Positions 1-64,000 of a stretch of 64,000 nucleotides of DNA are shown in pieces (the stretch's first letter is position 1; each line of letters begins with the position of its first letter). The notes under the pieces are model-generated. The model did not search any database. It worked only from the letters and a program-made list of their open reading frames with translations, and had not been told where the DNA came from. Position numbers and translations under genes: made by a program. Source of the DNA: Bacteroidales bacterium (GTDB taxonomy: Bacteria; Bacteroidota; Bacteroidia; Bacteroidales; VadinHA17); contig JAAYKX010000024.1 of NCBI GenBank assembly GCA_012522155.1, positions 1,893-65,892 of the forward strand, written 5' to 3'.

Positions 1-549
1 ATCATTCAGCCCGAGTTCCATCTCAAGCCTGGACAATGATGAATAGGATCTGCCAAGATTCTTTCTGATACCGGTCAGAACCTTTTCAGGAACCGGACTT
101 TCCTCCTGTATCTTCCTGAATGACTCTTCATTTATCCTGTACTTAACAAGTTTTGCTTCAGGATCCGAAAAGTGTTTTTCCCTCTCCGGATCAATGCCAA
201 TGACTGCCACACCCTTTGTCTGGGTACCCGCCGAGGCCAGGGTGAAGGATTCGAGATGCGGGCTGACGGAAATTACATTGTCAAGCGAAGAAATTGCAGC
301 AATAAGTGAGTCATTATAGATGAATGAATTATCAACCACGGGGCTGTCCTGGTATTTTATATGCTGGACCTGCAGATAGCCCGTGAACGATCCAATGAAA
401 TTATTGATCATATGATCATAGGAACCCAGCTGGACAGATCTCATGACAAGTGCAAAAAACACTGCAAATGATACTGATGCTGCAGTTATTATGGTACGGC
501 GCCTGTTTCTCCAGAGATTCCTCCATGCTATCCTGAATTCCTCCTTCAT
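1..549 (-). CDS. ABC transporter permease, FtsX/MacB-type (N-terminal 183 codons; gene continues beyond window start)
   Basis: Own minus-strand translation from the ATG at 549 gives MKEEFRIAWRNLWRNRRRTIITAASVSFAVFFALVMRSVQLGSYDHMINNF... This is a basic stretch, TM1 and the start of a periplasmic domain, as in FtsX-family permeases. The frame stays open to position 1. It is absent from the ORF track because it is truncated. Confidence 0.7.
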   Translation of the reverse strand, partial: MKEEFRIAWRNLWRNRRRTIITAASVSFAVFFALVMRSVQLGSYDHMINNFIGSFTGYLQVQHIKYQDSPVVDNSFIYNDSLIAAISSLDNVISVSPHLESFTLASAGTQTKGVAVIGIDPEREKHFSDPEAKLVKYRINEESFRKIQEESPVPEKVLTGIRKNLGRSYSSLSRLEMELGLND

Positions 550-595
550 ACCGGATGGTCGTGTTTATTATACCATATGGAACAACTGCCCCGGG

Positions 596-1360
596 TCAGC
601 GCAGCCTCCTCATGTTCTGCTGGGAGAAAAAACTTTCTTCCAAAGGGATATTGAATCTGATTTCCCTGATCTCTATCACGGTTTTGTTTTGAGGCTCATC
701 TTCCGGTACAAGTTCAATCTTTGAAGGAATACTTCTTCCGTCCATGATCCTGATGTCTGAACATGTTTCCGTTCTTACAAGGTAACCGTCTTCATCATAC
801 AGCTCTGCCTTTAACATAATAAAGTCCTGCCTGTCAATCCATCTTAGCTGCTTTCCCCATATTACCGAAGCCTTTTCAAGTGCGGTCATTTCTATTTTAT
901 AACACAGACGTCCGTCCAGTTCCTCCTCTCCCATTATTTCATGACTGTAGTCATTTACAACTGAAGTTTCCCTCAGGATGTCGTCATGAGTATAGTCTGA
1001 GCCCATCCAGCCCTGCGAGAGCATTGAAGAAGGCAGTTTTATAATCCTGCTGACGGAAGGATTCCAGCTCCACATTTCAGAACCTCTTTTCAGAAAAGAC
1101 TGCCCCGCTTCCCTCGGAGGGGAAGTAATGAGTGAAATTGCAAAATCCCTTCCCATGACCCAGGTCCTGAATTCAACGGTCCTCTCCCATTCAGGCCTTA
1201 TCACCTTCATTGACATTACTGTATAACTGCTTTTCTCGCCGCTGAATTTCTCGTCGGCCCGCCTGATCACTTCCCTTGCAGTAAGAGACTGGCCGGCAAG
1301 GATACTGTTCCCGCCTGCAGACAGGATCAACAACAATGACAGTCCGATGAATCTTGTCAT
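596..1360 (-). CDS. outer membrane lipoprotein-sorting protein (LolA-like fold)
   Basis: Family-typical motifs are present: MSMKVIRPEWERTVEFRTW, KRGSEMWSWNPSVSRIIKLPSSMLSQGWMGSDYTHDDI. I shortened the start to the internal ATG at 1360 (MTRFIGLSLLLILSAGG, a signal peptide). The gene sits 46 bp upstream of an FtsX-type permease gene. Confidence 0.7.
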   Translation of the reverse strand: MTRFIGLSLLLILSAGGNSILAGQSLTAREVIRRADEKFSGEKSSYTVMSMKVIRPEWERTVEFRTWVMGRDFAISLITSPPREAGQSFLKRGSEMWSWNPSVSRIIKLPSSMLSQGWMGSDYTHDDILRETSVVNDYSHEIMGEEELDGRLCYKIEMTALEKASVIWGKQLRWIDRQDFIMLKAELYDEDGYLVRTETCSDIRIMDGRSIPSKIELVPEDEPQNKTVIEIREIRFNIPLEESFFSQQNMRRLR

Positions 1361-1825
1361 CCTTCTTTTTCTGATATCATTTTCCTGGTTCAAACAGTAA
1401 TAATAAAGATTTCCCATGTTATCAGCTGCCTTTTTCCCTTGACCGTCACCTCTCGTTGTTGTGCTGATTTCACTGACATGATATCTGACCAAACGTTCAT
1501 TCATTATTTTGTCTTCCGGCTGAGTACCTGATGACTGAACATTCAGTCAGTCTGCGTCTTTTTAAAAATCGTTCCTGGAACCGAACGTGTCTGCTAAAGA
1601 TAAAAGGAAAATTATCCTGAAACAAATTTAATTATCTGCCCTTTCTGATGTCTCCCTTTCCTTAACGCCGGAAAAAGACTTTCCGCAGGCCGCATTATTA
1701 TGTCGTCTGCTGCAACATTCATGACATATCTTCCGTTAAACCAGAAATCTGATATTTGAATACAGGTTCTTAATAATTAAGAAAAGATTTCTATCTTTAT
1801 ACGCTGTATCTAAAATGATTAACCA

Positions 1826-3439
1826 ATGGCAAGTCTGAAGCTTTTACTCGGATTAATTCCCTCTACCACAAAACTGGAGCTTAATGAAAAAGCCTTAACT
1901 GATGAATATGAAAAACTCAGGGCTTTTACGAATTCCGAACTCCTTTCCAGATACAATACACTGAACGATCTGATCAATTCCACGGATTTCCTCCGGAAGA
2001 AAAAGGAAATTGAATCACTTCAGTACAAGAATTCCGAAGAATATGTCAGGGAAAAAGAATTCTTTTCCCTGCAGAAATCCAGGGATATTGTGCTTTATTT
2101 CAAAACTGTTGCAGGAAATGCCTTAAAAAAGTTCCGTGAGATGGACGGGTCTGAACGGATCAGGGATTATGAATCCCTCGGGGAATATATCGACTCCTTT
2201 GAATTCAAGCAAAAGCAGAAAATGAAACCTGTCACTTTCAAGGATTCCGATGAGTACCGTAAGTTCCGCGAATATAAAAATCTGAAAAAGGATACCGAAA
2301 TAAAATCCTATTACAAGGCTGCTGCTAAGGGAGAAGCAACAAAATCCGCAGCTGTTGAAAAATTTGAAGAACTCAAGGCATTTATAAACAGTCCGGAATT
2401 CCTCAGGAAAAAGAAAATGAAACCTGTTACATTCAGGGATACTCCTGAATATCAAAAGCTTCTTGAACACAGGAGACTCAAAAAGAGTCCGGAAATAAAG
2501 GATTTTTATAAATTCCGGGATTCAAAGGAATATGCCAATTTCCTGAATATTGACGGTTCACAGAAGCTTGCCAGATACAATGAACTCAAGGATTATGTTG
2601 CAGGCTCTGAATTCAGGGATAAAAAGAACTACTATCTCGATAAGAAGAGATTTGAAAAAACGGAAATGTTTAAAAATATCGAGGAGTTCAACGCCCTGAA
2701 AAAGAACGAAGATATTGTATGGTACTTCAAAGTGAAGGACTCCGACAAATTCGACCTTATCAAAAACAGGGAACTCATTTTCTGTGATGAATTTGACGGT
2801 GACAGACTTGATACCACCAAATGGCTTACCAATTATTACTGGGGCGACAAGCTTCTTCACGAAAGATATTCTGTTGAAGGTGATCTTCAGGCATATACTG
2901 AAAAAGAAAATTTTGAGATCCGTAACAGTCTGCTGAAAATCATCACAAAACCACAAAAATATTCCGGTAAAATATGGACCCCGACTGACGGTTTCAGGCC
3001 GAATGAATTCAATTACACTTCAGGTATTGTCAATACCGGTAAAAGTTTTCGCCATCAGTACGGTATTTTTTCAGCCAAAATCAAGCTGGGCAACCCCGCA
3101 GCAAAAAATGCATTCTGGATGCTTGCCGATAAAATAACCCCTCATATTGATGTGTGCCGTACCTCAAACGGGAAAGTCCAGTTTGACTACTTTCCCTCAG
3201 TCAGTAAAATATTCAGGTCCGTGGCCGGCTCCAGATACGCCAGGGATTTTTACATATATACCCTTGAATGGACCCCGGACAAGCTTGTCTGGAAAATAAA
3301 CGGCGCTGTTGCATTTAAATGTACCACGGATGTTCCACAGGAGCCTATGTATATTTTGTTTTCCGGTGGACTGGACAAAGCTCTCAACAGCATGACATCC
3401 ATGGAAATTGACTGGGTGAGGGTATACAAACCAGTTTAA
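1826..3439 (+). CDS. GH16-fold (concanavalin-A-like) protein with N-terminal basic repeat region; catalytic motif not conserved
   Basis: The C-terminal ~230 aa show GH16 landmarks: DEFDGDRLDTTKW, YTSGIVNTGKSF, YGIFSAKIKL, NAFWML, EIDWVRVYK. The N-terminal ~300 aa hold about 5 diverged ~45-aa repeats (FxxKKKMKPVTF[KR]D..EY.K...K..EI..[FY]YK). No signal peptide is present. Confidence 0.75.
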   Translation: MASLKLLLGLIPSTTKLELNEKALTDEYEKLRAFTNSELLSRYNTLNDLINSTDFLRKKKEIESLQYKNSEEYVREKEFFSLQKSRDIVLYFKTVAGNALKKFREMDGSERIRDYESLGEYIDSFEFKQKQKMKPVTFKDSDEYRKFREYKNLKKDTEIKSYYKAAAKGEATKSAAVEKFEELKAFINSPEFLRKKKMKPVTFRDTPEYQKLLEHRRLKKSPEIKDFYKFRDSKEYANFLNIDGSQKLARYNELKDYVAGSEFRDKKNYYLDKKRFEKTEMFKNIEEFNALKKNEDIVWYFKVKDSDKFDLIKNRELIFCDEFDGDRLDTTKWLTNYYWGDKLLHERYSVEGDLQAYTEKENFEIRNSLLKIITKPQKYSGKIWTPTDGFRPNEFNYTSGIVNTGKSFRHQYGIFSAKIKLGNPAAKNAFWMLADKITPHIDVCRTSNGKVQFDYFPSVSKIFRSVAGSRYARDFYIYTLEWTPDKLVWKINGAVAFKCTTDVPQEPMYILFSGGLDKALNSMTSMEIDWVRVYKPV

Positions 3440-3517
3440 TCCGTTACCTGCAGATACAGAAAAAACCTGATCCGTGCTACAGGCACCGGACACAGGTATC
3501 TGTCAGATTTTCCCGTT

Positions 3518-3790
3518 CATACCACAATTGCGCCGGGATTCATGCATACCATAGCGACGGGACTAACACATACAATCACGCCGGAATTCATGGATACTAT
3601 CACGACTGGACTACTACATACAAACCGACGTAACTACCACATACAAACCACCGGGACTACCGCATAAAATAACGCCGCAACTCCTGCATACAATCATGCC
3701 GGCGCTACCACATACAATTGCGACGGGACTACCGCATAAAATAACGCCGCAACTCCTGCATAAAAACCGCTGACCGGAACTATTTCCGGA
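3518..3790. repeat. non-coding tandem array, ~11 units of 23-27 bp (consensus CATACAATnnCGnCGGGACTACCn)
   Basis: Units start at 3518, 3545, 3569, 3593, 3617, 3640, 3663, 3687, 3711, 3735 and 3759. The units at 3663 and 3735 are identical (CATAAAATAACGCCGCAACTCCTG), which gives a 72-bp higher-order period. The array ends in the inverted repeat CCGGAA-CTAT-TTCCGG (3774-3789). Confidence 0.85.
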
Positions 3791-3877
3791 TATCACAGCA
3801 GGGCACAGTCAAGCAGAAATCTGTTTTTTTCTGTAACTTTTTACAATTTTATACGTCTTTGAAACGTAATTCTGCCT

Positions 3878-4363
3878 ATGACCGCAAAGGAATTTAACAA
3901 AGCCGTTGACGAATATTCCGATTCCCTGTATCGTTTTATTCTTGCCGGTATAAGGGATGAAGAACGGGCAGGGGATATCGTTCAGGACACTTATGAAAAA
4001 CTGTGGAGAAATGTAACAGAACTTGATTATACCGTAGTAAAATCCTGGATTTTTTCAACTGCATACCATGGAATGATCGATATTATCCGGAAAGAAAGAA
4101 GAATGACAGTACTTGAAGACAAACACACGGCTGAGCTTGCACACGAGACCCAGTACAGTGATCTTAATGCCATTCTTCATAAAGCTCTGGAACGACTTCC
4201 TGAAAATCAGAGATCCGTAATCCTTCTTCGCGATTATGAAGGTTATTCCTACAGGGAGATAGGGAAGATAACGGGCATGAGTGAAGCCCAGGTCAAAATA
4301 AATATTTACAGGGGAAGGATAGCCCTGAAAAATTTTATTGGAAAGATTGAAACCGTATTGTAA
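3878..4363 (+). CDS. RNA polymerase ECF-type sigma-70 factor
   Basis: 161 aa. Region 2 (DIVQDTYEKLW...WIFSTAYHGMIDIIRKERR) and region 4 (LPENQRSVILLRDYEGYSYREIGKITGMSEAQVKINIYRGR) are recognisable. Confidence 0.9.
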   Translation: MTAKEFNKAVDEYSDSLYRFILAGIRDEERAGDIVQDTYEKLWRNVTELDYTVVKSWIFSTAYHGMIDIIRKERRMTVLEDKHTAELAHETQYSDLNAILHKALERLPENQRSVILLRDYEGYSYREIGKITGMSEAQVKINIYRGRIALKNFIGKIETVL

Positions 4364-4365
4364 GC

Positions 4366-5661
4366 ATGCAACCCGACAGATCAGAATATGAGAAATGGAT
4401 TGCCGACTGGCTCGCGGGAAATCTGGACAGGGACCGGAAAAAACAGTTTGATGAATTCCTTGCCGCCAATCCTGCTTTAAAGGAAGAAGCTGAATCATTG
4501 TTATTAACAGCTGTCGTACCCGATAATATTTCTTTTCCCCGAAAGAAGCTTCTTAGAAAAAGCCCTGAAGATTTTACTGCCTCACATGTCGAATATCTTT
4601 CCGTTGCATATCTCGAAAATGATCTCTCTCCTGAACAAAAAGAGGAACTTAATATCTGCCTGGCCAAAAACCCGGAACTCCGCCTTCTTTCTGAGTCAGT
4701 CAGAAAAACAAAGCTCAGCCCTCCCCTTGTCAGTTACAGTTTCAAAAAGCATCTGAAGAGAAAAACAAGGGCAGGAAAGATCCTGAGACTTTCTTCAGCG
4801 GGATTAAGTGCAGCAGCTGCAGTCACCCTGCTTGTAATGAGTTCTGTTTTCATAGTAAGGTATATGACGGAAAAGAAAAATATTTCCGGCACAGCAGATC
4901 TTATTGTCACGGATGGACAGCAACAGGCGCTGAGACAGGAACAAACGGAGGGACGGGAACTGCCGCTGATGCAGGAACAATCCAAAGAACAGCAACAGGC
5001 GCTGAGACAGGAACAAACGGAGGGACGGGAACTGCCGCTGATGCAGGAACAATCCAAAGAACAGCAACAGGCGCTGAGACAGGAACAAACGGAGGGAATG
5101 CTGCAACAAGCGGAAGGGGAACTGCCGACGGAACAGGAGCATCCGGAAGGGGAGCAACCGATGAAGCAGATACAAACAGAAAAACAGCAACTATCACCGG
5201 AACAGGGGCCACCAGAACCGGGGCGGCAGGAACAGGAGCGTCCGGAAGGGAAGCTGCCGCCGGAACAGGGGTGGCCGGAAAGGCAACTGCTGGCGGGCAT
5301 TATCAGGATAGAAGACCTTCCCCGGCCCGGTGTCGAAATTATGCAGAAGCCTGACCCCGGAACCCTTATGGCTGTTTCTATACCATACCGGGAACCGCTC
5401 TATGACGGCAGGAACGGCTTTACCAGGTTTCTTGCAAGAACTTTCCGGGAAAAGATCCTCAGAGATGACAGCGGAAACGATGCTCCCATCAGAAGCTACG
5501 AAATTGCATCAGCCGGCATTAACAGCATAAGCCGGATTTTTGGACTGGAAATGTCACTTACGGGCATTACTGACTCACAGGGAGATCTGAAATCTCTCTA
5601 TTTCAGTTCAAGGCTCGTGAAATTCAATGCTCCGGTAAAAAAAGACGAATCATTACAGTAA
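4366..5661 (+). CDS. putative membrane-anchored anti-sigma factor with E/Q/P-rich repeat region
   Basis: The gene starts 3 bp after the sigma stop. It has an N-terminal helical region, a single TM segment (ILRLSSAGLSAAAAVTLLVMSSVFIV) and then the repeat QQQALRQEQTEGRELPLMQEQSKE. The call rests on position and architecture only; I recognised no anti-sigma domain. Confidence 0.55.
   Translation: MQPDRSEYEKWIADWLAGNLDRDRKKQFDEFLAANPALKEEAESLLLTAVVPDNISFPRKKLLRKSPEDFTASHVEYLSVAYLENDLSPEQKEELNICLAKNPELRLLSESVRKTKLSPPLVSYSFKKHLKRKTRAGKILRLSSAGLSAAAAVTLLVMSSVFIVRYMTEKKNISGTADLIVTDGQQQALRQEQTEGRELPLMQEQSKEQQQALRQEQTEGRELPLMQEQSKEQQQALRQEQTEGMLQQAEGELPTEQEHPEGEQPMKQIQTEKQQLSPEQGPPEPGRQEQERPEGKLPPEQGWPERQLLAGIIRIEDLPRPGVEIMQKPDPGTLMAVSIPYREPLYDGRNGFTRFLARTFREKILRDDSGNDAPIRSYEIASAGINSISRIFGLEMSLTGITDSQGDLKSLYFSSRLVKFNAPVKKDESLQ
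4918..5097 (+). repeat. perfect 72-bp (24-codon) in-frame tandem repeat, 2.5 copies
   Basis: Copies at 4918-4989 and 4990-5061 are identical base for base. A third copy is identical over 5062-5097. More degenerate E/Q/P-rich repeats follow to about 5290. Confidence 0.95.
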
Positions 5662-5784
5662 CTTTTAAAGCAGCTTTACGTCTCAGCAACACGATCATTC
5701 CCTTAAAGCCATGAAAACAGCTTTAACCAGAATAAAACAAGCATATAAAAAATTTAAAAGCGGGACCGGTCCGGCGGGACACAG

Positions 5785-5901
5785 CCCGGCAAAGTCAAGC
5801 AAAACCCGTACTGCCGGAAGCAACCCGGCAAAACCAAACAGGATCAGCCCGGTGCAACACAACCCGGCAAAGTCAAACAGAACCAGCCGGCATAACCGGC
5901 C
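5785..5901. repeat. 39-bp degenerate tandem repeat, 3 copies (CCCGGCAAAGTCAA...)
   Basis: Copies start at 5785, 5824 and 5863, each beginning CCCGGCAAA. The tract lies between the anti-sigma stop (5661) and the next start (5938). Confidence 0.8.
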
Positions 5902-5937
5902 CCTTGAAACCTTTATGATACAAACACACAAAAGGAT

Positions 5938-6939
5938 ATGAAAAAATTAGTAATGATACTTGCTGCGATAATCTTCCTGGTTCAGGGATTCGGACAGAAT
6001 ATTTCATCAGCCAGGGACAGCGGTGCGGGAAAAACTGTGTCTGCTGACAGCTATGCGGGAAAAACCGTATCCGCTGACAGCAGTGATGCAGTAAGAGTGA
6101 TCCTGGGCAGAGATCTGATAAGGATTGAAGATAACCAGGAAGCTGTGAAAATCAAGGTGGGGAACAGAGGACTTACAATACTTGAATCCCTGGAGGCAGG
6201 AGAACGCAGGGTAAGTTTTGATCAGTACCACAAGAATGAAAAAGATGACCGGGAAACACTGTATGCCAGGGATTACCGGAATGATTACCGCGATGACAGA
6301 GTGATACGCCGGAAGCGTTTCAGGGGTCACTGGGCGGGTGTGGAAGCCGGGTTCAACAATTACCTGACGCCGGACAACAACTTTAATCTCCCTGAAAACA
6401 TAGATTATATGTCGCTACACTCCGGAAAATCCCGCTATTTTAATGCAAACGTGGCGCAGACAAGCCTGGGACTGACCAGGAGAATAGGCTTTGTAACCGG
6501 ACTGGGAATCAACTGGAACAACTACAGGTTTGACGGAAACAATAATATAATTAAAAAGGATAACGGGGAGATTGAAAAATATGACCCCGAACTGTTGCTG
6601 AAAAAATCCAAACTCTCAACACTGTACCTCACCCTTCCCTTTTTGCTGGAAATACAGATCCCCGCCACCTGCAGCCAGCTTAACATAGCGGCAGGACCGA
6701 TCGGCGCCGTAAAATTATATTCATATTCAAAAATGGTTTTTGATAACGGGGACAAGGTAAGGTCAGAGGATGATTTCAGTCTGAACATGCTCAGATATGG
6801 TGCCACACTGCGTATAGGATTCGGGAATTTCCAGATACACGGAACATCCTATTTCATGCCATTGTTTCAAACCGGAAAATCTCCCGGCGGGATTGACCTC
6901 TATCCCTTTGAGGTAGGACTTGCTTTTACGATAGATTAA
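5938..6939 (+). CDS. secreted protein, beta-rich C-terminal domain (possible outer-membrane beta-barrel)
   Basis: It has a signal peptide (MKKLVMILAAIIFLVQGFG), an N-terminal duplicated decapeptide AGKTVSADS[YS], and a C-terminal ~200 aa with an alternating hydrophobic/aromatic strand-like pattern. It is the third gene of the sigma/anti-sigma module. The fold call is tentative. Confidence 0.4.
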   Translation: MKKLVMILAAIIFLVQGFGQNISSARDSGAGKTVSADSYAGKTVSADSSDAVRVILGRDLIRIEDNQEAVKIKVGNRGLTILESLEAGERRVSFDQYHKNEKDDRETLYARDYRNDYRDDRVIRRKRFRGHWAGVEAGFNNYLTPDNNFNLPENIDYMSLHSGKSRYFNANVAQTSLGLTRRIGFVTGLGINWNNYRFDGNNNIIKKDNGEIEKYDPELLLKKSKLSTLYLTLPFLLEIQIPATCSQLNIAAGPIGAVKLYSYSKMVFDNGDKVRSEDDFSLNMLRYGATLRIGFGNFQIHGTSYFMPLFQTGKSPGGIDLYPFEVGLAFTID

Positions 6940-6994
6940 GCTGCCGACAGATTTAACTTCCGATAGATTTAAGCTGCCGACAGATCATACTTCC
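6930..6994. repeat. 32/33-bp tandem duplication spanning the stop codon of the 5938..6939 gene
   Basis: GATAGATTAAGCTGCCGACAGATTTAACTTCC (6930-6961) is followed by GATAGATTTAAGCTGCCGACAGATCATACTTCC (6962-6994). Confidence 0.8.
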
Positions 6995-7013
6995 CAAAAC
7001 AGGACAGATATGT

Positions 7014-7021
7014 TATCTTTG
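7014..7021 (+). promoter_or_regulatory. candidate Bacteroidota -7 promoter box (TATCTTTG) for pepE
   Basis: Exact match to the published Bacteroides -7 consensus TAnnTTTG, 36 bp upstream of the ATG at 7057. Confidence 0.35.
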
Positions 7022-7056
7022 CATTTTATCCTTGTGTAATCAACAAATCTGTCCGG

Positions 7057-7770
7057 ATGAATCTCCTTCTGATAAGCAATTCAACAAATCCGGGAGAAGC
7101 GTATCTGTCCTATCCAAGGCACAACATCCGCGAATTCCTCGGTCCGAAACCCCTTGATGTACTTTTTATTCCCTATGCAGCTGTTACATTTTCCTATGAT
7201 CTCTATGAGGAAAAAGTTTCGGAAAGATTCCGCGAAACCGGTCACAGGATAGTCTCCGTTCACCATTTCCCTGATCCGGTCAGGGCGGTCCGTGAGGCAG
7301 AAGCCATAGCCGTCGGAGGCGGAAACACATGGAAACTCCTTAAAAACATAAGGGAAAACAAACTGATCGGAGCTGTCAGGGGGAAAGTCATGGGAGGCAC
7401 ACCCTATGTCGGCTGGAGTGCAGGTGCCAATATGGCCTGCCCCACCATAATGACAACAAACGACATGCCTGTGACGAGACCGGCTTCATTCAGATCATTC
7501 AACCTTGTTCCCTTTCAGATAAATCCCCATTATCTTGACGCCAATCCGGAAGGTCATGCAGGGGAAACACGCGAACAGAGAATTATTGAATTTATTGAAA
7601 TGAATCCCGGCATTTATGTTGTCGGATTGCGCGAAGGGACCATGCTGGAGGTCAGAAACGGAAGCATTCGCCTTATTGGTCCCCGTAAAGCCAGAATATT
7701 CAAAAAAGGGATCACCCCTGTTGAACTTGGAGACAGTGATGATTTCTCATGGCTGCTGAAGAGCAGATAA
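7057..7770 (+). CDS. pepE: dipeptidase E (peptidase S51)
   Basis: MNLLLISNST start, GGGNTWKLL, VGWSAGAN (catalytic Ser context) and a 237-aa length typical of PepE. Confidence 0.88.
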   Translation: MNLLLISNSTNPGEAYLSYPRHNIREFLGPKPLDVLFIPYAAVTFSYDLYEEKVSERFRETGHRIVSVHHFPDPVRAVREAEAIAVGGGNTWKLLKNIRENKLIGAVRGKVMGGTPYVGWSAGANMACPTIMTTNDMPVTRPASFRSFNLVPFQINPHYLDANPEGHAGETREQRIIEFIEMNPGIYVVGLREGTMLEVRNGSIRLIGPRKARIFKKGITPVELGDSDDFSWLLKSR

Positions 7771-7843
7771 TATACAGATTCCCGCAAATAAATTAACTTT
7801 GTCCACCGTTATCCGGTTACAAATCATTTTTACCGGCAGGAGA

Positions 7844-10471
7844 ATGAAGTTGGTGTCAAAAATACTTAAAACTTTTGCTTTTGTCATTTCAGGAATCATG
7901 GCAGTCATGTTTGTTGCTGCAATGCTGGTACAGGACAAAGTTGCGGATATCATACTCATGTCGCTGAGTAACAATATTTCAACCAGATTTGAAACAGGCT
8001 CTGTAAAACTGTCCTTCATCAGAAGATTCCCCAAAGCATCCCTTGACCTGAAAAACGTAATAGTCCGCTCATCACCCGGTTTTGACAAAAAATGTTTCGG
8101 CAAAACGGATACCGACACCCTTCTGGCAGCTGGATCCGTAAGCATGGAATTCAGGATCCGGAATATTATAAACGGCTACTATAACATCGAAAGGATTGGT
8201 GTCAGGAACGCGCGGCTCAAAATACTTACTGACACATCGGGAATGGTTAATTATGAAATAAGAACCGTAAACCCGGCCGCGGCGGGCAATGATCTTGTCA
8301 TAAACCTTGATGGCATCAGGCTCAGCAATGTCATAACCCTTTATGACAACCGTGCAACAAAACTGCTTATTTCCGGCATCATGGAAAACGGAAGGATCAA
8401 AAGCAGAATCACGGGAAACAATATTGACTTTACCGGTAAAGGCGATCTGAAAATAGAGATGTTTTCACTTCATGATTTCAGAATCAGCAAAACCATCAAT
8501 TCCAGTGTGAATGTAATTCTGAACAAGTCGGATGAAGGAATCAGATTTGAAAGAAGCAGCCTTGTTTTCGATGATAATAAACTCAGCATGGACGGATTTG
8601 TTTCTGCTGACAATGACCTGGATATTTCAGTAAAAGGGGAAAATATAGATATAGCAAACCTTAAAGGCTATCTGCCTGACAGTTTTCTGGAAAAAGTAAC
8701 TGAATATAATCCCCGGGGAATGCTGGAACTGGACGGTACAATAAAGGGAAAGGTCTCAGGAACTGTCAAGCCGGGAATAAACATCGCCTTCTCCCTGAGA
8801 AACGGCAATGTCAGCTACAGGCCCTCATCAGCCCGCATTAATAATGTTTCATTCGACGGCTCCTTTACAAACGGAACAGGGATGACATCCCGGACCAGCT
8901 CACTGAAGATAGGCAACTTCAGGGGAAGGCTGGGATCATCGGACTATACCGGATCACTTGTCCTTTCCGATTTCACTTCCCCCAACTGCATCCTGGAACT
9001 GAAAGGAAGGCTCATAGCGGCGGAAATAGTGGAATTCTTTAATCTGAATGCAATTTCCGCAGCCGAAGGCTCTGTTGACATGCATATCAGAACAAAAGGA
9101 AAAATTGCAGGAAATAAAAATTTCAGCCTGGCAGACTTTCTTGATATAATCAATGAAGGAAGTCTTGGATTCAACTCCTTTGGCATGGACCTCAGCAGGG
9201 ACGGAACAAGAATAGGAGACGTACGCGGACAGATTCTCTTTTCTTCCAATATTACTGCAAAAGACCTGGACCTCACATATAAAGGACAAAGGATTAGGAT
9301 TAACGGCAGTTTTACCGGCCTGCCACAATGGGCAGCAGGTAAAAACACCACCCTAACAGCTTCGGGTTCACTGAGCTCTGACAGGATTATCCTTGATTCA
9401 TTCTTTCCGGGAAAAGTCCGCCAGGTCAGCGAAGACGAAAAAAAGCCCTTCCCATTTCCTGAAAATATAATTCTTGATCTGGCTTTCAGTATCGGTGATT
9501 TCGGCTATAAGGATTTCAGGGCACGGAATGTTTCCGGAATCATGAATTACAAGCCTCGAATTATGAATTTTAATAGCTTGAGTATAAATTCATTGGATGG
9601 GTTTATCTCAGGTAATGGTTATTTTCTTCAAAACGCTGACAGATCCCATATCCTGAAAGGTGATTTCAGTCTTGAAAAGATTAACGTCAAAAAAACCTTT
9701 ACTGTTTTCAACAATTTCGGTCAGAATTTCATCCGTGATGAAAACCTGGAAGGCCTCCTGTCAGGATCACTGGCTATTCTTATCCCGATGGATACGGAAC
9801 TTAAGGCCTCAGTCAGAACAGTTACGGCTGAAGGAAAATATATTCTGGAACAGGGAGCCCTTCAGAATTTTGAACCTGTCAGGAAACTGTCCGATTTTAT
9901 TGATATTTCAGAACTTGAAAACATTCGTTTCCAGGAACTTAAAAATGATTTTTTTATCCGGAACAATTCCCTGTATATTCCGGCCATGGATGTCAGATCA
10001 TCAGCGGCTGACCTTTCAATAAACGGCAGACACGGTTTCGATAATAAATATGAGTATCATGTAAGGATCCTTCTTTCCGAGATTCTCAGCAGGAAAGTAA
10101 CAGGGCCGAAACCGAATACAAGTGAATTCGGGGCCGTAAGGGATGACGGCCTGGGAAGGACTTCCCTTCTTCTGAAGATAGAGGACAGGGAGGGGGAGCC
10201 CAGGGTAAGCTATGACGCCAGAGCGGCTAGTTCCCAGATAAAGAATGATATCAAAAAGGAGAGGCAGTCCCTGAAATCTATACTTAAGGAGGAATACGGA
10301 TGGTTCGGTCATGATACCACAGCTCCGGCAAAACCCTCCGCACCGGGAACTCCCAGGTTCAGGGTGACCTGGGAAGAGGCTGCCATAAGTGACACCGCAG
10401 ACAGCCAACCTGAGGAAGTCCGGCAGGAGAGGCAGGAATTAAGAATAAGGGATATTCTGAAAAAAAGATAG
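7844..10471 (+). CDS. AsmA-family protein (N-terminal membrane anchor, large periplasmic domain)
   Basis: ~875 aa with an N-terminal TM (ILKTFAFVISGIMAVMFVAAML) and a long beta-rich repetitive body with an AsmA-like C-terminal region. I moved the start from the track's TTG (7799) to the ATG at 7844. Confidence 0.65.
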   Translation: MKLVSKILKTFAFVISGIMAVMFVAAMLVQDKVADIILMSLSNNISTRFETGSVKLSFIRRFPKASLDLKNVIVRSSPGFDKKCFGKTDTDTLLAAGSVSMEFRIRNIINGYYNIERIGVRNARLKILTDTSGMVNYEIRTVNPAAAGNDLVINLDGIRLSNVITLYDNRATKLLISGIMENGRIKSRITGNNIDFTGKGDLKIEMFSLHDFRISKTINSSVNVILNKSDEGIRFERSSLVFDDNKLSMDGFVSADNDLDISVKGENIDIANLKGYLPDSFLEKVTEYNPRGMLELDGTIKGKVSGTVKPGINIAFSLRNGNVSYRPSSARINNVSFDGSFTNGTGMTSRTSSLKIGNFRGRLGSSDYTGSLVLSDFTSPNCILELKGRLIAAEIVEFFNLNAISAAEGSVDMHIRTKGKIAGNKNFSLADFLDIINEGSLGFNSFGMDLSRDGTRIGDVRGQILFSSNITAKDLDLTYKGQRIRINGSFTGLPQWAAGKNTTLTASGSLSSDRIILDSFFPGKVRQVSEDEKKPFPFPENIILDLAFSIGDFGYKDFRARNVSGIMNYKPRIMNFNSLSINSLDGFISGNGYFLQNADRSHILKGDFSLEKINVKKTFTVFNNFGQNFIRDENLEGLLSGSLAILIPMDTELKASVRTVTAEGKYILEQGALQNFEPVRKLSDFIDISELENIRFQELKNDFFIRNNSLYIPAMDVRSSAADLSINGRHGFDNKYEYHVRILLSEILSRKVTGPKPNTSEFGAVRDDGLGRTSLLLKIEDREGEPRVSYDARAASSQIKNDIKKERQSLKSILKEEYGWFGHDTTAPAKPSAPGTPRFRVTWEEAAISDTADSQPEEVRQERQELRIRDILKKR

Positions 10472-10476
10472 TTTTA

Positions 10477-11625
10477 TTGAATACATACCGGCATAAGATA
10501 CCATGGATGTTTTTCCTTTTCCTGTTCGCAATACTTACAGGTACGGGATCCCTGATCTATACACGCTTCCTTGTTGAGACGCTGAAGAATGAAGAAAGAA
10601 AAAAGGTTGAACTGTGGGCTGAGGCAACAATGCTGATAAGCATTGCCGATACGGGTCAGGACATAGAATTCCTTTCATCAATAATAGAAAACAATATAAC
10701 CATCCCGGTAATCCTTGCGGATGAGGCCGACAGTATTATCAGTTCGGGCAATTTTGATGAAAAAAGACTGCGGGACAGGGATTATCTCAACTCACAGCTA
10801 CAGAAGATACGCAGAAAGAACAGTCCTATTGAAATTGATCTGGGAGCCGGTCATATTAATCGTATCTACTACAAAGACAGTATTATACTGACACAGCTTA
10901 TTTACTATCCATATATTCAGACAGGGATAATAATACTATTCATCCTGGTGGCATTCCTTGCTTTCAGGGCTTCCCGGAAGGCTGAAAACAACAAGGTATG
11001 GGTAAGTATGTCGAAAGAGACTGCCCATCAGCTTGGAACACCGGTTTCCTCCCTGGCAGGCTGGGTTGAAATACTTCAGCAGGATCATCCCGGCTTGTCC
11101 ATATCAAGGGAAATTGCACTCGACGTGGAAAGGCTCGAAAAAATTACAGGCCGCTTCTCCGGGATAGGATCCCGCCCCTCCCTGAAGGACGAAAATCTTA
11201 CTGCCATAATCCTGCGGACCATCGAATACCTGAAATCCCGGACTTCCTCCAAGGTGAGCTTTGTTTTTGATTCCGACCCTGCTGCTGCAGTCACACTGCC
11301 TCTTAACACTCCTCTTTTTGAATGGGTCATTGAAAATATTTCAAAAAATTCAATAGATGCCATGGAAGGCAGCGGCGTTATTACCTACCGGATATCAGAA
11401 AACGATGCCAATGTAATAGTTGACATAAGCGACACGGGTAAGGGAATACCCAAAAGGGTGTTCAAAAAGATTTTCAGTCCGGGATACACAACAAAGCAAA
11501 GGGGCTGGGGCCTTGGACTGTCGCTTACCAAAAGGATAGTAGAAGAGTTTCACAACGGAAGGATTTATGTCAGGCATTCAGAGCCAGGCATAGGTTCAGC
11601 TATAAGAATAGTTTTAAACAAATGA
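10477..11625 (+). CDS. sensor histidine kinase
   Basis: Two TM segments, an H-box ETAHQLGTPVSSLAGW, an N-box ENISKNSIDAM, G-boxes DTGKGIP and GWGLGLSL. The track start is a TTG; an alternative ATG lies at 10507. Confidence 0.85.
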   Translation: MNTYRHKIPWMFFLFLFAILTGTGSLIYTRFLVETLKNEERKKVELWAEATMLISIADTGQDIEFLSSIIENNITIPVILADEADSIISSGNFDEKRLRDRDYLNSQLQKIRRKNSPIEIDLGAGHINRIYYKDSIILTQLIYYPYIQTGIIILFILVAFLAFRASRKAENNKVWVSMSKETAHQLGTPVSSLAGWVEILQQDHPGLSISREIALDVERLEKITGRFSGIGSRPSLKDENLTAIILRTIEYLKSRTSSKVSFVFDSDPAAAVTLPLNTPLFEWVIENISKNSIDAMEGSGVITYRISENDANVIVDISDTGKGIPKRVFKKIFSPGYTTKQRGWGLGLSLTKRIVEEFHNGRIYVRHSEPGIGSAIRIVLNK

Positions 11626-11669
11626 CCGAACCATCTCCGTAACACAGCAAGTGTTTTAGATCTTACAAA

Positions 11670-12947
11670 ATGAAAAGAAGTGATATTGAAATAACAGCTC
11701 CTGCAGGTTCCTGGGAGTTACTTATGGCCGCCGTACAGGCTGGTGCCGACTCGGTATATTTCGGTGCGGGAAAGCTGAACATGAGATCAAAATCATCCCT
11801 GAACTTTGAATCAGGCGATCTCGGAAAGATTACTTCAATATGCAGGGAAAACGGTATGAAAAGCTATATCACTCTCAATGCCGTCATTTACGACAGTGAA
11901 AGGGAGGAGATGAAAAGAATGATTGATGCTGCCATTAACAGCGGTGTTGACGGAGTGATAGCTTCAGACATGTCGGTCATAGAATATTCTTTCAGGAAAG
12001 GCTTTCCGGTCCACCTGTCAACCCAGCTTAACATTTCGAATACTGATACACTGAGGTTTTTTGCCGCATACGGGGATGTGGCAGTTCTGGCAAGAGAACT
12101 TGACCTTGAAAAGGTAAAAAGGATATATGATGCAATAAGGAAGGAAAACATATGCGGACCAGGGGGTGAACAGATAAGGATTGAAATGTTTGTTCACGGG
12201 GCCCTGTGCATGGCCGTTTCCGGAAAATGCTATATGAGCCTTCATGAAAACAACACATCGGCCAACCGCGGAAGCTGTTACCAGACATGCCGGAGATCAT
12301 ATATTGTAACCGACAGGGAAAGCGGATATGAACTCGCAATAGATAATGAATACATAATGTCTCCCAGGGATCTTTGCACCATAGGCTTCATCGACAGGAT
12401 GATGGATGCCGGTGTAAGAATTCTTAAAATTGAAGGACGTGCACGTTCGCCGGAATATGTCAGAACGGTAACGGAATGCTATGATGAGGCGGTGAGGGCC
12501 GTTATTGACGGAAGCTATTGCAGTGAAAAAATAAAAGACTGGGAAAAAAGACTGGCAACAGTTTTCAACAGGGGTTTCTGGGACGGCTACTACCTTGGAC
12601 GGAAGACGGGGGAATGGCATAACCGCTACGGATCAGCCGCCACCAGGAGAAAAGTATATCTTGGCAGGATCACCAACTATTTTGCCAGGCCGGGGGTGGC
12701 GGAAATAAAGCTTGAAAACGGAGATCTCAGCAGTGGTGATACATTGCTGATAACAGGTCCCACCACAGGGGTCGTTGAATACACTGCAGGAGAAATCAGG
12801 GTTGATTACAAGGAAACTGCGAGGGCAGCCAGGGGAACATACTGCTCGGTAAAAATAAATGAATTTCTCAGAACGTCCGACAAAGTATACAAGTGGGTGG
12901 ATGAGTCGGAAATTATTCCACAGGGAAATCATTCCCAAAATATTTAA
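11670..12947 (+). CDS. U32 family peptidase (collagenase-like)
   Basis: The N-terminus EITAPAGSWELLMAAVQAGADSVYFG, plus LKIEGRARSPEYV and the length, are typical of peptidase U32. Confidence 0.88.
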   Translation: MKRSDIEITAPAGSWELLMAAVQAGADSVYFGAGKLNMRSKSSLNFESGDLGKITSICRENGMKSYITLNAVIYDSEREEMKRMIDAAINSGVDGVIASDMSVIEYSFRKGFPVHLSTQLNISNTDTLRFFAAYGDVAVLARELDLEKVKRIYDAIRKENICGPGGEQIRIEMFVHGALCMAVSGKCYMSLHENNTSANRGSCYQTCRRSYIVTDRESGYELAIDNEYIMSPRDLCTIGFIDRMMDAGVRILKIEGRARSPEYVRTVTECYDEAVRAVIDGSYCSEKIKDWEKRLATVFNRGFWDGYYLGRKTGEWHNRYGSAATRRKVYLGRITNYFARPGVAEIKLENGDLSSGDTLLITGPTTGVVEYTAGEIRVDYKETARAARGTYCSVKINEFLRTSDKVYKWVDESEIIPQGNHSQNI

Positions 12948-15747
12948 GAAGAAGTCTCTTCAGATCTTCCATTCTGACCGGTTTTGAAATAAATTCCCTG
13001 ATCCCTGCCAGCCGGGCCTTGCTGCGTGTGTTAGGCATATTATCCGCAGTCAGGGCAACAATCAGGGTATCAGGTACCTCTTCCAGTATACGGCTTGCAG
13101 ATTCAAAGCCGTCAATTCCCGGAAGAAGAAGATCCATAAAAATTATATCATATTTCTTCCCTCCTGCTTTCCGTATCCCTTCATACCCGTCAGCGGCCAT
13201 CTCAAATGAACATCCCAGCTTTCCCAGCATTCTGCTGATCACCTTTTGATTCAGCTTGTTATCTTCAACAACAAGTGCAGAGATGTTATTCCTTAATTTT
13301 CCTTCCCTTCCTGGTCCTGTCTTTATTTCAACCATGGTAAAGCTCTCTGCCAGTACCTCTTCAAGTTCTGCAGAATCAACCGGCATCACAAGATAATGAT
13401 CAACGGCCAGCAGAATGGATTTAAGAAAATCACCCTGCCTCTCATGGTTACTGATCATCATCAAAATCAGTTTTTCATGAAGTCCCTGATCCCACAGGGA
13501 GGAAACAACTTCAAAACCATCGAATTTCCTGTCATTCAATATAATGATCAGGTTATATTTTTCATCGCCCGAGTCAAGGTTGGCTTTTATCTGTCCCGCA
13601 GTTGATTTCTGAAAGTTTGTCAGCGATATATTCAGCTGCAGTTTATGCAGCAGATTCAGGATGTCCTCATCCCCGGCAGAAGGATCAGTTATCACAAGGG
13701 TCCTGATCATGGTGAAGGATGTGATTGCACTGATATCCGTATGTTTTCTGAGCCTGTCATTGGAATATACCCTGAGGGTGAAACATATACCTGTACCCGA
13801 ATCACCCGAAAGTCCTGAAGGACTTTTAACCGAAATATCCCCGCCCATGAGCCTGATAAGCTGGGCTGCCATTACCGGGCCGAATCCCGTTTCATCATTA
13901 CTGTCAAGGATCTTTGATTCAATATTAACAACTTCCCCAAATATTTTATTCAGTGCTTCCTGATCAAAAACTTTTCCTGTATCCCTGATCCCGAATTCCA
14001 GTTTTACATGCCCCCTGTCATTTTCAAGCATCCTGCAGCTGAGGTGAATCTGTCCCCCATACGTATTTCCGGCGGAATGCATCAGAAGGTTTGTCAGAAT
14101 CTGACGAAACCTGTAGGGGTCTGAAATAATACTTACAGATGCACCGGGATCAACATCAGCGGTAAAGCTGATATTTTTCCGGATAAATATTTCCCTTACC
14201 GGATCAGCAGAACGATCAATTACGGCTCTCAGGTCAAAAGGAATTTCCTCAAGGACCAGCCTGCCTGTTTCAATCCTGGAAAAATCCAGTATGTCTTCCC
14301 TTACTTTCATCAGGTCATCTGCCGAACTCCTGAGAAGATCCATCGTTTCCCGCAGCTCAGCACCAAGTTTTTCCATATTCAGAAGATCGGTCATACCAAT
14401 GATACCGGTCAGGGGAGTGCGGATCTCATAACTCAGTCTTGCAAGAAATTCCGATTTTGCCTTGTTGGCCTTTGCTTCACCTGTCCTGGAATGCTCCAGT
14501 TCAGTAACATCCGTCAGAATATCCAGGTACGCCGGTCCGCCGCGAAAATCCAGGGGAACAGTCTTTTTCAAAAATATTCTGCTGCCGGATTTACCGGTGA
14601 ATATATCATAGGCACCACGATCAATCCCGGCTGCAGGATTCCTTGCAAAATATTCACCGACAGCCGTCAGGGATGTCCCGGGATAATCCCGGCCGGTCAT
14701 TTCGGCAGCGGATCCGTACGAATACAATGAGGCAGCCATGGTGTTGGCGGCCAGGATTTCCCTTTTGCTGTTATAGACAACAATTCCTGCCGGGATATTT
14801 TCAATAAGTTTCATCAGTGCAGCTTCAGATTCCCTGTATGTCTTTTTTTCAGCCTCAGATTTACGAAACTGCCGGATCAGCAGGTAAAGGACTGCCAGAA
14901 AAAGCAGTACTGTGCTTATGACTATAAAGAATGAATTCCTGATTATGTATTTCTTAAAACAGGTGGTTGGGGTTGAAAATACGAGTGTCAGATCTCTCTG
15001 AAGCAAGCGGGTTGAATAATATGAAGAAACTATTTGCCCGGGCCTGCCACTGATTTCGGCTCTGTGAATGATATTCCCTGCCGTGCCGCTCTCCGGTGCT
15101 TTCCATATCCTTTCCGTCTCCCGGGCAGTAAAGCTGATATCATCTTTCGAATTTGAAAAAATTATTTCGTCCGAACTGTTTATTACCCACTGCCACTGAT
15201 AATCCTTCAGGTTACAGGCAGAGAACAGTTCGCTGAAATATTTGCTGTGGTCTACCGTAACAACCAGGTTACCACTTACGGTATTATTTCTGATAATGGG
15301 AAGGGAATATTCATAGTCCTGCCTGTTTTTCAAAAGAGTATCCCCGGGATATATCTCATTCTGGTTGTGAAGCACAAATTGCTGCTCCAGCCATTCCCCC
15401 GCGTCTGTCTTAAGGGTAAACTCATTTTTCCTGTCATCAAATATCTTGATCCCCCTGATAAAATCAGAGTATTTCATGTAGAAAAGCCTGATCTTTTCGA
15501 CAGCATCATCCCTTTGAGCCTTGTCTTCAAAAAAATTCACGAGGTTTCCCTGGTAAGCTATTTTATTCAGATCGGATAAAAAACTGTTGTTTGTTTCATC
15601 CACCATTATTCCGCTTAAGCGGACCTGGTGGTCGAGGAGGGTGGTTATATAATCAATTTGCCTGTTATACAGACTTTTATAATAGACAACATTGGCCAGT
15701 ACAATAACAATTACTGCCAGGTAACTGAACATCAGGATTTTTTTCAT
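12913..15747 (-). CDS. hybrid sensor kinase-like protein (periplasmic sensor, PAS, degenerate HisKA/HATPase, pseudo-receiver, C-terminal receiver)
   Basis: The HisKA box reads SEFLARLSYEIRTPLTGIIG, with Tyr where His is expected. N, G1 and G2 boxes are degenerate (NLLMHSAGNT, DTGKVF, ETGFGP). The C-terminal REC looks intact (VVEDN, FMDLLLPGIDG, ALTA, SKPV). Confidence 0.85.
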   Translation of the reverse strand: MKKILMFSYLAVIVIVLANVVYYKSLYNRQIDYITTLLDHQVRLSGIMVDETNNSFLSDLNKIAYQGNLVNFFEDKAQRDDAVEKIRLFYMKYSDFIRGIKIFDDRKNEFTLKTDAGEWLEQQFVLHNQNEIYPGDTLLKNRQDYEYSLPIIRNNTVSGNLVVTVDHSKYFSELFSACNLKDYQWQWVINSSDEIIFSNSKDDISFTARETERIWKAPESGTAGNIIHRAEISGRPGQIVSSYYSTRLLQRDLTLVFSTPTTCFKKYIIRNSFFIVISTVLLFLAVLYLLIRQFRKSEAEKKTYRESEAALMKLIENIPAGIVVYNSKREILAANTMAASLYSYGSAAEMTGRDYPGTSLTAVGEYFARNPAAGIDRGAYDIFTGKSGSRIFLKKTVPLDFRGGPAYLDILTDVTELEHSRTGEAKANKAKSEFLARLSYEIRTPLTGIIGMTDLLNMEKLGAELRETMDLLRSSADDLMKVREDILDFSRIETGRLVLEEIPFDLRAVIDRSADPVREIFIRKNISFTADVDPGASVSIISDPYRFRQILTNLLMHSAGNTYGGQIHLSCRMLENDRGHVKLEFGIRDTGKVFDQEALNKIFGEVVNIESKILDSNDETGFGPVMAAQLIRLMGGDISVKSPSGLSGDSGTGICFTLRVYSNDRLRKHTDISAITSFTMIRTLVITDPSAGDEDILNLLHKLQLNISLTNFQKSTAGQIKANLDSGDEKYNLIIILNDRKFDGFEVVSSLWDQGLHEKLILMMISNHERQGDFLKSILLAVDHYLVMPVDSAELEEVLAESFTMVEIKTGPGREGKLRNNISALVVEDNKLNQKVISRMLGKLGCSFEMAADGYEGIRKAGGKKYDIIFMDLLLPGIDGFESASRILEEVPDTLIVALTADNMPNTRSKARLAGIREFISKPVRMEDLKRLLLKYFGNDFPVE

Positions 15748-15812
15748 CAGGACCGGGATTTGACTTTCACAGGAGATAAAGATAATCCTTATTTGATAAA
15801 TTTGCTGAAAAT

Positions 15813-16745
15813 TTATCTGTATTTCCGATTATCATCTTCAATTATATTCAGATAGCTCCTGTATCTCTGGGAATCAATTTCCCCTTCCTCCACAGCAAGG
15901 CGGACAGCACAGTCCGGTTCATCCAGATGAAGACAATTATAAAATTTACAGTTTTCAGAGATGCTGAATATTTCCGGGAAAAAATGATAAATTTCATTTC
16001 TCTGCATATCCACCATTCCGAATCCCTTTATGCCTGGTGAATCGATAAGATAGCCCCCGGAAGGCAATCGGTGCATTTCCGGAAAAGTGGTGATATGCCG
16101 GCCCTGTTTATGATAATCTGAAATTTTTCCGGTTTTAAGTCTGAGTTCCGGGTCAAGGAGGTTCAGCAGGGATGTTTTACCCACGCCGGAATTTCCCGCT
16201 ATCAGGCTTATTTTGTCCCTGAAAATTTCAATCAGGGGCTCCAGGCCCTTGTGCTCCCTGACTGACAGTCTGAAACATTTATATCCGATTTTCTCATACA
16301 CGGAAATCATATGCTCCATCCTGTCTGCATCGTCCCCGGTATAAAGATCTGTCTTGTTAATGATCAGACTTGCAGGTATCCTGTAGGCTTCGGCACTTAT
16401 AAGGAACCTGTCGATAAACTCAGCCTGTGTAACCGGATGGGAAATGGTGATCATCAGAAAAACATGATCAACATTGGCAGCAAGGATCTGTATCTGCCTT
16501 GAGAGATTGGATGCTCTTCTGAGTATATAATTTTTCCTGTCAAGGAGATCAGTAATTATTCCTGTGGTTTTGACGGATTCAAATTCAAACAGTACCCTGT
16601 CACCCACGGCTACCGGGTTTGTACTTTTCAGACCTCCGCTGACCCTGAATCTTCCTTTAATGGTACATTCAACAACGTCATGGTCTCCGTAAAGGACCCT
16701 GTAACGGCTGCCTGTTGATTTTATGACAAGACCTTCCTGTTTCAA
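15813..16745 (-). CDS. rsgA: ribosome small-subunit-dependent GTPase A
   Basis: Circularly permuted GTPase motifs are present (INKTDL ... GNSGVGKTSLLN), along with the C-terminal zinc cluster CKFYNCLHLDEPDCAV. TTG start. Confidence 0.9.
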   Translation of the reverse strand: MKQEGLVIKSTGSRYRVLYGDHDVVECTIKGRFRVSGGLKSTNPVAVGDRVLFEFESVKTTGIITDLLDRKNYILRRASNLSRQIQILAANVDHVFLMITISHPVTQAEFIDRFLISAEAYRIPASLIINKTDLYTGDDADRMEHMISVYEKIGYKCFRLSVREHKGLEPLIEIFRDKISLIAGNSGVGKTSLLNLLDPELRLKTGKISDYHKQGRHITTFPEMHRLPSGGYLIDSPGIKGFGMVDMQRNEIYHFFPEIFSISENCKFYNCLHLDEPDCAVRLAVEEGEIDSQRYRSYLNIIEDDNRKYR

Positions 16746-16766
16746 ACGGAAAAATTATTGAAAATT

Positions 16767-16800
16767 GCAGGGGCTGTCCGGATGTATCCGGATCCCCCGC
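16767..16800 (-). terminator. candidate terminator hairpin downstream of the PFK gene
   Basis: The plus strand reads GCAGGGGCTG-TCCGGA-TGTA-TCCGGA-TCCCCCGC, a perfect 6-bp core stem with imperfect G/C-rich extensions. On the minus strand it is followed by AATTTTCAATAATTTTT. Confidence 0.35.
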
Positions 16801-16819
16801 ACAATACTGCAATCTGTAA

Positions 16820-18022
16820 TCAGGTATTGGAATCCATGATCAGAAAGGGCTTGGCTTCAAAGGTATGATAAAACGGCCTGAGTCTTTCTGTGTTGTAAAA
16901 CTGTTCGATGTTCACAAATTTCTTTGTGGCTGTGACAACATCCAGCGGAACGTTTCCATATTTTCCGTTTTTCAGTACCACCAGTTTTCCATGAATACCC
17001 TTCAGTATCAAATCAAGAGCCAGGTTACCGTATGCCATTGGAACTATTGAATCAAGAAAATCAGGATCACCGCCCCTGACCATGTATCCAAGCTTCTGAT
17101 TGATGATATTGATTGTTTTGCCATTATTGTAGGTGGCAGAAAGATCCTTCAGTTTTGAAGAAACCAGTTCACCTATCCCGCCAAGCTTTGCATGTCCGTA
17201 TGCATCTTTTTGACTGTCGGCGAATACCATTTCTTCACCTTCGAACATGGCCCCTTCGGAGACAAGCACAACGGCATACTTACTGGGATTTTTATTCCTG
17301 TCTGCAACCATCAGCCTGGCCAGATGATCAATATCGAATTTATATTCGGGTATGACACATCTGTTTGCTGCTCCGGCCATTGTGGGCAGCATTGCCGTAT
17401 AGCCCGCATAGCGTCCGAAGACCTCCAGGACCAGGAGCCTTTCATGAGATCCGGCTGAGGTCCGCAGCTTGTTTGTCATCTGAATGGTCCTGGTTACACA
17501 GGTACTGAAACCGATGCAGTAATCCGTTCCCGGAACATCATTGTCCATCGTTTTCGGTATGGCAACAACCTTTACCCCCTGTTTGTAAAGATGTACCCCG
17601 TAACTCAGGGTGTCGTCGCCCCCGATGGGTATGAGATAATCAACATTGAGCCATTCCAGGTTTTTAATGATCTCCGGGGTAAGGTCATTTACCTCCTTGT
17701 TATAGGTCGCTTTTAAATGTTCAGGGACATTCGCCCTGGGCATATGACTGGGCCTTGTCCTGGAGGTATGCAGAAAAGTTCCGCCGGTCCTCCCGGCCTT
17801 GTCTACAAGGTCATTGGTAAGAATCTGGTAACAATTGCTGTTGTCAGCCTTGCTGTCCCTTACCATTTCAGTAATCCCGGCCCATCCCCTGCGTAATCCG
17901 ATCACTTTGTAACCTTCACTGTTGGCACGTATTGTAACTGCCCTGATAGCCGGATTCAATCCGGGGACATCCCCGCCTCCTGTAAGAATAGCAATGATTC
18001 CCTTTGTTTTGTTAACCGCCAT
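16820..18022 (-). CDS. 6-phosphofructokinase family enzyme with PPi-dependent-type signature residues
   Basis: ILTGGGDVPGLN, IPIGGDDTLSYG and IPKTMDNDVPGTD. The GGDD and PKT variants (instead of GGDG and PGT) are the established discriminators for PPi- versus ATP-dependent PFKs. Confidence 0.88.
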   Translation of the reverse strand: MAVNKTKGIIAILTGGGDVPGLNPAIRAVTIRANSEGYKVIGLRRGWAGITEMVRDSKADNSNCYQILTNDLVDKAGRTGGTFLHTSRTRPSHMPRANVPEHLKATYNKEVNDLTPEIIKNLEWLNVDYLIPIGGDDTLSYGVHLYKQGVKVVAIPKTMDNDVPGTDYCIGFSTCVTRTIQMTNKLRTSAGSHERLLVLEVFGRYAGYTAMLPTMAGAANRCVIPEYKFDIDHLARLMVADRNKNPSKYAVVLVSEGAMFEGEEMVFADSQKDAYGHAKLGGIGELVSSKLKDLSATYNNGKTINIINQKLGYMVRGGDPDFLDSIVPMAYGNLALDLILKGIHGKLVVLKNGKYGNVPLDVVTATKKFVNIEQFYNTERLRPFYHTFEAKPFLIMDSNT

Positions 18023-18064
18023 TTTTTTAAATTTTTATCTGTTAGCATTATTTTTTTGCAGGAT

Positions 18065-18072
18065 CAAATTTA
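18065..18072 (-). promoter_or_regulatory. candidate -7 box (TAAATTTG on minus strand) for the PFK gene
   Basis: Plus-strand CAAATTTA is the reverse complement of TAnnTTTG. It lies 43 bp upstream of the start at 18022. Confidence 0.3.
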
Positions 18073-18120
18073 TAACTTTTTGCTCTGATTCCAAGCACAA
18101 GTTAATTGCTTTTAATTCTG

Positions 18121-19455
18121 TTATTTGCCTCCTATCTGCATTTCAGCTATCCTGAATGTCGGTGAGGCAAAGCTCTTGTCCATATCCAGATCATTTCCCA
18201 TCATGTCCAGTGCATTCAGAATATCAAATCCGCGTCCGGCAATTGTAACACCCCTGACCGGATGAACTATCTCGCCCTTTTCAATCCACAGTCCGCTGGC
18301 CCCGCCGCTGAAATTCCCGCTTACCGGGTCAATACCGTAACCGGTCAGTTCAAGTACCAGCAGTCCCTTTGCTGTTGAGGCAATTATTTCATCCCTGGAA
18401 TGATCGCCGGGATCCAGGTATATCCTGTGTGTTCCGATATCTGGCAATGAACTGTATCCCCTGCGTATTGCATTCCCTGTACTTGTCACACCTGCCCTCC
18501 CGGCAGCCCTTGTATCATATATAAAATTTCTGAGAATACCCCGCTCGGCAATTATGTTTCTGGCTGTCGGAACACCTTCCCCGTCAAAGGGAGAACTTCC
18601 CGGACTGCGCGGCATGGTCCCGTCATCGGTTATACTCAGGAGTGATGATGCAAACTGCCTGTTCATATGATCCCTGAGGAAGCTGGCGCCCTGAAGCACG
18701 CGTTCACCGTTTACCGCGGTGATGATCCCGCCCAGCAGGCTCCTGGCCACGTCCGGATCAATAATGACAGCTGCTTTCTGGGTTTTTATCATCACCGGAT
18801 CAAGAAGCTTTACTGCCTTCCCGGAAGCCCCTGCAGCAATCTTTTCCACATCAGGCAGATCATGAAAAAAGACCCTGGTGCTGTATTCTCCCCCCGTATT
18901 TTTCTGATCTCCCTTTTCTGCCACAACAGATACACGCAGCGAGCACAGTGATGATTTGAAGCTTTTCAGTATCCCGTTGGAATTTGCTATAAATATTTCT
19001 GATTCATTTTCCCCGTAGCCCGCACCGGAACTTTTTGTAACCCCGGGATCCCTCATCGCAGCCTTTTCCAGCTCCAGTACCATTCCGATCTTTGTATCCA
19101 TGGACACGGCGCCAAGCTCCGGATCATACAGATCAGCCACCTGTGTAACTCCCCTGTCTCCCGTCAGTACATTACTGTCATCGGGTGAGGACAGGCGTGC
19201 AAATGATACGGCTCTGTCAATAGTATCCTCAAGGGCTTTTGAATTGAAATCATTGCAATGGCTGAATCCCATCTTCCCGTCAGTGAATACCCTGAATCCC
19301 ACCCCGCGGGATGAAGCCTCCTCAATAGTTTCAACTTCCGATCTGAGTATGCCTATTGAAAGATTCCTGCTTGTCTGAATGAATACCTCCGCCGCATCCG
19401 CACCGGCTTTCATACATTTTTTAAGCAGCTTTTCCGATAAATCGATATTATTCAT
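18121..19455 (-). CDS. pmbA: TldE/PmbA-family metalloprotease subunit (no signal peptide)
   Basis: PmbA/TldD fold motifs are present (GFRVFTDGKMGFSH, FDGEGVPT, GNFSGGASGLWIEKGEI). I set the start at the ATG at 19455 (MNNIDLSEKLL), 19 bp after the tldD stop, rather than the track's 19497. Confidence 0.82.
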   Translation of the reverse strand: MNNIDLSEKLLKKCMKAGADAAEVFIQTSRNLSIGILRSEVETIEEASSRGVGFRVFTDGKMGFSHCNDFNSKALEDTIDRAVSFARLSSPDDSNVLTGDRGVTQVADLYDPELGAVSMDTKIGMVLELEKAAMRDPGVTKSSGAGYGENESEIFIANSNGILKSFKSSLCSLRVSVVAEKGDQKNTGGEYSTRVFFHDLPDVEKIAAGASGKAVKLLDPVMIKTQKAAVIIDPDVARSLLGGIITAVNGERVLQGASFLRDHMNRQFASSLLSITDDGTMPRSPGSSPFDGEGVPTARNIIAERGILRNFIYDTRAAGRAGVTSTGNAIRRGYSSLPDIGTHRIYLDPGDHSRDEIIASTAKGLLVLELTGYGIDPVSGNFSGGASGLWIEKGEIVHPVRGVTIAGRGFDILNALDMMGNDLDMDKSFASPTFRIAEMQIGGK

Positions 19456-19474
19456 TTTTTTCTTCTGTTTGTTG

Positions 19475-21007
19475 TTATGCCCTGCTTCCTCCCACATTGA
19501 TACCTCTGATCCTTACTGTCGGCTGGCCGGCAGTAACTTCCGCAGATTGTCCCTTGCCACATATTCCCGGCCCGAAGTCCAGGTCATTGCCCACTGCATC
19601 TATGTTTGAAATAACGTCCATACAGGAACCTATAAGTGTTGCTCCCCTTATGGGTTTTGTCTTTTTCCCGTTCTCTATCAGGTAGGCCTCCCTGCAGGTA
19701 AAATTGAAAACCCCTGTAACGGGATTGACACTTCCGCCACTGAGGCTCTGAACATAAATACCCTTTTTTGTTGATGCAAGAATATCACCGGGATCATCCC
19801 TGCCTTCTGCAATAAAAGTGTTTGTCATGCGGGGAATAGGTATATACCTGAAGGATTCCCTCCGCCCGTTTCCTGTTCTTTTCATTGACAATTGTTTTGC
19901 ACTCAGTATATCAGTCATGAAACCTTTCAGGACACCATTTTCTATCAACACGTTTCTCTGAGCCGGAGTACCTTCATCGTCAAAATTTATCGTACCGCGG
20001 AAATTGGGCAGAGTCCCGTCATCAATCATTGTAAAGCATTCATTCGCCACCTTTTGTCCCATTTTCCCGGTAAAGGCACCAGTTTCTTTTGCAATATTAT
20101 CAGCTTCCAGCGGATGTCCCACGGCTTCATGAACAAGAACACCGCCCCAGCCGTTCTGCATGACCACATCCATTATCCCGGCCGGCGCATCCCCGGCATC
20201 GAGCATGGCGATTGCCTCCCTTGATGCATTCCTCGCCACCGTTTCTGGACTCACATTTTCAAACATTTCAAAACCCGAGTGAAAACTGACCCTTTCCCGG
20301 GCCATATGCCGGCTTGTTCCGTCATCTCCCATCACCTGCACAACAAAGAAAAGGAGCGGGAGCTCATCTTCCAGAAAAAGCCCTTCACTGTTGGCAATGA
20401 TCCTGCTTCTTACCTCATCGTTATATTCTATCAGGGCCATCCTTATCCTCGGATCATAATCCTTTGCTGCCTGATCAGCCCTTTTCATCATTTCAATCCT
20501 CCTGTCATCGCTAACCTCATGCAGGGGTACCTCCACTGTTACCCATGATTCCCTGGATGCAGCCGACACATTTACAGGAGTGGTTCCGGCCCCGCCTCTG
20601 GCGATAAAAGAAGCTACACCGGCGGCATGCAACAGCTTTTTCTCTGTTATCTCATCGGTATAGGCATATCCTGTTTTATTTCCGGATATCACCCTCACGC
20701 CTGCACCCCTGGATATGCCGTAAAGGCCGCCGCGAAACTGTGATTCCTCCATAATTATCTGCCTGGAAACCCGGTTTTCAAGATAGACATCGGCAAAATC
20801 CCCGCCATTGGCCAGGGCCCTGGCAATCACCCTGTCGAGGACGGCCTTGTCCATACCGAATTCCCCGCTGTCCTTCGCAGAGCCGCCGCATGAAGTAAGC
20901 TGAGTCAGAAGGGCCGGTGCCGATGCTATCAGCAGACCGCCCCTGATACTCATTTCAAAAAATCTACGCCTGGGAATATTCCCGGCACTGTATTTTTCAA
21001 TTTCCAT
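19475..21007 (-). CDS. tldD: TldD-family metalloprotease with twin-arginine signal and lipobox
   Basis: The HEAVGHPLE zinc motif and the TldD body are present. From the ATG at 21007 the N-terminus is MEIEKYSAGNIPRRRFFEMSIRGGLLIASAPALLTQLTSCGGS, which contains an RR motif, an h-region and the lipobox LTSC. Confidence 0.82.
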   Translation of the reverse strand: MEIEKYSAGNIPRRRFFEMSIRGGLLIASAPALLTQLTSCGGSAKDSGEFGMDKAVLDRVIARALANGGDFADVYLENRVSRQIIMEESQFRGGLYGISRGAGVRVISGNKTGYAYTDEITEKKLLHAAGVASFIARGGAGTTPVNVSAASRESWVTVEVPLHEVSDDRRIEMMKRADQAAKDYDPRIRMALIEYNDEVRSRIIANSEGLFLEDELPLLFFVVQVMGDDGTSRHMARERVSFHSGFEMFENVSPETVARNASREAIAMLDAGDAPAGIMDVVMQNGWGGVLVHEAVGHPLEADNIAKETGAFTGKMGQKVANECFTMIDDGTLPNFRGTINFDDEGTPAQRNVLIENGVLKGFMTDILSAKQLSMKRTGNGRRESFRYIPIPRMTNTFIAEGRDDPGDILASTKKGIYVQSLSGGSVNPVTGVFNFTCREAYLIENGKKTKPIRGATLIGSCMDVISNIDAVGNDLDFGPGICGKGQSAEVTAGQPTVRIRGINVGGSRA

Positions 21008-21136
21008 ATATTTTATTTTTCTATAATCCTGATCCCTAATTCCGGATCCGGCCCCTAAAATTAACAATTTTTATGATCGGCTAAGCTGTTCCGGTTTATC
21101 CGGGACTCACCACGGTTCAGCGGGAACCTGTACGGT

Positions 21137-23077
21137 TTACCGGATTATAAAATCCCTGTCTTTCAAAACACCGCCTCTGGTTGAATACACACTCGCCCTG
21201 CCTGCCAGTTCATCTTTTTTATAAAGCCTTATATTGAAAACCCCGGTACATACCTCACCGCCATCGGTGAAGGGAACATCCCTGGAAACGGGTCCCGCCG
21301 GCTGCAGTCTGCTTCCCGGCTGATTCCTGTCCCGGCCTTCCCTGCCAGCCTTTTTCCCGGTATCGGGAAGGATCCTGTAGGGCAGACTGCCACCGGATGT
21401 TCCGGCGGTATCCAGCTCAAGAACAATCCTGTCGCGGGTGACTATCTTCACCAGATATGCCTGTTTGAAAGCAGTAGGCAGTTTGCCGCTGTTTTTGAAA
21501 CTGACCTTAACCTGGTAATCGGCAGAATCCGTTTTGTATGACCTTATCTTTTTTGTTTCGATATTTTCCCATGTCAGTTCCGGAAGGTGTCCGGCCATTT
21601 CAATATTGAAAAGGGCCTGGTTCCTGATCCAGGTTTCCAGATGGCGTGCGGGAGGATTCTGCAGAAAAAATTTGGGATCAAAGCCTCCGATCTCTACTTC
21701 ACCCAGATCAGGATGCATGATCTTTTCCCAGTCCTTGAATCCTTCACCTTCGTTTTCCTTTTCATCCCAGATAAGCATATCTATCTGGTCTGTTAGCCCG
21801 TCGCCGTTCAGATCCCCGAACCTGCCACTGTTCCATATTTCATCGCCGTACCAGACCGCACCGTAATACCAGTATCCGAAATCCGGACCATGACCAAAAA
21901 GTGGATTTCCTCCCCCGTAATCATTGTATACATCACCTGCCCTGGCATAACCTGTAATTTTTTTACCCAGTTCATCAAAATACCGATACCACTTCAGGTC
22001 CTCGGGATACATCCGCTCTTCAGAACCGGATGTTGACGGGGGTCTGAGATGCATCGGCACACTGGTATCCATAGAGTTCACAACATAGATATTGGGATGC
22101 GACAGAAGAAATGCAACCACTGACCTGGTTTCCGGTTCGCTGAGAGGATATTCCCCGGCACCTCCCTGTCTGTATCCGCGACCGGTCTCTTCGGTATGCG
22201 GCCTCCAGTTTTCCGGATAATTACGGTGAAGATCGAGGCCCCCGATCCCGTCCTCGTTTATCCGCCCGTCTCCGTCATTATCAATACCTTCTGTTGATGA
22301 GAGATAAATTCTCTCCCCCGGTGCCACTCTCTTCATAATTCTTCCGGAAGGATCCCCCGGATCAGGTATCAGGTTTCCGTTCTTTTCATCCTTCCAGCGC
22401 ATGGTATGAATAATACCATCACTGTTCAGGTCGTCGGGCGGATCCTCATCCAGAAGGCCGTCCCCGTCGTTGTCAAAGGGCCTGACAGTACTCCTGTTGC
22501 TCTGGGCCGTATGCATATAGAGGTTATGCCCGTCAGGATTATTCACCGGACGCAGGTATATAGCCCTTTTATCCAGAAGATGAGTAATGTCCGGGTCTTT
22601 CCCGTAATTTTCAAGCAGGTATTGGGCAAGCCACATCACCGTTTCCGAAGCAGTTACCTCCCCGCTGTGCCTTCCTCCTTCGAAAAATGCCGCCGGCTTG
22701 TCAGTATCCCTGCCGGTTTTCCTGTTTGTAACGGTAATCTGCATTATGGGCCTTCCCTCATAACTTCTTCCCACTTCATATAATTCCACCAGATCACTGT
22801 ATCTTTCAGCCCAGATCTCCAGCCAGTCGTAAATAACATCCAGGGAATGATAATTGTCGAAAAGGAGTTTCTCTCCTGTTTCATACTGAACATTCGGATG
22901 ACGCACTTTCGGAAAATAATTTACCCCATGCCTCATACCACTCAGAGTATAATAGGCAATCCCTTCGTTTGCCGAAGCTTCCCGGGAGCGGGGCTGAACC
23001 CCGAAGTCAGGCCGGGGCTGGCCATAAAGCATTGCTGTGCAAATGACACAAAAAGTGAACACTGTAAATTTCTTCAT
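21137..23077 (-). CDS. secreted M14-family zinc carboxypeptidase with calcium-binding (thrombospondin type-3-like) D-rich inserts
   Basis: Signal peptide MKKFTVFTFCVICTAMLYG. M14 context YEVGRSYEGRPIMQITVTN ... FFEGGRHSGEVTASE (HxxE zinc ligands). DNDGDGLLDED, DNDGDGRINEDG and DLNGDGLTDQ repeats are present. Confidence 0.82.
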   Translation of the reverse strand: MKKFTVFTFCVICTAMLYGQPRPDFGVQPRSREASANEGIAYYTLSGMRHGVNYFPKVRHPNVQYETGEKLLFDNYHSLDVIYDWLEIWAERYSDLVELYEVGRSYEGRPIMQITVTNRKTGRDTDKPAAFFEGGRHSGEVTASETVMWLAQYLLENYGKDPDITHLLDKRAIYLRPVNNPDGHNLYMHTAQSNRSTVRPFDNDGDGLLDEDPPDDLNSDGIIHTMRWKDEKNGNLIPDPGDPSGRIMKRVAPGERIYLSSTEGIDNDGDGRINEDGIGGLDLHRNYPENWRPHTEETGRGYRQGGAGEYPLSEPETRSVVAFLLSHPNIYVVNSMDTSVPMHLRPPSTSGSEERMYPEDLKWYRYFDELGKKITGYARAGDVYNDYGGGNPLFGHGPDFGYWYYGAVWYGDEIWNSGRFGDLNGDGLTDQIDMLIWDEKENEGEGFKDWEKIMHPDLGEVEIGGFDPKFFLQNPPARHLETWIRNQALFNIEMAGHLPELTWENIETKKIRSYKTDSADYQVKVSFKNSGKLPTAFKQAYLVKIVTRDRIVLELDTAGTSGGSLPYRILPDTGKKAGREGRDRNQPGSRLQPAGPVSRDVPFTDGGEVCTGVFNIRLYKKDELAGRASVYSTRGGVLKDRDFIIR

Positions 23078-23109
23078 AAACGGCAGTACAGATATAATAA
23101 CGGGTTTAA

Positions 23110-23805
23110 TTATCCTCTTTTTGAGAGTATTTCAAGCTTTTCAACATCTGATATCTCGATTGTCTTGCCATATACCCTGATAATTCCTTCCTTTTTGAAA
23201 TCAGAAAGTGTCCTGATCACATTTGCGGTACTCATCCCGATATAATCGGCAATTTCTTTTCTTGAAACCGGCAGGTCAAAGATTCTCGAGTTATATATCT
23301 CACCGCTGAAATAAAGAAGCGAATATGCAATACGGCCTATCAGATTTTTCTGTCTCAGATCAAGAGTCTGTTCTATGATCTTTTCATTGACCTCCGCGAT
23401 TCTTGTCAGCAACATCATTGAAAAAGCACCGTTTTTCATTAAAAGACTCTTAATATAGTCGGGACTGATATTACATACAACTGAATCTTCTAGAGCAGAA
23501 ACTGAATAACGGTAGTTATTGCCTGAAAAAACATTCATGTTACTGACAAATTCAAAAGGCCTGGTGATTGTTACTATCTGCTCGTCTCCTGAACTCGTCC
23601 TGCGGAACACCTTCACCAGTCCGGTCTTCAAATATTTAAAGTTCGTAATCTTCTCTCCCACATGATGTATCACTTCTCCCTTCCGGTATGAATATTCCTT
23701 CTTGTTCCTGCAAAACTCATCTATTTCTTTTTCACTGAGAGTTTCCAATACGATGCTTCTGAATTCACAGTTGTCACAAACACAATCTATGTCTTTTAGT
23801 TCCAT
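23110..23805 (-). CDS. Crp/Fnr family transcriptional regulator (N-terminal Cys cluster)
   Basis: cNMP-binding-like beta-roll plus a C-terminal HTH (SRKEIADYIGMSTANVIRTLSDFKKEGII). The N-terminus carries CVCDNC. Confidence 0.85.
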   Translation of the reverse strand: MELKDIDCVCDNCEFRSIVLETLSEKEIDEFCRNKKEYSYRKGEVIHHVGEKITNFKYLKTGLVKVFRRTSSGDEQIVTITRPFEFVSNMNVFSGNNYRYSVSALEDSVVCNISPDYIKSLLMKNGAFSMMLLTRIAEVNEKIIEQTLDLRQKNLIGRIAYSLLYFSGEIYNSRIFDLPVSRKEIADYIGMSTANVIRTLSDFKKEGIIRVYGKTIEISDVEKLEILSKRG

Positions 23806-23947
23806 ATTTACAGCTCCTTCGCAAATTTACATTTTTCCCGTTCATTATCGCCTTCAGCCGGCCTGAATTATAACGGCTGTTTGCTTTATTAACAAATTTA
23901 GGACTACTTTGATCACTTTTAGCCCATTTATAAAACAAGATTCATTT

Positions 23948-24733
23948 ATGCATTACAAAACCGACTATCATGTACACACCACCTTCAGCGACGGAAAATC
24001 AGCTCCTGAAGAATATATTGCCCCGGCAACCGAAGCCGGCTTGTCGGAACTGGGCTTTTCAGAACATCTTTCCCTTTTCGACAGGGATCAGTACTGGGTG
24101 ATGGATCCGGATGAAACCGGCAGATATCTCGAATATATAGCCAACTTGAGAAAAGAAACAGAAAACCTGATTATCAGAACCGGTCTTGAGATTGATTATG
24201 TTGAAGGAAAGGATAAAGAGATCAGGGATTTCCTTGACGGTATTGAACTTGACTACCGTATCGGTGCGGTTCATTATCTTGGGGAAAAAACAGTGGACGA
24301 GGGTCCTGCCTTTTATGAAGGCAAAAACTTTGACCAGCTTTTTAAAACCTATTTCTCCATGGTTAACCGTGCAGTGTCATCGGAAATTTTTGACATCATC
24401 GCCCACTGCGATCTTATCAGGATTTTCGGCCACAAGCCTTCCTTTGATCCGGAACCCCTGTACAGGGAGCTTGCAGGGACAATGAAAAAACATGATGTCG
24501 TTTTCGAGATCAATACCAATGGCAGAAACAGGCCTGTGGGCGAATTTTATCCCGACCCGCAGTTTCTGAAGGTGTTTGCAGAAAAAAAAGTTGCTGTATG
24601 TGTCAATTCTGATGCACACATACCTTCCAGGGTGGGACAGTATTTTGATGAAGCCTACCAGCTGCTGAGATCACATGGCTTCAGGGAAATGGTAACCTTC
24701 AACAAGCGCCGGAGAACAACGGTAAAGCTCTGA
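23948..24733 (+). CDS. histidinol-phosphatase HisJ family (PHP domain) protein
   Basis: The PHP motifs DYHVHTTFSDGK, GFSEH, HCD and NSDAH are present. I moved the start to the ATG at 23948 (the track used a TTG at 23909). Confidence 0.8.
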   Translation: MHYKTDYHVHTTFSDGKSAPEEYIAPATEAGLSELGFSEHLSLFDRDQYWVMDPDETGRYLEYIANLRKETENLIIRTGLEIDYVEGKDKEIRDFLDGIELDYRIGAVHYLGEKTVDEGPAFYEGKNFDQLFKTYFSMVNRAVSSEIFDIIAHCDLIRIFGHKPSFDPEPLYRELAGTMKKHDVVFEINTNGRNRPVGEFYPDPQFLKVFAEKKVAVCVNSDAHIPSRVGQYFDEAYQLLRSHGFREMVTFNKRRRTTVKL

Positions 24734-24790
24734 GCCAGCCCGGCCATAACGGCGTCTCAGAACCCCTGTCCGGGAAACAGTGAACAGCTG

Positions 24791-24808
24791 CCGGAAAAAA
24801 ATTTCCGG
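24791..24808. other. perfect hairpin CCGGAAA-AAAA-TTTCCGG (possible terminator or solitary REP-like unit)
   Basis: A 7-bp perfect stem with a 4-nt loop, 58 bp after the hisJ-family stop and 33 bp before the dtd -7 box. It shares the CCGGAA..TTCCGG core with the 49.6-kb array. Confidence 0.3.
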
Positions 24809-24840
24809 GAAACAAATAAGGGCTTGTCAAATTGATCTTT

Positions 24841-24848
24841 TATATTTG
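24841..24848 (+). promoter_or_regulatory. candidate -7 box (TATATTTG) for dtd
   Basis: Exact TAnnTTTG match 25 bp upstream of the ATG at 24873. It lies inside the track's longer ORF, which supports the shorter start. Confidence 0.35.
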
Positions 24849-24872
24849 CAGGCTTTAAACAAGCCGGAAAAT

Positions 24873-25325
24873 ATGAGAGCAGTCATCCAGCGGGTAAAAA
24901 AGTCAGTCGTCAGCAGTGAAAAGGGGATCCTGGCATCCGGAGGTCCCGGATTGTTGATTCTTGCCGGTTTTGAAGAAGCGGACAGTGCGGAAGATGTAGA
25001 ATGGCTGAGCAACAAACTAATCCGGCTCAGAATATTCAACGACAAAAATGGTGTTATGAACCTTTCCGTAGGTGATACGGGAGGCGATATTACCGTGGTC
25101 AGCCAGTTTACTCTTCATGCCAGGACAAAAAAAGGAAACAGGCCTTCATATACCAGGGCTGCCGCCCCTGAGAAAGCAATACCCCTTTATGAAATGTTTG
25201 TGTCAAAGCTCACGGAGCTTCTCGGAAAACCTGTCGGAACCGGTGAGTTTGGTGCCGGGATGCTTGTTGAAATACACAATGACGGTCCTGTCACAATAAT
25301 AATTGATACCAGGGACAAAGAGTGA
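24873..25325 (+). CDS. dtd: D-aminoacyl-tRNA deacylase
   Basis: MRAVIQRV start, SQFTL and NDGPVT motifs, 150 aa. Confidence 0.92.
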   Translation: MRAVIQRVKKSVVSSEKGILASGGPGLLILAGFEEADSAEDVEWLSNKLIRLRIFNDKNGVMNLSVGDTGGDITVVSQFTLHARTKKGNRPSYTRAAAPEKAIPLYEMFVSKLTELLGKPVGTGEFGAGMLVEIHNDGPVTIIIDTRDKE

Positions 25326-25330
25326 TTCCG

Positions 25331-26713
25331 ATGAATAAAAACCAAACTGCCCGGGCTGAAAAGAGCATGAAAAGATCCGTATTGCTTGTCACGGCTTTTG
25401 CATCCTTTCTCACCCCCTTCCTGGGCTCGGCAATAAACCTTGCCCTGCCAGCCATCGGAAATGAGTTTCAAACCACTGCAGTGGAACTCGGATGGATAGT
25501 AAGCAGCTTTATTCTGACATCCGCAATTTTCCTTCTCCCCTTCGGCAGACTTGCTGATATTGCCGGCAGAAAGAAAATTTTCAAATACGGTATATTCCTT
25601 TTCACCCTGTCCGCATTTTTGATAATATTCTCATGGAACACAGTATCATTGATCGCTTTCAGGATAATACAGGGCATTGCGGGAGCAATGATATTCGGAA
25701 CCAGCATGGCTATCCTGACTTCGGTTTTCGAACCCGGGGAAAGAGGAAGGGCCATGGGAATAAATACCACTGCTGTCTATGCAGGACTATCCAGCGGACC
25801 TGTGATCGGAGGACTGCTTACACAGCATTTCGGATGGAGAAGCATCTTCATCCTTCTTGTTCCTCTGGGTATAATATCCCTGTACCTGATATTTACCAGA
25901 ATAAAAACAGAATGGTCTGAAGCGAAAGGTGAAAAATTTGACTGGACCGGTTCTGTTATCTATGGTATTTCACTTGCTTCCTTTATGCTTGGCTTTTCCA
26001 GACTGCCGGCAGCAGAAGGCTTTGTGATGATAGGAATTTCCGTTTTGCTGGGACTGGCATTCATTTTTTACGAGAAAAACATTGAAAACCCGGTCTTTGA
26101 TATCAGGCTGATGCTCAGGAACAGGGTTTTTGCATTTTCCGGCATTGCCGCCCTGATCCATTATTCAGCCACTTCCGCCACGGGATTCTTCCTCAGCCTT
26201 TATCTCCAGTACCTGAAAGGGTTTGATGCCAGAACCGCAGGACTGGTACTTATATCCCAGCCCCTGATGATGGCACTGCTGTCCACTTTTGCAGGAAAAT
26301 TATCCGACAGATATAATCCGGGAATAATTGCATCATACGGAATGGCCCTGACATCATTGGGACTGATAATGCTTTGTTTCATAACCCAGGACAGCCCCCT
26401 GGTACTTATAATCATCCTGCTTGCAGTAATGGGCATCGGCTTCGGCCTGTTTGCCTCACCCAATTCAAATGCCATCATGAGCTCGGTGGAAAAAAGACAT
26501 CTGGGCGTGGCATCTGCCGTCCTGGGAACAATGAGAATGATAGGACAGATGACGAGCATGGGAATTGCAATGATGCTTCTTGCTCTGTATATGGGGCAGC
26601 AAGCCATTGTGCCCGAGTCCTATCCCGGACTGATGACCGGAATGCGTACCGGATTTATAATTTTTTCCATTCTTTGCATTACAGGCATATTTGCTTCCCT
26701 TGCAAGGAAATAA
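25331..26713 (+). CDS. MFS transporter, DHA2/EmrB-like (about 14 TM)
   Basis: MFS motif A (GRLADIAGRKKIF), about 14 hydrophobic segments and a 460-aa length. The start is either the ATG at 25331 or the GTG at 25322, which overlaps the dtd stop. Confidence 0.82.
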   Translation: MNKNQTARAEKSMKRSVLLVTAFASFLTPFLGSAINLALPAIGNEFQTTAVELGWIVSSFILTSAIFLLPFGRLADIAGRKKIFKYGIFLFTLSAFLIIFSWNTVSLIAFRIIQGIAGAMIFGTSMAILTSVFEPGERGRAMGINTTAVYAGLSSGPVIGGLLTQHFGWRSIFILLVPLGIISLYLIFTRIKTEWSEAKGEKFDWTGSVIYGISLASFMLGFSRLPAAEGFVMIGISVLLGLAFIFYEKNIENPVFDIRLMLRNRVFAFSGIAALIHYSATSATGFFLSLYLQYLKGFDARTAGLVLISQPLMMALLSTFAGKLSDRYNPGIIASYGMALTSLGLIMLCFITQDSPLVLIIILLAVMGIGFGLFASPNSNAIMSSVEKRHLGVASAVLGTMRMIGQMTSMGIAMMLLALYMGQQAIVPESYPGLMTGMRTGFIIFSILCITGIFASLARK

Positions 26714-26830
26714 TTGTATAAACCCGGACACAGGGGGATAAATTTGTTAAAAACATATTTTTCAATATAAAAAACACTAAATTGGCCCACGTCTATTACA
26801 TTTTTTATTGATTTACTTTAACCTGATGTC

Positions 26831-27703
26831 ATGACCAAATTATATGAGAAACTGATAAAGCAATGCCCTTCTGAATCAGAGATTAAAAAAGAACTGAAGA
26901 AAGTATCGGAAGTCATGGCAGAGATCCCTGACAAATATCTTCTGATGACAATACTGAGCTGCCTTGACCATACCAGTCTGGGCACTTCCGACAATAAGAG
27001 CCATATATTGCAGCTCACAGGTAAAATCAACAGTTTTTCAGGCAGGTTTACCAATATTCCAAATGTTGCGGCCATATGTGTGTTCCCGAATTTTGTATCT
27101 GTTGTAAAGGAAAAGCTTACAGCCAAAACTGTAAAAACAGCCACTGTTGCAGGATCCTTTCCCACAGCACAGACTTTCCGTTCCATAAAACTGGCCGAAT
27201 GCAAGCTGGCCCTGGAAGCCGGAGCTGATGAAATAGATCTGGTAATATCCGTAGGCTCTTTCCTGAACAATGATTTTGCAGCAGTTGCGGATGAAATACG
27301 GGAAATAAAACAAGCCATGGGCAACAAGGTTTTGAAGATCATAATAGAATCCGGACTGCTTGGAGATCATGCGAACATATTCAAGGCATCAATGATAGCA
27401 ATGGATGCCGGAGCAGATTTTATCAAAACATCTTCGGGAAAAACCAGCATATCCGCAACACCCGAAGCGGCATTTGTTATGTGCAGGGCAATATCCCATT
27501 TCTATTCCGAAACGGGTATAAAGGTAGGATTCAAGCCTGCAGGAGGAATTGTAAGCGTAAATGATGCCCTGACATATTACAGGATTACAGAACACTGCCT
27601 GGGGAAGGAATGGCTTAACAATAATTATTTCAGGATCGGATCCAGCCGTCTGGCAAACAATATATTGTCTGAAATTGCCGGAGAAAGACATGATCATTTT
27701 TGA
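26831..27703 (+). CDS. deoC: deoxyribose-phosphate aldolase
   Basis: LDHTSL, EIDLVISVG, KIIIESGLL and DFIKTSSGK (Schiff-base Lys context). Confidence 0.88.
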   Translation: MTKLYEKLIKQCPSESEIKKELKKVSEVMAEIPDKYLLMTILSCLDHTSLGTSDNKSHILQLTGKINSFSGRFTNIPNVAAICVFPNFVSVVKEKLTAKTVKTATVAGSFPTAQTFRSIKLAECKLALEAGADEIDLVISVGSFLNNDFAAVADEIREIKQAMGNKVLKIIIESGLLGDHANIFKASMIAMDAGADFIKTSSGKTSISATPEAAFVMCRAISHFYSETGIKVGFKPAGGIVSVNDALTYYRITEHCLGKEWLNNNYFRIGSSRLANNILSEIAGERHDHF

Positions 27704-28715
27704 TAGAAATCACAATATTATATTCCAGGACCCGGAAAACCAGACAAACAGTTCATCTTTTGAAAAGATCATCCTGCCCGCAGATACAGCGGGGAAGCTA
27801 AATCATGATAACGGAGAGGATCCGGTCACCGGAACTGCGCCCGGACACGCTGTTTCCGGGAATTTCAACAGCACCGGAACAATTCCTTCAGGCAGCTTCA
27901 CCGGAAAGATACTGTATGGCAGCGAAGATCCCCCTGATGTTTTTTACGGGGATAAATCCATACGCTTCCCTTATAATTTTCTGAGTGAACAGGCAAAAAG
28001 AAGCAATTCACAAAACGATAAGCTGATTACAGAATACCTGAGGGATGGTGAAAAAATACCGTCACATCCCTTTGATGCTGACTGGATCACTGTCCCTGTT
28101 ATAATCTCGGCATTTATTTATTCCAGCCTGAGAGCCTTCCCCGGAAAATTAACCGGCAATGTCAAAGCATTCCTGCTTTTCAAAGGCATCGGAGCTCCTT
28201 CTTCCCGGGAAAAAGGAGCTTTCTTCAACTGGCATTCAGGTCTGGTCAACCTTGTTTCATTTTCTTCCCTGGCACTTTTCCTGTATCTCGCCACAGATTA
28301 TCATGATTTCATTCCATTTGGCATCCGGGGCGCCGGCCTGTGGCTTTTACTGCTCTCGCTGACTGCATTGCTGATAACAATACGCATCATCATCTGCTTT
28401 ATACTGGGCATGATCAGCGGTCAAAAAACAATATTTGGCGAATATGCAGCAAGCATATTTCAATCATATCATATCGCCGGCTTTTTACTTTATATAATTT
28501 CAGTGCTGCTGGTTTATACCAGTTTTTTTCCTCCGGCAGGACTGCTGAACACAGGATTTATTCTGATTGCACTGATCTATCTGATGCGCATATTCAGGCT
28601 GTTTTTGATTTTTTTGAAAAGGGGAGTTTCGATTTTCTATTTGATTTTGTACCTTTGTGCGCTGGAATTTCTTCCGGCACTCATTGTTTTAAGATATTTG
28701 ACAAATCTGTTTTAA
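27690..28715 (+). CDS. DUF4271-type multi-pass membrane protein
   Basis: The C-terminal half has about 6 TM segments. It sits immediately upstream of the hemD-like gene, as in other Bacteroidota. I set the start at the ATG at 27690 (the track used a TTG at 27675), giving a 14-bp overlap with deoC. Confidence 0.65.
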   Translation: MIIFDRNHNIIFQDPENQTNSSSFEKIILPADTAGKLNHDNGEDPVTGTAPGHAVSGNFNSTGTIPSGSFTGKILYGSEDPPDVFYGDKSIRFPYNFLSEQAKRSNSQNDKLITEYLRDGEKIPSHPFDADWITVPVIISAFIYSSLRAFPGKLTGNVKAFLLFKGIGAPSSREKGAFFNWHSGLVNLVSFSSLALFLYLATDYHDFIPFGIRGAGLWLLLLSLTALLITIRIIICFILGMISGQKTIFGEYAASIFQSYHIAGFLLYIISVLLVYTSFFPPAGLLNTGFILIALIYLMRIFRLFLIFLKRGVSIFYLILYLCALEFLPALIVLRYLTNLF

Positions 28716-28760
28716 ACAGAGCCAGAGGTTCCGAGAAGTTAAACTTAAAATCGTAAGGAG

Positions 28761-29513
28761 TTGAAAATAAGGAAGATTTTAGTGTCACAGCCAGAGCCGT
28801 TAAATCCGAAATCTCCATATTTCGATCTGGCAAAAAAATACAACCTGAAAGTAGATTTCAAACCATTCATCCAGGTAAAAGGGGTATCGGCCAAAGATTT
28901 CAGGCATCAGAAAATCAATATCAATGATTTTTCTGCTGTTGTTTTTACAAGCAAAACCGGAATAGATCATTTTTTCAGGATATGCAATGAGATGAGGGTG
29001 ACTGTTCCCGACACAATGAAATATTTCTGCATAACCGAAAATATTGCTTTTTATCTGCAGAAATACATAGTGTACAGGAAAAGGAGGATTTTCCACGGCA
29101 AGGCCAGGTTTCAGGACCTGGTTGATGTAATCGCCAGACACAAGGATGACAATTATTTTGTTCCCCTTCCCAGGCCTCATAATGTTGAGATTCCCAGACT
29201 TCTTACCAAAAACAACATACGGCATAAAATCGGTATATTATATAAAACCGTAAGCAGCGATGTTACCGGTATCGGGGATTTTGATTATGATATCCTGGTT
29301 TTTTACAGCCCCTCCGGGATCAAGTCACTGAAGGAAAACTTTCCGGATTTTGTTCAGGGAAACACCAACATAGCCGCATTCGGGCCTACAACAGCCTGCG
29401 CCGTGGAGCAGGAAGGATTAAGGCTTGACATTAATGCACCCAATCCAAAAGCGCCTTCAATGACAATGGCCCTTGACAATTACCTGAAAGACTATACCAA
29501 GAATTACAAATAG
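28761..29513 (+). CDS. hemD: uroporphyrinogen-III synthase family protein
   Basis: MKIRKILVSQPEP... is the N-terminus typical of Bacteroidota HemD-like proteins. The 250-aa length and two-lobed pattern fit. TTG start. Confidence 0.75.
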   Translation: MKIRKILVSQPEPLNPKSPYFDLAKKYNLKVDFKPFIQVKGVSAKDFRHQKININDFSAVVFTSKTGIDHFFRICNEMRVTVPDTMKYFCITENIAFYLQKYIVYRKRRIFHGKARFQDLVDVIARHKDDNYFVPLPRPHNVEIPRLLTKNNIRHKIGILYKTVSSDVTGIGDFDYDILVFYSPSGIKSLKENFPDFVQGNTNIAAFGPTTACAVEQEGLRLDINAPNPKAPSMTMALDNYLKDYTKNYK

Positions 29514-29589
29514 CATCCTGTTTTCAGAGTCAGCAGATACAGAAAACCGGCAAAAATTAACAGGAGCCCTGACAGCAGGGTTTACCGGG

Positions 29590-29991
29590 ATGACCTTCAC
29601 CCGCGAAACATTCAAAAAAGCTGAAAGGCTTTCCAGCCGTAAGACCATCACCAAACTGTTTGAGAGTGGAAATACTCTTTTTACAGACTGTTTCAAAGTG
29701 ATCTGGTCAGATTCAGAAACGGATTCCCCTTTCCCTGCCAGGATAGCGTTTACTGTTCCGAAAAAAAGGTTCAGACGAGCGGTCACAAGAAATCTTTTAA
29801 AAAGAAGGATCAGGGAAGCATACAGAAAAAATAAATCCCCCTTCTATAAATTTCTCGTTTCGGAAAACATTCAGATAGCATTGATGGTTATATTCAGAAA
29901 GGATTCTGTTGAAGAATATAATACACTGGAAAAGGCAGTCAGGGAAATGCTGGGGGCTGTCAGTACCCAAATCAGGAAAAAACGGCGCTGA
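29590..29991 (+). CDS. rnpA: ribonuclease P protein component
   Basis: Basic 133-aa protein with KAERLSSRKTITKLF and FTVPKKRFRRAVTRNLLKRRIREAYR (the RNR motif region). Confidence 0.9.
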   Translation: MTFTRETFKKAERLSSRKTITKLFESGNTLFTDCFKVIWSDSETDSPFPARIAFTVPKKRFRRAVTRNLLKRRIREAYRKNKSPFYKFLVSENIQIALMVIFRKDSVEEYNTLEKAVREMLGAVSTQIRKKRR

Positions 29992-30060
29992 GCATGCTGC
30001 CATGAAAATGCCGGGGCTGTCAGTACCCGAATCAGGAAAAAACGGCGCTGAGCATGCAGC
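29944..30060. repeat. 60-bp tandem duplication (2 copies, about 90% identical) spanning the rnpA stop codon
   Basis: GGGGCTGTCAGTACCCAAATCAGGAAAAAACGGCGCTGAGCATGC at 29953 is repeated at 30013 with a single A->G change. The flanks GAAATGCTG and GAAAATGCC also align. Confidence 0.9.
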
Positions 30061-30148
30061 ACGGGAAAGCTTAATCCGAAACTGATACCGGAAGGCCTCA
30101 TCCAATCATTATTCTTATTACTTTCGTGCGTTCAATTGTTTAAAATAT

Positions 30149-31912
30149 ATGAAAAAGAAGATTGCAGCCAGAGCAGCAGTTGTGATATCCACCCTGATCC
30201 TTGGCGGCCTGGGACTTGGTTTCCTGGCAATGCAGGAAACACGTGATTTCAGGATTGCAAAGAACCTTGACATTTTCCTGACACTTTTCAGGGAACTGAA
30301 CACATTCTACGTTGATGAAATAAATCCTGACAAAATCATCAAGTCGGGCATTGACAACATGCTGAAAACCCTTGATCCATATACCGTGTATTATCCCGAA
30401 TCGGAAGCTGACGATTTCACTTTTATGACAACGGGAAAGTACGGCGGAATAGGCTCCCTGGTAAGAGCAGACAAAGAATATGTTGTTATAAGTCAGGTTT
30501 ACAAGGGATTTCCTGCCGACCTGGCCGGGATAAGAGCCGGGGATATAATCAAAAAGGTAGACGGGGTGTCCATCAGGGGCATGTCGACAGACAAGGTCAG
30601 TGACAGGCTGAAAGGCAATCCGGGATCAGAAGTTATTGTGACAATAGAAAGGAACGGCAGGGAATCTGATCATCCGGTGAAACGTGAGAGAATAGTTATC
30701 CCCCCTGTTCCCTGGTATGGCATGATAGACGATAAAACAGCATATATCCGTTTTACAAACTTTACCCAGAACTGTATCACAGATGTAAAAAATGCCCTTA
30801 CCGAGCTCAGGAAATCCGGTCCGGAACAGCTTATCCTTGACCTGAGAAGCAATCCCGGCGGACTGCTTTCAGAAGCCGTGGAAATAGTAAACCTGTTCGT
30901 CGGTCCCGGTAATAATGTTGTTTCCACCAAAGGCAAAGTCAAACAGTTTGATGATAATTTCAGGACAACAAAGCCGGCTGTCGATGAAACTATTCCTCTT
31001 GCCGTACTGATCAACAGATCATCGGCTTCGGCTGCAGAAATTGTTGCGGGAGCAATTCAGGACCTGGACAGGGGAGTGATTATTGGACAGCGATCATATG
31101 GCAAGGGACTGGTTCAGGTCACCCGTCCTCTCAGTTACAACAGCCAGCTCAAGGTAACCACCGCGAAATATTATATACCCTCCGGAAGGTGCATACAGGC
31201 ACTCGACTTTTCCCATCCCGGTGAAGATGGCAGCGTCGGGTTCATCCCGGATTCACTTATCTCGGAATTTAAAACACGCAACGGCAGAACGGTCAAAGAC
31301 GGAGGGGGGATCAGTCCCGATATAGCCATAAGTCCCGAAATGCTCAGCCAGATGTCAACCGAGCTCTATCTTGGAAATTTCATATTCGATTTTGCAAGCC
31401 GGTACTACTGGGCCAATCCCGGGATTAAAAACCTTTCGGATTTTAAATTCACCGCCAAGGATTTTGAAGATTTTGGCAATTTCCTCAGGGAAAGAAAGTT
31501 TCAATACAAAACAGTAACGGAAACATCTCTGAACGAACTTATTGCCAATGCCAAAAAGGAAAAGTACTATGAGCTTCACAAGGATCTTTTCACTGAACTT
31601 GAAAAGGATATTGCCCACGACCTGGATCAGGATCTGTCAATCTTCAGGGATGAAATAACACAGTTGCTGGAAGAGGAGATCATCGGCCGCTATTTTTATG
31701 AGGAAGGAACCATAGTATGGTCCGTAGACAAGGACGTACAGATACAGAAGGCCCTTGAAATACTGAATGACAAGGCATGGTATAACTCCATTCTGAGCGG
31801 AAAGAATCTTCCCGTTCTCAGGGCTAATGAGCCTCCAGCCAGTTATGCCCGCTTCCCTGGTCAACTTTCAGCGGAACGACCAGCTTCGCGGCATTCGACA
31901 TTTCATATATAA
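30149..31912 (+). CDS. S41 family C-terminal processing peptidase (PDZ-containing)
   Basis: N-terminal anchor or signal, PDZ (GIRAGDIIKKVDG), catalytic Ser context NRSSASAAEIVAGA and Lys context GQRSYGKGLVQ. The last 29 codons overlap the 3' end of polA. Confidence 0.88.
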   Translation: MKKKIAARAAVVISTLILGGLGLGFLAMQETRDFRIAKNLDIFLTLFRELNTFYVDEINPDKIIKSGIDNMLKTLDPYTVYYPESEADDFTFMTTGKYGGIGSLVRADKEYVVISQVYKGFPADLAGIRAGDIIKKVDGVSIRGMSTDKVSDRLKGNPGSEVIVTIERNGRESDHPVKRERIVIPPVPWYGMIDDKTAYIRFTNFTQNCITDVKNALTELRKSGPEQLILDLRSNPGGLLSEAVEIVNLFVGPGNNVVSTKGKVKQFDDNFRTTKPAVDETIPLAVLINRSSASAAEIVAGAIQDLDRGVIIGQRSYGKGLVQVTRPLSYNSQLKVTTAKYYIPSGRCIQALDFSHPGEDGSVGFIPDSLISEFKTRNGRTVKDGGGISPDIAISPEMLSQMSTELYLGNFIFDFASRYYWANPGIKNLSDFKFTAKDFEDFGNFLRERKFQYKTVTETSLNELIANAKKEKYYELHKDLFTELEKDIAHDLDQDLSIFRDEITQLLEEEIIGRYFYEEGTIVWSVDKDVQIQKALEILNDKAWYNSILSGKNLPVLRANEPPASYARFPGQLSAERPASRHSTFHI

Positions 31913-34634
31913 CCATTTCCTGCAGCCGGTCAAACTCATCTTCAGGAACTTCAAAAATAAGCTCATCATGAACCTGCAATATCATTGCGGAGCTGAAAGC
32001 TTCTCTTTTCAGTCTTTCATCAATCCGTATCATTGCTATCTTGATAATATCAGCTGCAGAACCCTGGATGGGAGCATTGATGGCATTCCTTTCGGCATTA
32101 CCCCTGAGCACCTGGCTGCCTGACAGGATATCCCGCAGATATCTCCTTCTGCCGAACATTGTTGTAACATAACCCGTTTCCCTGGCTTTTTCTATACTTT
32201 CATCCATATATTTCCGCACGCCGGGATAGGATGCAAAATATCCGTCAATAAGGTCTTTGGCTTCCTTCCTTCCTATGTTGAGCCGCTCCGACAATCCAAA
32301 TGCCGATATCCCGTAAATAATACCAAAGTTTGCGGTTTTTGCCCGGTCACGCATTTCCCTGCTTACTTCATCAATACCTGTTCCGAATATTTTTGCGGCA
32401 GTGGCAGCATGAATATCACTGCCCGACAAAAAATCGGCAATCATGCCTTCATCCCCGCTGAGATGTGCCATGAGCCTGAGTTCAATCTGTGAATAATCGG
32501 CTGAAAAGAACAGGCAGCCCTCCGCAGGAACAAAAGCCCTGCGTATCTCCCTTCCACGGTCCTCCCTTACCGGTATATTCTGAAGGTTGGGTTTGTTGGA
32601 ACTCAGTCTGCCCGTTGATGCAACAGCCTGGTTGAACGAAGTATGTATTCTTCCGGTTTTCCTGTTTATCAGTTGCGGCAGGGCCTCTGCATAGGTTGAT
32701 AATAATTTTTTCAGGCCTCTGTATTCCAATACCTTGTTGATAATCGGATGCTTATCGACAAGTCGCTGAAGTGTTTCTTCACTGGTAACAAACTGTTTTG
32801 TCCTGGTCAGCTTTGCCTTGTCATCAAGTCTGAGTTTCAGAAAAAGTATATCGCCCAGCTGCCTGGGTGATGAAATATTGAAAACGCTGCCGGCAAGCTC
32901 ATGAATCTCCCCTTCAAGGCTTATAATATCTTCGCGCAGGCCTGTGGCAATAGACCCAAGCTCATCCTCATCAAGTATCACACCCTTCCTCTCCATGCCT
33001 GCAAGTACCCGTATAAGAGGCATTTCAATTTCTGCGGCCAGCTCATACAGGCCTTCCTCCCTGATCATGGGTTCAAAAACATTCTTTAGCTGAAGTGTTA
33101 TATCGGCATCCTCCACGGCATATTCCGTTATCTGTTCCGGGGGGACGGATCTCATACTCCTTTGCTGCCTGCCCTTTTCGCCTATGAGCGATTCAATCTG
33201 AAGCGGGGTGTATGAAAGATATGCTTCCGAGAGAAGATTCATATTGTGACGCATATCGGGTTCAAGAAGATAATGGGCTATCATCGTGTCAAACAGCGGT
33301 CCCTTTACATCAATACCATAATTCCCGAGCACATGGATATCAAATTTGCAGTTCTGCCCTATCTTCAGGATGTCTTCATTTTCAAACAGGGGTCTCAGAA
33401 TCTCCAGTAAAGCCATTGTCTCATCCTGATCAGGCGGAAAATATACCATATAGCCCTTGTTCTTTTCCCAGGAAAGGGCGAGGGCTACAATTTCCGAATC
33501 CAGGGCATCAATAGTGCTTGTTTCCGTATCAAAGCAGAATTCCTTCTGCCTGAGAGCAATGCCGGTAATCTTTCTGAGCTCGTCGCTGTCCTTTACAAGC
33601 CTGTAATCATGTTTCCGGCCGGAAATACCGGATTTTCCGGTTTCAGCACCAGGACCGGCGGCTGCCGGAGCAACAGGAAAGAGAGAAGCCTGAAAAGCTC
33701 CTGAGACATGCTGTTCTGCCTCACCGGCTTCCGTATTCTCCGTTTTCTCCAAAGCGGCAAGTATTTTTGTTCCGACAGTCCTGAACTCAAGCTCTTCAAA
33801 AAGAGTCCTGAGCCTGGCTGCATCAGGTGTTTCGCTTATCAGTTCGTCCTCCCTGAACTCAACCGGCACATCGATGATTATTGTGGCCAGCTTTTTTGAC
33901 AGTTCAATCTTGTCCCGGTTTTCCTCAATCCTCTCCCTGAGCTTACCCTTAAGACTCGAAGTGTTCCTGAAAAGTTCCTCAACAGAGCCGTATTCCCCTA
34001 TCAGTTTCATTGCCGTTTTAGGCCCTACCCCGGGAGCACCGGGAATATTGTCAGAAGAATCACCCATAAGGGCAAGGATGTCAATGACCTGTTCCGGCCT
34101 TTCAACCGAAAATTCCTTTCTGACATCCTCAACACCCCACTGTACGGATTCATTTCCGCCCCGCGCAGGCTTGAACATAAAGATCCTGTCGGAAACAAGC
34201 TGGGCAAAATCCTTGTCGGGAGTCATCATATAGGTGGTAAATCCTTTACCGGAAGCCTTTTTTGCCAGGGTACCGATAACATCATCGGCCTCATAACCCG
34301 GATAATCAATAACAGGTATTTTGTATGCTCCCAGGAGCTCTTTGATATAGGGTACTGATTTTTTTATATCCTCCGGTGTCTCGTCACGGTTGGCCTTGTA
34401 TTCACTGTACATCCCATGCCTGAAAGTTGGTCCCGGGGGATCAAACACCACGGCTATATGCGAAGGCTTCTGCTTGCGCAGCACCTCTTCGAGGGTCAGG
34501 ACAAAACCGAATATTGCTGAGGTGTTAAGGCCTTTGGAAGTTATCCGGGGATTTCTGATAAATGCGTAGTAGGAACGGAATATCAACGCATAGGCGTCGA
34601 GGAGAAATAATTTTCTTGTATCTGTGTCTTGCAT
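31824..34634 (-). CDS. polA: DNA polymerase I
   Basis: 5' nuclease N-terminus (LFLLDAYALIFRSYYA), 3'-5' exonuclease domain, polymerase motifs (DYSQIELR, RRRAKTANFGIIYG-like RDRAKTANFGIIYG, QVHDEL) and the C-terminal NWLEAH. Confidence 0.97.
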   Translation of the reverse strand: MQDTDTRKLFLLDAYALIFRSYYAFIRNPRITSKGLNTSAIFGFVLTLEEVLRKQKPSHIAVVFDPPGPTFRHGMYSEYKANRDETPEDIKKSVPYIKELLGAYKIPVIDYPGYEADDVIGTLAKKASGKGFTTYMMTPDKDFAQLVSDRIFMFKPARGGNESVQWGVEDVRKEFSVERPEQVIDILALMGDSSDNIPGAPGVGPKTAMKLIGEYGSVEELFRNTSSLKGKLRERIEENRDKIELSKKLATIIIDVPVEFREDELISETPDAARLRTLFEELEFRTVGTKILAALEKTENTEAGEAEQHVSGAFQASLFPVAPAAAGPGAETGKSGISGRKHDYRLVKDSDELRKITGIALRQKEFCFDTETSTIDALDSEIVALALSWEKNKGYMVYFPPDQDETMALLEILRPLFENEDILKIGQNCKFDIHVLGNYGIDVKGPLFDTMIAHYLLEPDMRHNMNLLSEAYLSYTPLQIESLIGEKGRQQRSMRSVPPEQITEYAVEDADITLQLKNVFEPMIREEGLYELAAEIEMPLIRVLAGMERKGVILDEDELGSIATGLREDIISLEGEIHELAGSVFNISSPRQLGDILFLKLRLDDKAKLTRTKQFVTSEETLQRLVDKHPIINKVLEYRGLKKLLSTYAEALPQLINRKTGRIHTSFNQAVASTGRLSSNKPNLQNIPVREDRGREIRRAFVPAEGCLFFSADYSQIELRLMAHLSGDEGMIADFLSGSDIHAATAAKIFGTGIDEVSREMRDRAKTANFGIIYGISAFGLSERLNIGRKEAKDLIDGYFASYPGVRKYMDESIEKARETGYVTTMFGRRRYLRDILSGSQVLRGNAERNAINAPIQGSAADIIKIAMIRIDERLKREAFSSAMILQVHDELIFEVPEDEFDRLQEMVIYEMSNAAKLVVPLKVDQGSGHNWLEAH

Positions 34635-34637
34635 AAG

Positions 34638-35087
34638 CTATTCATTATCGCCGGCATACCATTCAGCATATGATTTTGCTGTTTCGTACAACCTGAGTGA
34701 ATGCAGCCTGACACCTGAAGGAAATGCATCTTTAAGTATTTCTGCAAAATTTTCTATTAGTTTTTCACATGTGGGCTGATAATTCACAATCATTATATTT
34801 CCGAATGCGCCGCGCATCATTTCTTTTCTTTCATCCTCAAAATCACTGCTGATAACAAGTGAATGATCAAAGTGGTCAATGATCCTTTTCTGTACTATTT
34901 CCCTGAGAACATTAAAATCCAGCAGCATTCCGTATTTCGGGCTGGATTTATCACTTACAGCCTCACCGGACACTGTCACAAACAGACGGTACGAATGACC
35001 GTGTACATTTTTACAGGGCCCGTCATAGCCTTTAAGCGCATGTGCCATCTCAAAAGAGAATTCCCGTGTAACTCTTATAATACTCAT
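34638..35087 (-). CDS. queD: 6-carboxy-5,6,7,8-tetrahydropterin synthase
   Basis: FSFEMAHAL, CKNVHGHSY and a 150-aa length from the ATG at 35087. The track start at 35144 would place the candidate promoter inside the ORF. Confidence 0.88.
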   Translation of the reverse strand: MSIIRVTREFSFEMAHALKGYDGPCKNVHGHSYRLFVTVSGEAVSDKSSPKYGMLLDFNVLREIVQKRIIDHFDHSLVISSDFEDERKEMMRGAFGNIMIVNYQPTCEKLIENFAEILKDAFPSGVRLHSLRLYETAKSYAEWYAGDNE

Positions 35088-35113
35088 GATGAAATAAGTT
35101 ATCAACCGCCTGC

Positions 35114-35121
35114 CAAAATTA
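35114..35121 (-). promoter_or_regulatory. candidate -7 box (TAATTTTG on minus strand) for queD-polA
   Basis: Plus-strand CAAAATTA lies 27 bp upstream of the ATG at 35087. Confidence 0.3.
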
Positions 35122-35246
35122 GTCAATATCCGTGAATAGTACATCTTTTATTATGAGCAGGCTCTGTATATAAAAATTATTTGTTATGATTTAGCCCGTG
35201 ATAATAGTAATTTACCTTACCTTTACATCCTTTTAAACTCTAATTA

Positions 35247-36893
35247 ATGGGCAATAAAGAAACGATTTTGACATTTCCGGCACTGTTCGAAAGAACTCTG
35301 TTGAATCATCCTGAATCAAATGCCTACGCATTTGTCGGGGAGAAGCCGATAAGCTGGAAAGAGGCAGCAGGAATGATATCTTCCGTAACAGCTCTTCTTG
35401 AATCGGCAGGAATCGTTCCCGGTGACAGGGTAGCAATTCTGAGTACCAACATGCCCAACTGGGCAATCACCTATTTTGCAATAACATTCATGGGAGCGGT
35501 GGCAGTACCGATTCTGCCCGATTTTTCACCGACGGAAATTACCAACGTCATAGAACATTCAGGAAGCAGAGTACTGTTTATATCATCAGGCCTGAAACAC
35601 AAGACAGCTGACCTGGAGCCCGGAAAGCCGGAAACAGTTTTCAATATTGAAGATTTTTCTGTCCTGTCCGCACGTGACCACTCCCTGAAATATATATCCG
35701 GATCCTCAGCCCTGCGGAAATATGAGGTAACAGAGGACGACCTTGTATCAATAATTTACACATCGGGAACCACCGGCCGCTCCAAAGGAGTAATGCTGAC
35801 ACATAAAAACATCTCTTTCAATGCATTAAAAGGTGAACTGATTCAGCCAGTAAACAAAAACGACAGATTTCTTTCAGTGCTTCCCCTTTCACACACCTAC
35901 GAGAATACACTTGGACTTATTCTGCCAATGCTCGGAGGATCCTGCGTCTATTACCTCAGGAAACCGCCTACTCCACCGGTTCTTCTTCCTGCACTCGAGG
36001 CAGTAAGGCCGACCATCATGCTTACCGTTCCGCTGATAATTGAAAAAGTCTATTACAACAAAATACTGCCGACCCTTACGGGAAAATGGTTTATGAAGCA
36101 GCTTTACAAGATCCCCTTTATAAGGATAAAGCTCAACAGGATAGCCGGGGCAAAACTGCTGAAGACCTTTGGCGGCAATCTTAAATTTTATGGTATCGGC
36201 GGATCCAAGCTTAACAGGACAGTTGAAAAATTTCTTCTGGAAGCCCGCTTCCCCTATGCTATCGGTTACGGACTTACAGAAACATCACCCCTTCTGGCGG
36301 GTGCAAATCCCAAAAACACGGTTTTTGATTCAACAGGTCCTGCAATAGATGATATAGAATTAATAATCAATGATCCCGACCCGAAAACAGGAGAAGGCGA
36401 AATATGGGCAAGGGGCGACAGTGTGATGAAAGGCTATTACAAGGAACCGGAAATGACTGCTGAGGTACTTACCCCTGACGGATGGTTTAAAACCGGAGAC
36501 CTCGGGGTGCTTGATCCGCATAATAATCTGTACATAAAGGGACGGCTCAAGAATATGATTGTAGGTGCAAGCGGAGAAAACATTTATCCGGAAGAAATAG
36601 AATCGGTTATAAATAATTTCCGCTTCGTTATGGAATCCCTGGTTATACAGCAGAAAGGAAAGCTTGTTGCCTATGTTCACCTGAACATGGAAGAGCTGGA
36701 AAAGAAATACAAGATCCTTAAACAGGATATGGAAGACCGCTTCGAGGAGAAGGTACAGGAATTAATTCTTGAGCTTAAGCAATATGTAAACACCAAAGTA
36801 AATAAGTTCAGTCAGATCAACAAGGTAGTACTTCAGCCTGTCCCTTTTCAAAAAACCGCAACGCTCAAGATAAAACGCTTTCTGTATATCTGA
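35247..36893 (+). CDS. AMP-dependent synthetase / long-chain-fatty-acid--CoA ligase
   Basis: AMP-binding motif IIYTSGTTGRSKGVMLTHKN, plus GYGLTETS, TGDLG and KIKR near the C-terminus. Confidence 0.85.
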   Translation: MGNKETILTFPALFERTLLNHPESNAYAFVGEKPISWKEAAGMISSVTALLESAGIVPGDRVAILSTNMPNWAITYFAITFMGAVAVPILPDFSPTEITNVIEHSGSRVLFISSGLKHKTADLEPGKPETVFNIEDFSVLSARDHSLKYISGSSALRKYEVTEDDLVSIIYTSGTTGRSKGVMLTHKNISFNALKGELIQPVNKNDRFLSVLPLSHTYENTLGLILPMLGGSCVYYLRKPPTPPVLLPALEAVRPTIMLTVPLIIEKVYYNKILPTLTGKWFMKQLYKIPFIRIKLNRIAGAKLLKTFGGNLKFYGIGGSKLNRTVEKFLLEARFPYAIGYGLTETSPLLAGANPKNTVFDSTGPAIDDIELIINDPDPKTGEGEIWARGDSVMKGYYKEPEMTAEVLTPDGWFKTGDLGVLDPHNNLYIKGRLKNMIVGASGENIYPEEIESVINNFRFVMESLVIQQKGKLVAYVHLNMEELEKKYKILKQDMEDRFEEKVQELILELKQYVNTKVNKFSQINKVVLQPVPFQKTATLKIKRFLYI

Positions 36894-36933
36894 GAAATAC
36901 ATAAATGTTCTTTCAGCGGACTTAACAAAAGCC

Positions 36934-36970
36934 AAAGAGGCTGTCTCACAACAAAGGAGACAGCCTCTTT
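36934..36970. terminator. bidirectional rho-independent-type terminator between convergent acyl-CoA ligase and SOD genes
   Basis: A perfect 14-bp stem AAAGAGGCTGTCTC / GAGACAGCCTCTTT with a 9-nt loop, and T-rich 3' sides in both orientations. Confidence 0.7.
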
Positions 36971-36992
36971 TAACTGATATCCGGAGTAATCT

Positions 36993-37715
36993 TTATCTGA
37001 CTGCATCGGCATATCTGCGGTTAACCGTATCCCAGTTAACAACATTCCAGAATGCCTCAACATATTCAGGTCTTCTGTTCTGATATTTCAGATAATATGC
37101 ATGTTCCCACACATCAATGGCCAGCAGTGGAATACCTTTTACAGGTGATACATCCATCAGGGGATTGTCCTGGTTGGGCGTACTTCCCACAGCCAGCTTT
37201 TTGTCGGATGTAAGATAAAGCCATGCCCATCCGCTTCCGAAACGTGTTTTGGCTGCATTGTCGAATGTTTCCTTGAACTTTTCAAAGGAACCAAAAGCTG
37301 TATTAATAGCTGCGGCAAGTTCAGGAGAAGGTCCGGAGGATCCTTTTCCAAGATTATCCCAGAAAATCACATGGTTATAGAAACCACCCCCGTTGTTTCT
37401 CACTGCATCACTGGCTTTTGACACTTCGGCAAAAATTTTCTCTATTGAAGCATTTTCCAGGTCGCTTCCCTTGACAGCAGCAATAAAATTATTGAAATAG
37501 GCTCTGTGATGCTTCTCATAGTGTATTTCCATTGTTTGTGCATCGATGTAAGGCTCCAGCGCATCATATGAATAAGGCAGAGCCGGAAATTCGTTGGTTT
37601 TAAATTCTTTCATGTTTAAAATTTTTTTGTTGATTGGTTCTTCCGCCCGGATGATTCCTGTGGTCATCGTCAGAATTATACCCGTAAATAAAAGATTCGA
37701 AAAATATTTGTTCAT
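36993..37715 (-). CDS. Fe/Mn superoxide dismutase with N-terminal signal-peptide-like extension
   Basis: LPYSYDALEPYIDAQTMEIHYEKHH and DVWEHAYYLKYQNRRPEY are present. The first 25 aa (MNKYFSNLLFTGIILTMTTGIIRAE) look like a Sec signal. An alternative internal ATG lies at 37613 (MKEFKTNEFPALPY). Confidence 0.9.
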   Translation of the reverse strand: MNKYFSNLLFTGIILTMTTGIIRAEEPINKKILNMKEFKTNEFPALPYSYDALEPYIDAQTMEIHYEKHHRAYFNNFIAAVKGSDLENASIEKIFAEVSKASDAVRNNGGGFYNHVIFWDNLGKGSSGPSPELAAAINTAFGSFEKFKETFDNAAKTRFGSGWAWLYLTSDKKLAVGSTPNQDNPLMDVSPVKGIPLLAIDVWEHAYYLKYQNRRPEYVEAFWNVVNWDTVNRRYADAVR

Positions 37716-37750
37716 CTGTCTGTAATTTAGTTTAATGATCAGGTAAGCTG

Positions 37751-37787
37751 TCCCGCTTTACCGGGAGCCTGCCCCGCTTTGCCGGGA
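37751..37787. promoter_or_regulatory. two tandem short palindromes (TCCCG-N6-CGGGA type) upstream of the SOD gene
   Basis: TCCCGCTTTACCGGGA (37751-37766) and CCCCGCTTTGCCGGGA (37772-37787) form a 21-bp direct repeat of a palindromic unit, 36-72 bp upstream of the start at 37715. Confidence 0.3.
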
Positions 37788-37953
37788 AACCTTCCAAAAA
37801 TCGGGGGTCATAGCTATGTGTCTGAATTTTTATATGATCGTTTCATTTTTAATTATTTTTTAAGTAAAACACAATATGTATTGTTTTGTTCAGTTCATCT
37901 CATAGAATCGTCCGTTAATGCTATAAAATTTAGCGTTGATGTAACTTTCATAT

Positions 37954-37961
37954 TAAATTTG
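37954..37961 (+). promoter_or_regulatory. candidate -7 box (TAAATTTG) for the lipoprotein gene
   Basis: Exact TAnnTTTG match 32 bp upstream of the ATG at 37993. Confidence 0.3.
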
Positions 37962-37992
37962 CGTTAAAAGGAAGCAGATAACTTTACCCGTC

Positions 37993-38829
37993 ATGAAAAA
38001 GATTACTGATCTGTTATTAATTCTGACTCTGATTGCAGGATTGACAACCGCTTGCAGTAAGGAAAATCCTGTAGCGCCAGCCCTTCCTCCGGCTGAATCC
38101 ATGACAATCGATTTCAGTAATTTCATAACAGAAAAAAAGCGAGCTCCCGCTTACGATACAAAAGGCATAGAAACAGCCAGCTGGACATTTTCAGCACATG
38201 CTGCAAGTTACTGGAATTCCCTGATGGTCACAACGCTTCCTATTCCGGTGATAGCTTACGGGCAGGCTGAAGAGCACAGCCCGGTTTATCTGGAAAACAA
38301 TACATGGGAATGGAAATATGATATACAGGTATTCACGGCCACTTACCGGATCAGGCTTACAGGCCGGACATACGGCCAGAATGCTGAGTGGAAAATGTAT
38401 GTGAGCAGGGAGGAAAGCAGCAGCTTTTCAGAATTTCTGTGGCTGGAAGGTATTTCAAAACTTGACGGCAGCGGAGGACAGTGGATACTCAATCACTGTT
38501 CATACTATAATGAGCCGGTTATACAGATAGACTGGACCGGTGACGGAACGGATATCCAAACCGTAAAATACACCTATATAAGGGAACTGAACGATTCACG
38601 GGAGGATGATCCCTTCCTGACAAGCTTTATTGAATATGGTAAAAGGTCAGGTGGAACCTATGACGCCTACTATCTGATCCATTATTTTAACGGCACAGAC
38701 TTCCTGGACGTGGAAGTGGAATGGAATACAGCGGACAGATACGGCAGAGTGAGGTGTGAAGCATTCTTTGCAGACGATGAATGGCATTGCTGGAATGGCA
38801 ATTATATAAATATATTCTGCCCCTTATAA
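37993..38829 (+). CDS. hypothetical lipoprotein
   Basis: Signal peptide with a lipobox (LIAGLTTACSKEN). I recognised no family. The protein is W/Y-rich and beta-like. Confidence 0.6.
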   Translation: MKKITDLLLILTLIAGLTTACSKENPVAPALPPAESMTIDFSNFITEKKRAPAYDTKGIETASWTFSAHAASYWNSLMVTTLPIPVIAYGQAEEHSPVYLENNTWEWKYDIQVFTATYRIRLTGRTYGQNAEWKMYVSREESSSFSEFLWLEGISKLDGSGGQWILNHCSYYNEPVIQIDWTGDGTDIQTVKYTYIRELNDSREDDPFLTSFIEYGKRSGGTYDAYYLIHYFNGTDFLDVEVEWNTADRYGRVRCEAFFADDEWHCWNGNYINIFCPL

Positions 38830-38843
38830 AATCATTTTTCAGC

Positions 38844-38871
38844 ATCCCGGTAGTAAACCGGGATTTTTTTT
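38844..38871 (+). terminator. rho-independent terminator
   Basis: ATCCCGG-TAGTAAA-CCGGGAT followed by T8, 15 bp after the stop at 38829. Confidence 0.75.
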
Positions 38872-38905
38872 ATTACTTTGCCTGCTTCTTATATTATTTT
38901 CTGGA

Positions 38906-39514
38906 ATGTCAGCAGGGAAAAAAGCTTTGTTTTTGATTATTCTCATCCTTTTACTGGATCAGGCACTAAAGATCTGGGTCAAGACAACCATGGTCATCGG
39001 TGAGGATATTCCCCTGCTTGGCAAAAAGGGAATGCTTCACTTCATTGAAAACAACGGCATGGCCCTGGGAATGGAAATAGGCGGAAAAGCGGGAAAGCTG
39101 TTCCTCAGCATGTTCAGAATAGTTGCAATCTTTGCCATCGGATGGTTCCTTAATTCAATAATAAAGAAAAAGGCCTGTACAGGACTGATCCTTGCTGTCA
39201 GTGCCATTTTTGCAGGTGCCCTGGGCAATATGATTGACAGTGCTTTCTACGGAATGATTTTCAGTGAAAGTTTTCACCAGCCCGCTGTAATGTTTCCTCC
39301 GGGCGGAGGCTATTCATCCTTCCTTCACGGAAGGGTAGTGGACATGTTCTATTTCCCGGTCATAAACACCAGCTGGCCTGACTGGTCGCCTTTCAGGCCC
39401 GGACAGTCCTTTATTTTTTTCAGGCCGGTTTTCAATATTGCTGATTCAGCCATTACCTGCGGTGTTTTTGCCATTCTGCTTTTCCAGAAAAGAATGTTCA
39501 GGGATTTTACATGA
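38906..39514 (+). CDS. lspA: lipoprotein signal peptidase II
   Basis: FIENNGMALGM, and NIADSAI containing a catalytic Asp, with 4 TM segments. Confidence 0.88.
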   Translation: MSAGKKALFLIILILLLDQALKIWVKTTMVIGEDIPLLGKKGMLHFIENNGMALGMEIGGKAGKLFLSMFRIVAIFAIGWFLNSIIKKKACTGLILAVSAIFAGALGNMIDSAFYGMIFSESFHQPAVMFPPGGGYSSFLHGRVVDMFYFPVINTSWPDWSPFRPGQSFIFFRPVFNIADSAITCGVFAILLFQKRMFRDFT

Positions 39515-39542
39515 CCATTGCTTTCATCCCGGAATAATATCC

Positions 39543-39845
39543 TTATCCGCTGCAGCAGCCGGCAAGACAACCCAGCATATCCCCGAGACCCGAAATTTTC
39601 AGATAATAATATATATTCCTCCCCTCCCTTTCCGATGATAATATTCCCCTGTCCTTTAAAATTACAAGATGACGTGAAGCCACGGACTGCTCCATACCCA
39701 GACTTCTGTGAATTTCACTTACGCTAAGCCTGTTTCCGTTCTCCAGCAGGCTTACAATGGCAAGCCTGGCCGGATGTGCTATTGTTTTCAATAAACCGGA
39801 GGCCCTTTCAAGCATTTCCGGATTCAATTCATTGAATTTCATCAT
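39543..39845 (-). CDS. ArsR/SmtB family transcriptional regulator
   Basis: LKTIAHPARLAIVSLLENGNRLSVSEIHRSLGMEQSVASRHLVILKDRGIL is a winged HTH. No ELCVCDL-type metal site is present. Confidence 0.85.
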   Translation of the reverse strand: MMKFNELNPEMLERASGLLKTIAHPARLAIVSLLENGNRLSVSEIHRSLGMEQSVASRHLVILKDRGILSSEREGRNIYYYLKISGLGDMLGCLAGCCSG

Positions 39846-39944
39846 TATAAAATTTTAAACAAATATATATACAAATATGTTGATATCACAGAAAGGTGAT
39901 AAGGCCTATTTTCAGGATACTGTATGATTCTGGCATATTTTATG

Positions 39945-39952
39945 TAAGTTTG
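39945..39952 (+). promoter_or_regulatory. candidate -7 box (TAAGTTTG) for the polyprenyl synthetase gene
   Basis: Exact TAnnTTTG match 18 bp upstream of the ATG at 39970. Confidence 0.3.
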
Positions 39953-39969
39953 GCTGAAATATTTATCTG

Positions 39970-40944
39970 ATGTCAATTCTCACTGAGATAAGAAAACCTG
40001 TTGAAAAGGAAATGCGAAAGTTTGAATCCTACTTCAACAGGACAATGAAAAGTGAGATACCTCTTCTCAGGATCATAGTCAATTACATCCTCCGCAGAAA
40101 GGGCAAGCAGATGAGACCTCTTCTCGTCTTCCTGACTGCCGGCCTTCATGGAAATATTTCTGAAGCCACCTATGTTGCAGCTACCCTTATTGAACTTCTG
40201 CACACCGCCTCACTGGTTCATGACGATGTTGTGGATGATGCCCGTGAACGCCGGGGATCACTGTCCGTCAATGCCCTCTGGAATTCAAAAATTGCCGTGC
40301 TTGTTGGTGACTATATGCTTGCCAGGGGACTGAAGATAAGTCTTGAAAAAAGCCGCTACGACATGCTTGAAATAGTATCTGCAGCTGTTCAGTCCATGAG
40401 TGAGGGAGAACTGCTTCAGATCCAGAAGGCCAGAAGAATGAATATCAGGGAGGAAGACTATTTCAAAATTATCAGAAGCAAAACTGCTGCTTTACTGGCG
40501 GCATGCACGGCATGCGGTGCAAAATCAGTTACCTCCGATGCCGCCACAATCAGCCTGATGAAGGACTTTGGTGAAAACATAGGAATGGCCTTCCAGATAA
40601 AGGATGATCTCCTTGACTATGAAAATAACGGTCTTACCGGAAAAATAACAGGTAACGATATTAAGGAGCGCAAGTTAACCCTTCCCCTTATCCATGCACT
40701 GGAAAACTCCTCATTCTCAACCAGAAGACATATAATGTCAATTGTCAGGAACAATAAAAAGACCAAGACTGATATCAATGAAGTAATCGAATTCGTAAAA
40801 TCATCCGGCGGACCCGAATATACTGCAGAAAAAATGAATATATACCACGACAGGGCCCAGGAGATTCTCAGTTCCTATCCCGGGTCGGATGTCAGGGAAT
40901 CACTCAGAAAATTCATTAATTATACAATCTCACGGGAAAAATGA
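39970..40944 (+). CDS. polyprenyl diphosphate synthase (octaprenyl-type, IspB-like)
   Basis: First and second Asp-rich motifs are present: LVHDDVVDDARERRG and FQIKDDLLDY. Product chain length cannot be read from sequence. Confidence 0.85.
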   Translation: MSILTEIRKPVEKEMRKFESYFNRTMKSEIPLLRIIVNYILRRKGKQMRPLLVFLTAGLHGNISEATYVAATLIELLHTASLVHDDVVDDARERRGSLSVNALWNSKIAVLVGDYMLARGLKISLEKSRYDMLEIVSAAVQSMSEGELLQIQKARRMNIREEDYFKIIRSKTAALLAACTACGAKSVTSDAATISLMKDFGENIGMAFQIKDDLLDYENNGLTGKITGNDIKERKLTLPLIHALENSSFSTRRHIMSIVRNNKKTKTDINEVIEFVKSSGGPEYTAEKMNIYHDRAQEILSSYPGSDVRESLRKFINYTISREK

Positions 40945-40953
40945 CAATGATTT

Positions 40954-42237
40954 TCAGGCAGCTTCAAGCCTTATCTTTGTCACCTTTTCCATATCCTTTT
41001 CATAATGTTTTGATCCCAGGTAAAAGAGCAGGGATCCCACCAGCAGTATGAACGGAAGCATGAGAAGAGCCGTTTTAATACTATACAGATCATAGAGTCT
41101 GCCCATAATCAGTGGGGCCATGGATGAGCCGAGCAGGTTCTGAACCACCACGGCAATCGCATAAGAGGTGGCCCTCAGCCCGGGATGTATGACATCCTGC
41201 GTCACTGCAGCCGCACCGGAAATGAATCCCATGATGCTGATACCCATCAGCAGGAGGAATACATACTGTACCGTTCCCCTGAGAAGATAAAGGGACACGA
41301 ACAGTAACACTGCGGAAACAAGGGTTGAAACAGCCGGGAAAAGCAGCCTGGCATTGGGCTGCCTCTTCCGCCAGGCATCGGTCAGATAGCCCCCCAGCGG
41401 CGCACCTACCACGGCAAGGACCATTACAAGACTTGCCTTCCCTCCGGCACTGTCCATCGCCAGGCCCTGTTCATTCTGAAAATATGTTGACAACCAGGTA
41501 ATAAGTGCTGTTGTTGTAAAGACCACTGCAGCAATTCCAAAATATGTGTACAGCACAGAAGGCCTGCTCAGGAATTCTCTTACAATATCCTTCCTTTCCA
41601 TTTTGATCCTCTGCTGGTTTTTATTGATAAATGCAAGATCAACAGTCTTGTAGTCTTTCAGGAAAAGGAAAAGAATTGCTATTATCAGTCCGGGCAGAGC
41701 CACTATGCCGAAAGCATGCTTCCATCCGAGCCTTACGGCAATGAAGCCTCCAAGGAAATGGCCTATTGCCGTTCCTACAGGAATGGATGCATTCCATATA
41801 CCCATCATCCGCGACCGTTTCTCTATAGGATACAATCCTGAAATAACCGCACTTCCACCCGGGGCATATCCTGCTTCACCCACACCGATCAGGGCCCTGG
41901 CCATGAAGAGTTGAATATAATTTCCGGTGAGTGCACACAGGGCAGTGGCCAGGCTCCATATGATAGCCATTATACCTATGGTTTTGGTTCTGCTCCAGCG
42001 GTCAACCATGAGTGAAACGGGGAATGTAAGCAAAACAATGGCCCAGTAGACAACCGATACGAGCATTCCGCTCTGTGTATGGCTGATACCCAGGTCCCGT
42101 TCTATTACCGGGAACATTGACGTAATCACCATTCTGTCAATGTAATCAAACATGTAAAGTAAAAACAGAAGGATGAAAATGTAGTTGGTATACCTTTTGG
42201 GAAAGAGGTAACCGTTATTGGTGTTTTCCTTTTTCAT
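40954..42237 (-). CDS. MFS transporter
   Basis: 12 hydrophobic segments and motif A-like DRWSRTK. I set the start at the ATG at 42237 (the track used a TTG at 42246). Confidence 0.8.
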   Translation of the reverse strand: MKKENTNNGYLFPKRYTNYIFILLFLLYMFDYIDRMVITSMFPVIERDLGISHTQSGMLVSVVYWAIVLLTFPVSLMVDRWSRTKTIGIMAIIWSLATALCALTGNYIQLFMARALIGVGEAGYAPGGSAVISGLYPIEKRSRMMGIWNASIPVGTAIGHFLGGFIAVRLGWKHAFGIVALPGLIIAILFLFLKDYKTVDLAFINKNQQRIKMERKDIVREFLSRPSVLYTYFGIAAVVFTTTALITWLSTYFQNEQGLAMDSAGGKASLVMVLAVVGAPLGGYLTDAWRKRQPNARLLFPAVSTLVSAVLLFVSLYLLRGTVQYVFLLLMGISIMGFISGAAAVTQDVIHPGLRATSYAIAVVVQNLLGSSMAPLIMGRLYDLYSIKTALLMLPFILLVGSLLFYLGSKHYEKDMEKVTKIRLEAA

Positions 42238-42450
42238 TACAGGCAATTATAGATTAGGAACTTCCAAATAAATAAAAATATGCTTCAATTGAAGTTTTTA
42301 TTGTATTTTTAAGTCTTTATGCTTAGGAAATTGTCAGAAATTCATAATTTTTCCGGCCAGAAGAAAATATCCCGGACCGGAAAAGAATACGGATGTCCCG
42401 ACAAATATTTGTAAACACGCATACAGTCAGAAAAAACAAAAATCAATACC

Positions 42451-42885
42451 TTGAACAAAACCGGATACCTCGCTGAACTTGAATTTATTGTCAGGGATTA
42501 TGAATGCGACCTGCAGGGTGTGGTAAACAATGCCAACTACCTTCACTATCTTGAACATGCCAGACACGAATTACTCATATCCAGGGGAATAAATTTTTCA
42601 GAGCTTCATAAAGAAGGAACAGATCTTATCGTTACAAAAGCACAGATTGAATACAAGTATCCCCTCAGGAGCCGTGACAGGTTCCTGGTCAGGACAGGGG
42701 TCAGGAAAGAAGGCTATATCCGCCTGACATTCATTCAGGATATTTACAGGATACCGGATGAAAAGCTCATAGTAAAGGCCAGGGTGACGGGTGTGGCAAC
42801 AAGACAGGGTAAACCCGTGCGCTTCGATTCAATATTCAGTTTACTTGGTTTAAACCAGAAAGCTACAGGAAATGAAAAATCTTAG
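42451..42885 (+). CDS. acyl-CoA thioesterase, 4HBT/YbgC family
   Basis: VRDYECDLQGVVNNANYLHYLEHARHELL is the hot-dog fold catalytic Asp region. TTG start with no in-frame ATG nearby. Confidence 0.78.
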   Translation: MNKTGYLAELEFIVRDYECDLQGVVNNANYLHYLEHARHELLISRGINFSELHKEGTDLIVTKAQIEYKYPLRSRDRFLVRTGVRKEGYIRLTFIQDIYRIPDEKLIVKARVTGVATRQGKPVRFDSIFSLLGLNQKATGNEKS

Positions 42886-43774
42886 CCGAAGAAAATTTTT
42901 AACAAGGATGGCAGCAGGCAGCGGAACTGTTTTGCTGGGCTCATCCGCCTGCTCTTCCTTTTCAGGAAAATCAGGCAGGCTTTCCGATCCCTTCCGGAAA
43001 ATCAGTCTTGGAAAAACAGGCATAAAAACTACTTTCCTCGGAATGGGTACGGGATACAACGGATATAACCGCTCCTCATCAATAACCAGGGCAGGAACGG
43101 CTGAAGCTGTAATACGTTATGCCTATGATGCAGGCATAAGATATTTTGACTGTGCTGACAGTTACGGGACACATCCCTATGTTGCCGCGGCACTCAGGGG
43201 ACTGCCACGTGAAAAATATACCATAGGAACAAAGATATGGGTGGCTCCCGGGGGTATTCCCGAAACAGAAAGGCCCGATGCTGAAGTAGTGGTTGACAGG
43301 TTCCGGAAGGAACTCAATACGGATTATATTGACCTGGTTCAGATTCACTGTATGACCGACGGGGAGTGGACAACAGGCCAGAAAAGATATATGGAAGGCC
43401 TGGAAAAGCTGAAAGCCGCAAATATAATACGGGCACATGGTGTTTCTGTTCATTCACTGCAGGCACTCAGAGCAGCATCCGCGGATCCCTGGGTCGACAT
43501 CATTCACGTAAGGATAAACCCCTACGGCGAGAACATGGATGAACGTGACCCGGAGCTGGTAGTGCCGCTGATACGTAAATGTCACGATTCCGGAAAAGGC
43601 CTGATAGGAATGAAACTTGCCGGAGGCGGTAATTTCCGGAATGAACCCGAAAAACTGGATCCTTCACTGAAATTTGTACTCGGCCTGGGTATTATTGATA
43701 TGATAATCCTCGGATTTGAATCACCGGAACAGATTGATGACTACATCACCAGAATGAACAATATCAGCGCTTAG
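42872..43774 (+). CDS. aldo/keto reductase with twin-arginine signal peptide
   Basis: MKNLSRRKFLTRMAAGSGTVLLGSSA is a canonical SRRxFL Tat motif. The AKR tetrad context is present: FDCADSYG (D, Y), IGTKIW (K), VQIHC (H). Confidence 0.85.
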   Translation: MKNLSRRKFLTRMAAGSGTVLLGSSACSSFSGKSGRLSDPFRKISLGKTGIKTTFLGMGTGYNGYNRSSSITRAGTAEAVIRYAYDAGIRYFDCADSYGTHPYVAAALRGLPREKYTIGTKIWVAPGGIPETERPDAEVVVDRFRKELNTDYIDLVQIHCMTDGEWTTGQKRYMEGLEKLKAANIIRAHGVSVHSLQALRAASADPWVDIIHVRINPYGENMDERDPELVVPLIRKCHDSGKGLIGMKLAGGGNFRNEPEKLDPSLKFVLGLGIIDMIILGFESPEQIDDYITRMNNISA

Positions 43775-43820
43775 AAGGATTCATACCTGCTTAAAACCTT
43801 ACTTTAAAATTATATACGAC

Positions 43821-44720
43821 ATGAAGTATCCGGGGATATTTTTACTGTTTATCATGCTGTCCGCAGGTATTTCAGCCGGGCAGCAGAATGGTCTTCAAAA
43901 AATTATTAAAGCGGGTTCCCTTCCCGAAAAGCTTACAGATGAATTCAGTTTCACGGAAGGTCCGGCAGCTGACCGCCGGGGTAATGTGTATTTTACCGAC
44001 CAGCCCAATGACAGGATAATGATCTGGACAACAGATGACAGGCTTGCCACCTTCATGCAGCCCTCCGGCAGGTCAAACGGTATGTTTTTCGACAACAGCG
44101 GCAATCTCTGGTCATGTGCGGACGAAAAAACCGCATTATGGAAAATAAGTCCGGATAAAAATGTTGAAATTATTCTAAACAGTTACGGGGGAGCAGCGCT
44201 GAACGGACCCAATGACTTATGGATCACACCCGGAGGGGGTATATATTTCACTGATCCCTTTTACAGGCGTACATGGTGGAGCCATAAGGAAATGCCCCAG
44301 GAGAAACAGAGGGTCTATTACCTTTATCCGGATCACAAAACCCTTATCAGTGTGGAGGATGATCTCCTGCAGCCAAACGGAATCATCGGGACCGGGGACG
44401 GGAAGACACTATATGTTGCCGATATACGGGATAATAAAACATGGTCATATACTATCAACAGTGACGGTACTCTCTCGAACAAAAAGTTATTCTGCTCTAT
44501 GGGTTCTGACGGTATGACCATTGACAACAAGGGCAATATCTATATTACGGGAAAGGGTGTTACTGTATTTGATAAAAACGGCAGGATGCTCGGAAATATT
44601 GAAATCCCGGAAAACTGGACATCCAATGTATGCTTTGGCGGTAAAAACAGAAAGATTCTTTATATCACGGCAAGCAAATGCCTTTACAGAATTCATACAC
44701 GTAAAAAAGGAGTGTATTAG
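43821..44720 (+). CDS. secreted SMP-30/gluconolactonase/LRE family protein
   Basis: Signal peptide, FTEGPAADRRGNVYFTD, NGPNDLW and PNGI motifs of the six-bladed lactonase fold. Confidence 0.82.
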   Translation: MKYPGIFLLFIMLSAGISAGQQNGLQKIIKAGSLPEKLTDEFSFTEGPAADRRGNVYFTDQPNDRIMIWTTDDRLATFMQPSGRSNGMFFDNSGNLWSCADEKTALWKISPDKNVEIILNSYGGAALNGPNDLWITPGGGIYFTDPFYRRTWWSHKEMPQEKQRVYYLYPDHKTLISVEDDLLQPNGIIGTGDGKTLYVADIRDNKTWSYTINSDGTLSNKKLFCSMGSDGMTIDNKGNIYITGKGVTVFDKNGRMLGNIEIPENWTSNVCFGGKNRKILYITASKCLYRIHTRKKGVY

Positions 44721-44854
44721 TCAAATAATACCGGTCTTTGTCAAAACAGCATAAGGTTTTAATTTTTTATCCTGTATCATTTTTTTATACTTGTTGTTAA
44801 GTATAACGACATTATTATTGTATATATTCTGTTCAATTATTAGAATTGCTTGAT

Positions 44855-45049
44855 ATGGAAGGAACCTACAGGGCAGATGTTAAGCCCGGCCTGGCAGTAC
44901 TGGTGGAATTAAACGAAGATAAAAGATCCGGCAAGCTGACCGGCGGACGAGTAAAGGAAATTATTACAACAGCCCCCATACATCCGCACGGGATCAAGGT
45001 GATGCTCGAAAACGGAATGGTCGGCCGGATTAAACAGATAATCTGCTGA
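44855..45049 (+). CDS. YwbE family small protein
   Basis: RADVKPGLAVLVELNEDKRSGKLTGGRVKEIITTAPIHPHGIKVMLENGMVGRIKQI. I set the start at the ATG at 44855. Confidence 0.72.
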   Translation: MEGTYRADVKPGLAVLVELNEDKRSGKLTGGRVKEIITTAPIHPHGIKVMLENGMVGRIKQIIC

Positions 45050-45144
45050 ATTCCCTGAACCGGCCCCGGGTTCAGACAACTTATCATGCCTTAGAGCTTA
45101 TTCATAAGCCAGCAGGTCCGGCCTCTGCGGGATAAAATTATGAC

Positions 45145-45783
45145 ATGATTAAAAATATTGTTTTCGACCTTGGAAATGTTCTTTTAAGCTGGAAACCCGG
45201 GCAGTATTTTGAAAAGTCAGGATATGAGAGCAATACCGTCAGCCTGATAATGAAGGATATTTTCGGCAATCCTGTCTGGGCCGCTCTCGATAACGGAGAT
45301 ATCACCACCGGTGACGCCATTGAACAGATAGCCCGGACATCATCGCTGAAAAAGGACTTTATACGCTCTCTCTTCGCTTTAAGGACTGAAATCATATTTC
45401 CTCTCACAGATAACATAAAACTTCTTCCACGCTTAAAGAAAAGCGGTTTTAAGCTGTATTACCTGTCCAACTTCCGTCTTGACTTTTTTGAGGAGGTTAA
45501 AAAAGAGTATGATTTTTTTGATTATTTCGACGGGGGAATAATATCGGCAGTGGTCAGGCGTTCAAAACCCGACATCAGGATCTACCGGATACTGCTGGAA
45601 AAATATCAGCTTAAAGCAGAAGAATGTTTTTACATTGACGATGTGGATAAAAATGTCAGGGCTGCCGAATCAGCAGGTATGACGGCTTATTGTTATGACG
45701 GGGAAGATGGAAATTCACAGCAGCTGTACAGGCTCATAAAAAAGATGCTTCCCGGAGCAGGGATGTTTTCCGGAACAGGATAA
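45145..45783 (+). CDS. HAD-superfamily hydrolase (subfamily IA)
   Basis: Motif I VFDLGNVL, motif II LSN, and motifs III/IV K...IDDVDKN. Confidence 0.82.
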   Translation: MIKNIVFDLGNVLLSWKPGQYFEKSGYESNTVSLIMKDIFGNPVWAALDNGDITTGDAIEQIARTSSLKKDFIRSLFALRTEIIFPLTDNIKLLPRLKKSGFKLYYLSNFRLDFFEEVKKEYDFFDYFDGGIISAVVRRSKPDIRIYRILLEKYQLKAEECFYIDDVDKNVRAAESAGMTAYCYDGEDGNSQQLYRLIKKMLPGAGMFSGTG

Positions 45784-45948
45784 TATTTCCCTGTTTATGA
45801 CGGGGCTGTATTCAAAAATCCCGGGCATCTCCCGGGACAAGGATTAAATAGCCGCTTCCTGGAAGGTTAAAAGACAGTTTGAAAGTCTTTATTCTCCTCA
45901 GACCAAGTAAGTTAAACACTGTTTTATAAAATCCTGCCTTTCATGGCA

Positions 45949-47742
45949 TCAGGACGAATTATCAAGAAAATTCCTTAAAATTTCAGCCCTTTTCCTGCCA
46001 ATAAGTTTTTCAAGCTCCCCTTCGGGCAGTTTGCGGATTTTATCCACAGACCCTACCTCTTTCAGCAAAATTTCTTTTGTTCTGATTCCAATACCTTCAA
46101 TATTGTCGAGACTGGATTTTGTAAGATCCCCCGAACGTTTATCCCTGTGAAAATTTATTCCAAAACGATGGGCCTCATTCCGGATCTGCTGAATGATTTT
46201 CAGACTGACCGAATTTTTGTCAAGATAAACCGGAACACTGTCCCCGGGAAAATAGATCTCCTCCAGTTTTTCTGCTATTCCTATGACAGTGGGTCCGTCC
46301 TGAAGATTCAGCTTTCGCAGGCTCTTCATTGCAGAAGAAAGCTGTCCCTTGCCTCCGTCAATTACAATAAGCTGGGGCATTGGTTTTCCCTCCCCGCTGA
46401 TTCTTTTGTAACGCCTGAAGACAATTTCTTCCATAGTAGCGTAATCATCCTGTCCTGTTACGGTTTTTACATTGAAATGCCTGTATTCCTTTTTACTGGG
46501 TCTGCCATTACGGAAAACCACACAGGCTGCAACCGGGTTCTGTCCCATTATGCTGGAATTGTCAAAACATTCAATATATAGTGGCAAATCACTCATATTT
46601 AAATCCTTACGTAACCTTTCAAGGTTTTTTAAGGTCCGGTCGCCCTGTTGCCTGCTTTCATTCTTTTTCTTTTGCTCCAGTTTGTAATACAATGCATTCC
46701 GTTCAGCTAGTTCAAGAAGCTTCAGCTTATCCCCTTTTTTCGGAACAGTATATCTGATATTTTCAAAACGGATATCCGGTTTGAAGGGAATAATAATTTC
46801 AGAAGAATCACTTGAGAGCTTTTGTCTTATTTCAGTAATGGCAAATCCCAGCAGCGATTCTTTTTCCTCGTCGACGCGGCTTCTGATTTCCAGTGTATAT
46901 GCCTGTATAACAGCTCCCTTAATTACTTTTAAATAATTAACATAAGCCTTGTCCGTATCCTGAGTCATGGCAAAGACATCCACATTCCTTATTGTAGTAC
47001 TCACCACCGTTGAGCGGCTCCTGAATTTTGAAAGGATCTCTATCTTGTTTTTTACCGTCTGTGCCTCCTCATAGCGTAGTTCTGCAGCATATTTCATCAT
47101 CAGGTCTTTAAGATGATCAATCACCGTTGATATGTTGCCTTTCAGAATTTCCTTTATCTGCCGTACATTCTCAGCGTAGTCATCTTCGTCCTGAAGCCCG
47201 ACACAGGGCGCCCTGCAGTTTCCAAGATGATATTCAAGACATACCCTGAACTTGCCGGCTGCTATATTTTCCCCGGTAAGGTTAAGGGAGCATGTTCTGA
47301 TCTTGTAGATATTCCTGATGAGTTCCAGCAGGGTTTTAACCATCAGGGCCGAAGTATAGGGCCCGTAATACAATGAACCGTCCTTTACGGTATTCCTTGT
47401 GCTGAAAATCCTGGGAAAGGGTTCATTCCGTATACATATCCAGGGAAAACTTTTGTCATCCTTCAGCTGTATGTTATATCTCGGCTGATGCTGTTTGATT
47501 ATATTGTTTTCAAGAAGGAGGGCTTCTGATTCATTGTCAACCACTATATGATTCAGACCGGCTGCTTTTGCAAGCATTACCCTGGTTTTTCCTGACTGGT
47601 TCTTTGCAAAATAGGAACTTACCCTTTTTTTCAGGCTTTTGGCCTTTCCCGCATAAATGATTTTGCCTGATTTATCAAGAAACTGGTAAACCCCGGGTTT
47701 ATCCGGAAGCAGGGGTACTATGTCCTGTGGTTTCAATTTCAT
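45949..47742 (-). CDS. uvrC: excinuclease ABC subunit C
   Basis: GIY-YIG N-terminus (PGVYQFLDKSGKIIYAGKAKSLKKR), UVR domain, and a C-terminal endonuclease with HhH. Confidence 0.95.
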   Translation of the reverse strand: MKLKPQDIVPLLPDKPGVYQFLDKSGKIIYAGKAKSLKKRVSSYFAKNQSGKTRVMLAKAAGLNHIVVDNESEALLLENNIIKQHQPRYNIQLKDDKSFPWICIRNEPFPRIFSTRNTVKDGSLYYGPYTSALMVKTLLELIRNIYKIRTCSLNLTGENIAAGKFRVCLEYHLGNCRAPCVGLQDEDDYAENVRQIKEILKGNISTVIDHLKDLMMKYAAELRYEEAQTVKNKIEILSKFRSRSTVVSTTIRNVDVFAMTQDTDKAYVNYLKVIKGAVIQAYTLEIRSRVDEEKESLLGFAITEIRQKLSSDSSEIIIPFKPDIRFENIRYTVPKKGDKLKLLELAERNALYYKLEQKKKNESRQQGDRTLKNLERLRKDLNMSDLPLYIECFDNSSIMGQNPVAACVVFRNGRPSKKEYRHFNVKTVTGQDDYATMEEIVFRRYKRISGEGKPMPQLIVIDGGKGQLSSAMKSLRKLNLQDGPTVIGIAEKLEEIYFPGDSVPVYLDKNSVSLKIIQQIRNEAHRFGINFHRDKRSGDLTKSSLDNIEGIGIRTKEILLKEVGSVDKIRKLPEGELEKLIGRKRAEILRNFLDNSS

Positions 47743-47844
47743 CCGCTAAAGATATGAATTCTCCTGCCGTAGTATTTAAGGGCTGCTGCTGATATTTATA
47801 CAACTTTTACTGCCATGCGCTGCATAATATTAACTATCCGCCTG

Positions 47845-49464
47845 TCACTCAACGAACAAGGACACAAAACCAAAAGTATTACTGTTAAACAAGCCCCTGT
47901 CGCTGAGCTTCAGTTCGGGTATGACAAGCAGAGCCATAAAAGAGAGGGTCATGAACGGGGAAGACATATGACAGCCAAGGTCCCCGACGAGTCCGGACAG
48001 GAACTGATATTCAGCGGCTACCTCTTCACAGGGCCGGTCTGACATTATGCCCCCTATACTCAGCTGCATCGAACGGATCTTCCCGCCATCCGCAACAGCC
48101 AGTCCCCCTTTCAGTCTTACAAGCTCATTTATTGCATCTGTAATATCCTCATCCTTCACTCCTGCAGCTATTATATTATGACTGTCATGTGCAACGGAGG
48201 AAGCAAACGCTCCCGACCTGAGTCCGAAGCCCCTTATAAATGCAACAGAGGGAGCAGAATCTTGGTAGCGGTCCTTGACAACAATTTTTAAAATATCCGC
48301 AGAGGTATCAGATTCCAATATTTTCCCCTCCGGTGCTTCATGAATTGTTTCTTTTGTAAACAGTTCACCGTCAAAAGTATTGATCACCCTGAAAGGCAAT
48401 CCGCTGTTCTTTACAAGGATCTGTTCCCTGCTGATTTCCGAACAGAAGAACCTGTTTACAGGAGGACCGGGTTTATAGGAAAAAAGGACTTTGCCGCGAT
48501 CATATACTTTCTGACCGTTTATCCATGTTTCCTGCACATTCATTTCCTGCAGGCCGTCAACTATGATCAGATCAGCATAGTCCCCCGGCCTGAGAAGTCC
48601 GGCATCAAGCCCGTAATGTGAGACCGGATTAAGACTTGCACTTCTTATCACGTCGAAAGGATCATATCCTCCGCGGATCAGTCCTGAAACAAGCTTGTCA
48701 AGATGCCTTTCCCTCAGCATTTCCGGATGAATATCGTCACTTCCGAGCATTACCCGGGATGGATGGGTTCTGAAAAGATCCTTTAGGGCGCTGAGATTTC
48801 TGCCGGCACTTCCCTCTCGTATAATTATCTTCATTCCGAGGGATATTTTTTCAAGTGCCTCTTCCAGTGTACTGCATTCATGGTCTGTGTCAATACCGGC
48901 CCCGACATATTTTTTCAGGGCATCTCCACTGAGTCCGGGTGCATGGCCGTCTACCGGCTTGTTTAACTGCCTGGCCACGGCAATTTTTTCCAGAACCTCC
49001 CTGTTTCCATTTACAACCCCGGGATAATTCATCATTTCTGCCAGGTATTTTATACCGTCCCTCTTCAGCAATTCCCTTATTTCACTGACACCCAGGCTTG
49101 CTCCTGCTGTTTCAAAGTCTGTTGCCGGCACACATGAAGGTGCACCAAAATAAAATTTAAAAGGTGTTTTCCGCCCGTCTTCTATCATGAAATCAACACC
49201 TTCCTTACCAAGTATGTTTGCTATCTCATGAGGATCGGAAACAGTTGCTGTTGTTCCACGTGAAACGGCAGCGGCTGCAAAAGAACCGGGTGTAAGCATT
49301 GTACTTTCTATATGAATATGTGCATCAACAAGGCCGGGAAGAATATATACATCCGGCACATCCTGCTTTTCTTCAATCCGGCTTATCACGGAACCCCCGA
49401 CAACCACCTCCCCCGGATATATTCTCCGGCGGTGAATATCCACGATTTTTCCTGAAACTTTCAT
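47845..49464 (-). CDS. ade: adenine deaminase
   Basis: PGLVDAHIHIESTMLTP, DGHAPG and DHE motifs. I set the start at the ATG at 49464 (MKVSGKIVDI) rather than the track's 49512. Confidence 0.88.
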   Translation of the reverse strand: MKVSGKIVDIHRRRIYPGEVVVGGSVISRIEEKQDVPDVYILPGLVDAHIHIESTMLTPGSFAAAAVSRGTTATVSDPHEIANILGKEGVDFMIEDGRKTPFKFYFGAPSCVPATDFETAGASLGVSEIRELLKRDGIKYLAEMMNYPGVVNGNREVLEKIAVARQLNKPVDGHAPGLSGDALKKYVGAGIDTDHECSTLEEALEKISLGMKIIIREGSAGRNLSALKDLFRTHPSRVMLGSDDIHPEMLRERHLDKLVSGLIRGGYDPFDVIRSASLNPVSHYGLDAGLLRPGDYADLIIVDGLQEMNVQETWINGQKVYDRGKVLFSYKPGPPVNRFFCSEISREQILVKNSGLPFRVINTFDGELFTKETIHEAPEGKILESDTSADILKIVVKDRYQDSAPSVAFIRGFGLRSGAFASSVAHDSHNIIAAGVKDEDITDAINELVRLKGGLAVADGGKIRSMQLSIGGIMSDRPCEEVAAEYQFLSGLVGDLGCHMSSPFMTLSFMALLVIPELKLSDRGLFNSNTFGFVSLFVE

Positions 49465-49554
49465 TTCTGTAAAATTTAAGCTTTTTATAAATCTGTCAAT
49501 CCTGCAAAACAAATATTGTTTATCCCGTTTCTGCCGCTAACAATGACGCAGACC

Positions 49555-49945
49555 TGCATTTTCCCGGTATAATCTGTTCTTCGGCACAAAGTCCGGACAG
49601 AAGAATATTTCCGAACCGCTACTGCGGAAACACTGATTCCATGCTCAATGCCCCTGAAGAACCAAAATTTCCAGACCAGTACTCCGGAAGAAATAACTTC
49701 AGGCCCTGTGTCCCGGAAGAATCAAATTTTGGAACCACTACTGCGGAAGCATTGATTCCAGGCACAATGCCCCTGAAGAATCAAACTTCCAAACCAGTAC
49801 TCCGGAAGAAATAACTTCCGGCCCGATGCCCCGGAAGTATAAATTTCCGAACGAATACAAAGGAAGGATATATTCCCGCATAGTGCTTCGGAGAGACCAA
49901 ATTACGCAGCAATGCCCCGGAAAAATCAATTTCCTGAATAGCACT
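49555..49945. repeat. non-coding array of ~13 degenerate ~30-bp units, most containing a GGAA..TTCC / CCGGAAG..CTTCCGG inverted repeat; 119-bp higher-order repeat
   Basis: 49621-49739 and 49740-49858 align at roughly 85-90% over the first ~85 nt, so each higher-order copy holds 4 units. The best unit, TCCGGAAGAAATAACTTCCGG (49801-49821), has a perfect 7-bp stem. Confidence 0.85.
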
Positions 49946-49985
49946 TTGTAAAAATAAATATTTATAATTTATGAATAAATATTAT

Positions 49986-50009
49986 AAAATGTTCCACGTG
50001 GAACATTTT
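49986..50009. terminator. 24-bp perfect palindrome AAAATGTTCCAC|GTGGAACATTTT overlapping the mnmG stop codon; probable terminator
   Basis: A perfect 12-bp arm pair with A/T-rich outer ends gives a U-tract in either orientation. The mnmG stop is at 50008-50010. Confidence 0.5.
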
Positions 50010-51882
50010 ACCTGCCAAGATACATTAAAAGAATATTAATGTCGGAAGGACTGACACCACTTATCCTTCCTGCCTGACCAATTGATCCTGGTCTTATATC
50101 AGCCAGCTTCTGTCTTCCCTCAGTAGATATAGAAAGCAGTTCACTATAGTCTATATCTTCCGGGATCTTTATCTTTTCAAGCCTTTGGATCTTTTCAGCA
50201 ACTGCCTTTTCCCTCCTTATATATCCGTCATATTTGATCCTGATTTCGGCGGTTTCGGAAATCTCCCCGAATCTTTCAGAACCTGTTGCCTTAAGCTTTG
50301 AAGCTTCCTTTATAGTTCCAAGCAATTCCCCTGTACTGATCTGTGGTCTGCCTGCAATGTTAATTGCCTTTATTTTCTGAGTAATCCTGCTTGTCCCTTT
50401 CTTTTCGAGGAACTCATTTATCTCTTCAGGTGAAACACTTTTATTCCTGAGAAAGGATATAACTTCTTCTGCCATTTCCCTTTTTACATTCAGCCTGTCC
50501 ACCCTTTCCTTTTCTGCAAGTCCTGCACTATATCCCTTTTCCGTGAGTCTTTCATCTGCATTATCCTGTCTGAGCAAAATCCTGTATTCAGCCCTTGAAG
50601 TAAACATCCTGTATGGTTCATCGACTCCCTTGGTAACAAGATCATCTATCAGCACACCAATATAGGATTCTTCCCTGCCAAGGACAAGCTCATCCTTTCC
50701 CCTTAGTTTTAATACTGCATAAATACCCGCCATCAATCCCTGCGCAGCAGCTTCCTCATATCCGGTGGTCCCGTTGATCTGTCCGGCAAAATAAAGATTC
50801 TCCGCCCTTTTTGTTTCAAGGGTATGCTTTAACTGGGTAGGCTGAAAAAAATCATATTCAATAGCATAACCCGGCCGGTATATTTCTGCATTTTCCAGTC
50901 CCGGTATCAATCTGAGGGCACGGAACTGGAATTCCAGCGGCAGACTGCTGGCAAAACCATTCAGATAAAATTCATTGGTATCCCAGCCTTCAGGTTCCAG
51001 AAAGAGCTGATGTGAATCCTTATCACCAAAGGTGACGATCTTATCTTCTATGCTCGGACAATACCTTGGACCTCTTCCTGTGATCCTCCCGGTAAAAAGA
51101 GGACTGTATTCCAATCCCTTTCTGAGTTCCTCATGAACGGCAGGATTGCTATGTGTAATAAAGCAACTTTTCTGAAGTCCGGTAAGCCCTTGTCCTGAGA
51201 GATAAGAAAACTTTCCTCCCCCTTCATCCCCCTTTTGTTCAATCATTTTGTCAAAATCAACACTCCTGCCGTCTATCCTTGCACTGGTACCTGTTTTAAG
51301 CCTGCCAACCTTAAAGCCCATTTCCCGAAGCTGCTCGCTTAAGCCCGTTGAACCGGGATCACCGGCCCTGCCACCTTCCACCCTGCTGAAACCAACATGC
51401 AAAATACCGTTAAGAAAAGTCCCGTTGGTAAGTATAACAACATCGCTGATAAAGCGGGTACCGAATTCTGTTTCGACCCCCCGGACCCTGTCATTTTCTA
51501 TAATCAGCCTGACGGCCTTCTCCTGCCATAAAAAAAGATTGCTTCTCCTTTCAAGGATATTACGCCACTCTTTTGAAAAATAGAATCTGTCACACTGGGC
51601 CCTGGGGCTCCACATTGCAGGACCCTTGGACTTGTTAAGCATCCTGAACTGTATCATGCTGCGGTCTGTAACCAGTCCGCTCATCCCTCCAAGAGCATCA
51701 ACTTCTCTTATTATCTGACCCTTTGCAATACCTCCCATAGCCGGGTTACATGACATCCGGGCCAGTTTTGTAAGATCCATAGTAAGCAAAAGAGTTCTTG
51801 CACCCATCCCTGCCGCAGCACAGGCAGCCTCACATCCCGCATGTCCGCCGCCAACCACAATTACTTCATACCTGAATTCCAC
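50008..51882 (-). CDS. mnmG: tRNA uridine-5-carboxymethylaminomethyl(34) synthesis enzyme MnmG
   Basis: [19 protein letters not shown] motif, full-length GidA/MnmG body, GTG start. Confidence 0.96.
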
Positions 51883-51885
51883 CGC

Positions 51886-52308
51886 CTATCCCTCCAAAAA
51901 CATTTTCAGTAATTCATTCTCTCTTTTCCTCATAATTTCGGCATCCTCTGCATCTTCGTCACGGTATCCGCATAAATGAAGCGTTCCGTGCAAAATCACC
52001 CTGATAAGCTCAGTCCTGAAACTAACTTTATAGTTGGAAGCGTTGATTTTTACCGTATCCACACTGATATATACTTCCCCTTCCACCTTTTCTCCGTCTC
52101 CATAGTCAAAAGCTATAACATCTGTAAAGCCATCTTGTTCCAGAAACTCACGGTTAAGTTCCCTGATTTTTCCATCATCCGTAAAAATAAAACTAAGGTC
52201 ACCCGGGATTTTCCTTTCTTCCCTGATGACCTTAGCAATATAATCTTTTATGTATTTTACCTTCTTTAAACGATACTTTACACCATCATAAAAAAACCGG
52301 ATTTTCAC
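51886..52308 (-). CDS. ybeY: rRNA maturation RNase YbeY
   Basis: The HGTLHLCGYRD zinc motif and a 140-aa length. Confidence 0.92.
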   Translation of the reverse strand: MKIRFFYDGVKYRLKKVKYIKDYIAKVIREERKIPGDLSFIFTDDGKIRELNREFLEQDGFTDVIAFDYGDGEKVEGEVYISVDTVKINASNYKVSFRTELIRVILHGTLHLCGYRDEDAEDAEIMRKRENELLKMFLEG

Positions 52309-52316
52309 ATCAAATC

Positions 52317-52712
52317 TTACACTTTAAATGTCATGGTAACACTGTTACCCTCGTTATTAAACTCTATTTCATCTGCAAGCCTGGACATAAGAAAAACACC
52401 TCTTCCCGTGAGAGCTTCAATATTTTCCGGCAGAGTAGGATCAGGTATCCCGGCTGGATTGAATCCTTCCCCTTCATCTGTTACAGAAACCTTTAATTTT
52501 CCCTTATCCAGAATGAATTCTACCTCTACAAACTTATTGACATCTGATTTGTTACCGTGTACTATAGCATTATTTACTGCTTCGAGTATTCCTATAAGAA
52601 TTTTTCCGTAACTATCCTGGCTTATACCGGCGTCATTAGTCAGATTATCTATTGCATTTTCAACTACTCTGAGGTTGTCAATTACTGAAGTTATCCTGAT
52701 TTTTTGTTGCAT
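52317..52712 (-). CDS. stand-alone HATPase-domain protein (RsbW/SpoIIAB-like anti-sigma serine kinase fold)
   Basis: N-box EAVNNAIVHG, DEGEGFNP and TGRGVFLMSRLADEIEF, 131 aa. It lies 8 bp upstream of ybeY. Confidence 0.72.
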   Translation of the reverse strand: MQQKIRITSVIDNLRVVENAIDNLTNDAGISQDSYGKILIGILEAVNNAIVHGNKSDVNKFVEVEFILDKGKLKVSVTDEGEGFNPAGIPDPTLPENIEALTGRGVFLMSRLADEIEFNNEGNSVTMTFKV

Positions 52713-52827
52713 TGTGGAAATTTAATATTCCTTATACTAAAATTAAGTTAAATATGTTTCACAGCTGCTGTTTAAATTTATGAATATGTTTTGAACAAAA
52801 TAACAAGTTTTGGAACAGAATAAAAAA

Positions 52828-54012
52828 TTACTGCCTGTTTACAATCCACTTTTCCGGATCCATAGCTGTCTTATCCTCAAATATCATGAACTTGAGTACA
52901 GCATTATTATCTCCCTGCGGATCGGGATATACCTCCCCTACATCCTGCCCGGTATCAACCTTGTCACCTTTTCTCACTTTTACGTTTATAAGATTGCTGT
53001 AAACGGTAAGGTAGTTTCCGTGCCGGATAATAACCGTGATATTTGCTCCGGCAATAACAGATATGGCTGACACTTCCCCTTTGAACACACTCCGGGCAAC
53101 TACCTTTCCCTTACTGGTGATCTCAATTCCTTTATTTTCCTCCGTCACGTATTTAAGTACCGGATGCTGATGAATACCGAAACGTGCAGTAATAATTCCC
53201 TTTTCTACAGGCCAGGGCAGCCTTCCCTTATTATCCTGAAAATTGTTCCCGATAAGCCTTTGTTCCGGACTAAGATCCGATTTCAAGGCTTTTTGCCTTT
53301 CTTCCTCAACAATCCTGGCTATTTCAGACTCTATCCTCCTTGCTATCCTCTTCTTATCCTCCAGTTCCTTCCGAAGCTGTTTTTCCTTATTACCCAGCGA
53401 CTGAACCATTCTTTGCTGCCTGCGCTGTTCATTTTGCAATAAAGTCTTCTGCTGATTTTCCCTTTTCTGCAAATCAGAAACCTTCTCAAGATCTTTCTCA
53501 AGCCTTTCCTTTGTAACTTTTATCTCCTGCATCAGCTCCTTTATAATCTCTGATTCATTTCTTCTGTAACGCGTGACCTGCTGAAGATACCTTACCCTTT
53601 TGTATCCCTGGTTAAAATCCCGGGCTGAAAGAATATAAACTATATCCGGATTAGCCTTGGACATCCTGTACGAGTTAACAACCGATCTTGAATAATCATC
53701 TTTTAAAGTCTGAAGATCCTCTTCCATCATATCGGTAGCAAGCTTGTTAAGGCTTATTCTGTGATTTAAAAGCTGTATTTCCTCATTCATCCCCCTGAGG
53801 ACTGACTCCCTGAGGCTGACTTTGTTCCCTATGATCCTTAAAGACTGCAGCCCCTGATCCCTTTCCCTGGCAGTGGATTTAAGCATCCCGTCCACATATT
53901 CAATCTCCTCAATCGTCTTTTTCCTTTGTTCTTCCAGGTCAGCCCTGCTTTGCCCCAGTATAAGGACCTGACACATAAACAGAATAAAGCCGCTGATTAA
54001 GAAAAATCTCAC
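52828..54012 (-). CDS. EnvC-like murein hydrolase activator (coiled coil plus degenerate LytM/M23 domain)
   Basis: Signal peptide and ~250 aa of coiled coil. The C-terminal LytM fold lacks the HxxxD and HxH ligands (GIEITS; LKFMIF where HLHFE is expected). GTG start with a 4-bp overlap on the upstream gene. Confidence 0.78.
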   Translation of the reverse strand: MRFFLISGFILFMCQVLILGQSRADLEEQRKKTIEEIEYVDGMLKSTARERDQGLQSLRIIGNKVSLRESVLRGMNEEIQLLNHRISLNKLATDMMEEDLQTLKDDYSRSVVNSYRMSKANPDIVYILSARDFNQGYKRVRYLQQVTRYRRNESEIIKELMQEIKVTKERLEKDLEKVSDLQKRENQQKTLLQNEQRRQQRMVQSLGNKEKQLRKELEDKKRIARRIESEIARIVEEERQKALKSDLSPEQRLIGNNFQDNKGRLPWPVEKGIITARFGIHQHPVLKYVTEENKGIEITSKGKVVARSVFKGEVSAISVIAGANITVIIRHGNYLTVYSNLINVKVRKGDKVDTGQDVGEVYPDPQGDNNAVLKFMIFEDKTAMDPEKWIVNRQ

Positions 54013-54770
54013 TTAAGGATAATTTTTTCGTAATTGTTTCCCGGAATAAATTCAATTTTGCCGGAATCCCTGAATTCGACAGAAGCAATCTCTATGCTGA
54101 TCCTGTTACTTCCAGTCATATCCACAATACTGATTTTTCCGGGATAATAATAGTTTCCGGATCGCTTAAAGCTGCCAAAACTAAGTTTTACAGGATTTCT
54201 TCCGCTTATGTCACTGACAGTAACAGAAGAAACCTTTGCAGTATTACAGTCAATGTAATACCATAGCTCCCGGTCGCCGATATAGCCCTGTATTTCAGAA
54301 ACTCCGGACCTGCAGTCGCTAAGTGTCACCGCATCAGACATAGCAGCGAGATAATCACCGAAAACAACCGGGATAAGCATTGTACCGATACCATACTTTT
54401 TAATCAGCCAGTCATTGGAACCAATATAGAGATTCCTGTATATCCTGTCATTGACCATTATCGTATCACTGTTAATAAAAATCCTGGCTGCTTCAATTCC
54501 GGTACGATGTCTCAGCGATATGAGATACTCCCCGGGTTTCCTGTGCTTAACCGATCCGAGAAGCCTTCTGCCCGAGCCGTTGCTGAATACTTCAATATCA
54601 GCTTTGATGATATCAAAATCACGGCTGGTAATATTTGCAGCAGTAACCATATCTGCCAGGGAAGTTCCCTCCGGCACACAGACAGCAGGTGAGGGAGTGA
54701 ATCTTTTCTTCGACACCGAACAGCTGCTGAGAATAAGCAAGCCAAAAAACAAAAGTTTTCTTACTGACAT
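54009..54770 (-). CDS. DUF4292-like lipoprotein
   Basis: Signal peptide with a lipobox (LLILSSCSV). It sits between the TPR protein and the M23-like gene, an arrangement conserved in Bacteroidota. The family call is from memory of synteny. Confidence 0.55.
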   Translation of the reverse strand: MSVRKLLFFGLLILSSCSVSKKRFTPSPAVCVPEGTSLADMVTAANITSRDFDIIKADIEVFSNGSGRRLLGSVKHRKPGEYLISLRHRTGIEAARIFINSDTIMVNDRIYRNLYIGSNDWLIKKYGIGTMLIPVVFGDYLAAMSDAVTLSDCRSGVSEIQGYIGDRELWYYIDCNTAKVSSVTVSDISGRNPVKLSFGSFKRSGNYYYPGKISIVDMTGSNRISIEIASVEFRDSGKIEFIPGNNYEKIILK

Positions 54771-56485
54771 TTTTCTATTTCTTTTTGCAATTCAGTTTTG
54801 GAAGAATCAAGCTCAATGGCTCTTTTCCAGAATTTTACAGCCTCTTCGAATTTTTTTCTTTTCTTTTTAATATATCCCATATGCTCATAAAACTCTGCAT
54901 TTTCCTTGCTGCTTTCCTCCAGGATACTGTCCATAATCCTTTCGGCATCTTTAACTTTTCCTCTTTTGAAAAGCACCCAGGCATAGGTATCTAGAAAAGT
55001 ATGATTGTCTTTTTCCTTTTCGATAACCTGTCTGGCCATCTTTTCAGCATCTTTTAGCCTTAAATTCTGTTCTGCAAGATAATAGGCATAATTATTCAGG
55101 ACAGTAAGATCTCCTGAATCCATTACAAGGGCTTCTTCAAAAACACTGAAGGCCTTATCATAATCCTTCATCTTATAAAAAACATCAGCCCTGGTAGCCA
55201 GGACCTGCAACAGCATTTCTTCATTATCACCTGCAAGGATTTCCGCTTTTCTGAGTTCCCCCAGTGCCGTATCAAAATTCCTGTTTTCAGTGGATCCTAC
55301 AGCATAAAGAAGCTTAGCCAGAAATGACCTGTTGAAATTCAATGCGCATTCTTCGCCTTTTAATTCAAGATTTTTATAATCTCCTGCTTCCAGATATACC
55401 AGAAGAAGCCTTTCCCATGCATAGTAATTCCCTGGCATGCTCCGGGTAATTTCTTCAAGCCTTTCCGTGGCTTCACTGATCCTGCCGGTTTTCTGGTACA
55501 ACTCCGGCCGTAACAAAACAATTATTCCGTCATTTTCATATGCAGCCTCCAGGATCATAAGAGTAAGTGCAACATCATCTCCCCTGTGTACCAGTATGTC
55601 ATCGTTTTCAATAATCCTTGAAAAAAGTCCCAGCTTATCTTCCCTGGATATATTTTCATTAAAAATAACCGTATTAATCAGCTGTAAAAGCTCATCATAC
55701 TTTTTTTCATCCAGGAGGAAATCACATAATGAAAGCTGTATATCAGGATTATCCGGATTACGTTCCATCAGAAGGTTATATACTTCCATAGCTTTCTGAT
55801 TATCACCTTTTTCCCTGAATATTTCGGCTTTAAGACCATTATAAAGAATTTCTTCCGGAAAGTGATCAAGAAGTTTTTCCACCAGAACAAGTGCTCTTTC
55901 AAAATTACCGGCATTAACCTGGTTTTTTATATTAGCCAGGGTAGACCTCTCGTTAATACCATATTTTTCATCCAGTTCACTGAAAACCTCATCTGCCAGC
56001 CGGTAGTCGCCGTTTCCGGAATACAGGTTACCAAGGGTAACAAGCAGCTCATCCTTTCCCGGAAATTTATGCACCGCATTTTCATACCACACAATTGCAC
56101 TGTCTATATTTTTCTCCTGGAAATAACTTCCTGCAAGCATAAGCATATACCACAGGTTATCTGGATCAAGTTCTGCAGCTTTTAATGCATATTTTTTTCC
56201 ATTCTGCAGATCCCCTCCGGAGAACAGTATCTGTGCCATCTGATAATATACAGCATCATTTTCCGGATTAACTTTTAAACACTGTTCCAGATATTTAAGT
56301 GCATCCCCGGCATTTCCAATAAGCTTTTGTCTAAGTGCTTCAACATAAACATAGTCAAAGACAGCAGAGTCATAATTAATTCCCCTGGGCAGACCTGATA
56401 TAACCGGAGTGATTTTCTTTGAACAGGATGCTGCTATCACAAAACAAAGGACTGTCAGTACTGCTGTTTTAAAAATTCCTTTCAT
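54761..56485 (-). CDS. tetratricopeptide repeat protein (lipoprotein)
   Basis: Lipobox VIAASCSK followed by more than 10 TPR-like 34-aa repeats. Confidence 0.85.
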   Translation of the reverse strand: MKGIFKTAVLTVLCFVIAASCSKKITPVISGLPRGINYDSAVFDYVYVEALRQKLIGNAGDALKYLEQCLKVNPENDAVYYQMAQILFSGGDLQNGKKYALKAAELDPDNLWYMLMLAGSYFQEKNIDSAIVWYENAVHKFPGKDELLVTLGNLYSGNGDYRLADEVFSELDEKYGINERSTLANIKNQVNAGNFERALVLVEKLLDHFPEEILYNGLKAEIFREKGDNQKAMEVYNLLMERNPDNPDIQLSLCDFLLDEKKYDELLQLINTVIFNENISREDKLGLFSRIIENDDILVHRGDDVALTLMILEAAYENDGIIVLLRPELYQKTGRISEATERLEEITRSMPGNYYAWERLLLVYLEAGDYKNLELKGEECALNFNRSFLAKLLYAVGSTENRNFDTALGELRKAEILAGDNEEMLLQVLATRADVFYKMKDYDKAFSVFEEALVMDSGDLTVLNNYAYYLAEQNLRLKDAEKMARQVIEKEKDNHTFLDTYAWVLFKRGKVKDAERIMDSILEESSKENAEFYEHMGYIKKKRKKFEEAVKFWKRAIELDSSKTELQKEIEKCQ

Positions 56486-56491
56486 TTCCTC

Positions 56492-56926
56492 TCAGTTTCC
56501 GGTATGTCCGAAGCCTCCCGCACCTCTTTCTGAATCAGTAAGTTCGTCAACCTGTATCCACTCGGCTCTTTCATGCCTGCTTATAATCATCTGACATATC
56601 CTTTCGCCGTCAGACACTGTAAAATCTTCTTCCGAAAGGTTCACAAGTATTACACATATCTCACCGCGATAATCGGCATCTACTGTTCCCGGCGAATTGA
56701 GAACAGTAATTCCCTTATGCAATGCCAGACCGCTTCTGGGCCGGATCTGGGCTTCATAGCCCGGAGGAATTTCGAGATATATTCCCGTAGGGACACGCAC
56801 ACGCTTTCCAGGCGCAATAATAATATCTTCATTAATACTGGCCCTTAAATCCATTCCCGCCGAAGCAGGAGTAGAGTATTCAGGAAGCTTATGACCGGAT
56901 TTATTTATTATTTTGATTTTCAACAT
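56492..56926 (-). CDS. dut: dUTP diphosphatase
   Basis: [37 protein letters not shown] and [10 protein letters not shown]. Confidence 0.93.
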
Positions 56927-58394
56927 TTTCCTTTCCAAATATCACTGTCAGCAGCTTGTCGCGGTACTGAGCAAACAGGATGAAAGAGACAAGCAGCATT
57001 GTATTAATTAACAGCTCAACTGCAGTATTATTATATCTGGCAAAATTAACAAAAACAACAATCATGACTGCAATAACGAAATAGGGAAGCATTTTAATCA
57101 TTCCGTAATCTATTTTATAACGCTTTTCCGCCATGATAAAGGAAAGAATGATCATCACCCCGTAGGATGCAACATGAGCCCACGCAGAAGCCATATAGCC
57201 ATAAGAAGGGATAAGAAAAACATTTATCAGAACAGTAACAAGCGCGCCGCTGAATGTAATGTAAATACCAAATCTTGTCAGATCGTTTAGTTTATACCAT
57301 ATACTGTGATTGACATATATTCCGTAGAGGAGATATCCCATTCCAACCACCGGAACAACTTTAACAGATTCCCTGAACGACTCCCCGATAATATATTTGA
57401 AGCCATTGATATACAAATTTATAACAAGATAAACGAGAAGCATGGCAAGGATAAAATATTTCATCACATAAGCATAGGTAGCTTTTGCCCCTTCCCGTTT
57501 TGCCCTTTCGAAAAAAAAGGGTTCGGCAGCAAACCTGAACATCTGAATAAAAAGAGACATCAAAACAGCGATTTTATATCCAGCGCCATATTCGCCAACC
57601 ATTTCCAGTCCGGTCTCCTCTCCAGCAACCCTGCGCATAATAACCTTGTCGAGTGTTTCATTTACCGCGCCTCCCAGTCCGGCAATCATAAGAGGCAGGG
57701 AATAGCTGATCATCCTGAACCATAAGTGCCTGTCAAACAATAATTTTACCCTGAAAGTATATGGAAGCAGAACGATCAGTGTTGAGACACTTCCAATAAG
57801 ATTGGCAACAAAAACATAACCAACCCCATAAGCGGGATTATAAAAACTGCTGACAAGCCGGCTGTCCTTTTCATAGAGTCCCGGAGCAATAACAAACAGG
57901 AACAAAACTGCAGCCACGGTAATCAGAACGTTGAATATTTTAAGAACACTGAATAAAAGGGCCTTGTTCTCCCTGCGCAACCTTGCAAAAGGTATTGCCA
58001 TAAAGGCATCAGTAGCGACGATAGCAGCAAAAAGCCTTATATACCCGGGATTATCCTCATACTTAAGAGCAGAAGCGACGGGAGCAATAAAAAGATTGAC
58101 CAGGATAAGAAAAAGAGCAGAAGAAAACAGCAGGCTGATCATGGAAGTGGAGTAAACCTTTTCATAGTCTTCTTCCTTTTGGGCATAGCGGAAAAAGCCC
58201 GTTTCCATTCCGTAGGTAAGAATGATAAGCAGAAAAACCATCCATCCGTAAAGCTCGGTAACAACACCATACTCACCTTTATCAAACAATCTCGTATACA
58301 AAAAGGTAAGTATCCCGTAGTTTAGGAATCGCGGAACAATGGTACCGAATCCGTAGATAAATGTCTGTCTGGCTAATATCCTGACTTCGTTCAC
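56901..58394 (-). CDS. MOP-superfamily oligosaccharide/polysaccharide flippase (Wzx/MurJ-like)
   Basis: ~14 TM segments and a 497-aa length, with a conserved position upstream of dut in Bacteroidota. Confidence 0.72.
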
Positions 58395-58410
58395 ATTAAT
58401 AAAATGATAA

Positions 58411-58418
58411 CAAAGATA
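58411..58418 (-). promoter_or_regulatory. candidate -7 box (TATCTTTG on minus strand) for the flippase-dut operon
   Basis: Plus-strand CAAAGATA lies 17 bp upstream of the start at 58394. Confidence 0.3.
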
Positions 58419-58504
58419 GGCTTAAGATTTGTATTTTTCTGATAGCATGCGATCATTTATACATACTATTTTAATAATAGTTGCCACAATAGTTTAAAGT
58501 TAAA

Positions 58505-58512
58505 TATCTTTG
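58505..58512 (+). promoter_or_regulatory. candidate -7 box (TATCTTTG) for the PPIase gene
   Basis: Exact TAnnTTTG match 42 bp upstream of the ATG at 58554. Confidence 0.3.
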
Positions 58513-58553
58513 TCTTCCTGTAAATTTTATATTTCATTTATAATCCCTTTGAC

Positions 58554-59366
58554 ATGAACAAAGCTGTCATCCTTTCCGTTTCCCTCTTCCTGTTCATTGG
58601 AACAGTATGCTGCAGATCTTCACATTCCAATGAGAATACACATGTTCTCATGCAGACCAGCCAGGGAGATATAAAACTTAAACTGTATGACGGAACGCCC
58701 CTTCACAGAGATAATTTTATAAAACTGGTAAAGTCAGGCATATATGACGGAGTATCCTTTCACAGGATAATAAACACATTTATGATTCAGGGAGGTGATC
58801 TTCAGACAAAGCCCTCCGGAATACCCTCCTGTGCAGACAGCCTGCTGAATTATACTGTTAAGGCAGAATTTAATCCGGCATATTTTCATAAAAAGGGCGC
58901 CCTTGCCGCTGCCCGCCAGGGTAACGAGATCAACCCCGAAATGAGGTCTTCCGGAACACAGTTTTATATTGTACAGGGTAGCACACTGACAGATTCAGAA
59001 CTTGACCATGCTGAACAAAATATTAACAACTCTGTCATACAGGCAGTGTTTACAGCCTTTCTCAGACAGGTTGCCGACAGTTCACGAAAGGCAGGTCACA
59101 TGGCCGAAGACAGTGAAATACATGAAAAGGCTTCTTCACTGATGTTTGAATATCTCTCAACTCATGAAAGCTATACCATAAGTGAAGAGCAGCGTGCGGT
59201 TTACAAGACCCTGGGAGGTGTTCCCCGGCTTGACGCAAGCTATACCGTTTTCGGAGAGGTAACTGAAGGTCTGGATGTGGTGGACAAAATTGCTGCAGTA
59301 CAAACAGATGCCAGGGACCGTCCTGTTTCGGATGTCAGAATAATAAAAATGAAAATTTTACCATAA
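58554..59366 (+). CDS. secreted cyclophilin-type peptidyl-prolyl cis-trans isomerase
   Basis: Signal peptide, then FHRIINTFMIQGGD, SSGTQFYIV and YTVFGEVTEGLDVVDKI. Confidence 0.9.
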   Translation: MNKAVILSVSLFLFIGTVCCRSSHSNENTHVLMQTSQGDIKLKLYDGTPLHRDNFIKLVKSGIYDGVSFHRIINTFMIQGGDLQTKPSGIPSCADSLLNYTVKAEFNPAYFHKKGALAAARQGNEINPEMRSSGTQFYIVQGSTLTDSELDHAEQNINNSVIQAVFTAFLRQVADSSRKAGHMAEDSEIHEKASSLMFEYLSTHESYTISEEQRAVYKTLGGVPRLDASYTVFGEVTEGLDVVDKIAAVQTDARDRPVSDVRIIKMKILP

Positions 59367-59393
59367 CAAAATATTTAAATCAGGTTTTTGTAA

Positions 59394-60434
59394 ATGCTGG
59401 AAAAAATAGACAGGCTGTTAAAGCTCATATCAGAACTCACAGTAAGTGATATAAAGGAGCTGGAGATATTTCGTATCAGGTATATGAGCAAAAAGGGCAT
59501 CATTTCCGAACTTTTTGAGGAGTTCAAACAAATGCCCGCCTCAGAAAAAAAAGAAGTAGGCAGGAAGCTTAACATTCTTAAACAATCTGTTATTGAAAAA
59601 TACAATTCATACAAGAATACCCTTCAGCCCCTTTCTGCTTCCGCGCAGGTGAATGACCTTTCAAGGCCATCTTTTCCCTCCGGTCCCGGAGCCCGTCATC
59701 CAATATCCATTGTCAGAAGGGAAATCATCGGCATCTTTGAAAGGATAGGCTTCAGCGTATCTGAAGGTCCGGAAATAGAAAGCGATGAAAATAATTTTAC
59801 ACGTCTTAATTTTGCACCGGAACATCCGGCAAGGGATATGCAGGATACCTTCTATATTTCAAGGATATCGGCGGAAGATTCCAATCCTGCAGATATTCTC
59901 CTGCGCACCCATACTTCCTCTGTCCAGGTCAGGGTAATGCAAAAGCAGAAACCTCCGATAAGAACAATCTCCCCGGGCCGCGTTTTCAGGAATGAAGCCA
60001 TATCCGCCAGGGCTCACTGTATCTTTCACCAGGTTGAAGGATTGTATATTGATGAGAATGTCTCATTCGCAGACCTGAAACAGACCCTCCTCTTCTTTGC
60101 CAGGGAGATGTACGGTGAGAAGACGGAAATAAGGCTCAGGCCTTCATATTTCCCTTTTACCGAACCTTCGGGGGAAATGGATATCAGCTGCACCATTTGC
60201 GGCGGAAAGGGCTGTAATGTATGCAAACACACGGGATGGCTTGAAGTACTGGGATGCGGAATGGTTCACCCTGCTGTTCTGGAAGCCTGTGATATCGACA
60301 GCAGCAAATTTACCGGTTACGCTTTTGGAATGGGGATAGAAAGACCTGCAATGCTGAAATATCAGATCAATGATCTTCGTATGTATTATGAAAACGATAT
60401 CAGATTTTTAGAACAGTTCAAATCAGCATTTTAA
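59394..60434 (+). CDS. pheS: phenylalanine--tRNA ligase alpha subunit
   Basis: Class II motifs are present: HPARDMQDTFY, LLRTHTSSVQ, FRNE and GFAFGMGIERPAML (the last seen here as GYAFGMGIERPAML). Confidence 0.96.
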   Translation: MLEKIDRLLKLISELTVSDIKELEIFRIRYMSKKGIISELFEEFKQMPASEKKEVGRKLNILKQSVIEKYNSYKNTLQPLSASAQVNDLSRPSFPSGPGARHPISIVRREIIGIFERIGFSVSEGPEIESDENNFTRLNFAPEHPARDMQDTFYISRISAEDSNPADILLRTHTSSVQVRVMQKQKPPIRTISPGRVFRNEAISARAHCIFHQVEGLYIDENVSFADLKQTLLFFAREMYGEKTEIRLRPSYFPFTEPSGEMDISCTICGGKGCNVCKHTGWLEVLGCGMVHPAVLEACDIDSSKFTGYAFGMGIERPAMLKYQINDLRMYYENDIRFLEQFKSAF

Positions 60435-60488
60435 TATTTTGAACTATGTTTTTGCAATTGTTGTTAATATGTAAAAGTTTATCTTGAA

Positions 60489-61196
60489 ATGAAGGAAGAA
60501 GATTCTTTTCCCATTTGTGATAAATGTGCACCTGAATCCGGTTCCATCTTCCGCTATCTTAATCCTGCCGAGCTGGAACTGCTCAACTACAGGAAAGATT
60601 TCAGGAAATTCAGGCGCGGTTCTGTTCTTTACAGGGAAGGAAGCCGTATCAGCGGATTTTATTGTGTTCACAGCGGTGTTATAAAAGTTTATAAAACAGG
60701 TTTTGACGGCAAGGAGCAGATAATACGCTTTGCCAAAACCGGTGATATCATAGCTTACCGGAGCGTATTGAGCAGCGAAGCTGCCTGTACCACAGCCAAA
60801 GTAATAGCAGATTCCAGGGTATGTTTTATTCCGGCCGACATACTTATCAGCTTTATAAAATCAAACCCGGTTTTTGCTCATGAACTTCTTAAGCTGGCCT
60901 GTCATGAGCTTGGTGAAGCAAACACTTTTATCACCGATATAGCTCAGAAAACCGTCCGGGAAAGACTTGCTGAAATACTCCTTTACCTTGTCAGGGATTT
61001 TGGTCTTGACGATAATGATTATCTCAGGATTTCCCTCACGCGTGAAGAGATTGCAAATATTATCGGTACTGCAACGGAGTCGGTCATCCGCCTCCTGTCG
61101 GAATTTAAAAACGATGGTTTTGTTGAATTGCAGGGAAGACGTATCCGTATTTTAGACACCAGGGCACTGGAAAATATCAGTAATCTTCTTGTCTGA
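60489..61196 (+). CDS. Crp/Fnr family transcriptional regulator (N-terminal CxxC)
   Basis: cNMP-binding-like domain plus HTH (TREEIANIIGTATESVIRLLSEFKNDGFV). The N-terminus carries ICDKC. Confidence 0.85.
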   Translation: MKEEDSFPICDKCAPESGSIFRYLNPAELELLNYRKDFRKFRRGSVLYREGSRISGFYCVHSGVIKVYKTGFDGKEQIIRFAKTGDIIAYRSVLSSEAACTTAKVIADSRVCFIPADILISFIKSNPVFAHELLKLACHELGEANTFITDIAQKTVRERLAEILLYLVRDFGLDDNDYLRISLTREEIANIIGTATESVIRLLSEFKNDGFVELQGRRIRILDTRALENISNLLV

Positions 61197-61211
61197 TTTT
61201 CTAAAAATTCC

Positions 61212-62237
61212 TCAGAAAAGCCTGCCGCTGACATCATTTTTGTCAATTACTCCCAGATGTCTGTATGCATGTTCAGTGGCTTCCCTTCCCCGTGGTGTTC
61301 TTTTGAGAAAACCCTCCTTTATAAGAAATGGTTCATAAACCTCCTCTATTGTACCGCTTTCTTCACCAACAGCAGTAGCAATGGTATTTAATCCGACTGG
61401 TCCCCCTCCAAATTTATTCACAATGGCTGCTAGGATTTTATTATCCATCTCATCCAGACCATAAATATCAATATTTAAAGCATTTAGCCCAAACTGAGTA
61501 ATTTCGAGATCTATTATTCCTGTACCCTTAACCTGTGCAAAATCCCTTATTCTCCTTAAAAGGGCATTGGCTATCCTGGGCGTTCCCCGGCTTCTCCTGG
61601 CTATCTCATCCGCGGCAGTATCATGAATTTCAACCCCGAGAATGCCGGCAGATCTTTTGACAATATCTGACAAAACTTCATGATCATAATATTTCAGGTG
61701 AAATGTAATGCCGAAACGGGCTCTGAGGGGACTTGTAAGAAGTCCTGACCTGGTAGTGGCCCCTATAAGTGTGAATTTATTAAGGTTCAGCTGTACGGAT
61801 CTTGCACCGGGACCTTTGTCAATCATTATATCTATCTGAAAATCTTCCATTGCCGAATAAAGATACTCTTCAACAACAGGAGAGAGCCTGTGTATTTCAT
61901 CAATAAAAAATACCTCGCCTTCTTCCAGACTGGTAAGAAGACCTGCAAGATCGCCCGGCTTGTCCAGAACAGGTCCCGAAGTAACCCTTATCCCTACTCC
62001 CAGTTCATTGGCGATAATGGCTGCAAGGGTTGTCTTGCCCAGTCCGGGCGGACCGTGCAATAAAACATGATCCAGCGATTCCTTCCTTTGACCGGCAGCC
62101 TTGACAAATACCCGGAGATTCTCAATAATCTTTTTCTGTCCCCTGAAATCATAAAAGAAAAGAGGTCTCAGCTGCTTCTCAAATTCCAGTTCTTCTACCG
62201 ACTCTTTCTCTTTTCTTATATTGAATTCTTCCGCCAT
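61212..62237 (-). CDS. ruvB: Holliday junction branch migration DNA helicase RuvB
   Basis: Walker [12 protein letters not shown], Walker B FIDEIHRL, sensor motifs, 341 aa. Confidence 0.97.
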
Positions 62238-62249
62238 TTAAGGGATAGA

Positions 62250-63803
62250 CTATTTTATCAGCTTTATGTCGCTTTCAGGAAGATCTATTCTTACCCCGTT
62301 AATACTTATCTCTTTATCATCCCTGTAAGTTATTGTAAGAATAACACTTCCTTCTTCATCATATTTTTTCCAGGTCCTCTGTTTTAATCCCGTCCGGTAA
62401 AACTGTTCCTCCTTCAGCCGGCCGTTATCAAAATAATAAAAATGCTGGCCGTCGGGATTGCCCTGTAAATAATTTCCTCTGAATTTCAGGGTCCCGTCAC
62501 TGTAAAATGATTTCCACTGCCCGTCCCGGAGTCCTATAATAAAATTTCCTTCCTCCCTGAAATAATCCGTACTTGTTTTCCAGGGACCGTTCTTTTCCCC
62601 GTCAGCATACTGTCCTTCCGCTATTATTTCTCCTTCCCTGGAATATTCCACGAAAACACCTTCTCTTTCACCCTGAAAATATTCCTCTTCCCTGAGCACT
62701 GATCCGTCATTATAGTACCATGTCCACAATCCGTCGGGTCTTCCGTAATTATATCCTCCGGTCTGTTCTGTATTTCCTTCTGTATTATAAAATTTCCATG
62801 TACCGCTACGCCGGCTGTTTGAATAATTACCCTCTGCCATAATCCTGCCGTCAGGAAAAAAGTTTTTCCATTTACCTTCCAAATTTCCGGCTTCATCAAC
62901 AATACCTTCAGAAATAAGTAATCCGTTGTCATTATAAATTAAAGAATTGATCACTTTTCCGTCCCGGCCGTATTCCCTGTGAGTTCCCACCGGGGTATTA
63001 TTTCTGAAAGGTCCGCTGTATATCAATTTATTGTCATCATCATAACGATTGACAATTTCAATATCCGGCTCGTCTTCAACCCTTGACTTAACTATTGCAC
63101 CATTGTCATACAGCATCGTAAGCGTAAGCCTTCCCCTGCTGTCATATTCCTTGTAATAGCCATGAACCATGTCATCCCTGTAATTTTTTTCAGTCCTTAT
63201 ATTCCCTGATGGATAAAATTCTTTCCACGGTCCCTGTTTAAGGCCTTTTGAATCAGTTCTGTTAATTCTTTCCCTGCTGATAAGAAAGTCATTGTTATAT
63301 TCCAGAAGAGTAATGACTTCTCCGTTTCTGTCATATTCCCTTGACAGTCCTTCCTTTCTTCCCCCGCTGTATGAAACGCTATTCTGAACACTGCCGTCAG
63401 GAAAATAAATATACGCCGTGCCTTCCTTCCTGTCACCTGCAAATAACTCCCTGGACCATAAATACAGGCCATGGGTAACATCTTTTTTATATTTCAGATA
63501 GTATCCGTTTTTTTTACCAAGCAGATAACTGATCTTTTCAGTGGTATCTCCAACCTGGTCATAAAATATCCAGATACTGTCGAGCAGGAAGCTTGTTCTC
63601 TTACCCTCTGATTTTTTAACTCCTGTAACATAATAGCTTTTCCAGAAACCTTCAGGTTTTCCGTTTTTCATGTACCCTTCACTGGATACTGTCCCGTTGG
63701 GATAACGAAACACCTGGTAGCCGTCAGCAACAGTTCCATCCTCCTGAGAAAATCCCCTGAAAATCAGAAAAATAAAAAATATGACAATAACAAATCTTTT
63801 CAT
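62250..63803 (-). CDS. secreted MORN-variant (YwqK-like) repeat protein
   Basis: Signal peptide followed by about 17 repeats of the pattern G.W..[FY]Y.nG....EG.Y..G...G.W..Y. Confidence 0.75.
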   Translation of the reverse strand: MKRFVIVIFFIFLIFRGFSQEDGTVADGYQVFRYPNGTVSSEGYMKNGKPEGFWKSYYVTGVKKSEGKRTSFLLDSIWIFYDQVGDTTEKISYLLGKKNGYYLKYKKDVTHGLYLWSRELFAGDRKEGTAYIYFPDGSVQNSVSYSGGRKEGLSREYDRNGEVITLLEYNNDFLISRERINRTDSKGLKQGPWKEFYPSGNIRTEKNYRDDMVHGYYKEYDSRGRLTLTMLYDNGAIVKSRVEDEPDIEIVNRYDDDNKLIYSGPFRNNTPVGTHREYGRDGKVINSLIYNDNGLLISEGIVDEAGNLEGKWKNFFPDGRIMAEGNYSNSRRSGTWKFYNTEGNTEQTGGYNYGRPDGLWTWYYNDGSVLREEEYFQGEREGVFVEYSREGEIIAEGQYADGEKNGPWKTSTDYFREEGNFIIGLRDGQWKSFYSDGTLKFRGNYLQGNPDGQHFYYFDNGRLKEEQFYRTGLKQRTWKKYDEEGSVILTITYRDDKEISINGVRIDLPESDIKLIK

Positions 63804-64000
63804 CGGCTTCCGGCAAATATTTTTGAGATATCAAGCATCCTCTCCACAGCCGTACGGGCAGAATTTATTAAAACAGGATCAAGCCTGATAACCGGTTCTT
63901 CATATTTCAGGCAGTTGTATATTTTTTCTATTGTAATAGTTTTCATAAAGTTGCAATCATTAGCTGCAAAAGGGAAATCTTTCCGGGGCGCAGCTAAATA
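63800..64000 (-). CDS. nadA: quinolinate synthase NadA, C-terminal 66 codons (gene starts beyond window end)
   Basis: Own minus-strand translation gives YLAAPRKDFPFAANDCNFMKTITIEKIYNCLKYEEPVIRLDPVLINSARTAVERMLDISKIFAGSR*. It resembles the NadA C-terminus (C..MK.ITLEKLY..L....I.......A...L.RML). Its stop overlaps the next ATG (ATGA). Confidence 0.55.
   Translation of the reverse strand, partial: YLAAPRKDFPFAANDCNFMKTITIEKIYNCLKYEEPVIRLDPVLINSARTAVERMLDISKIFAGSR

Follow-up and report, generated by a model that had tools for sequence, protein, structure and literature searches.

The locus under study comes from an uncultured anaerobic-digester Bacteroidales bacterium and lies near one end of a 64,000-nucleotide stretch of DNA, all of which was analysed and is here called the window. 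It is a conserved, functional Bacteroidales module comprising a GH16-like gene, an ECF sigma factor, a single-pass anti-sigma factor, and an 8-stranded outer-membrane barrel (Table 1). In almost every one of 46 related loci, the GH16-like gene stands directly before the sigma gene. The original prediction had called an ECF sigma gene, an anti-sigma gene, and a gene for a secreted protein from the sequence alone. Pfam and NCBIfam support the first call, the second gene encodes a single-pass putative anti-sigma factor, and the secreted protein proves to be the barrel. The best NCBIfam match of the sigma factor is sigma_PG0214/GFO_1088, at 121 bits, under the cut-off of 130.

Table 1. Genes, putative promoters, and repeat tracts of the module (window coordinates)
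Feature	Position	Strand	Description
GH16-like gene	1826..3439	+	Pfam Glyco_hydro_16, E 7e-9; upstream neighbour of the module
Tract i	3524..3765	.	Non-coding array of ~10-11 units; TRF period 24/48 (48-bp super-period), 67-80% matches
P1	3833..3857	+	Putative autoregulated ECF promoter, GTAAC-N16-CGTC; found in 31/31 loci, ~46 nt 5' of the sigma start codon (ATG)
ECF sigma gene	3878..4363	+	161 aa; Pfam Sigma70_r2 and r4_2
Putative anti-sigma gene	4366..5661	+	Encodes 431 aa: a helical N-terminal domain, a TM helix, a disordered tether, and a small alpha/beta domain at the C-terminus
Tract ii	4909..5283	+	Perfect 72 bp x 2.5 (4917-5097, TRF 100% matches), then degenerate 30-36-bp E/Q/P-coding units
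P2	5658..5682	+	Putative ECF promoter of the barrel gene; GTAAC includes the anti-sigma stop codon (5659-5661)
Candidate upstream ORF	5711..5941	+	76 codons; begins at a conserved ATG, ends in ATGA overlapping the barrel start
Tract iii	5758..5900	+	Degenerate 39 bp x 3; repeat search, three copies at 39-bp spacing over 5758-5884, 67-78% identity
Barrel gene	5938..6939	+	Encodes 333 aa: a signal peptide and disordered tail, then a small beta domain, a charged linker, and the 8-stranded barrel; Pfam OMP_b-brl_2
Tract iv	6016..6081	+	30 bp x 2.2, DSxAGKTVSA, in frame, directly after the signal peptide; TRF, 86% matches
Tract v	6929..6994	.	33 bp x 2.0 of 16-17-bp subunits; TRF; spans the stop codon and 3' spacer, starting 8 nt before the stop

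The AF2 model of the anti-sigma protein has a well-ordered N-terminal domain (residues 1–115, pLDDT >90), a helix at 135–172, a long segment with pLDDT <50 (174–349), and a C-terminal domain at 70–80 (350–427). Matches to zf-HC2 fall below threshold in seven of 13 family members. Most homologues are 353–369 aa long; of the 150 best N-domain representatives, nearly all measure 355–370 aa. The tether is 157 aa in the window vs a family median of 91 (IQR 89–91, 66 homologues). Lengths within the E/Q/P-rich clade are 365, 367, 382, 410, 419, and 431 aa. In the barrel protein, which NCBI labels ‘PorT family protein’, AF2 places the barrel at residues 129–332 (pLDDT 80–90) and gives pLDDT <50 to residues 12–63; the best Foldseek matches are the OmpA TM domain, OmpX, OmpW, and Ail. 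The sigma factor, anti-sigma domains, barrel, and promoters are all intact, and the proteins evolve under purifying selection, with dN/dS of 0.03–0.12 for the sigma gene and 0.03–0.34 across the module, comparable to other lineages.

P1 and P2 are the only two ECF promoter motif matches on either strand of the whole window, and no repeat tract touches either. The P2 motif (GTAAC-N15-17-CGTC) shares bases with the anti-sigma stop codon at 31 of 31 loci. This arrangement suggests autoregulation, with the sigma factor driving its own operon from P1 as well as the barrel gene from P2. The anti-sigma protein would retain the sigma factor at the inner membrane, and its disordered tether would span the periplasm.

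Five tandem-repeat tracts lie inside this module, packed into 3.5 kb, as originally predicted. Four are placed by TRF. All five are also mutually unrelated: we found no sequence shared among the five, or between them and the rest of the window. One stands in the spacer ahead of P1 and one in the 3′ spacer; the others occupy the anti-sigma tether, the 5′ leader of the barrel gene, and the tail that follows the signal peptide. The unit lengths (24, 72, 39, 30, and 33 bp) are all multiples of three, outside genes as well as within them. Tract i fills part of the interval from the GH16-like stop codon at 3439 to the sigma start at 3878. It had been described as about 11 units of 24 bp directly upstream of the sigma gene; it is non-coding and TRF counts ∼10 units, though ‘directly upstream’ is slightly loose, as the array ends ∼70 nt before the −35 element. 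The GH16-like protein is 537 aa in the window, in the sister lineage L005, and in the outgroup L010 alike, and tract i is therefore no relic of its coding sequence. TRF and a repeat search recover the predicted composition of tract ii, which is in frame within ORF 4366–5661 and, in the AF2 model, entirely inside the disordered tether. Its copy number is a lower bound because the small-k, short-read assemblies break within the perfect 72-bp repeat. TRF likewise returns the 30-bp in-frame repeat in the N-terminus of the secreted protein and the 32/33-bp duplication over its stop codon.

Tract iii is the weakest of the five and is unreported by TRF even at score 30. It is nonetheless real, because L005 lacks exactly 78 bp, or two units, at this position. 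The tract sits downstream of P2 in a lineage-specific insertion of ∼206 bp; we identified no source for the ∼130-bp body of this insertion. The candidate upstream ORF that runs through it stays open in L005 too, at 50 codons. Its reading as a conserved protein is unsupported: the T-poor repeat leaves each of the three frames open, and five non-synonymous differences between strains stand against one synonymous, a count from hand translation of those differences rather than a computed dN/dS.

Comparison with related genomes supports the view that all five tracts are gains specific to this lineage. The nearest outgroups carry none of them. Relative to L010 (dS ∼0.4), the window has a longer GH16-sigma spacer (438 vs 221 bp), anti-sigma protein (431 vs 365 aa), anti-sigma-to-barrel spacer (276 vs 70 bp), and barrel protein (333 vs 323 aa). 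L010 lacks the tract i array. L010 and L014 both have the 70-bp anti-sigma-to-barrel spacer without the tract iii insertion, and both lack tract v (3′ spacer of 69 bp, vs 117 bp in the window). Further downstream, the following two spacers, with lengths taken by subtraction of called gene coordinates, are unchanged (73 bp in L010 vs 72 in the window, and 35 vs 35). Four of the tracts can be linked to sequence already at the site. Tract i traces to a proto-unit, a single copy of which stands at the same place in L068, and tract ii consists of E/Q/P-coding units belonging to the tether itself. Tract iv traces to a duplicated unit (one in outgroups, two in the window, three in P0250/L067) and tract v to local 3′-spacer sequence.

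All five tracts also differ between the window and a sister lineage at ∼96% nucleotide identity. Against L005, one such lineage, five of the seven indels of at least 3 bp over 5.9 kb are tract indels (72, 36, 3, 30, and 78 bp), and the four of at least 30 bp are all gains in the window. Tract i has 11 units vs eight in L005, the extra 72 bp (three units) lying at 3652–3723. The 36-, 3-, and 30-bp indels fall in tract ii, where the tether is 157 vs 136 aa. Tract iii has three units vs one (extra 78 bp at 5771–5848). Wherever sister sequence is available, the difference amounts to about one to three repeat units. The suggestion of a length-variable module thus holds against sister lineages but not among contigs of 98.6–99.9% identity from several other assemblies and samples. 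There we saw no copy-number change, only base changes in tract iii, which holds six of the 22 between-strain differences, and a rearranged tract v. The latter has a different arrangement of equal length in 99.6% identical strains and a third arrangement in L067.

Could these structures reflect misassembly, or decay of a pseudogenising locus? Short-read assemblies do break at the 72-bp repeat and near tract iii, and in L067 the barrel gene is joined to a different upstream gene. However, the tract structures recur in ENA (k127), JGI, and NCBI assemblies from different samples and are therefore not an assembly artefact, and the intact ORFs and promoters, in-frame coding repeats, and low dN/dS speak against decay. 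We regard this explanation as largely refuted and very improbable.

The locus is a statistical outlier. Five of the nine tracts in the 64 kb fall inside 3.6 kb, and the probability that any 3.56-kb interval holds at least five of nine randomly placed tracts is 0.004 (scan statistic). Elsewhere in the window TRF reports four tracts with scores of at least 50 (37748, 45744, 49593, and 53793), of which just one is large (49593–49846); the original count of two comparable tracts was thus roughly right. Of five intergenic tracts, three share 831 bp of the intergenic DNA in the window (p ∼0.01). It had also been asked whether homologous modules carry repeats. They largely do not: 37 orthologous modules from other species hold eight tracts in total, per 108 kb, and against this rate five or more tracts in one module has a Poisson probability of ∼1e-5. 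The proposed hotspot is accordingly real as a local outlier, but it belongs to the lineage, not to the module family.

A simple reading is that five neutral duplications happened to accumulate in an unusually spacer-rich locus where no particular local process was at work. Three intergenic spacers and two disordered segments offer ∼1.3 kb of permissive sequence, and the cluster was picked post hoc by a reader seeking oddities. Sporadic, unrelated repeats also occur at the same soft spots in other species, both in spacer 1 (L032, L039, and L059) and in the linker (78 bp x 4.3 in L014/L068). The three probabilities above and the unchanged adjacent spacers make such a coincidence quite unlikely. 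Permissive sequence by itself does not explain five tracts, as the same spacers in 37 species hold only the eight already counted. The rest of the window is at background density (4 tracts per 60 kb), and a local, lineage-specific factor is therefore needed.

One candidate factor is the loss of a TetR-family regulator. At least 28 related loci have a divergent TetR-family gene next to the GH16-like gene, among them those of the closest outgroups (L010, L015, L017, and L068); no such gene occurs in L005/L006 or anywhere in the window. An operator-like palindrome, TGACTGAACATTCAGTCA, is retained. Loss of the regulator might have derepressed a lagging-strand module, with more indels and duplications from replication-transcription conflicts. 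Such conflicts are reported to give indels from cis-regulatory through coding regions (review PMC7451550), and in P. gingivalis a TetR regulator influences the PG0214 sigma factor (PMC11018363). GC3 skew (−0.10 for plus-strand vs +0.09 for minus-strand genes, p 5e-7) suggests that the module is head-on to replication, an orientation read from skew alone. Against this, the loss is one evolutionary event (n = 1), and in about ten more remote loci the neighbouring TetR gene is missing but no repeat cluster is present, while L068 retains TetR and yet has the linker repeat. Repeat-free relatives share the apparent head-on orientation, and the window's other plus-strand genes are repeat-poor. On balance this scenario seems improbable, if less so than mere coincidence.

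We instead favour, with some confidence, independent minisatellites that arose by local tandem duplication and are still changing in the five least-constrained segments of a conserved module. The duplications could come from slippage during replication, or from unequal exchange between sister strands at short direct repeats, and a first duplication would ease further slippage so that tracts persist and grow. On this reading the cluster is ordinary repeat expansion that flared up locally in one lineage, and not a new kind of element. Its inferred effects are a tether extended from the family-typical 91 to 157 aa, a barrel mRNA leader lengthened from ∼20–45 nt to ∼250 nt, and altered P1-flanking distances, barrel N-terminal tail, and 3′ spacer. 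Such changes would be tolerated, near-neutral, or mildly modulatory, without an on/off switch. Switching of the phase-variation type is unsupported: repeat lengths in the coding tracts are uniformly multiples of three, and the −35/−10 spacer does not contain tract i.

The 66-aa gain in the tether may not be neutral, however. Tether length appears to matter, because 89–91 aa are kept across most of the family despite free sequence. It is tempting to see the repeats as an ‘evolutionary rheostat’, a source of heritable, reversible variation in signalling in a lineage selected for a longer tether and altered barrel expression. The functional weight implied by conserved length elsewhere, the several anti-sigma lengths of the E/Q/P-rich clade, the in-frame coding changes, the continued purifying selection, and the one-sided gains against L005 all fit this idea. 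Yet copy number is invariant among the near-identical contigs, no functional target suggests itself for tracts iv and v, and a fixed length suffices in most species. Adaptive tuning is therefore an unlikely explanation, though the least so of the alternatives to the favoured reading.

The module resembles its closest known system in being restricted to Bacteroidota, in having an ECF sigma gene that adjoins one for a single-pass anti-sigma factor with a long disordered periplasmic region, and in having an outer-membrane barrel of eight strands (OMP_b-brl_2). Here, however, a separate polypeptide forms the barrel, with a signal peptide, N-terminal beta domain, and ECF promoter of its own, and the anti-sigma protein ends in a small alpha/beta domain rather than a barrel. 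Among the 150 best N-domain representatives, the six longest (471–613 aa), which alone were scanned, likewise contained no barrel. The repeats themselves are most like bacterial VNTRs or minisatellites (MIRU-type loci), with units of tens of bp in intergenic DNA and disordered parts of envelope proteins, in-frame coding units, and copy number that varies between close lineages. The repeat genes arp and tp0470 of Treponema pallidum offer a VNTR-type comparison (10.1101/2022.08.02.502389). Unlike VNTR loci, five unrelated tracts occur here in one 3.5-kb regulatory module, all gained by a single lineage, and near-identical strains showed no copy-number variation. Simple-sequence contingency loci, which underlie phase variation in Haemophilus and Neisseria, similarly combine slippage-prone repeats, promoter-proximal and coding, with envelope-related genes. 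The units here are 24–78 bp and multiples of three, hence incapable of frame switching, tract i lies upstream of the −35 rather than between −35 and −10, and no within-population switching was observed. Finally, TonB and TolA span the periplasm with Pro/Glu/Lys-rich spacers. The anti-sigma tether is likewise a low-complexity, E/Q/P-rich, repeat-built link from an inner-membrane anchor to an outer-membrane partner, but it belongs to an anti-sigma factor rather than an energy transducer, in a family whose spacer is normally fixed near 91 residues.

The five tandem-repeat tracts at 3.4-7.0 kb of the window are a lineage-specific cluster of ordinary minisatellites in a poorly annotated ECF module, which comprises a GH16-like gene, an ECF sigma gene, a putative anti-sigma gene and an outer-membrane barrel gene. 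The original prediction had described five such tracts here, and its account proved essentially correct: four were recovered by Tandem Repeats Finder (TRF), and the 39-bp tract, which TRF misses even with a score threshold of 30, was recovered by a repeat search of the window. The tracts consist of head-to-tail units of at least 10 bp, as VNTRs or minisatellites do. The 72-bp array of tract ii is nested in 36- and 18-bp sub-periods from 4909, and TRF reports an additional 15-bp array within the tract ii region (5196-5247). Comparison across the whole window found no sequence shared among tracts i-v or with the remainder of the window.

Module genes, putative promoters and repeat tracts (window coordinates unless a contig is named)
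Feature	Position	Description	Basis
GH16-like gene	1826-3439		ORF and domain search
Tract i	3524-3765	period 24/48, ~10 units, 67-80% matches	TRF, whole window
P1 (putative promoter)	3833-3857	~46 nt upstream of sigma ATG	GTAAC-N15-17-CGTC, 31/31 loci
ECF sigma gene	3878-4363		Pfam Sigma70_r2 and Sigma70_r4_2
Putative anti-sigma gene	4366-5661	431 aa, without Pfam match	ORF
Tract ii	4917-5097	72 bp x 2.5, 100% identity	TRF
P2 (putative promoter)	5658-5682	exactly on anti-sigma stop codon, TAA inside GTAAC	31/31 loci
Tract iii	5758-5884	three copies, 39-bp spacing, 67-78% identity	repeat search of window
Barrel gene	5938-6939	OMP_b-brl_2 protein	PF13568, E 7.6e-9
Tract iv	6016-6081	30 bp x 2.2	TRF
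Tract v	6929-6994	33 bp x 2.0, from 16-17-bp subunits	TRF
TetR-family gene, outgroups	L010 1615-2277; L068 1-655

The tracts are also clustered, as had been claimed. Five of the nine merged TRF tracts with a score of at least 50 in the 64 kb lie inside 3.56 kb, and the probability that any 3.56-kb window would contain five of nine random tracts is 0.004. In 37 orthologous modules TRF finds eight tracts in 108 kb, most of them in spacer 1 or the linker, and in their flanks 17 tracts in 340 kb; at the rate of the orthologous modules, the probability of five or more tracts in this module is ~1e-5. Both values exaggerate the surprise, since the locus was picked post hoc. By the same count, the orthologous modules are not repeat-rich.

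The sigma factor has regions 2 and 4 only, as expected of an ECF sigma, and matches TIGR02937 (sigma70-ECF) at 88.7 bits, where the cut-off is 42.9. Among NCBIfam models sigma_PG0214/GFO_1088 fits best, at 121.3 bits, under the curated 130-bit cut-off; the sigma is thus a close relative of sigma_PG0214 (GFO_1088 family), though not a certified member. The 431-aa putative anti-sigma is encoded in the same orientation, 2 nt downstream. An AlphaFold2 model built with a 67-sequence alignment gives it a helical N-terminal domain (residues 1-115, pLDDT >90), a single long helix (135-172), a stretch with pLDDT <50 (174-349) and a small alpha/beta C-terminal domain (350-427, pLDDT 70-80). The anti-sigma zinc-finger family zf-HC2 matches seven of 13 members at sub-threshold level (best E 0.005), Foldseek matches RslA weakly (probability 0.5-0.7, E about 2), and a PDB profile search returned no match. 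Because these similarities are sub-threshold or weak, we term the protein only a putative anti-sigma, mainly by context and architecture. The barrel protein is predicted to begin with a signal peptide and a disordered tail to about residue 50, followed by a small beta domain at low confidence (52-96), a charged linker and the barrel (129-332, pLDDT 80-90), whose best Foldseek matches in the PDB are the 8-stranded OmpA transmembrane domain, OmpX, OmpW and Ail. PepE and then a YhdP-like protein are encoded next. The matching NCBI MAG, a 'Bacteroidales bacterium' from anaerobic-digester material, lists the proteins as NLN29735-37 and names the barrel protein a 'PorT family protein'.

The family is large. 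One homology search gave 303 anti-sigma matches, and an N-domain query retrieved 3,550 representatives (50% identity) at E <=1e-3. A scan of species-representative genomes yielded 46 loci, all in uncultured Bacteroidales or Rikenellaceae-type MAGs, and the gene order GH16-like, sigma, anti-sigma, barrel is retained almost everywhere among them; nearly every related locus keeps the GH16-like gene in synteny with the sigma gene. The GH16-like protein lacks an evident signal peptide, and its N-terminal half (~300 aa; residues 1-320, window 1826-2800) consists of internal repeats with the pattern FLRKKK..KPVTF.D..EY.K....LKK..EIK.YYK ahead of the GH16 domain. These protein repeats are ancient.

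The motif GTAAC-N15-17-CGTC occurs at the two positions P1 and P2 in all of the loci examined (drawn from L005-L059). These are its only two matches on either strand of the 64-kb window, where about one is expected by chance. The putative promoter upstream of the sigma gene, with its AAC-type -35 and CGT-type -10 elements, has the form expected of an ECF pair. From the two conserved motifs and the known form of ECF promoters, we infer that the sigma would autoregulate its operon and separately drive the barrel gene. All five tracts lie in segments that are unconstrained across the family, leaving promoter elements, folded domains and the barrel untouched. Tract i lies between the GH16-like stop codon and a conserved palindrome with P1, ending ~70 nt upstream of the -35; tract ii is within the disordered tether; tract iii is in the barrel-gene leader, downstream of the P2 -10 element; tract iv is in the disordered tail that follows the signal peptide; and tract v is in the 3' spacer.

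All comparators are metagenome assemblies. Over the module, four contigs from other assemblies and samples (L001-L004) are 99.6-99.9% identical to the window. Three more (L064, L065 and L066) reach 98.6-99.2% across their whole length, a divergent patch at 10.1-10.6 kb and differences at the contig ends having reduced the figure. The patch (10097-10551) holds ~85 substitutions in 450 bp between the window and L064, which are ~99.6% identical elsewhere; it covers the part of the YhdP-like gene that encodes the C-terminal end, together with the intergenic region that follows, and looks like an imported recombination tract. Among the near-identical contigs, a small set from three to five samples, no copy-number change is seen at any tract covered. 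Of the 22 differences across 1457-7178, six fall inside tract iii and eight inside tract v, and in four other contigs tract v has equal length with three 17-bp units in place of two 33-bp units.

Unit numbers do differ between lineages. In the sister lineage (L005-L009; ~96% nucleotide identity, dS 0.06-0.13), tract i has eight units against 11 in the window, a difference of exactly 72 bp, tract ii differs by indels of 36, 3 and 30 bp, and tract iii has one unit against three (78 bp); tract indels make up five of the seven indels of at least 3 bp in 5.9 kb. Tract iv has three 30-bp units in a further contig of similar divergence (L067/P0250), where tract v shows yet another, third arrangement. 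The outgroups L010, L015, L014 and L068 (dS ~0.4) have none of the five tracts. Across lineages, then, tract i ranges over 11, 8 and 0-1 units, tract iii over 3, 1 and 0, and tract iv over 2, 3 and 1, with tract v in three arrangements. The GH16-sigma spacer is 438 bp in the window against 221-280 bp in the outgroup, the anti-sigma-to-barrel spacer 276 against 70 bp, the 3' spacer 117 against 68-69 bp, and the barrel protein 333 against 323 aa; by gene coordinates the next two downstream spacers are unaltered (73 vs 72 and 35 vs 35). In L068 the tract i unit is present once, at the homologous position, so the array grew out of local sequence. Tract v is likewise made of local sequence, with AGAT microhomology at its borders.

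The original prediction read the cluster as a slippage or recombination hotspot and possibly a length-variable signalling module. That interpretation is supported in part, the cluster itself being confirmed: unit numbers vary between related genomes, and copy numbers are the same in near-identical contigs.

Assembly bears on this locus. Small-k assemblies are interrupted within the 72-bp repeat and shortly after the start of the barrel gene. In L067 (1-560; Logan SRR21159530) the 3' end of a Gfo/Idh/MocA-like oxidoreductase gene precedes the barrel gene in place of the anti-sigma gene, with the junction ~40 bp upstream of the barrel ATG (compare window 5905-5938) and the three 30-bp units in the barrel gene beyond it. 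All five L005-type contigs end at the shared 30-mer. The junction reflects either a genuine rearrangement at the edge of tract iii or a mis-join at k=31.

Several other readings of individual tracts were rejected. One took tract i for a relic or read-through of the GH16-like gene, whose frame stays open for 75 codons beyond the stop in the window; it was dropped because the L005 frame closes after four codons and every lineage has a protein of 537 aa. An ORF at 5711-5941 is not supported as a conserved small protein: its strain differences are five non-synonymous to one synonymous (hand translation), and all three frames are open there because the tract is only 7% T. Termination-reinitiation coupling through the ATGA overlap of this ORF is possible. 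A dispersed repeat or MITE family was dismissed when BLAST of each tract against the window and ~60 loci gave no further copies, and a metagenome scan with a flank anchor returned solely the contig known before. No Rfam family matches anywhere in the window, folding z-scores are unremarkable (-2.6 for the 5' leader, -1.7 for the tract i region), and sigma-70 promoter and terminator scans gave matches at shuffle level. CCGG and CCGGAA were rejected as a motif common to the tracts: CCGG occurs 536 times in the whole window against ~147 expected from base composition, and CCGGAA 84 times, which is a genome-wide word bias unspecific to the tracts.

Repeats elsewhere in the window are few. Hairpin-like units, CCCGGCAAAGCGGGG, form a 21-bp x 2 repeat at 37748-37787 (- strand), upstream of an Fe/Mn superoxide dismutase gene (36993-37715), and the L067 upstream region contains a hairpin resembling these units. 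The decamer CCCGGCAAAG is common to this repeat and the tract iii units, with 10 pattern matches at up to one mismatch against 3.8 expected; being confined to these two, it was too weak to count as a motif across the tracts. A large intergenic array (49593-49846; 119 bp x 2.1, sub-periods 59 and 29 bp), with no sequence relation to the five tracts, lies between the mnmG/gidA stop (50008, - strand) and the adenine deaminase start (49464, - strand), near a perfect palindrome, ATGTTCCACGTGGAACAT, at 49992-50009. In relatives otherwise termed repeat-free, 46-69-bp tandem repeats occur in the spacer by a TetR gene or upstream of the GH16-like gene (L010 1430-1607, L015 2430-2607, L020 3316-3494, L017 3388-3498), and L032 and L039 carry opposed GTCATTC/GAATGAC arrays in the GH16-sigma spacer. 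The flanks of the gene cluster are recurrent sites of species-specific repeats.

The tether is unconserved in sequence in the family alignment (A3) and narrow in length. Between the membrane helix and the C-terminal domain it has a median of 91 residues (IQR 89-91, n=66 homologues), and almost all of the 150 best representatives have 355-370 aa; its length is therefore normally held constant, which suggests a ruler-like constraint. The E/Q/P-rich clade that includes the window alone departs from ~91 residues, with 157 in the window (residues 173-330, 4882-5355) and 145, 136 and 108 in the homologous proteins P0003, P0001 and P0005. Tether lengthening by tandem duplication arose independently at least twice in this clade, with duplicated units of 72 bp in the window and 78 bp (x 4.3) in L014 and L068.

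Minisatellite dynamics in the permissive spacers of a working module are the simplest account and fit every result. First local duplications would arise by slippage between short direct repeats, and once duplicated, units could more easily be gained, lost and converted. This account is favored because the indels comprise one to three repeat units, because the units of tracts i, iv and v and the E/Q/P-coding units of tract ii arose locally, and because strain differences concentrate in tracts iii and v. It does not explain the seeding of five tracts in one lineage and at one locus. A genome-wide mutator is unlikely, since the rest of the window is at background density (0.07 tracts/kb, the same as the 0.05/kb of other species' flanks). 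Relaxed selection was rejected as well: purifying selection acts on every gene of the module (dN/dS 0.03-0.34 in comparison with two relatives), and the anti-sigma dN/dS resembles values from eleven other species pairs. GC3 skew (-0.10 for + strand genes, +0.09 for - strand genes, p 5e-7) suggests that the module may lie on the lagging strand, and replication-transcription conflicts have been reported to give indels, regulatory through coding regions (PMC7451550). The same skew pattern occurs in repeat-free relatives, and head-on orientation was rejected as a lineage-specific cause.

The one local change found to be specific to the lineage is the loss of a TetR gene. At least 28 related loci, those of the closest outgroups among them, have a divergent TetR-family gene beside the GH16-like gene; the gene is missing throughout the window and from the sister lineage (L005/L006), and this TetR-less lineage is the one with the five tracts. 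An operator-like palindrome, TGACTGAACATTCAGTCA, is retained near 1533-1550 (window region 1505-1825). The PG0214 sigma is reportedly influenced by a TetR regulator in P. gingivalis (PMC11018363). TetR loss is a suggestive contributor, as a single event with counter-examples, and is not a sufficient cause: some ten distant loci that lack TetR show no cluster, and L068 combines TetR with a linker repeat. A bolder reading, which we consider improbable, is that TetR loss altered transcription or use of the module and that minisatellite growth in five spacers tunes tether length and barrel dosage as a length-variable device. In most related species neither the tether length nor the promoter-to-gene distances vary. 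[quoted passage not shown]

Ordinary slippage products in themselves, the repeats are of value for what they draw attention to. One such thing is a widespread Bacteroidales module, so far unannotated, in which an ECF sigma and a putative anti-sigma with a disordered tether are joined by a separately encoded 8-stranded barrel, the latter driven by a putative promoter embedded in the anti-sigma stop codon. This architecture and the length-conserved tether are more valuable by-products than the repeats, and the tethers of 108-157 residues in one clade offer natural length variants for testing tether-length signalling. With five VNTRs in 3.5 kb, the locus is also a practical strain marker for a digester organism. 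It cautions, too, that assemblies from short reads break, or may collapse, at this place.

Among known systems, the tracts fit the definition of VNTRs, with head-to-tail units whose number differs between related genomes. A phase-variable contingency locus is not supported: neither copy-number heterogeneity, in the small set of near-identical contigs, nor a repeat change that would switch expression was found. The coding repeat units (72, 36 and 30 bp) are multiples of 3 and hence provide no frameshift switch, and the -35/-10 spacing is untouched, with tract i upstream of the P1 -35 element and tract iii downstream of the P2 -10 element. The module itself most resembles Dma, in which an anti-sigma domain, a membrane helix, a long disordered region and an OMP_b-brl_2 barrel form one polypeptide partnered by an ECF21 sigma (PMC10927553). 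As in Dma, a long disordered periplasmic region is predicted here, and there is an eight-stranded OMP_b-brl_2 barrel, but in the neighboring gene. Unlike in Dma, the anti-sigma ends at a stop codon that is conserved within P2, and the barrel is secreted as a protein of its own, with a separate signal peptide and a separate putative promoter. Since the barrel is unfused, and none of six long homologues scanned carries one, we do not file the module as a Dma member. We propose that it may nonetheless work like Dma, with the C-terminal domain of the anti-sigma contacting the barrel protein.
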